Positions 1 to 32,000 of a stretch of DNA of 32,000 bases are shown here, in pieces. A program made the translations under genes and the position numbers. Positions within the stretch are counted from its first letter, which is position 1; every line of letters begins with the position of its first letter. Below the pieces are notes generated by a model. That model was not told the origin of the DNA and searched no databases. It saw nothing but the letters and a program-made list of their open reading frames with translations. The stretch comes from Candidatus Arthromitus sp. SFB-mouse-Japan (lineage in GTDB: Bacteria; Bacillota; Clostridia; Clostridiales; Clostridiaceae): the NCBI RefSeq assembly GCF_000270205.1, contig NC_015913.1:330001-362000 (forward strand), written 5' to 3'.

Positions 1-1
1 T

Positions 2-853
2 AATGATGGTTTTGGAGATATAGTAAATGCATTGTTTAATGAACAGAAGTTCTTATCGAGCAATGATGTATTATTTGATCCAAATTTGCTTAAAACTAGT
101 ATATTTATGCTCGTTGTTGGAGGAGGATTAAATACATTTTCTTCTTATATATCTAGCCAAGATGTTGTTCAAAGATTTACAACTACAACAGATATAAAGA
201 AATTGAATAAAATGACATATGCAAATGGAATATTGTCTATTGGTGTTGCAACGTTATTTTATTTAATAGGTACAGCATTATTTGTATTTTATAGACAGAA
301 TCCAAATTTCTTGGTAGATGTTGCTCAAGATCAAATTTATGCGTCTTTTATAGCATATCAACTACCGGTGGGTATAACAGGATTACTATTAGCCGCTATA
401 TATGCAGCATCTCAGTCTACTTTATCCACAGGATTAAACTCAGTTGCAACGAGCTGGACATTAGATATACAAAATTATATAACTAAGGGTCTTAGTTTTA
501 AAGCTCAAACTAAAATTGCTCAATTAGTTTCGCTATTGGTTGGAGTTGTTTCTGTAATCGTTGCGATGATTCTTGCAACAAGTGAAATTAATTCGGCATA
601 TGAATGGTTTAATGGATTTGTTGGAGCTGTTCTTGGGGTTTTAGCGGGAATATTTGTACTTGGAGTTATATGTAAAAATGCAACGAAAATATCTGCTTAT
701 TTGGGATTTATTACTGCAACAATAATTGTACTTTCACTCAAATATATGAATTTAAATATTGAAGTGTCTATATGGGCATATTCGCTTATAACTATAGTTG
801 TGACTGTAGGAGTTGGGTTTGTAGTTAGTTTATTTAATCGAAAAAATAATTAA
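2..853 (+). CDS. Sodium:solute symporter (SSS) family transporter, C-terminal part; 5' end lies outside the window
   Basis: The frame is open from base 2, with no stop before the listed TTG at 32, so the gene is cut by the window edge. The sequence is polytopic and hydrophobic with SSS-like helices (AAIYAASQSTLSTGLNSVATSW). It is followed by a terminator hairpin. Confidence 0.6.
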   Translation, partial: NDGFGDIVNALFNEQKFLSSNDVLFDPNLLKTSIFMLVVGGGLNTFSSYISSQDVVQRFTTTTDIKKLNKMTYANGILSIGVATLFYLIGTALFVFYRQNPNFLVDVAQDQIYASFIAYQLPVGITGLLLAAIYAASQSTLSTGLNSVATSWTLDIQNYITKGLSFKAQTKIAQLVSLLVGVVSVIVAMILATSEINSAYEWFNGFVGAVLGVLAGIFVLGVICKNATKISAYLGFITATIIVLSLKYMNLNIEVSIWAYSLITIVVTVGVGFVVSLFNRKNN

Positions 854-871
854 ATATAAAAATAAAAATTT

Positions 872-910
872 ATGGATATTCTAGAAATAAGTGAATATCC
901 ATTTTATTAT
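872..910 (+). terminator. Rho-independent terminator after the symporter gene
   Basis: A 9-bp stem, TGGATATTC (873-881) / GAATATCCA (893-901), is followed by TTTTATT. Confidence 0.6.
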
Positions 911-970
911 TTACTAAAAAATTCTTAGAGATTATACTATAAAAATAATTAAATTGGAGGTAGTAAAGTT

Positions 971-1909
971 ATGGATTTGAAATATTGTTTATCATTTGAT
1001 ATAGGTGGAACATTTATAAAATATGCTATTATTGATAATGAAGGAGTAATCCATGAAAAAGATAAGATTAATACGCCTGGATATCCAGCACGAGAGACTA
1101 TACCTGCTGCATTAATTGATATATTTGAAAAATTAAAATTAAAATTTAACATCATTTGTGTAGGAGTATCCACAGCAGGTCAAGTAGATGTTGATAAATG
1201 TGAAGTAATATATGCAACAGATAATATACCAGGATATATTGGGACTAATTTTAGAGATATTTTAGCAAAGAAATTTAATTTAGATGTGTTTGCAGATAAC
1301 GATGTTAATTCAGCAGCTATTGGGGAAATGTGGCTCGGAAGTGCTAAAGATGCTAAAAACTTTTTATGTATGACATTGGGAACTGGAGTTGGTGGTGCTA
1401 TTATAATAGATAATAAATTGCATAGAGGTAATAATTATTCAGCAGGTGAGATAGGACATTTTATTATTTTTCCAAATGGAGATAAATGTACTTGTGGTTT
1501 GAATGGATGTTATGAAAGATATGCCTCTACATCTGCTTTAATTAAGATGTATAAGGAAGAATTGATTAAAAATAATATGATATGTAAAGATAATTATACG
1601 GGTGAGTACATAGTTGATTTGTGTTATAGGGGGGATAGTATAGCCAGTTCAGTTTATAATAGATTTTTAGATTACATAGCATATGGTATAGCAAATTTAG
1701 TTCATATTTTAGATATTGGACTTGTAATAGTTGGTGGCGGTATATCAGAACAAGGAGATTTATTTTTTAATGAAATAAATAATAGGTTTAAGAAATATGT
1801 ACTTAATGTTTATAAGAATGGTACTATAATAAAACAGGCTGGACTCAAAAATGATGCTGGAGTTATTGGTGCAGCTTTTAATACATTTTCCTATATAAAT
1901 ATTATGTAA
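971..1909 (+). CDS. ROK-family sugar kinase (glucokinase / N-acetylhexosamine kinase-like)
   Basis: N-terminal DIGGT phosphate-1 motif. ROK zinc motif CTCGLNGCYERYAS. C-terminal VGGGIS and GVIGAA. RBS GGAGG lies 9 nt upstream of the ATG. Confidence 0.85.
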   Translation: MDLKYCLSFDIGGTFIKYAIIDNEGVIHEKDKINTPGYPARETIPAALIDIFEKLKLKFNIICVGVSTAGQVDVDKCEVIYATDNIPGYIGTNFRDILAKKFNLDVFADNDVNSAAIGEMWLGSAKDAKNFLCMTLGTGVGGAIIIDNKLHRGNNYSAGEIGHFIIFPNGDKCTCGLNGCYERYASTSALIKMYKEELIKNNMICKDNYTGEYIVDLCYRGDSIASSVYNRFLDYIAYGIANLVHILDIGLVIVGGGISEQGDLFFNEINNRFKKYVLNVYKNGTIIKQAGLKNDAGVIGAAFNTFSYINIM

Positions 1910-1933
1910 TTTATAGAATTTTGGAGGTATAAA

Positions 1934-2485
1934 GTGGAAATTTTATTGATTCCAATAGCACTAGCTTTAGATGCTTTTGGCGTAGCATTAAGTTTAGGGT
2001 TTTCTAATAAATATAAATTCAAACAACTTATGTTATTTTGCTTGAGTTTTGGATTTTTTCAATTTTTATTTTCCTTTATGGGAGGAGTTTGTGGAGAATT
2101 AGTAAATTCATATATTTTAGCGATTCCTAAGTTATTTGGTGGAATTGTAATTTTAATTGTAGGAATACTAATGTTCAAAGAGGCTATGTCGCATTGTGAT
2201 GAGGATGATTATGAAGATAAAAAATTATTTAATAATTTATATATAACTCTTGGTATATCTGTTAGTATAGACGCATTAGTTGTTGGATTTACAGCGTATA
2301 ATTTACATAATTTAAGTTTAATATTTTTAAATACACTTTTGGTTGGAATTGTAACATTAATTTTATCAATGTTTGCAGTGGTTTTATCTATGCATTTAAA
2401 GAAGATAAAAATTATAACAAAGTATGCTGATTTTTTGGGAGGAGTTTTGCTTATATTATTTGGTCTTAAAATGATCTTTTTTTAG
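1934..2485 (+). CDS. mntP: Manganese efflux pump MntP (DUF204 family)
   Basis: 183 aa with two repeated DUF204 halves (ALALDAFGVALSLG and SVSIDALVVGF), six hydrophobic segments and an acidic central loop. GTG start with GGAGG 6 nt upstream. Confidence 0.8.
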   Translation: MEILLIPIALALDAFGVALSLGFSNKYKFKQLMLFCLSFGFFQFLFSFMGGVCGELVNSYILAIPKLFGGIVILIVGILMFKEAMSHCDEDDYEDKKLFNNLYITLGISVSIDALVVGFTAYNLHNLSLIFLNTLLVGIVTLILSMFAVVLSMHLKKIKIITKYADFLGGVLLILFGLKMIFF

Positions 2486-2558
2486 ATTTAAGGTATATTT
2501 ATTCAACAGGAAATTAAAATGGTATTTATTAAGAATGTAGAGTAAAATACAATAAATA

Positions 2559-2567
2559 TGTTATAAT
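2559..2567 (+). promoter_or_regulatory. Extended -10 promoter element (TGtTATAAT) upstream of the Fur-family gene
   Basis: Perfect TGnTATAAT about 60 nt upstream of the ATG at 2628. There is no good -35. Confidence 0.3.
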
Positions 2568-2627
2568 TTATAAAATGATTAGTAAGAATTTAAAATTGTA
2601 AGTCTAATGATCTAGAGGTAGTTGTTT

Positions 2628-3044
2628 ATGGAATATATAGATATTTTAAATAAGGTAGGATTAAAGGTGACAAAATCTAGAAGTGTTGTTTTAAGCATAT
2701 TTGAGAATGCCGATAGGATTTTAAATGTATCTGAAATTTATGATGTATGCAGGGATAGAGGTTTTGCCATAAATTTATCTACTATATATAGAACATGTGA
2801 AACATTTTCTGAAAAAAGGATATTGGATAAGGTTATTGGTAATGATAGAGTGAGTGGATATAGGCTTTCTATAAGATCTCATGTACACGAGATAAAGTGT
2901 AGTTTTTGTAATAAAATCGTACAGATAACGTGTCCATTTAATATTTTAAGGCAATACATAGAGAATAATACCGGGTTTACTTTGACAAAGCATAGTATAG
3001 ATATAGCTGGTATATGTGACGAATGTAAAAAAAACAAGAGCTAA
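2628..3044 (+). CDS. Fur-family metalloregulator (Zur-like by genomic context)
   Basis: Winged-helix N-terminus (LKVTKSRSVVLSIF...STIYRTCETF). HxH region (SHVHEIKC). Two CxxC pairs (CSFCNK, CDECKK). Convergent with the zinc-type ABC genes. The ATG at 2628 has GAGGT upstream; the listed TTG at 2622 is less likely. Confidence 0.8.
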   Translation: MEYIDILNKVGLKVTKSRSVVLSIFENADRILNVSEIYDVCRDRGFAINLSTIYRTCETFSEKRILDKVIGNDRVSGYRLSIRSHVHEIKCSFCNKIVQITCPFNILRQYIENNTGFTLTKHSIDIAGICDECKKNKS

Positions 3045-3063
3045 TATTAGTTCTTGTTTTTTG
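3027..3063. terminator. Bidirectional terminator shared by the convergent Fur-family and permease genes
   Basis: A-run, then stem AACAAGAGCT / AGTTCTTGTT (one mismatch), then T-run. It overlaps both stop codons (3042-3044 and 3047-3049). Confidence 0.5.
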
Positions 3064-3838
3064 TTATTATAAGACAAATTATTAAAATTGTTATGGAAGT
3101 GAGAGCTATTGTACCACCGGGCGCTGTATTTAGATGATAGGATAAAAAAAGCCCTAAAATAACGCACATAATTCCTAAAATAATTGAAATTAATATTGTC
3201 TTGGAGAATCCTTTTTTAAATCTAAATGCTGCTGCCACAGGTATAATCATAATTGATGATACTACAAGTAACCCAACGACTTTTATGGATGCAGATATTG
3301 TTAAGCTTAGCAATATGGAAAATAAAATATTATAAAATGACGTGTTAAATTTAGATATTCGAGAGAAATCTTCATCTAGTATTATTAAGGTAAATTTCTT
3401 GTAGTGAATTATTAATGTTATTAATACAATTAAGCTTGTACATATTATAAACATTAAGTCTTTTTTATTTAGCGTTAGTATACTTCCGAATATAATGCTT
3501 TCTATATTTATGTTGACAAGACTACTACTCGATATGATTATAGCTATGCCTAAACTTAAAGTTAGAATTATAGAGAGGGATATTTCTGAAAAATTCTTAT
3601 AATAGTTTCTTAGGTATTCAATGAGAATAGCACAAATTATAGTGTATCCTATTGATACAAGTAATGAATTAATGCCTAGTATGTACGATAATGCAACGCC
3701 AGCGAAAGAAGCATGGGATAGTGTATCACTTATATATGAGTATCTCTTAAGAACGATAAAATTTCCTATAAATGGACATATTATGGATATAAAGAATCCT
3801 GCAATAAATGCATTTCGTATAAATTCATATTTAAACAC
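3047..3838 (-). CDS. Metal (zinc/manganese-type) ABC transporter permease, ABC-3/ZnuB family
   Basis: Polytopic protein with the ZnuB-like signature LKRYSYISDTLSHASFAGVA. The probable GTG start at 3838 overlaps the upstream ATPase stop (GTGTTTAA). The listed ORF start at 3910 would overlap that ATPase by 80 nt. Confidence 0.8.
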   Translation of the reverse strand: MFKYEFIRNAFIAGFFISIICPFIGNFIVLKRYSYISDTLSHASFAGVALSYILGINSLLVSIGYTIICAILIEYLRNYYKNFSEISLSIILTLSLGIAIIISSSSLVNINIESIIFGSILTLNKKDLMFIICTSLIVLITLIIHYKKFTLIILDEDFSRISKFNTSFYNILFSILLSLTISASIKVVGLLVVSSIMIIPVAAAFRFKKGFSKTILISIILGIMCVILGLFLSYHLNTAPGGTIALTSITILIICLIITKNKN

Positions 3839-4499
3839 GATATATTGAACCCTCTTTAACCAAAAATACTTTGTTAGCGTAACTATTTGAAAAATCCTTA
3901 TTATGTTCAACTACAACAATCGTTATATTGCTAGATACATTTAATTCTTTTAAATTATCATATATCATAGATTTACTGTTTTCATCTAAGTTGTTTGTAG
4001 GCTCATCTACTATTAATAAATCTGTTTTTTTAAGAAGTGATCTTATTAGCATTAGTTTTTGCAATTGACCGCCAGATAGTTTTCCAATTAATGAGTTTAG
4101 ATTATCTATTAAATCGTATTTTTTACATAAGTTAGTGACATGAGAAAATGGTACATTCAATTCTTTAGCATTATATTTTAAAAATTCTTTGACAGTTATA
4201 GGAAAATCTTTGTTAAAGTTAAATATTTGAGGAATATAGGATACATTTTTGGTTTCTATGTTTATATTAAAATTTTTATTTTTTATTAGATTTAGCATGA
4301 GTCTAAGCAGGGTACTTTTACCGCATCCATTTTTTCCTATTATGCATGCAAAATCTCCTCTATTTATAGATAGATTTGCACCTTTGAAAATATATTTTGA
4401 GTTATCATAACTGAAGGTTAAGTTTTCAATATTTATAATTTGATCTGAAGAAATATTTTTATTAATCATAAAATCATTTACACCTGCAATATTTAACAT
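3831..4499 (-). CDS. Metal ABC transporter ATP-binding protein (ZnuC-like)
   Basis: Walker A GKNGCGKST, ABC signature LSGGQLQK and Walker B LLIVDEPTNNLD. The ATG at 4499 has GAGG 6 nt upstream; the listed start is 4511. Confidence 0.85.
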   Translation of the reverse strand: MLNIAGVNDFMINKNISSDQIINIENLTFSYDNSKYIFKGANLSINRGDFACIIGKNGCGKSTLLRLMLNLIKNKNFNINIETKNVSYIPQIFNFNKDFPITVKEFLKYNAKELNVPFSHVTNLCKKYDLIDNLNSLIGKLSGGQLQKLMLIRSLLKKTDLLIVDEPTNNLDENSKSMIYDNLKELNVSSNITIVVVEHNKDFSNSYANKVFLVKEGSIYRV

Positions 4500-4519
4500 A
4501 AAAAACCTCATCTATATTA

Positions 4520-4575
4520 TTGACACTTAATATTTTTATATGTATTATAAACTTAATGCGATTCGTTTGCAATAA
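4520..4575. promoter_or_regulatory. Face-to-face divergent promoters of the metal-ABC genes, with a candidate metalloregulator operator
   Basis: Plus strand: TTGACA (4520-4525), 17 nt, then TATTAT (4543-4548, preceded by TG). Minus strand: TTGCAA (4567-4572), 17 nt, then TATAAT (4549-4544). The two -10 boxes overlap. The imperfectly symmetric TAATGCGATTCGTTTGCAATA (4554-4574) sits in the minus-strand spacer and over the plus-strand +1 region. The operator assignment is weak. Confidence 0.4.
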
Positions 4576-4608
4576 AAATATATTAAGTTATAGGGGTTTA
4601 ATTGTTAT

Positions 4609-5490
4609 ATGGGTAAAATGAAGAACATTATTTTGGGACTAGGTATTTTATTATTTGTATCTTGTACAAGCCAAATTGAAAAAGAAGGTATAAGTGTTGT
4701 TACAAGTTTAAATCCTAATTATAATCTTATTAAATACATAGCTCAAGATAAGGTTAGTGTATATAATATTTCATTTAGTGGAGATTCTCATAATTTTGAA
4801 TTTACTCCTCAAGATATTAAAAATGTTCAGGATTCAGATATGGTTTTTTATAATGGATTAGGTATTGATGATAAGATTTTAGAATTGAGTGATGATAAAA
4901 ATAAATTTGTACAAACGACTAAAGATGCAAATTTAATAAGTTTGGAAGATGAACATCATAATGATCATGATTCACATAATTATGATCATGGGGAATATGA
5001 TCCGCATGTATGGTTGAGTATAAATGAATACAAGACTATGGGTAAAGTTGTATTAGATAGTCTTATTTTACTTGATCCTGATAATAAAGATTTTTATACC
5101 AATAATTTTACGAGTTTTAGCAAAAGAATTGATGATATATATAATTCATATATAAATGATTTTAAACTTGTAACTAATAAAGAATTTGTAAGTAATCATG
5201 CATCTTATGGGTATTTAGCAAGAGATTTTGGATTAGTAAATAGTAGTTTATATGATGTGAATAATCATGGTGAAGTAAATCCTAAAAATTTACAAGATAT
5301 AATAGATATAGTTAAACAAAAGAATGTGAAACTTATTATAGGGGATAAATATGAGTCTAATAAAGAACTTGAGACTATATCTAATGAAACAAATATTACA
5401 TATAAAGTTGTTAATAATCTAGAGAGTCAAGGAGATTATTTTACTGAATATGAAGAATTATTAAGTTCAATTTATGATGGATTAAGGTAG
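4609..5490 (+). CDS. Metal ABC substrate-binding lipoprotein (ZnuA/AdcA-like, zinc-type His-rich loop)
   Basis: Signal peptide with lipobox LFVSC. His/Asp/Glu-rich loop EDEHHNDHDSHNYDHGEYDPH (nt 4945-5007), followed by the conserved DPHVW. Cluster-9 binding-protein layout. Confidence 0.85.
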   Translation: MGKMKNIILGLGILLFVSCTSQIEKEGISVVTSLNPNYNLIKYIAQDKVSVYNISFSGDSHNFEFTPQDIKNVQDSDMVFYNGLGIDDKILELSDDKNKFVQTTKDANLISLEDEHHNDHDSHNYDHGEYDPHVWLSINEYKTMGKVVLDSLILLDPDNKDFYTNNFTSFSKRIDDIYNSYINDFKLVTNKEFVSNHASYGYLARDFGLVNSSLYDVNNHGEVNPKNLQDIIDIVKQKNVKLIIGDKYESNKELETISNETNITYKVVNNLESQGDYFTEYEELLSSIYDGLR

Positions 5491-5498
5491 AGGTATTT

Positions 5499-5867
5499 AT
5501 GGTATTTGAGAGTTTATTACTTATAGATAAGGGGAGAGATAATTTATTTAATGATGAATTTAGGATTTATATAGAAAATTGTTTTGATAATATAATAGAA
5601 TTTTATCGTGAGGATAATAAAATATTTTTAGTTTTGGAACTAAAACAAGAGTATAGTGATTATGAGTTTGAAGATATAATATCTAAATTTCCGTATGATG
5701 AATTTGAGAATATAGGTGTAATTTCTTATCCAAAAGACGATGAATATTATCCTACTTTTATAATGGAAATGGATAATGATATTAGAGAAAATATACAATT
5801 TAAGATTGATAATTTAATGGACTTGTTTATGAAAAAGATAGTTAAAATTTATTGTAATAAAGTATAA
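5499..5867 (+). CDS. Hypothetical strongly acidic protein, co-transcribed with the binding lipoprotein
   Basis: Starts 8 nt after the lipoprotein stop, preceded by GGTAGAGG. 122 aa rich in D/E/Y/F, with no hydrophobic segment. Followed by a strong terminator. Confidence 0.55.
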   Translation: MVFESLLLIDKGRDNLFNDEFRIYIENCFDNIIEFYREDNKIFLVLELKQEYSDYEFEDIISKFPYDEFENIGVISYPKDDEYYPTFIMEMDNDIRENIQFKIDNLMDLFMKKIVKIYCNKV

Positions 5868-5890
5868 ATTAGTATAGAATATGCTATTAT

Positions 5891-5941
5891 AGCTACCTAT
5901 AACTTAAGTAGTTAACTTTAAGTTATAGGTAGCTTATTTTT
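5891..5941 (+). terminator. Rho-independent terminator (17-bp perfect stem)
   Basis: AGCTACCTATAACTTAA (5891-5907) pairs with TTAAGTTATAGGTAGCT (5918-5934), followed by TATTTTT. Confidence 0.8.
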
Positions 5942-5953
5942 AGGTGATTATTT

Positions 5954-6949
5954 ATGAAAAGAGTTCGAAACATAAAGAATATTTTAATCTCTTCTTTTGA
6001 AAATGAGATTAATTTAAATAATTTATCTATATATTCTGAAGCACATAATAGAGAGATCCATCTATATGTAAAAGAGGTGAAGGATTATGTATTATGTATA
6101 GCCTTTGCATCTTTAAATTCGTATATAAGTATGAATAGGTGTATAGATAGTTATTTTAGTTCTAAGGGTATTAAGTATAATATAATAAATATATTTATAG
6201 TTGGTGATTTATCTAATGTTAGAGACACATATTTCCAGAGTGAGCTCTATGAGGAAGCAATTTTTATTGATCAAAAATCTGGGAAAATAGAGTGTTTTAA
6301 TGTACATAGTGTAGGTTTTTTAAATATTTTAAGAAACGTAATTGAAAAACCATATTCTAGGTTTATGTCTAAGGGGAAGAGTAACCACTTGACAATGTTT
6401 ATTATTTTGATTAGCATTATAGTTTACTTTATTATGGGTAATATAAATGGTGATATAGTGTCAATTCGTGATGAAGTGTTACTTTGGGCAGGAGGTAAAA
6501 TGGATCCATATATACAAAGTGGCGAGTATATGAGGATATTTATATCACCATTTTTACATAAAAATTTTTTGCAATTATTAGTTGGGATTATAACATTATT
6601 TTTTACAGGTAGTATAGTTGAAAAAAATACTAGTAAAATTAAATATTTGATTCTTATAATACTTGGTATATTTTTCGGTAATTTTTCAAGTTATTTATTA
6701 AATTTTTCAAAAGTATTTGGAGTTGGACTATATGTAATAAATTATACTTTGATAGGGGCATTATTTGTTTTAGCGTTCAAATATAAATCAAAAGTAAATA
6801 AGTTATTTTTTGTATTTATATTTTTATTTATAGTATTAAATTTATTAAATAGTATATTTTTGAGTAACAATATAGATAACATTGGAAGTTTAGCTTCATT
6901 TATATTTGGTTTGATATTTATGAGAGGGATTGATTTGATTAAGAAGTAA
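5954..6949 (+). CDS. Rhomboid-fold membrane protein with a ~145-aa cytoplasmic N-domain; catalytic residues apparently absent
   Basis: Rhomboid core signature MRIFISPFLHKNFLQLLVGIITLFFTGSIVEK. See findings for the degenerate GxSG and AHxxG positions. RBS AGGTGA. Confidence 0.65.
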   Translation: MKRVRNIKNILISSFENEINLNNLSIYSEAHNREIHLYVKEVKDYVLCIAFASLNSYISMNRCIDSYFSSKGIKYNIINIFIVGDLSNVRDTYFQSELYEEAIFIDQKSGKIECFNVHSVGFLNILRNVIEKPYSRFMSKGKSNHLTMFIILISIIVYFIMGNINGDIVSIRDEVLLWAGGKMDPYIQSGEYMRIFISPFLHKNFLQLLVGIITLFFTGSIVEKNTSKIKYLILIILGIFFGNFSSYLLNFSKVFGVGLYVINYTLIGALFVLAFKYKSKVNKLFFVFIFLFIVLNLLNSIFLSNNIDNIGSLASFIFGLIFMRGIDLIKK

Positions 6950-6986
6950 TTTACTATAAAATTAAGTAGCATGAGGAATAATTTGT

Positions 6987-7670
6987 ATGGAAAATGAAAA
7001 TTATAATTTAGATATTGATACTATAAAGATAGATAAAGATGATATTGTTAAGAATTTAATTAAGAAAAGACCAGTTTTTACTAATAACGAAGCATTTCCA
7101 TGGCTTATGATAGGAAGTATAATTTTTTATGTATTATTTTATGTTTTATTAGTATATGGTAAAAATAATTTTGTTGATGTAGATTTGAGTTCGCTTAATT
7201 TATTTAGTGTATATACAGGATATGATATTATAAATGGAAATTATTTTGGAGTTATAACTAACATTTTTATACATAGAAGTTTGTGGGACTTAGTAAATAC
7301 AATATTTGTATTATTATTTTGTGGATTTTTTATGGAAAGATATATAAAAAGGAATGTGATAGTTTTTATTTATGTACTATCAATTATATCTTTTAATTTA
7401 ATCTCAATTTTTGTGTATCCAGACCAGTATTACTTGGGATCATTTACCATAGTTTCATCTTTGATTGGAATGTGTATATATTTTTGTTATAGATTTAGGA
7501 GATTTATATTTAAGATAGATAGATATATATATATATCTTTGATGTTTATAGGTTTTTTTATAAGTTATATGGTAGATTTTTATAGTATTTTGCAGTTTTT
7601 AGTTTCATATTTAATTGGTATATTTGTAATGTTTGTTTTAGATACTAAATGTTTAAGAAATAATAAATAG
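6987..7670 (+). CDS. Second rhomboid-fold membrane protein; catalytic residues apparently absent
   Basis: Signature TNIFIHRSLWDLVNTIFVLLFCGFFMERY, plus further hydrophobic helices. RBS GAGGAA. Lies 37 nt after the previous gene. Confidence 0.6.
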   Translation: MENENYNLDIDTIKIDKDDIVKNLIKKRPVFTNNEAFPWLMIGSIIFYVLFYVLLVYGKNNFVDVDLSSLNLFSVYTGYDIINGNYFGVITNIFIHRSLWDLVNTIFVLLFCGFFMERYIKRNVIVFIYVLSIISFNLISIFVYPDQYYLGSFTIVSSLIGMCIYFCYRFRRFIFKIDRYIYISLMFIGFFISYMVDFYSILQFLVSYLIGIFVMFVLDTKCLRNNK

Positions 7671-7820
7671 TAATCGGTATTATATAGTATATTGATTTAT
7701 TAACCTTAATAAGTTGAGCAGTTTTGTATTATTTTGATAGACTTTAAGGTTTGCTTAAAATTATTTTTAATAGAATTTTATATTATTAATGTTAACTAGT
7801 TGATTTTGAGGAGTGATATT

Positions 7821-8909
7821 TTGAATTTATTACAAGTTGGAGTTAAGTTAAAAGCTGATAATATCCAATCATTTATAGATGATTTTCTTAAAATAGATGG
7901 TATTAATATTTCAGACATTCGATTACATGATGATATGATTTTGATAAATAAAATTAAATATAAATCATTTGGTACTATTTCTATAGGGCTTAAATTTCAT
8001 AGAATAGAGGATGGGATTTTATCAATTGCCATAAAAAAACTCAAGGCGATAAGTATACCTATTAATGTTTTTACTGTAAATTTCATATTAAAAATGGTTA
8101 TTAATAAGTTAAATATTAAGGGTATTAGCTGTGATGGTAAACAAATAAAGATAGATTTAAGGAAGGTATTTAAAGAATTTAATCTGAATTTTTTAGAAGT
8201 AGATATAAAGGATATACAAATAACTGAGGAAAGTATTAATGTTACTTTTGGGAATGTCGATATTGATATGATCGAACTTATAAATAGTAATAAAAAATCT
8301 CCATCTCAAGGATGTGAGATGGAGATTCAAAATGTTGAAAATAATATAGAACATAATGTTTCAGATATTAATGAGAATATAATATATAATGTTAAAAATA
8401 TGGAAAATGATGAAGAATATAGGAAGTTTTGCAGTAATAATTTTACAGGATTTTGTAAGAATGATAAGGGTTATTTTTTAGAATATTCTAGATTTAGAAA
8501 TAGGTTATACAATGGAAAATTCAAACAAACAAATAAAATAATTTTGGGTAAGATTGTATTTATAATGTCAGATATAGGTGTACTTTGTTACAGATTATTA
8601 AGGGATAATAGGGTTAGAAATAGTACTAAGATATTGATAGGATTTACAATATTTTATTTATTGAGTCCCATAGATTTTATAAATAATAAGTTTAGTATTT
8701 TAGATAAGATAGATGATGGTTTATTATTAGTATTTACTTTAAATAAAATATTTGTATCTGTTGATAGGGAAATATTAAATTATCATTTTGATGGTGATGA
8801 GGATACGCTTAATTTTTTAATGGATTCATTTGATTTATTAAATTCGATGTTAGGTATGAATAATATAGATAAGTTATATAGTGTGTTTGAAAAATTTGTT
8901 AGATTTTAA
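7821..8909 (+). CDS. Hypothetical protein with a C-terminal DUF1232 (YkvA-like) membrane domain
   Basis: The DUF1232-like stretch YRLLRDNRVRNSTKILIGFTIFYLLSPIDFINNKFSILDKIDDGLLLVFTLNKI follows a ~250-aa unknown N-region. The TTG at 7821 has GAGGAG 7 nt upstream. The listed TTG at 7800 overlaps that RBS. Confidence 0.6.
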   Translation: MNLLQVGVKLKADNIQSFIDDFLKIDGINISDIRLHDDMILINKIKYKSFGTISIGLKFHRIEDGILSIAIKKLKAISIPINVFTVNFILKMVINKLNIKGISCDGKQIKIDLRKVFKEFNLNFLEVDIKDIQITEESINVTFGNVDIDMIELINSNKKSPSQGCEMEIQNVENNIEHNVSDINENIIYNVKNMENDEEYRKFCSNNFTGFCKNDKGYFLEYSRFRNRLYNGKFKQTNKIILGKIVFIMSDIGVLCYRLLRDNRVRNSTKILIGFTIFYLLSPIDFINNKFSILDKIDDGLLLVFTLNKIFVSVDREILNYHFDGDEDTLNFLMDSFDLLNSMLGMNNIDKLYSVFEKFVRF

Positions 8910-8988
8910 ATTAGGAATAAAAATTATGATTGAACAAATAATAAGTCTATAAGGAAATTATATGGCTTATTATGGAGGTGGTTTAATT

Positions 8989-9180
8989 ATGAAAGGTATC
9001 GTTTTAGGTACTACAGCTGGTGCTTTAATTGGTGTTATGATTTCGGTGATAGTTCCACAATCTAGTAAAAAACTTAAAAATAAAATAGGTAAAAATACGA
9101 GTAAGTTTATTAAGAAAGGAAGGAAAACTAAATCTCAAATAATGAAGAAAATAGCTAAAATTATGTATGAAGTTGCTTAA
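8989..9180 (+). CDS. Small YtxH-like membrane/stress protein (63 aa)
   Basis: N-terminal Gly/Ala-rich helix MKGIVLGTTAGALIGVMISVIVP, then a Lys-rich tail. The ATG at 8989 has GGAGGTGG 6 nt upstream; the listed start at 8962 has no RBS. Confidence 0.55.
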   Translation: MKGIVLGTTAGALIGVMISVIVPQSSKKLKNKIGKNTSKFIKKGRKTKSQIMKKIAKIMYEVA

Positions 9181-9209
9181 AGACTCCATAAAAGGAGTCT
9201 TTTTATTTT
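9181..9209 (+). terminator. Rho-independent terminator
   Basis: AGACTCC (9181-9187) pairs with GGAGTCT (9194-9200), followed by TTTTTATTTT. Confidence 0.7.
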
Positions 9210-9265
9210 AGATATTTATTTATATGTAGAAATAAGAGATATGGTAATCCATATCTCTCGTATAA

Positions 9266-9445
9266 TTATTTTAATCCATTTTCATATTGTTCAACCATTC
9301 TTTTTACCATTTCTCCACCGACAGATCCACATTGTTTAGAAGTTAAATTACCATTATAATCAGTGAAAGGTACACCCATTTCATTGGCAACTTGGCTCTT
9401 AAATTGTTCTAATCCATTTTTAGCATCTGGAACTAATTTACCCAT
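9266..9445 (-). CDS. Small acid-soluble spore protein, alpha/beta type (59 aa; not in the ORF track)
   Basis: Hand translation of the minus strand gives MGKLVPDAKNGLEQFKSQVANEMGVPFTDYNGNLTSKQCGSVGGEMVKRMVEQYENGLK*. This closely resembles clostridial SASPs as I recall them (LVPEAKNGL..., GVPF.DYNG.L.S.QCGSVGGEMVKRMVE). GGAGG lies 6 nt upstream of the start codon. A 9-bp hairpin (9236-9259) lies downstream. Confidence 0.9.
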   Translation of the reverse strand: MGKLVPDAKNGLEQFKSQVANEMGVPFTDYNGNLTSKQCGSVGGEMVKRMVEQYENGLK

Positions 9446-9703
9446 GTTTAAATCCTCCTAAAAATTAAAACTTTTTAATATCCTGTAAATAATTAATTAA
9501 CAGGACAATATTAGTATTAACTTATATTTTAAATATAATCCTGAAATATAATGGTATTTAGACATAGATTATCCATATAATTTTAAAGATTATGTAATCA
9601 TTAAAATTGATTAATATTTTGAAATATGTTTCTTAAGATATATTTGGAGATATTAGGGAATATATCAACAGGAATAATAGGTATAGATATGATAAGATAA
9701 ATA

Positions 9704-9712
9704 TGTTATAAT
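9704..9712 (+). promoter_or_regulatory. Extended -10 promoter element (TGtTATAAT) upstream of the M23 peptidase gene
   Basis: Perfect TGnTATAAT about 75 nt upstream of the start codon. Weak -35 (TAGATA). Confidence 0.3.
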
Positions 9713-9786
9713 CTGAGTGTATATTTTAATTAAGCAATAAAACCTATTATTTTTTATAGTTGTGGTTTGAATTTTAGGAGGATAGT

Positions 9787-11100
9787 TTGGTGAATAAAAA
9801 TAAGACACTTAGGTTATCAGTGTTTTTAATAATTGTATTTATTTTTGTAGTAAATAGTGATGCTATGGCAAGTGTTAAAGATTCATTAGAACAACAAATA
9901 CAGCAGAATAATAAAAAAATTGATAATGTGCAAAACGAAATATATAGTATAAATGAAGAAATAGATGCTATTGACGATGAATTATCTAAAATTAAGAGTG
10001 AGATAGACCAAAGAAATGGCGTTATTAATGAATATTTGGAAAATATAGAATTACATCAAAAGAATATAGATGATAAAGCTTTATTAATAGACGGTATTGA
10101 AAAGCAGATGATTACTATGGAAGAAAATATAGAAAAACTTAATAAGGAAATTGAAAATAATCAGGCTGAATTAGTAAAATTAGAGGCTATACTTGCTGAT
10201 AGAATAAAAGAATTTTATAAATATTCTCAAAATAATTCATTAGGATTAGATTTGTTTTTTTCAATGGTATTTGATATGAATAAGGATTTACAGGATGTAT
10301 TGGATACCGTTCATAGTATGTCTAAAATAACTGAGAGCGATAGGAAGTTAATTGAAAATATAAAGCAAATTAAGGATAACATAAATAGAGACAAGGAAAA
10401 TTTAGAAAAAGAGGTTCAGAGTTTAGCTCTATATAGAAAGGATTTAGAGAATCAGATACAAGAGATAGAGAACTCTAAAAATGAGTTAATTGTAAAGAAA
10501 AATGAGTTAGATGCAGAATTGCAAGTTGTTAGGGATTTAGAAAGAGAGTATCAAGAAAGATATGATGCTTTAGATGAGGATTCTAAAAGAAAAAGGGAGG
10601 AACTTATAAATATTCAGCAAGATAATGAACAATTACAACAGCAGTTAACAGATTATTTAAATTCGATAAATAATTCAGGTTTAGTTGGTGGTAGTAATGA
10701 AGTAAGTCCAAGTGGATACTTAAGACCTTCTACAGGACCAGTTACATCTGAATATGGTTGGAGGGTTCATCCAATAAGAGGTACAAAATCGCTTCATACA
10801 GGTACTGATTTTGGAGGTAAAATTGGAGATACGATAATTGCAAGCAGAGCTGGGGAGGTTGTATTTGCTGGTTGGTATAATAATGTTTATGGTAATGTTG
10901 TTATTTTAAATCATGGTGGAGGATATCAAACGTTTTATGCTCATATGTCTAGAGTTGCAGTATCTGAGGGACAAGTAGTTGATCAAGGAGTTAGAATTGG
11001 TTATATGGGTTCTACTGGTATGAGTACGGGGGCTCATTTACATTTTGAGATTAGAAAAGATGGAGTTAGTTTAGACCCATTTAATTTCTTATCTAGATAG
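9787..11100 (+). CDS. Secreted coiled-coil M23-family peptidoglycan metalloendopeptidase (EnvC-like architecture)
   Basis: Signal/anchor LSVFLIIVFIFVVNSDAMA, then ~270 aa of heptad-rich coiled coil. C-terminal M23 motifs HTGTDF, YAHMS and GAHLHFEI. AGGAGG upstream; the start could be the TTG at 9787 or the GTG at 9790. Confidence 0.85.
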   Translation: MVNKNKTLRLSVFLIIVFIFVVNSDAMASVKDSLEQQIQQNNKKIDNVQNEIYSINEEIDAIDDELSKIKSEIDQRNGVINEYLENIELHQKNIDDKALLIDGIEKQMITMEENIEKLNKEIENNQAELVKLEAILADRIKEFYKYSQNNSLGLDLFFSMVFDMNKDLQDVLDTVHSMSKITESDRKLIENIKQIKDNINRDKENLEKEVQSLALYRKDLENQIQEIENSKNELIVKKNELDAELQVVRDLEREYQERYDALDEDSKRKREELINIQQDNEQLQQQLTDYLNSINNSGLVGGSNEVSPSGYLRPSTGPVTSEYGWRVHPIRGTKSLHTGTDFGGKIGDTIIASRAGEVVFAGWYNNVYGNVVILNHGGGYQTFYAHMSRVAVSEGQVVDQGVRIGYMGSTGMSTGAHLHFEIRKDGVSLDPFNFLSR

Positions 11101-11106
11101 AAATTT

Positions 11107-11140
11107 AAAAAGGATGCTATTAATTTAGCATCCTTTTTAT
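11107..11140 (+). terminator. Rho-independent terminator
   Basis: AAAAAGGATGCTA pairs with TAGCATCCTTTTT, followed by a T-run. Confidence 0.75.
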
Positions 11141-11252
11141 TATAATTAAATTAAAAAATATGTATAAGTATGGGAAAATGGTTATAATTTAAATATAATT
11201 TAAATTTTGCATTATTTATTAGATATTTCATTGTAGAATATTGGAGGGAAGA

Positions 11253-12074
11253 ATGAGGAGAACTAATATTTTTAGTAGGGAGTATGAAAGGAGAATAAGG
11301 AAAAAGCGCTTTTTTATATTAATAATAATTTTAACTATTTTGGTTATGGTTGTATTATATATGGTTAATTTTTCTGAGGTAAATAATTATGTAAGAGATA
11401 GATATTACTCAATTATATCTAAGGAAATTGTTAATATTAGTGAAGCAGAATCTGATAATTATAATATAAATGATGTAAGCAACATTAATGAAGAAACTCA
11501 TACTCCCTTGGAAGAAAATATTTATAATAGTGAAAGTGATAAATTAATACATAATGTTGTTTTAGGAAATGATGAAATAAATATTTTATATACAAAGGAT
11601 GACAATAATGTTCAGTATTTTGGATTAGAAGATAGTTTAGATTTTAAGTATAGTTTTGATATATCCCCAGATAATCTAAAGATTTTAATAGAAAATAATA
11701 TTACTCAAGATACATATATGATTGATGAATCATTTAATACATTTAAGTTAGATCCAGAATTTTTTTATTCTAATTCGGCTAGAAGTAGATTTTATAAGGA
11801 AGATATAAAGAATACATATGAGGGATATTCTTGGTACAAAGGAGCCAGATTTTTAGATAATAATACTGTAGTATACATTAGTAATCTACCATGGTTTGGT
11901 AAAAATGAAGAGTATATATGGAGAACAGATGTGAGTGACACTCAGGATATAAAGCATTTTATGACGAGTATAGCGGGTGAAAATATTGAGTTTGGAGAGT
12001 TGACAGAGCAGGGGATTAAAGTTAATATAAATAATGAAATGAAGTTATTAACATTTTCTTTTGTTCTTAATTAA
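11253..12074 (+). CDS. Hypothetical N-terminally membrane-anchored protein
   Basis: The ATG at 11253 is preceded by GGAGGG. Basic N-terminus, one TM helix (FFILIIILTILVMVVLYMV), then a ~220-aa soluble domain with no motif I recognise. Confidence 0.5.
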   Translation: MRRTNIFSREYERRIRKKRFFILIIILTILVMVVLYMVNFSEVNNYVRDRYYSIISKEIVNISEAESDNYNINDVSNINEETHTPLEENIYNSESDKLIHNVVLGNDEINILYTKDDNNVQYFGLEDSLDFKYSFDISPDNLKILIENNITQDTYMIDESFNTFKLDPEFFYSNSARSRFYKEDIKNTYEGYSWYKGARFLDNNTVVYISNLPWFGKNEEYIWRTDVSDTQDIKHFMTSIAGENIEFGELTEQGIKVNINNEMKLLTFSFVLN

Positions 12075-12151
12075 GAATTTTATATTGGTTTTAATAATTT
12101 ATTGGTTTATATATTTTTCAGAAGTATTGGTTAATCGGGAGGAGTTTTGTA

Positions 12152-13453
12152 ATGAACGTTCAGTTAAATAATCTTGAAAATAGTAGGGTAGAATTTATTA
12201 TTAAGATAGATAAGAAAGAATTTTCTGATGCTATACAGATGTCTTTTAAGAAAAATGTTTCTAAATATAATATACCAGGATTTAGAAAAGGTAAAATTCC
12301 GTTTGAAATATTCAGGAAAATGATTGGAGTCGAGGCGCTTTATAATGATGCTGCAAATATTTTGATAGAGAGAACTTATAAAAATGCTGTTGAAGATCAT
12401 AAGGTTGAAGTTGTAGATTATCCTAGTATAGATATTATAAATTGTAAAGGGGGAGAAGACTTTGAATATAAAGCAACTGTATATGTTAAACCGAATGTAG
12501 TACTTGGAGAGTATAAGTATTTAGATGTAGAGGAAGTTAGCTATGAAGTAAATGATAATGATATTGAACAAGAATTGCAAAATTTAAGAGAAAAAAATGC
12601 ACGCTTAATTTTAAAAGATGGGACTATAGAGAATGGTGATATAGTTGTAATAGATTTTAAGGGATTTATAGATAATGAACCGTTTGATGGTGGAGAAGCT
12701 AAGGATTATAATTTAGTGATAGGATCAAATAGTTTTATAGATAATTTTGAAGATCAGCTTATTGGTAAATCTAAGGGTGATAAGGTAGATGTAAATGTTG
12801 TGTTTCCAATTGACTATGGTGTTGATAAATTAAAGGGTAAAGAGGCTAAATTTGAAGTTAATATAAATGAAATAAAAGTTAAAGAATTAGAAGAATTGGA
12901 TGATAATTTTGCAAAAACTTATTCTGAATTTAGTACTTTAGATGAATTGAAAAATAGCATAAGAGAGAAGAAAATTAAAGATAATGATACGAAGCAAAAA
13001 TATGAGTTTGAGAATTCTGTTATAGAGAAAGTGTGTAGTAATTCCCAAGTTGATATTCCTGAACCAATGATACAAAGTGAAATTGATAGACTTATACATG
13101 ATTTTGAGAATAAAGTAAAGTACCAAGGCACAACTTTAGAACAATATTGTCAATATTATGGTATAGGTTTGGATGATATAAGAAATAATTTTAGAGATAG
13201 GGCAGTTAAACAAGTTTTATCTAATTTGGTTATAGAAGAGATATCTAAAAAAGAAAATATATCAGTAAATGGGGATGAGCTTGATGTCAAGGCATTAGAA
13301 TTAGCTAAGATGTACTCTCATGATGAGGAAAAAATTAGTTCTATTAAAGAGAGTCTTTTATCATCATATAAGGATTCTTTAAAGAGAGATATAGTTATGT
13401 CAAAGACTGTAGAATTTTTAGTAAATCAAAATAAAAAAAGAGGTATTAAATAG
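12152..13453 (+). CDS. tig: Trigger factor
   Basis: Ribosome-binding signature PGFRKGKIP, a central FKBP-type PPIase region (DFKGFIDNEPFDGGEA) and the expected length. Sits upstream of clpP-clpX. Confidence 0.95.
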   Translation: MNVQLNNLENSRVEFIIKIDKKEFSDAIQMSFKKNVSKYNIPGFRKGKIPFEIFRKMIGVEALYNDAANILIERTYKNAVEDHKVEVVDYPSIDIINCKGGEDFEYKATVYVKPNVVLGEYKYLDVEEVSYEVNDNDIEQELQNLREKNARLILKDGTIENGDIVVIDFKGFIDNEPFDGGEAKDYNLVIGSNSFIDNFEDQLIGKSKGDKVDVNVVFPIDYGVDKLKGKEAKFEVNINEIKVKELEELDDNFAKTYSEFSTLDELKNSIREKKIKDNDTKQKYEFENSVIEKVCSNSQVDIPEPMIQSEIDRLIHDFENKVKYQGTTLEQYCQYYGIGLDDIRNNFRDRAVKQVLSNLVIEEISKKENISVNGDELDVKALELAKMYSHDEEKISSIKESLLSSYKDSLKRDIVMSKTVEFLVNQNKKRGIK

Positions 13454-13477
13454 AGTGTATTTTAAAGGAGGAGACTT

Positions 13478-14062
13478 ATGGCTTTAGTACCTATAGTTGT
13501 TGAGCAGACAAGTAAGGGTGAACGCTCTTACGATATATATTCAAGGTTATTAAAAGAACGTATAATCTTTTTAGGAGATGAGGTAAATGATGTTACCGCG
13601 AGTTTAGTAGTTGCTCAATTATTATTTTTAGAAAGTGAAGATACAGATAAGGATATACATTTATATATAAATAGCCCTGGAGGGTCTATAACAGCAGGTA
13701 TGGCTATATATGATACTATGCAATATATAAAGCCAGATGTATCCACAATTTGTATAGGTATGGCTGCATCTATGGGAGCATTTTTATTATCTTCTGGAGC
13801 TAAGGGTAAGAGATTTGCATTACCAAATAGTGAGATAATGATACATCAACCATTAGGTGGGTTTAGAGGTCAAGCAACAGACATAGATATACATGCAAGA
13901 AGAATATTAAGAATGAAGAATGATTTAAATAAAATATTGAGTGAAAATACAGGTAAATCACTATCCCAAATAGAGTTAGATGTTGAGAGGGATCATTTTT
14001 TGAGTTCTTATGAAGCTAAGGAATATGGATTAATAGATAATGTTATAAGTAAGAAGAAATAA
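13478..14062 (+). CDS. clpP: ATP-dependent Clp protease proteolytic subunit
   Basis: [19 protein letters not shown], catalytic Ser context [11 protein letters not shown] and His context MIHQPLGG. Confidence 0.97.
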
Positions 14063-14093
14063 TATTTATTGAGTCTATTTGCGGGGTGTAGTT

Positions 14094-15353
14094 ATGGCGA
14101 AATTAGATGAAAGCAAGCAATTAAAATGTTCTTTCTGTGGTAAAAATCAGGAGCAAGTGAGGAGGTTAATTGCTGGTCCTGGGGTATATATATGTGATGA
14201 ATGTATAAATTTATGTTCAGAAATAATAACAGATGATTGTGTAGATGAACAAAAGGTTGAGGTATCTAAGGTACCTAAACCTATGGAGATAAAGGATTAT
14301 TTAGATCAATATATTATAGGTCAGGATAAAGCAAAGAGATCAGTGTCAGTAGCTATATATAATCATTATAAGAGAATTAATTCACTTATAAAAGATAATA
14401 GCGTTGAGATACAAAAAAGTAATATATTATTACTGGGACCAACTGGTTCTGGAAAGACTTTAATAGCCCAAACTTTGGCAAAATTTTTGAATGTACCATT
14501 TGCTATAGCTGATGCTACGACGTTAACTGAAGCTGGATATGTTGGAGAAGATGTAGAAAATATATTGTTGAAGTTGATACAGAATGCGGATTATGATATA
14601 GAGCGTGCTGAAAAAGGCATAATATATATAGATGAAATAGATAAAATTGCTAGAAAGTCTGAAAATCCTTCTATAACTAGGGATGTATCTGGCGAAGGTG
14701 TTCAACAGGCACTACTTAAGATATTGGAAGGTACGGTAGCATCTGTACCACCACAGGGTGGGAGAAAGCATCCGCATCAGGAATTTATACAAATAAATAC
14801 TTCTAATATATTATTTATTTGTGGTGGTGCTTTTGATGGTATGGAAAGGATTATAGAGCAAAGAATTAATGTTAGAGCTATGGGATTTGGAGCGGATATA
14901 AGTTCTAAGGAGAATAAGGAATTAGATAAAATATTTGCTAATATATTACCAGAAGATTTATTGAAGTTTGGATTAATACCTGAGTTTATAGGGCGTTTAC
15001 CTATACTTGTTTCATTAAATGCATTAACTGTGGATGCATTAGTTAGAATATTAAAAGAACCTAAAAATGCTATAGTAAAGCAATATAAGAAATTATTTGA
15101 ATATGATGAGGTTGAATTAGAGTTTGAAGAGAAAGCGCTCGAATGTATATCGAGGAAAGCTATTAGTAGGAATACTGGAGCTAGAGGTCTTAGAACTATA
15201 GTTGAAGATTTGCTGATTGATGTTATGTATAATATACCTTCAGATAAAAATATAGATAAAGTTGTAGTAACTGAAAGGAGTGTAGATGATAAAAAAATAG
15301 ATATTTTTTATAAAAAAGATGGAAAAGGTAATAATGACATAGAAAGTGCTTAG
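14094..15353 (+). CDS. clpX: ATP-dependent Clp protease ATP-binding subunit ClpX
   Basis: N-terminal zinc finger CSFCGK...CDEC, Walker A GPTGSGKT, Walker [10 protein letters not shown], plus GFGA and IPEFIGRLP motifs. The ATG at 14094 (MAKLDES) is preferred over the listed TTG at 14079. Confidence 0.97.
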
Positions 15354-15382
15354 TTAAATAAAAATGTTAAGTAGGATTTAGA

Positions 15383-15949
15383 ATGTTTATATATGATAGT
15401 AAATTTATAAAATCAGCAGTAAGTTGTAAAGATTTTCCTAATGATGGATTAAAGGAAATAGCTATTGTAGGAAGGTCTAATGTAGGTAAGTCTAGTTTAA
15501 TAAATTCGTTATTACAACGTAAAAGGATAGCAAAGGTTAGTTCTACTCCAGGTAAAACAAGGACTTTAAATTTTTTTTTGATAAATAATTCATTCTATCT
15601 AGTAGATTTACCTGGATACGGTTACGCTAAGGTTTCTAAAAGTGAAAGGGATTCGTGGAAGTATATAGCAGAATCATATTTTAATAATAGAGTGTATATA
15701 GATAGGGTTATACTTTTAATAGATTCGAGGCATGATCCGTTTGAAAGTGATGTAACGATGTATAATTGGATTAATAGTTTGAATTATAAGATAGATATTA
15801 TAGCCACTAAATCTGATAAATTAAGCTATTCTCAGATTAAAAAAAATGAGCATATTTTTAAGAGACAGTTTAGTAAGTCTAATATATTATTTTACTCCTC
15901 TTTGAAAAATTATAATAGGGATGAATTGGTAAATTTTATATTTTCATAG
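15383..15949 (+). CDS. engB: Ribosome-biogenesis GTPase EngB/YsxC (YihA)
   Basis: G1 GRSNVGKSSLIN, G2-region PGKTR, G3 DLPGYG and G4 TKSDK. Canonical position after clpX. Confidence 0.92.
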   Translation: MFIYDSKFIKSAVSCKDFPNDGLKEIAIVGRSNVGKSSLINSLLQRKRIAKVSSTPGKTRTLNFFLINNSFYLVDLPGYGYAKVSKSERDSWKYIAESYFNNRVYIDRVILLIDSRHDPFESDVTMYNWINSLNYKIDIIATKSDKLSYSQIKKNEHIFKRQFSKSNILFYSSLKNYNRDELVNFIFS

Positions 15950-15952
15950 ATT

Positions 15953-15989
15953 AAAAAGTATATTATTTTTAGATAATATACTTTTTTTA
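15953..15989 (+). terminator. Rho-independent terminator
   Basis: AAAAAGTATATTAT pairs with ATAATATACTTTTT, followed by a T-run. Confidence 0.7.
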
Positions 15990-16056
15990 TTGTAGCATAT
16001 TTTATTTTTATACATAAAATTATTATATAAATTATAAAATTAAGAGGAGATTAATA

Positions 16057-16584
16057 ATGGATTTTATGAATTTTATGAATCAAGTTGGCAATAATTGTGA
16101 AGTAGGCCATAGAAATCATATTCACGATAATTGTGGATGCTGTTCACCAAACATTGGAAATCATCATAATGGATTTTCTGGTTTATTACCATTACTTTTT
16201 TTATCTGGTTTGGGTCAGACATCAAGCTGTAATTTAGGCAATATGGTTTGTTATCCAAATCAATGTCAAACACAACAATATGTAACCCCTACTTCTGTAC
16301 CTTGTTTTAATAATGGATTAAAATATAAAACTAAAAAAGTTAGACAAGCATATATGGAAGTTCCTGTTTCAACTTATCAGGTAGCTCAACCTTACTACCC
16401 TTATCCGCAACAATTACCAATAACTGCAAATATGGGTTCTATAAATGGTAATAGGTGTTCATTTGATTTATCTACTATTCTATTATTTTTGCTTTTATGT
16501 AGTAGAAATAATAATAGATGTATGAATGTATGTAATCCACCACATCATAATAGACCATGTGGAAGTTGTTCAACTGAAATATAA
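16057..16584 (+). CDS. Hypothetical Cys/His/Asn/Pro-rich protein (possible spore-coat or exosporium-type protein)
   Basis: Strong RBS AAGAGGAG 7 nt upstream. 175 aa with 14 Cys (including DNCGCC, NRCMNVCNPPHHNRPCGSC), 7 His and a PYYPYPQQ stretch. Two short Leu-rich hydrophobic patches (GLLPLLFLSGLG, STILLFLLLCS). I recognise no family. Confidence 0.6.
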   Translation: MDFMNFMNQVGNNCEVGHRNHIHDNCGCCSPNIGNHHNGFSGLLPLLFLSGLGQTSSCNLGNMVCYPNQCQTQQYVTPTSVPCFNNGLKYKTKKVRQAYMEVPVSTYQVAQPYYPYPQQLPITANMGSINGNRCSFDLSTILLFLLLCSRNNNRCMNVCNPPHHNRPCGSCSTEI

Positions 16585-16636
16585 TTATTAAGAAATAATT
16601 ATAAAAATATATGTTCAATTTTTATAGATTGAAATA

Positions 16637-16661
16637 TTAGGAGGGCCTTTTGCCCTCCTAA
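16637..16661. other. GC-rich 10-bp perfect hairpin in an AT-rich spacer
   Basis: TTAGGAGGGC (16637-16646) pairs with GCCCTCCTAA (16652-16661) across a 5-nt loop. There is no flanking U-run on either strand. Confidence 0.5.
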
Positions 16662-16685
16662 ATATATATATAGGGGTGTATTTAT

Positions 16686-17111
16686 ATGTCAAAACGCAAA
16701 AAGTCCTATGATAGAGCAGAATATGAAAATAATTATTATAATAATAGACTTATAGATAGTAATTATGTAGGTAATAATTTTAATCCATATTTAAATACTA
16801 AATTTCAATTTAATAATTTTAATGATATTTATAATAATTTGAATAATATTATGGATGTACTTAATAATGTAGATATTAATAATTTGAATAACATTTTTTC
16901 TTTATTATCTAATGGTTTTGATATTAATAATAATTTTAATGTTGAGAATAAAACGAATAATATATTTGATGAAATTCATAATAAAAATGAAATAATTATT
17001 AACTTTTTAAATTCTTTAAAACCTTTATTGGGAATTGAATTTGGTAATATAATAGATAGATTTATAGATTTTTATATGGAAGAAATAAATTCTGAGAAAG
17101 GTTGTATGTAA
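16686..17111 (+). CDS. Hypothetical Asn-rich low-complexity protein
   Basis: RBS AGGGGTG. 141 aa with repeated NN-x motifs (NNLNNIMDVLNNVDINNLNNIF) and a C-terminal helical segment LNSLKPLLGIEFGNIIDRFIDFY. Followed by a terminator. Confidence 0.5.
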   Translation: MSKRKKSYDRAEYENNYYNNRLIDSNYVGNNFNPYLNTKFQFNNFNDIYNNLNNIMDVLNNVDINNLNNIFSLLSNGFDINNNFNVENKTNNIFDEIHNKNEIIINFLNSLKPLLGIEFGNIIDRFIDFYMEEINSEKGCM

Positions 17112-17200
17112 ATTATTTTAAGATATGTATAATTTTATTGAAAATTGAAATAATATAAATGTAAATGGAGATGATATTTTTCTCCACTAATCCCCCTTTA

Positions 17201-17237
17201 ATAAGACCATCTTTTGTTGATGGTCTTATATTTTTTG
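17201..17237. terminator. Rho-independent terminator between convergent units
   Basis: ATAAGACCATC (17201-17211) pairs with GATGGTCTTAT (17219-17229), followed by ATTTTTT. It closes the plus-strand pair and may also serve the minus-strand trio. Confidence 0.7.
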
Positions 17238-17389
17238 TAGAGATTTTTATATTTATTATCATGGTGGAATAAAGTAAAGGATTTAGAGATATATAAATTT
17301 TAAAAAATTAGAAATTTATATTATATATTATACTTTATTGAATATGATGATTTTGTTTGGGATGTATATGTTTAAATATTTATCACATT

Positions 17390-17893
17390 CTACAGTTTTC
17401 TTATAGTGTTATTTGAATATATTAATGTTATTATTCTTGTTAAAAATAAATCGTATATTATAAATATAGTAGAAAATATGAGTATTCCTGTTAGCATAAT
17501 AAAAGGTGTTATTTTTATAGGAAAAAATAATTTAGAATACATAAAAAATATGGGTAAAAATATTACGTTAAAATATAGTATTTTAAGTGTAAGTTCAAGC
17601 TTTATATTATTTAATCTTTCTATGTAAAACTTTATTAAGGGATATGAACCGAAAAAGATAAAATATATAATACTATATTCAATTATACCTAATATTAAAG
17701 AGGATATTATAGATGATACCATTATTAACAATGAATGCTTACTTCCAAATTTTATTATCGATATGCAAATTAATAATGAGGATAAAGTTAATAAGCTTAA
17801 ATCTGCAGTTGATATTAACCTACATAATATAAAAAGCATTACTGTAAGAGATGTCATTATTGAGGATTTTGTTAATTTATGTGTATTTTTCAT
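17390..17893 (-). CDS. Small polytopic membrane protein, third gene of the coupled trio
   Basis: About 167 aa, almost entirely hydrophobic helices (roughly five). The ATG at 17891-17893 shares one base with the upstream stop (TAATG). The listed TTG start at 17902 is less likely. I recognise no family motif. Confidence 0.6.
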   Translation of the reverse strand: MKNTHKLTKSSIMTSLTVMLFILCRLISTADLSLLTLSSLLICISIIKFGSKHSLLIMVSSIISSLILGIIEYSIIYFIFFGSYPLIKFYIERLNNIKLELTLKILYFNVIFLPIFFMYSKLFFPIKITPFIMLTGILIFSTIFIIYDLFLTRIITLIYSNNTIRKL

Positions 17894-18471
17894 TAACAGC
17901 AAGTTATAAAATCACAGCCACAACATTCGCAACATGAATCTATACACCATAATGTACAACAAGTATCGCAGCATCCATATCCATGATTTGTAGTAACTCT
18001 TTTTGAATAGGTTTTTCTAAATTGATTGTTTATGTTTTCAAATGAGTTGTAAGCATTGCTATATTCGAAGTTATTGGGCTCTAAATTATATGCGATTTCA
18101 AAGTGATTTCTACTCTTATCATACCAGCCTTCTTTGTAGTATATCTGACCCATTAAATAATTCCATTCTGCATTTCTATCTTCAATTTTCCAAAGTTTAT
18201 TTTTTGCTTCATCTAGTTTGTTTAAATTTATCAATTCTCTAATTTGTGATAGTGATATTCTTTGATTATTAGGATTAATAAATAAATTATTCATTAAATA
18301 ATCGTAGGCACTGTTTAACTCTGAGATTTTTTTATTTATTTCTTCATAGTTTGAGCTGTTGTTAATAAGTTGTTCATTATATATATTAATTAAGTTTTTA
18401 TAGGAGGATTTTACTTGATCTAATGATGCATTTTCATGCAATTTTAATATTTCAAAATATTTTTTATACAT
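17893..18471 (-). CDS. Degenerate J-domain / TPR-like protein with a C-terminal cysteine string
   Basis: The N-terminus aligns by eye to J-domain helices I-III (KYFEILKLHENASLDQVKSSYKNLINIY...INKKISELNSAYDYLMN), but NEQ replaces HPD. TPR-like AEWNYLMGQIYYKEGWYDKSRNHFEIAYNLEPNN. Tail GCCDTCCTLWCIDSCCECCGCDFITCC. The start overlaps the upstream stop (ATGTATAA). Confidence 0.7.
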   Translation of the reverse strand: MYKKYFEILKLHENASLDQVKSSYKNLINIYNEQLINNSSNYEEINKKISELNSAYDYLMNNLFINPNNQRISLSQIRELINLNKLDEAKNKLWKIEDRNAEWNYLMGQIYYKEGWYDKSRNHFEIAYNLEPNNFEYSNAYNSFENINNQFRKTYSKRVTTNHGYGCCDTCCTLWCIDSCCECCGCDFITCC

Positions 18472-19375
18472 TCATAGACACTTCCTTTTTATTATTGCAA
18501 TTAAAGTTATTTATGATTTTATCTGTTTTAAAAGGCATTCCTAATTGTAGTATATTTTCAATTAAATCATAGTTTTTATTTAATTTCAAATACTTAAAAT
18601 TTTCAAGACAATTGTAGTTAACATGAGTTAAGAGTGGATAATATTTATCTTGTATTGACTTTTTAAATTTTTCTATGTTTATTTTTTCTTTTGTAATATT
18701 ATGTATATGAATTATGGGATTAAAGGAGCTAGTTTTGAGATCTTTTTCTATATCATTTAGTGAATCTATTATATATATCCATTTACCTAGACTGTAAGAT
18801 AGTCTATTTATATGTACTAGGGTTTTATTGTCGAAATCATTAAATTTACAATAAAAATTAAATATTTCTTTCATTAGATTGCTAAATGGATGTGCATATT
18901 CGTCTATTGATAAAATTTTATTTTTATTTTCAAGTTCTTTTAAATTTTTCAGATGATTATTTATTTTATGTTTAATATTATTAAGATAGTTTGGTAAATT
19001 TTGCATATATTTATTGGAAATTGGGAGAAGTATTTTTGAAAGTAAATTATTTTCATCATTAATATCGTCAACAATTTTATTATGTGTTAAAATTATATTT
19101 ATGTGACTTGAGTATTCTATGCTAGATATATTTTTCATTATATATTTTTTTTCAATTGGATGAATCAAGCATACCTTTTTTTCTATAACTGGTTTTTTAA
19201 TTGAGAAACTATCAAGGAATATAGCCATAAAAGTTATATCGAAATTAAGGCTTATTCTCGGGATATTTCCATAATTTTTTTTAATTGTGTGACATAGGCT
19301 ACAATAATAGCTTTTAAATGTGTTATAGTGTTTTAATTTTAAATCCATTTTAAATGGATATATATATCCAAACAT
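18464..19375 (-). CDS. DUF5685-like protein of unknown function with DDxxD and DxxxD Asp-rich motifs
   Basis: The N-terminus MFGYIYPFKMDLKLKHYNTFKSYYCSLCHTIKKNYG matches my recollection of the DUF5685 family. DDIND lies at aa 103-107 (nt 19055-19069) and IDSLNDIEKD at aa 203-212. The protein is largely helical and has no TM segment. Confidence 0.65.
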   Translation of the reverse strand: MFGYIYPFKMDLKLKHYNTFKSYYCSLCHTIKKNYGNIPRISLNFDITFMAIFLDSFSIKKPVIEKKVCLIHPIEKKYIMKNISSIEYSSHINIILTHNKIVDDINDENNLLSKILLPISNKYMQNLPNYLNNIKHKINNHLKNLKELENKNKILSIDEYAHPFSNLMKEIFNFYCKFNDFDNKTLVHINRLSYSLGKWIYIIDSLNDIEKDLKTSSFNPIIHIHNITKEKINIEKFKKSIQDKYYPLLTHVNYNCLENFKYLKLNKNYDLIENILQLGMPFKTDKIINNFNCNNKKEVSMNV

Positions 19376-19508
19376 TTTACATTAACCTTTCCTAACATTT
19401 TTTATCTTAAGAGTATAACATAAAAAAGTAATTATTAAATAAAAATTGTGTAATAAAAATAAATATTAAATTTATTAGATTAGATAATTTATTCGGAGGT
19501 GATGGTAT

Positions 19509-19673
19509 ATGGAATGTTATTTTTTGTCAACTTCGGTTGAAATTGTAGAATGCTTTAAAGAATGTGTTTATTATAATGTGAATAAAGAAAATCCAGCTGA
19601 AGATTGTCCTTTTGCACAGGTATTTAATGGGAAAAGTTATAGAGATTCAGATCAACAAGCTATAAATAATTAG
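19509..19673 (+). CDS. Small 4-Cys protein (54 aa; not in the ORF track)
   Basis: GGAGG lies 9 nt upstream of the ATG. Hand translation gives MECYFLSTSVEIVECFKECVYYNVNKENPAEDCPFAQVFNGKSYRDSDQQAINN*. An in-frame stop lies immediately upstream and a strong terminator follows. Confidence 0.5.
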   Translation: MECYFLSTSVEIVECFKECVYYNVNKENPAEDCPFAQVFNGKSYRDSDQQAINN

Positions 19674-19696
19674 TAAAAATCAAATTATTTACATAG

Positions 19697-19736
19697 AATC
19701 TAAGTATTTTTGATTTTAAAATACTTAGATTTTTTA
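19697..19736 (+). terminator. Rho-independent terminator
   Basis: AATCTAAGTATTTT (19697-19710) pairs with AAAATACTTAGATT (19718-19731), followed by TTTTT. Confidence 0.75.
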
Positions 19737-19782
19737 TAGATAAAATCATTTTAGTATTGTAATATTTATTTATATATTTATT

Positions 19783-20988
19783 TTGGAGTTGGTTATTTTG
19801 TTGAATAATATAGATTTTTTGAAAGAGGCTATAAACTTAAGAAATGAGATTATAAATCATAGAAGGCATTTTCATAAGCATCCTGAGATGGGATTCGAAG
19901 AGTTTGAAACGTGTAGAACAATATTAAATTATTTGAATCATTTGGGAATTGAAAATAAAGTTTTATCAGGAACAGGGATTGTGGCTATTATAAACGGGAA
20001 AGAGAAAGGAAAAACAATTGCACTTAGATCTGATTTGGATGCACTTCCAATTGACGATTTAAAAAATGTAGAATATTCATCAAAGATATCGGGTAAGATG
20101 CATGCCTGTGGACATGACGGTCATATTTCAATTTTAATGGGTGTAGCTAGAATACTTAATAATCATAAAGATAAGTTTAAAGGTAGTGTAAAACTTATTT
20201 TTGAGCCTGCTGAAGAAACTGTAGGTGGAGCTAAATTTATGATTAGAGATGGTGTTTTAGATAACCCTAAAGTTGATGCTATAGTGGGATTACATGTTTC
20301 TGAGCTTATAGACTCAGGATGTATTGGAATGAAATATGGAGTTGTTAATGCTGCTTCTAATCCATTTGAGATAATTATTAAAGGGAAAGGTGGACATGGA
20401 GCACATCCAGAAGATTGTATTGATCCTATAGTTGCTGCATGTAACATTGTTACATCTCTTCAAACTATTATAAGTAGAGAAATTAGTCCACACAATCCAT
20501 CTGTTTTAACTATAGGGAAATTTATTGGTGGGACGGCACCTAATATTATTCCTGAGGAAGTTAAACTTGAAGGAGTTATTAGAACTTTAACCAAAGAAGA
20601 TAGAGCAATGGTGATAAAGAGATTGAGGGAGATATGTAATGGTATTGCTGTGTCTATGAGGGTTAATGTTGAGGTTGAAATAGTAGATGGATACCCATGT
20701 TTGTATAATGATGATAAAATGGTATTTTTGGGAGAAAGAGTATTTAAAAAGGTAATAGGTGATGAAAATGTAATTATGGATATAAATCCATCTATGGGAG
20801 TTGAAAGTTTTGCATATTTCTCTCAAGAAGTGCCCTCACTTTTTTATTTTTTAGGTACAAGAAATATATCAAAAGGTATTATTCATCCAGCTCATGGAGG
20901 ATTGTTTGATTTAGATGAAGAAGGTCTTGTGCTCGGAGTTGCACTCCAAAGTGCGATAGCGTTTAGTTATTTAAATAATTTAGATTAG
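19783..20988 (+). CDS. M20-family amidohydrolase (N-acyl-L-amino acid amidohydrolase / hippurate hydrolase-like)
   Basis: RRHFHKHPE, MHACGHDGH, FEPAEE and GGHGAHPE motifs. The true start may be the TTG at 19798 or 19801, downstream of GGAG at 19785. Confidence 0.88.
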   Translation: MELVILLNNIDFLKEAINLRNEIINHRRHFHKHPEMGFEEFETCRTILNYLNHLGIENKVLSGTGIVAIINGKEKGKTIALRSDLDALPIDDLKNVEYSSKISGKMHACGHDGHISILMGVARILNNHKDKFKGSVKLIFEPAEETVGGAKFMIRDGVLDNPKVDAIVGLHVSELIDSGCIGMKYGVVNAASNPFEIIIKGKGGHGAHPEDCIDPIVAACNIVTSLQTIISREISPHNPSVLTIGKFIGGTAPNIIPEEVKLEGVIRTLTKEDRAMVIKRLREICNGIAVSMRVNVEVEIVDGYPCLYNDDKMVFLGERVFKKVIGDENVIMDINPSMGVESFAYFSQEVPSLFYFLGTRNISKGIIHPAHGGLFDLDEEGLVLGVALQSAIAFSYLNNLD

Positions 20989-20996
20989 GAGAAATA

Positions 20997-21986
20997 ATGA
21001 AACAGGAGATTAGAATTGGTGGTAATGAGAAGAACCAAAGATTAGATAAGTTTTTAAGGAAATTATTTAAAAATGTTGAATTAAATTTAATATTCAGGGA
21101 TATAAGAAAGGGGAATATACGAGTTAACGGTAAGAAACAAAAGATAAATTATAAGATACAAGAAAATGATATTTTGAGAATATTTGGATATTATTATAAG
21201 TTAGGTAATGATAGTCAAGGTATAGATACTGAAGAATATGTAGAATATAATAAACCAAAGATATGTTATGAAGATTCAAATATATTGGTTGTAGTGAAGA
21301 ATATTGATACTCTAGTTCATTCAGATGGTAACCGTGATACAAAAGATTTAAGTAAAGATGTTAGGATGTATTTGTCTAAGAAAAAAGATATTAATTTAAA
21401 TAATAATTTGATTTTTAATCCATCACCTGTAAACAGATTGGATAGAAATACTTATGGATTAGTTATATTTGGAAAAAATAATTTAGCTACAAGAGAGTTA
21501 TGTGAACTTATTAAGGATAGAATAATCTCTAAGTATTATAGAGTTCTTGTTGAAGGTAAAATAAAAGATGGGATTTATACTGCATACATAAAAAAGGATA
21601 GTAAATTGAATAAATCAATAGTATATAAGTATAAAATACCGGAATCCAAGGAAATACAAATGGAAGTTAGGGTTATTGATACAAATGGTGTAGTTAGTTT
21701 GTTAGAGATAAATTTAATAACTGGAAGAAGTCACCAGATAAGAAGCCACCTTCAATTTTTAAATAATCCAATAGTTGGAGATATAAAATATGGCAATAAA
21801 GGATTAAAGAACTATTTTTTCAACAAATATGGAGTACAAAATCAGTTGTTATTTGCATATAAATTGTCCTTTAATGGAATAGATGAAAATATGAGCATAA
21901 ATTATTTAAATAGTAAGGTGATAGTGGCACCGCTGCCGTCACAATTTAAAAGGATTATAAAACAGGAATTTAAAATTACAATTTAG
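20997..21986 (+). CDS. RluA-family pseudouridine synthase with an N-terminal S4-like domain
   Basis: S4-like RLDKFLRKLF...GNIRVNGKK. Catalytic-Asp motif NRLDRNTYGLVIF. TGRSHQIRSHL. Confidence 0.85.
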   Translation: MKQEIRIGGNEKNQRLDKFLRKLFKNVELNLIFRDIRKGNIRVNGKKQKINYKIQENDILRIFGYYYKLGNDSQGIDTEEYVEYNKPKICYEDSNILVVVKNIDTLVHSDGNRDTKDLSKDVRMYLSKKKDINLNNNLIFNPSPVNRLDRNTYGLVIFGKNNLATRELCELIKDRIISKYYRVLVEGKIKDGIYTAYIKKDSKLNKSIVYKYKIPESKEIQMEVRVIDTNGVVSLLEINLITGRSHQIRSHLQFLNNPIVGDIKYGNKGLKNYFFNKYGVQNQLLFAYKLSFNGIDENMSINYLNSKVIVAPLPSQFKRIIKQEFKITI

Positions 21987-21998
21987 AGGGATAGCACA

Positions 21999-23633
21999 AT
22001 GAAAGAACAATCTACTGGTAGGAGTTTTATATCTTTATCTTTTGCAAGTATTCTTGTAAAAATTATGTCCCTTTTATATGTTCCAATAATTATAAGAATA
22101 TTGGGAGATGAAGGATATGGGATTTATTTAGCTTCTTATGATATATTCAGTCTAATATATGTTATAACAAATTCTGGTATGCAAATCGCTATATCTAAGC
22201 AAATTGCTGAATTTGTTGCTATTAATGAATCGCAAAACATTTTAAAAGCATTTCAGATTGGGAATAGGATCCTATTTATTATAGGTTTTGTAGGTTCCAT
22301 TGTTTTATTTTTAATTGCCAAACCAATTTCTTCATTGATAGGTAGTGAAAGAGCATATTTAGGAATTTTATTTCTATCTCCAACTATATTTTTCACATCT
22401 ATATTAGCGGGGTATAGGGGATTATTTCAAGGTATATCAAATATGACACCCATAGCATTATCTCAAGTGCTTGAACAAATATGTAATATTTTTATAAGTA
22501 TATTTTGTGCGTCGATGCTGGTAAATAATAGTTTAGAATTAGGAGCTGCAGGAGGTACAGTTGGTACTACAGTTGGTGCGATTATAGCTATTATATTTTT
22601 ATGTATGACTATGAGGAAACAAAGAATATTGTATAATTTGAACATATCGGTGCCATATTTAAATTGTGAACTTGAGAGGAGAGAAAGCGATTCTACAAAA
22701 GATATAATATTTACATTTTTTAAATATGGTATACCTGTAATATTGACATCTGGAATACAGTATGTGGGGGCTGTTATAGATTTAGCTCTTGTTAAAAATA
22801 GACTTATGTTTGCTGGTTTTGATTACTCAACAGGGGATATTTTATATGGGTTACTTGGGAAATATAAAACTCTTATATATGTACCACTTGCTATTATTGC
22901 GGCTTTATCTGCAGCAGTTATACCTAGTTTGGTTAAATCTGTCGTACTTAAGGATAGAAATAATTTATTTAAAAAAATAAGATTTGCATTAAAGACAAGT
23001 TTATCAATATCAATACCTTCGTGTGTTGGATTAGCTTTGTTAAGTAGACCGATATATCTTATTTTATTTTCTACAGAGTATAGTAGTGGATATACCTTAA
23101 TGCTTTATGGATCTAGTCTTGTAGTATTTATGTCTATTGTGCAAATTCAAACTACTATACTTCAAGGATTAAACAAATTTTATTCGGTATTTACAAGTTT
23201 ATTTATTGGTGTCTTATTAAAATTATTGAGCAATTATTTTTTAGTTGGCATACCGAGTATAAATATAAATGGGGCTATTATAGGGAGTATAGTTGGATTT
23301 TTAGTACCTATGATTATAAATGGTATATTGATTAAAAAATATATAGGATTTAAGGGTATGGGTTTAATAAATAGTATAAAGCCATTCATTTCTTCTATTG
23401 TGATGGGTATTTTTATAATAATATTTTATAAATTTAATTCATTTTTATTTATGAATAATAATTCTATTATAATTAAATATTTAACTTTTGGTTTAGTAGT
23501 GATATTTGGATGTATAGTATATTTTGTATTTATAGTTGTTTTGAGATATTTTAATAAGGAAGATTTGGAATTTATACCTTCGTCTATTATTAGAATTATA
23601 CCTAAAAAAATAATGAGTAAATTCTTTAATTAG
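21999..23633 (+). CDS. MOP-superfamily flippase (MurJ/YtgP-like polysaccharide or lipid II flippase)
   Basis: 544 aa with about 14 hydrophobic helices. N-terminus ASILVKIMSLLYVPIIIRILGDEGYGIYLASYDIF..MQIAISK is typical of the YtgP/SpoVB family. Confidence 0.75.
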   Translation: MKEQSTGRSFISLSFASILVKIMSLLYVPIIIRILGDEGYGIYLASYDIFSLIYVITNSGMQIAISKQIAEFVAINESQNILKAFQIGNRILFIIGFVGSIVLFLIAKPISSLIGSERAYLGILFLSPTIFFTSILAGYRGLFQGISNMTPIALSQVLEQICNIFISIFCASMLVNNSLELGAAGGTVGTTVGAIIAIIFLCMTMRKQRILYNLNISVPYLNCELERRESDSTKDIIFTFFKYGIPVILTSGIQYVGAVIDLALVKNRLMFAGFDYSTGDILYGLLGKYKTLIYVPLAIIAALSAAVIPSLVKSVVLKDRNNLFKKIRFALKTSLSISIPSCVGLALLSRPIYLILFSTEYSSGYTLMLYGSSLVVFMSIVQIQTTILQGLNKFYSVFTSLFIGVLLKLLSNYFLVGIPSININGAIIGSIVGFLVPMIINGILIKKYIGFKGMGLINSIKPFISSIVMGIFIIIFYKFNSFLFMNNNSIIIKYLTFGLVVIFGCIVYFVFIVVLRYFNKEDLEFIPSSIIRIIPKKIMSKFFN

Positions 23634-23655
23634 GAATTTACTCATTATTTTTATT
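23605..23655. terminator. Bidirectional terminator between the convergent flippase genes
   Basis: ATGAGTAAATTC (23613-23624) pairs with GAATTTACTCAT (23634-23645), flanked by an A-run upstream and a T-rich run downstream. It overlaps the 3' end of the plus-strand gene. Confidence 0.55.
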
Positions 23656-25165
23656 TAATATTAAATGGGCGTTGTCTTATATCACGGACGAGAGTTATTC
23701 CAAAAGCACCGAAGCCACAGAAAATTATTAATAGGTTTTGTATAATATCAAACTTAGGTGGTATATAAGATTTTATTAAATATAGTACTAATATCATCAA
23801 TATACCTAAAAGTATATAAATGATATATTTTGTTATTTCTAGTTTAATTTTAATGTTCTTTTTAATTTCTTTAACATTTAAAATTATGGATAAACATGAA
23901 TCTACTATTATTGCTATAGCGTAGCTAAATATATTTATTTTTGTAAAACCAGCTAATATATATATGATTAAAATTTCTATTATTGAACATATTAGAGAAT
24001 TTAATAATATTTTATTTTGTTTGCCTAGTCCGTTTAAAATACTGTATGTAGTTATTGAAATGAAAAATACTGGAGTTACGATACTTGCAAACCAAATATA
24101 TGATCCTAAATCAGTTCTCTTATAGAACATATATGATAATTCATCTGGTATTACAAAACATATAACCATAGTTGCAAGCCCGAGTATAAATGATATTTTT
24201 ATTACTTCTCGTATTCTCTTTTCAGCAGACTTAATTTCATTTTTGCTTATGGACTTTGATAAATCTGGAATTAATAAAGTAGAGATCGAACTTATTATTA
24301 TAAGTGGAAATAGTACAATATTTAGAGCCATACCATTGAATTTACCTATTACGGATAAGGCTTGTGTATAATTAAGACCAGATTTAATAAGTCTTCTGGG
24401 GATTATAAGTGTTGTTAATGTACTTAATAGTGTTGTAATTAAACCATTTATACATAATGGAAATGCTATTTTTAACATATCTTTTAATAATCTTCTTTTT
24501 GTAGTGGATATAGGTAGATTATTATTATATTTATTTTTAATTTTCCTATAATAAGAGTATAAAAAAACATAGCTTAGAAATTCGCCTATACAGATCGATA
24601 CATATGCTGCAGTTACTGTAGCTTCTACAGTTTTTAAATTAAATGATTTAATGACTATTATCAATACTATTATACGTATAGATTTTTCTAATATATCGAT
24701 TATAGATGGTATATTTATTTGGGATGTACCGTAGAAGTATCCCTTAAGTATATTTGATATAGAAATAAATATCATAGCAGGGCAAATTATTTTAATAGAA
24801 GTAATTATTCTTATATCTTTTATTATAAATTTGGCAATAATAGGGGCAAGAGTATATACGATTATTGCAATTATTAGTGACCATATCAGAGTAAATATCA
24901 TTGATGTTTTTATTGTTATATTAACTTTATTAAAGTACTTATTATCAAAATATATAGAAGTTAGCCTTGATATAGCAGCTAATATACCACCACACATTAG
25001 ACATATGAAAAGATTGTATATGGGCATAAGAAGACCATATAATCCTAAGGCTTCAGCACCAAGTTCTTTTGAAAGAATAATTGAGAATATAAAACCTAAT
25101 ATACCTGTTAATATATTTGAAGAGCTCAAAATAAAAGATTTTTTATAGAAATTTCTATTTTCCAA
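23651..25165 (-). CDS. MOP-superfamily flippase, SpoVB-like (stage V sporulation protein B candidate)
   Basis: 504 aa, polytopic. N-terminus ILTGILGFIFSIILSKELGAEALGLYGLLMPIYNLF. TTG start with AGGAGG 8 nt upstream. The SpoVB versus MurJ assignment of the two paralogs is not resolved. Confidence 0.7.
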   Translation of the reverse strand: MENRNFYKKSFILSSSNILTGILGFIFSIILSKELGAEALGLYGLLMPIYNLFICLMCGGILAAISRLTSIYFDNKYFNKVNITIKTSMIFTLIWSLIIAIIVYTLAPIIAKFIIKDIRIITSIKIICPAMIFISISNILKGYFYGTSQINIPSIIDILEKSIRIIVLIIVIKSFNLKTVEATVTAAYVSICIGEFLSYVFLYSYYRKIKNKYNNNLPISTTKRRLLKDMLKIAFPLCINGLITTLLSTLTTLIIPRRLIKSGLNYTQALSVIGKFNGMALNIVLFPLIIISSISTLLIPDLSKSISKNEIKSAEKRIREVIKISFILGLATMVICFVIPDELSYMFYKRTDLGSYIWFASIVTPVFFISITTYSILNGLGKQNKILLNSLICSIIEILIIYILAGFTKINIFSYAIAIIVDSCLSIILNVKEIKKNIKIKLEITKYIIYILLGILMILVLYLIKSYIPPKFDIIQNLLIIFCGFGAFGITLVRDIRQRPFNIK

Positions 25166-25488
25166 AAATTATACCTCCTTTTTACAGAATATTATATTAA
25201 AAAGGTATTATAGAAAAAAAAATTTATTCTTAATTAAATTTAGGGATAATGTTTTTGTTAAATAATCCGTAATACATATTAGGAAGAAAGTGTTAAATAA
25301 TATATTTGTGATATTACATTATGTAAATATATATTTTTAAATAAGTTATGGAGATATGTTAAGTTATTTGATATAATTTTGATAATTATTATTAGATTGT
25401 TATTTTGTATATTAAGTTAATTTAGTAAATAAAGTCGAGTTTATATATATTAGGATTAAATTCCAATAGAGTGAGAGGGGAAAGTCGT

Positions 25489-26193
25489 ATGGGTAGAGTT
25501 GAGTTAACGTATGGAAGAGCAGTTAAAAAAATAATGGGTATTACAAATCCTATAAAAAAGGTGTTAATGAAGACTCATTGCATTACACATAAATTTATAA
25601 ATAATAATTCTATACAAATATTGAATAATGAAAGTTTATATAATATCAGTATTTTTATGAAAAAATATATGAATTTTATAAATGATGGTGTTGTTTGGGC
25701 GGATCAGGATTACAAAAGTAGTAACCATTTTTATAATATAGATACGTTAAGAGGATTATATGGATTTTCTGATCTTTTAAATGAATTTAAAAAGTATTAT
25801 AGAACAGCAATGTATTATTTGGATAAAAATAAAATTGAAAAATGCATGTTTTATGTAGGGGTATGTTTACACCTTATACAGGACTCAACGGTTCCTCAAC
25901 ATGGAAGTGGAGATTTATTTAAGGAACATAGGACATTTGAACTTTGGATAATATCTAAGATATATGATGAAGATAAATTTAATATAGAATCAGGTGTTGT
26001 CAGATTTAATAGAATTGATGATTATATTGTTAAAAACATAGTATTTTCTCAAAATGTTAGTATGATTAATAAAAATATAAGTGATAGAGAGATACGGTAT
26101 ATGAATATAGCTTGTGAAATTTTGAGGAGAGCACATGAAACTACGGCTGGATTTTTAATTGATATATATGAGAAAATAAATAATGTGATTTAA
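25489..26193 (+). CDS. Zinc-dependent phospholipase C-fold family protein (no signal peptide)
   Basis: HLIQDSTVPQH has the same H-x3-D-x5-H spacing as the alpha-toxin zinc site (HYFGDIDTPYH, recalled from memory). Also WADQD and EHRTFE. The ATG at 25489 is preceded by a purine-rich RBS (GAGAGGGGA); the listed GTG at 25471 is less likely. Confidence 0.65.
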   Translation: MGRVELTYGRAVKKIMGITNPIKKVLMKTHCITHKFINNNSIQILNNESLYNISIFMKKYMNFINDGVVWADQDYKSSNHFYNIDTLRGLYGFSDLLNEFKKYYRTAMYYLDKNKIEKCMFYVGVCLHLIQDSTVPQHGSGDLFKEHRTFELWIISKIYDEDKFNIESGVVRFNRIDDYIVKNIVFSQNVSMINKNISDREIRYMNIACEILRRAHETTAGFLIDIYEKINNVI

Positions 26194-26198
26194 AAAAG

Positions 26199-26235
26199 AG
26201 ATATCCTAACATTTATTGGGATATCTTTTGTTTTG
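26199..26235 (+). terminator. Rho-independent terminator
   Basis: AGATATCC (26199-26206) pairs with GGATATCT (26219-26226), followed by TTTTGTTTTG. Confidence 0.6.
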
Positions 26236-26445
26236 TGGTACATAATAATTGTTGTATTGGATTTGTATTTTTATTTTGAGTGTTGTATTATAGTATTTAG
26301 TTACTTAAATTTACTAGATTATTTATTTAATTTTTGGGTAAAAATATATGAAAATGAATATAAAAAATTAGGAATATTAGCTTAAATTATTGTATATTTT
26401 TATTTCTATCACGATATTAATTTATAAAATTGGGGTGATAATTTT

Positions 26446-26760
26446 ATGGATATTAATGTTATACAGGAAATACAGCGTGCTGAGGAACAGGCAACTTTGA
26501 TTTTAGATAAATCTAGAGATGATAGTAAGAAAATACTTAACGATGCTTTGATTAGAGCTAACAATGAGTATAATACTATAATTGATTTAGCTAATATAGA
26601 GTATAAAAAAATATTACAAGATTATGAAAATCAAGGGAAAAATGCAGTTACAAATTTAGATAGTAAGCATCATACATTTGAAGTATCCAGTATTTCTAAT
26701 GATAAAAGAGAATTAGCTATAAATAAGATAATGCAGGAGATTATTAATTTATGGCAATAG
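26446..26760 (+). CDS. V-type ATPase small peripheral-stalk subunit (G/H-like; E. hirae NtpF position)
   Basis: 104-aa all-helical protein (IQEIQRAEEQATLILDKSRDDSKKILNDA). First gene of the operon. Its stop overlaps the subunit I start by 10 nt. Confidence 0.7.
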   Translation: MDINVIQEIQRAEEQATLILDKSRDDSKKILNDALIRANNEYNTIIDLANIEYKKILQDYENQGKNAVTNLDSKHHTFEVSSISNDKRELAINKIMQEIINLWQ

Positions 26761-28733
26761 TTAAAATGAAGAAATTTTCTTTATATTTCTTAGAGAGTGA
26801 TAAAGAAAGAATTTTAAATGAATTACAAGCATTTGGAGGATTGGAATTTAATAATTTTGATAAATGTATTGATGGTAAAGAAGATAAGAAATTATCAGAT
26901 ATATTAGGTAAATTAAGACATTTAGAGTTGGATAATCAGAATATAGCTTTTGAGCAAAACTTGAATAAATTGAAGTATTGCTTAGATGTTTTAAAACCTT
27001 ATGCGAATAAAAAATCTATGTTAAAGGTATTAACAGATGATAAATTAGAGATAGAATATCCCAAACTTGTAGAACATATGGAAAATAATAATTGGGAAAG
27101 AGTGTACAATAATTTACAGGAAATAAATAGTAGAATAGTCGAACTAGATTCTGAGTATTTAAAGTGCATGTCCGAAATAGATACAATTAAATATTGGAGA
27201 AATATAAGGGGCAATATTAAAGATTATAATAATTTAAAATATTCTACATGTTTTTTAGGTAATATTTCTAAACAATTCGAAAATGAAATAATAAATAAAT
27301 TTGAACAAGATTTTAAATATTCATTTATTGACTTAGTTCATTCTACCCAAAAGGATTCATATTTTTTGATTGTAATTCACAATGATTTTAAGGATGAAGT
27401 ATTGGAATTTTTAAAGAATAGAGGATTTAACTTTCAGACATTTCATTATAATACTAGTATTAATGAATGTTTACGTAACCTTGAAGAGAGTAAGAAAAAT
27501 ATATCAATAGAGAAAGATAGATTGAAAAAAAGTATAGAGAAGTATTCAAGTAATTATCTAGATTTGCAATATGCTTATGAATATTTTAATTCAAATAAGG
27601 AAAAAGCACATTTGTTACAAAAATTTGTGAGAAGTGATTCTGTTATAATTTCACAAGGGTATGTAGAAAGTGATAATGTGGTAAATTTAGAGAAATGTTT
27701 ATTAGATATTAAGGAACTTGATTTTTATTTGCATATTGAGGATATAAATGATGAAGATATATTGGATGTACCAGTAAAGTTAAGTAATGGTTATGTAGCA
27801 GCACCTTTTGAAGGAGTTGTAGAGATGTATAGCTATCCCATATATAGTGAAATCGATCCTTCTCCTGTAATATCTGTGTTTTTTATAGTGTTTTTTGGCA
27901 TGATGCTTGCAGATGCAGGATATGGAATTTTAATGGTGTTGATATCAATATTTTTATATATAAAGTCTAAAACTAGAGAGAAGAAAAATAGTTATAGATT
28001 ATTTATATTTTCTGGTATATCTACTACTATATGGGGTGTATTGTATGGAGCATATTTTGGTGATCTATTAGAAAGATATTTTGGAATAAATGTACCAGTA
28101 GTGCTTGATGTAAATAACGATATAATGACAATATTTTTGATTGCTATTGCATTTGGGTTTGTACATTTAGTTTTAGGTTTAATTATGAAGGCTATAGTTT
28201 ATTTTAAAAATGGGAAAATTATAGATATTTTATATGATGTTTTACCATGGTTAATGATTTTAGTAGGTGTTTTGATAATTGCATTACAAAATGTTATAAC
28301 GTTTATTGCACCTCAAATACCAGGTATTATTATTGGTTTAGGGATATTAATTTTGTTATTTACCCAAGGAAGAGATGCGGAAAGTTTGGTAGGGAAGATA
28401 GGTGGAGGAGTTTATGGAGTTTATGGAATAAGCTCATATCTAGGAGATATAATTTCATATTCCAGGTTATTAGCATTAGGATTAGCTTCTGGATTTATTG
28501 CAAATGCTTTTAATATAATGGGTGGCTTGATTCCGTTTCCATTTAATATAATAATAACTCCACTTATGTTAATACCGTTACATTTATTTAATTTGGGTAT
28601 AAATGCGTTAGGTACTTATGTACATTCGTCTAGATTGCAATACCTAGAATTTTTTGGGAAATTTTATTCAGGTGGCGGAAGAAAGTTTATGCCATTTAAG
28701 TATACAGATGAGTATATAAGAATTAAAAAATAA
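26751..28733 (+). CDS. ntpI: V-type ATP synthase subunit I (a-subunit homolog)
   Basis: 660 aa. N-terminus MAIVKMKKFSL and a long cytoplasmic coiled region. C-terminal membrane domain with SYSRLLALGLASG (essential Arg context). Confidence 0.9.
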   Translation: MAIVKMKKFSLYFLESDKERILNELQAFGGLEFNNFDKCIDGKEDKKLSDILGKLRHLELDNQNIAFEQNLNKLKYCLDVLKPYANKKSMLKVLTDDKLEIEYPKLVEHMENNNWERVYNNLQEINSRIVELDSEYLKCMSEIDTIKYWRNIRGNIKDYNNLKYSTCFLGNISKQFENEIINKFEQDFKYSFIDLVHSTQKDSYFLIVIHNDFKDEVLEFLKNRGFNFQTFHYNTSINECLRNLEESKKNISIEKDRLKKSIEKYSSNYLDLQYAYEYFNSNKEKAHLLQKFVRSDSVIISQGYVESDNVVNLEKCLLDIKELDFYLHIEDINDEDILDVPVKLSNGYVAAPFEGVVEMYSYPIYSEIDPSPVISVFFIVFFGMMLADAGYGILMVLISIFLYIKSKTREKKNSYRLFIFSGISTTIWGVLYGAYFGDLLERYFGINVPVVLDVNNDIMTIFLIAIAFGFVHLVLGLIMKAIVYFKNGKIIDILYDVLPWLMILVGVLIIALQNVITFIAPQIPGIIIGLGILILLFTQGRDAESLVGKIGGGVYGVYGISSYLGDIISYSRLLALGLASGFIANAFNIMGGLIPFPFNIIITPLMLIPLHLFNLGINALGTYVHSSRLQYLEFFGKFYSGGGRKFMPFKYTDEYIRIKK

Positions 28734-28763
28734 TAATTGTTTTAAAATAGGAGGAAAAATAAT

Positions 28764-29252
28764 ATGACATTTTCAGATTTTTTAGTACAATATGGTGGTT
28801 TAATATTAGCTTTGTTAGGAGCAGCTTTATGTGTTGGGTTATCAGGGACTGGGTCAGCTAAGGGAGTATCTATTGCAGGTCAAGCTTCAGCCGGATTATT
28901 ATCTGAAGAACCAGAGAAGTTTGGCCAAACGATATTATTAACGGCATTACCAGGAACACAAGGCTTATTTGGATTTGTTATCGCATTATTAATTTTTCTT
29001 AATTCAGGTGTTTTTAATGCTCAATTTCCACAGGTTGCGCAAGGATTTCAGTTTTTTATGGCTGGATTACCTATGGGATTAACAGGGTTATTTTCTGGAA
29101 TAGCACAAGGGAAGGTTTGTGCAGCTGCAGTACAGATATTAGCTAAAAATCCAAAGCATACAACTAAGGGTGTAATATATGCTACATTAGTTGAAACTTA
29201 TGCTGTTTTAGGTTTTGTTGCTTCATTATTTATGGTTTTATTTTTTAAATAG
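28764..29252 (+). CDS. ntpK: V-type ATP synthase subunit K (16-kDa duplicated proteolipid)
   Basis: 162 aa with four helices. ALPGTQGLFGFVIALLIF, GIAQGKV and LVETYAVLGFV closely resemble E. hirae NtpK as I recall it. Confidence 0.9.
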   Translation: MTFSDFLVQYGGLILALLGAALCVGLSGTGSAKGVSIAGQASAGLLSEEPEKFGQTILLTALPGTQGLFGFVIALLIFLNSGVFNAQFPQVAQGFQFFMAGLPMGLTGLFSGIAQGKVCAAAVQILAKNPKHTTKGVIYATLVETYAVLGFVASLFMVLFFK

Positions 29253-29271
29253 ATTTGGAGTGATTTAAAGC

Positions 29272-29850
29272 ATGTCAAATTATAAAAATTTAATTAACAG
29301 AATTATAGATGATGCTGAAATTAAAAAAAATGAAATAGTAAATAGGGCTAATGATGAAGCAAATAAAATAATAGATAATAAGATCATTGAGGCAAATAAG
29401 ATTAGGGAACAGATAATTTTTAAGGCTCATAGTGATGGGGAACAATTAAAAAATAAAATAATTTTTAAATCTGAATCTAATATTAGAAAAAGTAGATTAA
29501 ATTTTAAGAAGCAAATTTTAGATGATTTATTTATGGAATCTTTAGAAAGATTGATAAAGTTAGATAAAATCGAATTAAAAAATTATATAAGTTATACATT
29601 AAATAATTTAGATTTAGAGGGTGAATATGTACTAATAATTCCTAAAAATTATAGTAGTTATGATTTTGAAGATTTAATAAACTTTAGTAGTTATAAGTTT
29701 ACAATAACAAAAATAAAACCATCTGATATTTTGAAAGGTGGTTTTATTCTAGAAAAAGATGGTGCTCTTATAAATTATTCTTTTGAAATTATAATGGAAT
29801 TTATTAGAGAAGAAATTGAATTTGAAGTATCTAAAATTTTATTTGATTGA
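29272..29850 (+). CDS. ntpE: V-type ATP synthase subunit E
   Basis: 192 aa with a long N-terminal helix (LINRIIDDAEIKKNEIVNRANDEANKIIDNKIIEA) and a globular C-terminus. Operon position fits. Confidence 0.85.
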   Translation: MSNYKNLINRIIDDAEIKKNEIVNRANDEANKIIDNKIIEANKIREQIIFKAHSDGEQLKNKIIFKSESNIRKSRLNFKKQILDDLFMESLERLIKLDKIELKNYISYTLNNLDLEGEYVLIIPKNYSSYDFEDLINFSSYKFTITKIKPSDILKGGFILEKDGALINYSFEIIMEFIREEIEFEVSKILFD

Positions 29851-29861
29851 GGAGGTATATT

Positions 29862-30863
29862 ATGGATAAATACTCGTATTTAGATGTTATACCTAAGATC
29901 AGAGTTTATGAAAAAAATTTAATAGATAATTCAATAATGGATAGGATGTTATCATCTAATAATATAGATGAATTATTAAGATTTTTATCAGAAACTACTT
30001 ATAGTAGAAATGTAGATGGAGATATTACTCCTTTTAATTATGAAAAGGTACTTACTACTGAATTAGATAGTTTATTTACTGATATGAATAGTGTACTTAA
30101 AAATAATAATTTAATAAATATTTTCACATTAAAATATTTATATAACAATTTAAAAATAATGTTAAAAAGTAAGTTATTAGATATTGATTCATCTAATTTA
30201 ACGTTCGAGTTTAATGTTATTAATAATTTAGGTATATATGAAGCTGTATATAATGAAAATTATAAATATTTAGAGGAAAGAATTAGTAGTATTATCAAAT
30301 TATTAATGAATAATTTTAATGATAATAAAGATCTTAGTGAGATAGATATTATGTTGGATAAATTTATGTTTGAAGATTTGAAAAAAAAATCGCGTGAAAT
30401 TGGAGATAGTTTTATAATTAGTTATATAGATAAGTTAATTGATATATTTAATGTTAAAGCGTTATTTAGGATTAAAAAACTTGGATTAGATAAAAAAATA
30501 TTAGATAGAGTAATTTGTGTTTCAGGAAATATAGATTTGGAAAGAATAAAATCTCTATTTATAGAAATTAATGATAATTTATTGATAAAATTTTCGAGTA
30601 TTTATATATACAAATATATCAAAAGTGGAATTGAGAAATTTATTGATAACAATGAGGTTAGTTTGTTAGATATAGAACTAGATAATTATTTAATGAATTT
30701 CCTAAAAAAAGGTAAGATATTTACATCTGGACTATCTCCTATTGTAGGATATATCAATGCTAAGGAGATGGAAGTAAGGAATCTTAGACTTATTATAATG
30801 AGTAAAATTAATAACATTCCTTCAGAAGTTATAAGGGGGAGGTTAGTAGTAAATTATGTATAG
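29862..30863 (+). CDS. ntpC: V-type ATP synthase subunit C (d-subunit homolog)
   Basis: About 333 aa, helical. C-terminal YINAKEMEVRNLRLI. The ATG at 29862 is preceded by GAGGAGG; the listed TTG at 29847 overlaps that RBS. Confidence 0.85.
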   Translation: MDKYSYLDVIPKIRVYEKNLIDNSIMDRMLSSNNIDELLRFLSETTYSRNVDGDITPFNYEKVLTTELDSLFTDMNSVLKNNNLINIFTLKYLYNNLKIMLKSKLLDIDSSNLTFEFNVINNLGIYEAVYNENYKYLEERISSIIKLLMNNFNDNKDLSEIDIMLDKFMFEDLKKKSREIGDSFIISYIDKLIDIFNVKALFRIKKLGLDKKILDRVICVSGNIDLERIKSLFIEINDNLLIKFSSIYIYKYIKSGIEKFIDNNEVSLLDIELDNYLMNFLKKGKIFTSGLSPIVGYINAKEMEVRNLRLIIMSKINNIPSEVIRGRLVVNYV

Positions 30864-31170
30864 TATTGGGATTATAGGTGATAAAGATTCTGTATTTTCT
30901 TTTAAGGCTTTGGGTGTTGAGACTTTTTTTTGTAATGAAAGAGATACAGATGGATGTATTCAGATCATAAAAAAATTAATATCTATGAATTATGGAGTTA
31001 TATTTATTACTGAAAATATAGCTAGAGGTGTATTGGATGTAATAGATAGATACCAGAAACATTATCTTCCGGTTATAGTTCTAATACCAGGTAGTCAAGG
31101 AAGTTTAGGAATTGGTATTTCTAGATTAAATGATAACGTTGAGAAAGCTATTGGTATAAATATTTTATAG
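30856..31170 (+). CDS. V-type ATP synthase subunit F
   Basis: 104 aa. IGIIGDKDSVFSFKALGVETF...GVIFITENIA. Overlaps the upstream stop (ATGTATAG). Confidence 0.85.
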   Translation: MYSIGIIGDKDSVFSFKALGVETFFCNERDTDGCIQIIKKLISMNYGVIFITENIARGVLDVIDRYQKHYLPVIVLIPGSQGSLGIGISRLNDNVEKAIGINIL

Positions 31171-31186
31171 AAAGGAGATATAAGGT

Positions 31187-32000
31187 TTGGATAATGGTAA
31201 AATTATTAAGGTTGCTGGACCATTAGTTATTGCTGAAGGTTTAGGTAATATCAAAATTTATGATGTTGTAAAAGTTGGTAAGAGAAAATTAATAGGTGAA
31301 GTAATAGAGATTAGATATAATCAAGCGTCTATACAGGTATATGAAGAAACATCTGGTATAGGTCCTGGAGATGAAGTAATATCTACAGGAGAGCCACTTA
31401 GTGTTGAGTTAGGACCTGGATTAATAGAGTCAATGTTTGATGGTATACAAAGACCATTAGAGGAGTATATGAAAGTATCTAATTCAAGTTTTTTAGAGAG
31501 AGGTGTAGAATTATTTTCTCTAAATAGAGAAAAAGTATGGGATTTTAAGCAGAGTGTTAATGTAGGAGATAAGGTTTCTACTGGAGATGTAATAGGTACT
31601 GTACAAGAAACACCATTGATTTTACATAAAATAATGGTACCTTATAATACGACAGGTATAGTTAAGGAAATAAAGACAGGGGAATTTAATATTACAGAAA
31701 TTATATGTGTAATAAGTACAGATAATGGCGATAAAGAAATAAGCATGTTACAAAAATGGCCTGTGAGAAGAGGTAGGCCTTATGTTAAAAAATTGAAGCC
31801 AGAAGAACCCCTGATAACTGGTCAAAGAGTAATAGATACTTTTTTTCCTGTTAGCAAGGGTGGTAGTGCATCAGTTCCTGGACCTTTTGGTGCTGGGAAA
31901 ACTGTCGTTCAACATCAAATTGCTAAGTGGGGAGATTCGGATATAGTTGTATATGTAGGATGTGGTGAGAGAGGAAATGAAATGACAGATGTTCTAATGG
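31187..32000 (+). CDS. ntpA: V-type ATP synthase catalytic subunit A, N-terminal part (3' end outside the window; not in the ORF track)
   Basis: TTG start with GGAGA 8 nt upstream. Translation begins [15 protein letters not shown]...[20 protein letters not shown]. Walker [10 protein letters not shown] is near 31880. The frame is open to the window end. Confidence 0.92.

Follow-up and report, generated by a model that had tools for sequence, protein, structure and literature searches.

The three genes described here lie on the minus strand of a 32,000-nucleotide stretch of the genome of Candidatus Arthromitus sp. SFB-mouse-Japan (NC_015913.1, positions 330,001 to 362,000), which is referred to below as the window. 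The genes (ORF1, ORF2 and ORF3) and the features within and around them are as follows, in window coordinates:

19376..19508, minus strand: intergenic region upstream of ORF1; reading of the sequence shows a Shine-Dalgarno sequence (AGGAAAGG) and an extended -10-like element, TGnTATACT
18464..19375, minus strand: ORF1 (DUF5685), 303 aa, predicted divergent class I isoprenoid-synthase-fold protein and presumed catalytic subunit
19160..19303, minus strand: N-terminal metal-site candidates C25, C28 and C69 (+H72) of ORF1; the three Cys are invariant and H72 is a variable fourth ligand
19055..19069, minus strand: first Asp-rich motif of ORF1, D103-D104-I-N-D107, with D103 and D107 invariant; the motif sits at the C-terminal end of the fourth long helix (84-108)
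18740..18766, minus strand: second Asp-rich motif of ORF1, D204-x3-D208-x3-D212, invariant and preceded by an equally invariant G-K/R-W-I-Y; the motif sits at the C-terminal end of the eighth long helix (183-207)
17893..18471, minus strand: ORF2, 192 aa, with a degenerate J-domain, a TPR and a C-terminal Cys motif
18286..18471, minus strand: J-like domain of ORF2 (residues 1-62), with NEQ in place of HPD, aligning to HPD-bearing orthologs
18070..18171, minus strand: TPR motif of ORF2 (residues 101-134), with an invariant AEWNYL...G...A...P.N.EY; TPR_2 at 27.8 bits against a cut-off of 27
17896..17973, minus strand: C-terminal Cys motif of ORF2, CCDTCCTLWCIDSCCECCGCDFITCC, with 12 Cys in the last 26 residues
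17390..17893, minus strand: ORF3, 167 aa when started at the ATG at 17893, modelled as a membrane protein of six helices, in which FFGxYPxxKxxIER and YD motifs are conserved
17201..17229, plus strand: hairpin terminator with a T-run on the plus strand, common to the convergent gene at 16686-17111

The packing of the three frames with overlapping starts and stops, described in a first-pass annotation of this DNA, was confirmed in the sequence: ORF1 and ORF2 overlap by 8 nt (ATGTATAA at 18464-18471), and ORF2 and ORF3 by 1 nt (TAATG at 17891-17895) when ORF3 is started at the ATG at 17893; the program-made ORF list reaches further, to the TTG at 17902. The 133-bp intergenic region that had been placed before the trio was likewise found, at 19376-19508, where it separates ORF1 from a divergent 54-aa ORF. 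A hairpin had been placed after the trio and is indeed present, but its T-run belongs to the plus strand and not to the strand of the trio (the minus strand reads TAAAGG after the hairpin, with no T-run), so the structure is the terminator of the convergent plus-strand gene and, for the trio, a weak bidirectional terminator at best. A generic promoter scan of the window did not lift the region upstream of the trio above background, and an Rfam search across the window returned no riboswitch or other RNA. In the 200 nt preceding the operon, scanned across 80 species, neither CIRCE, CtsR, Rex, Fur or PerR boxes nor sigE, sigK, sigG or sigF promoters were conserved; membership of a heat-shock regulon was dropped for want of conserved CIRCE or CtsR operators, and a sporulation-specific reading for want of conserved sporulation-sigma promoters.

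Our comparative analysis supports the view, already put forward in the first-pass annotation, that the trio is a dedicated, co-inherited module. The three genes adjoin on one strand in 77 of the 80 species-level genomes that carry DUF5685, with junctions that overlap or are short (the ORF1/ORF2 junction overlaps in 51 of the 77), and this synteny spans Clostridium sensu stricto, the Cellulosilyticum/Niameybacter/Sporanaerobium group and GC-rich Clostridia, where the identity is 24-27%. The trio is kept in essentially every sampled Clostridium species, among them C. perfringens, C. sporogenes, C. tetanomorphum, C. tyrobutyricum and acetogens, as well as in further orders of the class, and the three families co-occur well outside the genome in which they were first noticed. 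Flanking genes differ among lineages while the trio stays together. The GC-rich lineages have a housekeeping neighbourhood, with cdaA-cdaR upstream and yicC-remA-gmk-rpoZ-priA downstream; the flanks in the window (clpX, engB, an M20 peptidase, an rluD-like and a MurJ-like gene) show synteny with none but the closest SFB-type genomes and therefore carry no functional signal. That a segmented filamentous bacterium (SFB) has retained the trio despite its reduced genome speaks for a core function. One apparent fusion of DUF5685 with ORF2 was rejected as an artefact of ORF extension, as a stop codon lies between them. PADLOC gave no defence match for the trio, and PHROGs only noise-level matches, for ORF2. 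A literature search found no description of the module and no paper on its function, in line with the earlier remark that no such bacterial system had been described.

The assignment of ORF1 to DUF5685, which had been made on the basis of its N-terminus, is borne out by Pfam (PF18937, E 1.3e-78, 264.6 bits with a gathering score of 26.7, the match spanning positions 1-271 of the 272-position profile). ORF1 models with the fold of class I isoprenoid synthases (trans-prenyltransferases), as a cryptic member of that group, and not as a plain helical bundle with unconserved Asp motifs: in the AF2 model (pLDDT 89.7, pTM 0.89), each of the best 50 Foldseek matches in the PDB was a trans-isoprenyl diphosphate synthase or a related prenyltransferase (prob 0.99-1.0, TM 0.4-0.59, E ~3e-3, ~300-350 aligned columns), these neighbours being polyprenyl, farnesyl or geranylgeranyl diphosphate synthases. 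The two Asp-rich motifs previously noticed in ORF1 proved to be deeply conserved, with D103, D107, D204, D208 and D212 invariant in a 70-sequence alignment and, at 24-26% identity, in a class-wide one (where C25, C28 and C69 are invariant too), the first motif shrinking to DxxxD in distant orthologs. Trans-isoprenyl diphosphate synthases, as known from the avian FPPS architecture, carry FARM on helix D and SARM on helix H, and we take the fourth and eighth long helices of ORF1 to be the corresponding sites. From the modelled fold, the idea of prenyl or lipid chemistry gains real, if indirect, support. Sequence searches gave no such link: Pfam and NCBIfam returned no polyprenyl_synt match for ORF1, all PDB sequences, searched with a profile built from 70 DUF5685 members, yielded no synthase but only noise (SecA, eS17), and hhalign with E. 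coli IspA as the target found no similarity. The N-terminus of the protein begins with an invariant MFGYxxP, and the candidate metal ligands are brought by helix 14-35 (C25 and C28) and a beta-hairpin at 63-81 (C69 and H72) in the model; at the position of H72 some lineages have an extra Cys instead (CRC), or no ligand.

ORF2 had been described as a J-domain protein lacking HPD, and in the window this holds (DnaJ profile E 3.3e-5, 24.3 bits, under the gathering score of 27.8), but the degeneration is local: most orthologs match PF00226 and 74 of 85 keep HPD, which has been lost in at least two clades, including that of the window, while one lineage has no J-domain at all. The core of ORF2 is therefore the TPR together with the tail. 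The TPR-like repeat seen at first pass scores above the TPR_2 cut-off, and the count of Cys in the tail was correct; the likeness of this tail to the cysteine string of CSP did not stand. Among the 85 orthologs the tail follows a consensus, C-D-x-C-x2-L-[WY]-C-x-D-x2-C-E-C-x-G-G-D-L-I-x-C-C, with fixed Cys spacing, conserved Asp, Glu and Gly-Gly, a net charge of ~-4 and no basic residues; the aromatic position is Trp in 47 of the 85, the last Cys lies 0-1 residues from the C-terminus in all 85, and the number of extra Cys varies. Judged by its sequence, the tail resembles a metal-binding knuckle more closely than it does a lipid anchor. Taken alone, it matched no Pfam family (six variants, E up to 10).

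ORF3, described at first pass as about 167 aa of hydrophobic helices, is modelled by AF2 with six transmembrane helices (pLDDT 95), and our reading of the charge distribution in the model places both termini, and the conserved KxxIER at a helix end, on the cytoplasmic side. Helix 1 has a small-xxx-small motif. No Pfam or NCBIfam family matched ORF3; below threshold, one or two of 41 members matched ECF_trnsprt, ECF-ribofla_trS, the FolT family or DUF2232, and the closest PDB structures to the model are RibU and ThiT (E ~1-4, TM 0.45-0.5). The family has 861 representatives, and its distant members in GC-rich genomes (25-27% identity) again adjoin the other two families. Gene callers systematically overlook the gene in SFB assemblies and call short antisense ORFs at this locus instead.

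Three GC-rich lineages have a fourth gene, for RseC_MucC, that lies upstream and runs into the start of the DUF5685 gene, an arrangement that recalls the RseC/Rsx(Rnf)/ApbE accessory system; no rnf genes adjoin the trio, however, and RseC is absent from the window and from 80 Clostridium-type trio loci. RseC is a two-helix membrane protein, and the conserved cytoplasmic Cys motif of its family forms an oxygen-sensitive Fe-S cluster (PMC11729352). Hints of thiamine or nucleotide metabolism occur around the module, namely RseC, the ThiT-like matches, a CYTH gene upstream of the trio in 27 of the 80 species, and cdaA-cdaR in the GC-rich lineages; this evidence was judged too thin to propose such a link.

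Among known systems, the trans-isoprenyl diphosphate synthases (FPPS, GGPPS and the hexa-/heptaprenyl enzymes; Pfam polyprenyl_synt) are the sole class of PDB neighbours of ORF1, sharing its predicted all-alpha class I fold and, as we read the model, the placing of the Asp motifs where the fourth and eighth long helices end. Heteromeric medium- and long-chain prenyl diphosphate synthases require a second, non-catalytic subunit, and the need for a partner among those ORF1 matches is a further likeness to the trio. ORF1 differs from all of them in lacking detectable sequence or profile similarity, in a motif spacing of ~100 residues rather than ~130-140, in a first motif that becomes DxxxD in distant orthologs and a second of the form D-x3-D-x3-D, in its additional N-terminal Cys3(+His/Cys) site, beta-hairpin and invariant MFGYxxP, and in having a J/TPR/Cys protein and a membrane protein as partners. 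The logic of the genes also resembles that of ComQ-ComX-ComP: in Bacillus, ComQ, which has the isoprenyl-transferase fold, prenylates the C-terminal part of the small protein ComX, encoded by the overlapping next gene, and the trio likewise joins a ~300-aa protein of isoprenoid-synthase type, an overlapping gene whose product has a conserved extreme C-terminus, and a membrane protein. ComQ, however, is recognisable as a polyprenyl synthetase by sequence, whereas ORF1 has no polyprenyl_synt match; ComX is a small and hypervariable secreted protein that is modified on Trp, whereas ORF2 is a highly conserved 190-aa cytoplasmic J/TPR protein with Trp in 47 of 85 orthologs; and ComP is a histidine kinase, whereas ORF3 has no kinase domain.

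The eukaryotic proteins DNAJC5 (palmitoylated) and Ydj1/DNAJA (farnesylated at a CaaX box) likewise combine a J-domain with a C-terminal element that bears Cys, the terminal Cys lying at or beside the C-terminus. In contrast to these, the J-domain in the window lacks HPD and some lineages lack the domain, the ORF2 tail is an acidic motif of fixed spacing rather than a variable run of Cys or a CaaX box, and the trio includes neither a DHHC enzyme nor an alpha/beta-barrel prenyltransferase. Any resemblance of ORF2 to lipidated J-proteins of eukaryotes is convergent. ORF3 faintly resembles the ECF S-components (RibU, ThiT, FolT) in its length of ~170 aa, six helices and predicted cytoplasmic termini, and neither structure nor profile searches gave a better neighbour; the matches are nonetheless weak and fall short of significance, none of the family models attains its cut-off, and no ECF energising genes lie nearby.

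We tentatively propose that the module is a membrane-associated, metal-thiolate-dependent enzyme complex working on a prenyl diphosphate, a reading that we regard as possible rather than probable. The three genes would encode subunits of one complex at the membrane, ancestral to the class Clostridia. ORF1 would be the catalytic core, binding the diphosphate of a prenyl (or similar) diphosphate via Mg2+ on the two Asp motifs, and its N-terminus may hold an additional metal-thiolate centre made of the three invariant Cys and an exchangeable fourth ligand. ORF2 would be its obligatory soluble partner, acting via the TPR and the acidic Cys motif of its tail, most likely a knuckle that binds Zn or Fe-S; in most lineages its J-domain would additionally recruit DnaK, a link that would have been lost in the lineage of the window. 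ORF3, shaped like an ECF S-component, may anchor the complex and hold a lipophilic substrate or product in the membrane. In favour of such an enzyme complex are the synteny, the fold of ORF1, the invariance of its Asp and Cys residues, the tail motif, the RseC partner, the topology of ORF3 and the retention in SFB; against it are the missing sequence link between ORF1 and isoprenoid synthases, the modest Foldseek E and TM values, the weak similarity of ORF3 to S-components and the patchy occurrence of RseC, and we know of no need of most Clostridia for an extra trans-prenyl enzyme.

The module could instead be a non-catalytic one for chaperoning or assembly of a membrane or Fe-S protein, for example an Rnf-type complex, in which ORF2 would be a membrane-directed J/TPR co-chaperone with a Zn-binding tail and ORF1 a helical scaffold whose acidic motifs hold a structural metal. 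DnaJ itself has a Zn finger, which offers a model for such a tail. The genuine, HPD-bearing J-domain of most orthologs, the TPR, the housekeeping neighbourhood in GC-rich lineages and the association with RseC, a partner of Rnf/Rsx systems, are consistent with this; yet the J-domain is evidently dispensable, heat-shock operators are missing upstream, and Asp triads that stay invariant at the catalytic positions of the fold over class-level divergence are hard to explain in a scaffold, and we consider this reading unlikely. Prenylation of the C-terminal Cys of ORF2 by ORF1, with the lipidated J/TPR protein docking at ORF3, appears to us quite improbable. The ORF1 fold would then ionise the prenyl diphosphate while a Zn site of Cys3 plus an exchangeable ligand activates the thiol, as Zn sites do in farnesyltransferase, MetE and BHMT. 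The invariant Asp motifs and three Cys with a variable fourth ligand, a terminal Cys at near-constant distance from the C-terminus amid a varying number of extra Cys, the overlap of the genes for enzyme and tail protein, and the lipidation of eukaryotic J-proteins (farnesylation of Ydj1/DNAJA, palmitoylation of CSP) all point that way. The tail, however, is strongly acidic, has no basic residues and contains a conserved CxC-x-GG knuckle, unlike known lipid-anchor tails; tight 1:1 coupling suggests a complex over enzyme-substrate turnover; Trp, the acceptor residue in ComX, is not invariant; and we know of no endogenous protein S-prenylation in bacteria.

There is an even slighter chance that the trio is an uptake or salvage unit, with ORF3 as a group II ECF S-component for a vitamin-like or lipid compound that ORF1 processes after import by diphosphate chemistry. 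RibU and ThiT as nearest structures, the scattered weak matches to ECF families and DUF2232, the small-xxx-small motif in helix 1 and the retention of the trio in the auxotrophic SFB suggest as much, but all the similarities of ORF3 are below significance, ECF A or T genes adjoin the trio at no locus examined, and the obligatory Cys-tail protein would be left unexplained. That the genes adjoin by accident or are mis-called ORFs, and have no functional link, as their treatment by gene callers might suggest for ORF3, is ruled out by the synteny data, that is, by the conservation of all three in 77 of 80 species and the recurrence of distant ORF3 homologs beside the other two families, and it also sits badly with the size of the ORF3 family and its confidently modelled structure.

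The proteins of the trio are each without known function, yet they are kept in Clostridium, including pathogens, and in the immunomodulatory SFB. If thiol prenylation were to prove true, it would be the first endogenous bacterial system of that kind, in which a cryptic enzyme lipidates a J/TPR co-chaperone and so ties it to a membrane receptor of its own; farnesylated Ydj1/DNAJA and cysteine-string protein would be its convergent counterparts. Once DUF5685 is seen as a hidden offshoot of the isoprenoid-synthase fold, an anonymous DUF operon becomes open to direct experiment, and the invariant catalytic-type Asp motifs and the candidate metal-thiolate site suggest prenyl diphosphate binding, metal content, tail modification and lipid phenotypes as the features to examine. 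The outcome may be a new isoprenoid enzyme complex in anaerobes, a new membrane Fe-S/Zn relay or bacterial protein prenylation, and each of these would be new biology for bacteria of medical and industrial importance.

The first-pass annotation described three minus-strand genes with overlapping starts and stops in this window (26% G+C), and these were recovered at the same coordinates:

18464-19375, minus strand: ORF1, a DUF5685 (PF18937) protein of 303 aa
17893-18471, minus strand: ORF2, a J/TPR/Cys-tail protein of 192 aa
17390-17893 (from its ATG), minus strand: ORF3, a membrane protein of 167 aa

ORF1 and ORF2 overlap by 8 nt at ATGTATAA, and ORF2 and ORF3 by 1 nt at TAATG. A hairpin at 17201-17229, previously assigned with its T-run to the 3' end of the trio, carries that T-run on the plus strand and therefore primarily terminates the convergent gene 16686-17111 (plus strand). 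This gene and its neighbour 16057-16584 (plus strand) are low-complexity and patchily conserved among the closest relatives, one being Cys/Asn/Pro/Gln-rich and the other extremely Asn-rich; neither has a Pfam match, and they may encode lineage-specific surface or spore-coat-type proteins. On the other side, a spacer of 133 bp lies between ORF1 and a divergent ORF of 54 aa (19509-19673, plus strand) with four Cys (MECYFLSTSVEIVECFKECVYY...). It matches no Pfam family; public assemblies annotate it as a gene, and its identity to the counterparts in the three closest SFB-type genomes is 74-76%. Elsewhere in the window (12152-15949), position and partial evidence give the order tig, clpP, clpX, with the GTPase gene engB directly after it and no lon between clpX and engB, the position it occupies in many Firmicutes. 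Two MurJ/Polysacc_synt (SpoVB-like flippase) paralogues (21999-23633, plus strand; 23651-25165, minus strand) converge tail to tail, 17 bp apart.

The synteny of the trio and its recurrence around distant ORF3 homologues show that it is not particular to this genome but has been inherited since ancient times as one module within the class Clostridia. The closest species-level relatives of the window are Candidatus Arthromitus-type MAGs, i.e., segmented filamentous bacteria (SFB), to which ORF1 is 63-65% and clpX 86-89% identical, and the exact ORF2 protein is recorded in hundreds of metagenome contigs. A scan of one genome per species with a DUF5685 protein alignment yielded at least 572 relatives; the set retrieved comprises 80 loci. 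In tblastn searches with the three window proteins, all three families were adjacent on one strand in 77 of the 80 loci, the exceptions including at least two loci that end just past the DUF5685 match (L003, L026). When every ORF of the 80 loci was clustered without bias, the trio families came out in 80, 78 and 77 of them. The neighbours ranking next are much rarer, with 27 loci for a CYTH-domain gene directly upstream and 21 for leuS, and the window flanks (clpX, engB, M20 peptidase, pseudouridine synthase and MurJ-like genes) were syntenic in the three closest genomes only. The first junction overlaps in 51/77 species; at the second, the genes are a median of 22 nt apart. An exhaustive HMMER search returned 861 representative ORF3 homologues, and genomic context was looked up for eight distant ones (24-27% identity), among which the contigs L085 and L092 were too short to use. 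The J/TPR/Cys-tail gene precedes ORF3 in all six upstream contexts (L082, L083, L084, L086, L087/88, L089), itself preceded by the DUF5685 gene wherever the contig reaches, and L090/91 again shows the trio. Chance adjacency is thus excluded. The alternative order ORF2-ORF1-ORF3 is found in six loci, from Cellulosilyticum, Niameybacter, Sporanaerobium and related MAGs, whose ORF2 has 130-134 aa and comprises TPR and tail only.

A fourth gene, of the RseC_MucC family, overlaps the start of the DUF5685 gene in three GC-rich lineages, forming a four-gene unit:

L082, 180-563: RseC_MucC gene overlapping the DUF5685 start
L086, 241-669: RseC_MucC gene overlapping the DUF5685 start
L087, 4057-4482: RseC_MucC gene overlapping the DUF5685 start

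Its product combines two transmembrane helices with a Cys motif. Neither the window nor any of the 80 Clostridium-type loci contains a detectable RseC. In these three lineages and one further lineage the block lies between cdaA-cdaR and yicC-remA-gmk-rpoZ-priA. The CYTH-domain (triphosphate tunnel metalloenzyme) gene is on the same strand as the trio (L004:4442-4999 and 26 others; 27/80 species), and its place directly upstream is taken in GC-rich lineages (L087, L090) by the c-di-AMP synthase operon cdaA-cdaR, the stop of cdaR overlapping the DUF5685 start in L090.

ORF1 belongs to DUF5685 by Pfam (E 1.3e-78), a family that our literature search found in a single paper, as a list entry. In a Foldseek search against the PDB with an AlphaFold2 model built from a 70-sequence alignment (mean pLDDT 89.7, pTM 0.89), the best 50 matches were all trans-isoprenyl diphosphate synthases (trans-IPPS) and close relatives, including Rv0562, hexa-/hepta-/octaprenyl, GGPP and FPP synthases and the prenyltransferase Ord1 (probability ~1.0, TM-scores 0.4-0.59, alignments of ~300-350 columns). 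The helices of the model follow the order of the ten-helix core of trans-IPPS. The first Asp motif (D103-D104-x-x-D107) lies at the end of the fourth long helix and the second (D204-x3-D208-x3-D212), following an invariant G-K/R-W-I-Y, ends the eighth, four helices later; from general knowledge of the fold rather than residue-level superposition, we take these to be the positions of the Asp-rich motifs FARM (helix D) and SARM (helix H). D103, D107, D204, D208, D212, K100, E149 and D158 are invariant in an alignment reaching 24-26% identity, as are C25, C28, C69 and the N-terminal M-F-G-Y-x-x-P. No sequence-level relationship to isoprenoid synthases was found. The model places ORF1 with the class I isoprenoid synthases at the predicted fold level, whereas by sequence its membership in every described family fails. 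The N-terminal motif (residues 1-7, window 19355-19375) is invariant down to 24% identity, initiator Met position included, suggesting that the N-terminus is itself functional, e.g., as an active-site cap or metal ligand. Most sequences offer H72 as a potential fourth ligand; L082, L086 and L090, three GC-rich lineages, have an extra Cys (C-R-C) instead, and one Cellulosilyticum sequence has neither. Three fixed Cys with an exchangeable fourth position are seen both in [4Fe-4S] clusters with a substrate-binding iron and in Zn sites that activate thiols for alkyl transfer, and both are leads for ORF1.

ORF2 of the window matches TPR_2 above threshold and DnaJ below it (24.3 bits against 27.8). 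The first reading of an HPD-less J-domain holds for the window lineage, where NEQ replaces HPD, but not for the family, since 74/85 orthologues, including most Clostridium species, have a bona fide J-domain with HPD. The motif is also replaced in at least one clade besides SFB, and the Cellulosilyticum-type group lacks the whole J-domain. As Hsp70 stimulation requires HPD, DnaK recruitment is, by the orthologue comparison, accessory and dispensable, TPR and tail forming the conserved core. The tail consensus in the 85 orthologues is C(88%)-D-x-C(100%)-x2-L(93%)-[W/Y]-C(94%)-x-D(99%)-x2-C(100%)-E(88%)-C(87%)-x-G-G-D-L-I-x-C-C; it carries a net charge of ~-4 and zero basic residues, and no Pfam family matched it. 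A cysteine string like that of lipidated CSP had been proposed here, but the fixed spacing, conserved acidic residues and C-x-C-x-G-G turn point to a candidate metal-binding knuckle instead. Extra Cys at variable positions bring the total to 6-14 within the last 30 residues, and in each of the 85 orthologues at most one residue (0-1) follows the final Cys; both features would still suit a thiol-acceptor role.

ORF3 matches no family in the databases. Its model (41-sequence alignment, pLDDT 95) has six long helices, and from the distribution of positive charge we infer that both termini are cytoplasmic and that the conserved F-F-G-x-Y-P-x-x-K-x-x-I-E-R would lie at the cytoplasmic end of helix 4; helix 6 contains an invariant D149 (in Y-D). 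The best PDB neighbours, all weak (E ~1-4, TM 0.45-0.5), are the ECF S-components RibU and ThiT, and a few family members have sub-threshold matches to DUF2232, ECF_trnsprt, ECF-ribofla_trS or FolT. Gene calls at this very locus in public assemblies (L093-L095) omit ORF3 in favour of a pair of short ORFs on the opposite strand, 48 and 73 aa long, which is why a word-indexed protein search gave only six relatives:

17406-17627, plus strand: 73-aa antisense call replacing ORF3 in automatic annotation

Homology, synteny and model confidence show that ORF3 is real, and annotation of SFB-type genomes therefore misses it systematically. One database protein of Candidatus Arthromitus sp. SFB-1 (P0180, SFB1_193G1; 151 aa) contains a fragment of it, residues 70-148 matching ORF3 residues 4-82 at 96% identity. 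The same protein has a DUF5685 Pfam match; it is probably the product of a chimeric or frameshifted call in a single-cell assembly.

Co-inheritance, translational coupling through gene overlaps, a dispensable J-domain and a membrane partner faintly resembling S-components are established for the trio, and for ORF1 a modelled isoprenoid-synthase fold with invariant catalytic-type Asp motifs. Conserved Cys form three separate centres, at the ORF1 N-terminus, in the ORF2 tail and, in some lineages, in RseC, whose Cys form an oxygen-sensitive Fe-S cluster in E. coli (PMC11729352) and which works with Rsx/Rnf (PMC11729352; PMC9124969). The best-supported reading, which we hold tentatively, is a membrane-associated enzyme complex in which ORF1 would act on a prenyl-type diphosphate in an Mg2+-dependent reaction, the Cys motifs of ORF1, ORF2 and, where present, RseC would be metal-thiolate centres for catalysis, electron supply or assembly, and ORF3 would hold a lipophilic substrate or product.

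A non-catalytic co-chaperone or assembly module is unlikely: the J-domain of most orthologues speaks for it, its dispensability and the catalytic-type Asp motifs of ORF1 against it. We consider it distinctly improbable that ORF1 prenylates thiols of the ORF2 tail by a ComQ/ComX-like or farnesyltransferase-like logic, a reading to which the C-terminal Cys surplus lends itself and the fixed, acidic motif does not. An uptake and salvage unit of ECF type, suggested by the faint S-component resemblance of ORF3, is more doubtful still, no ECF energising genes adjoining the trio in any locus. The rest of the probability falls to something beyond these readings and the enzyme complex.

By eye, ORF1 is preceded by an extended -10-like element (TGnTATACT) and a good Shine-Dalgarno sequence, and a promoter scan upstream of the trio gave background level. 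The window contains no Rfam elements; CIRCE, CtsR, Fur, PerR and Rex boxes and sporulation-sigma promoters are not conserved upstream of the trio in 80 species, and there were no PADLOC and no meaningful PHROGs matches. A heat-shock, sporulation, phage or defence unit was therefore set aside, and we see the trio as a housekeeping-type operon.

To our knowledge the combination of these parts occurs in no known system, and literature searches found no description of the module. The nearest analogies, ComQ-ComX-ComP and the heteromeric medium-chain prenyl diphosphate synthases, differ in defining features, as do lipidated eukaryotic J-proteins and the RseC/Rnf accessory proteins. ORF2 is a J/TPR family with a new C-terminal motif and ORF3 a membrane family without classification. 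The module is widespread, kept in pathogens and SFB, unstudied, and now within experimental reach.
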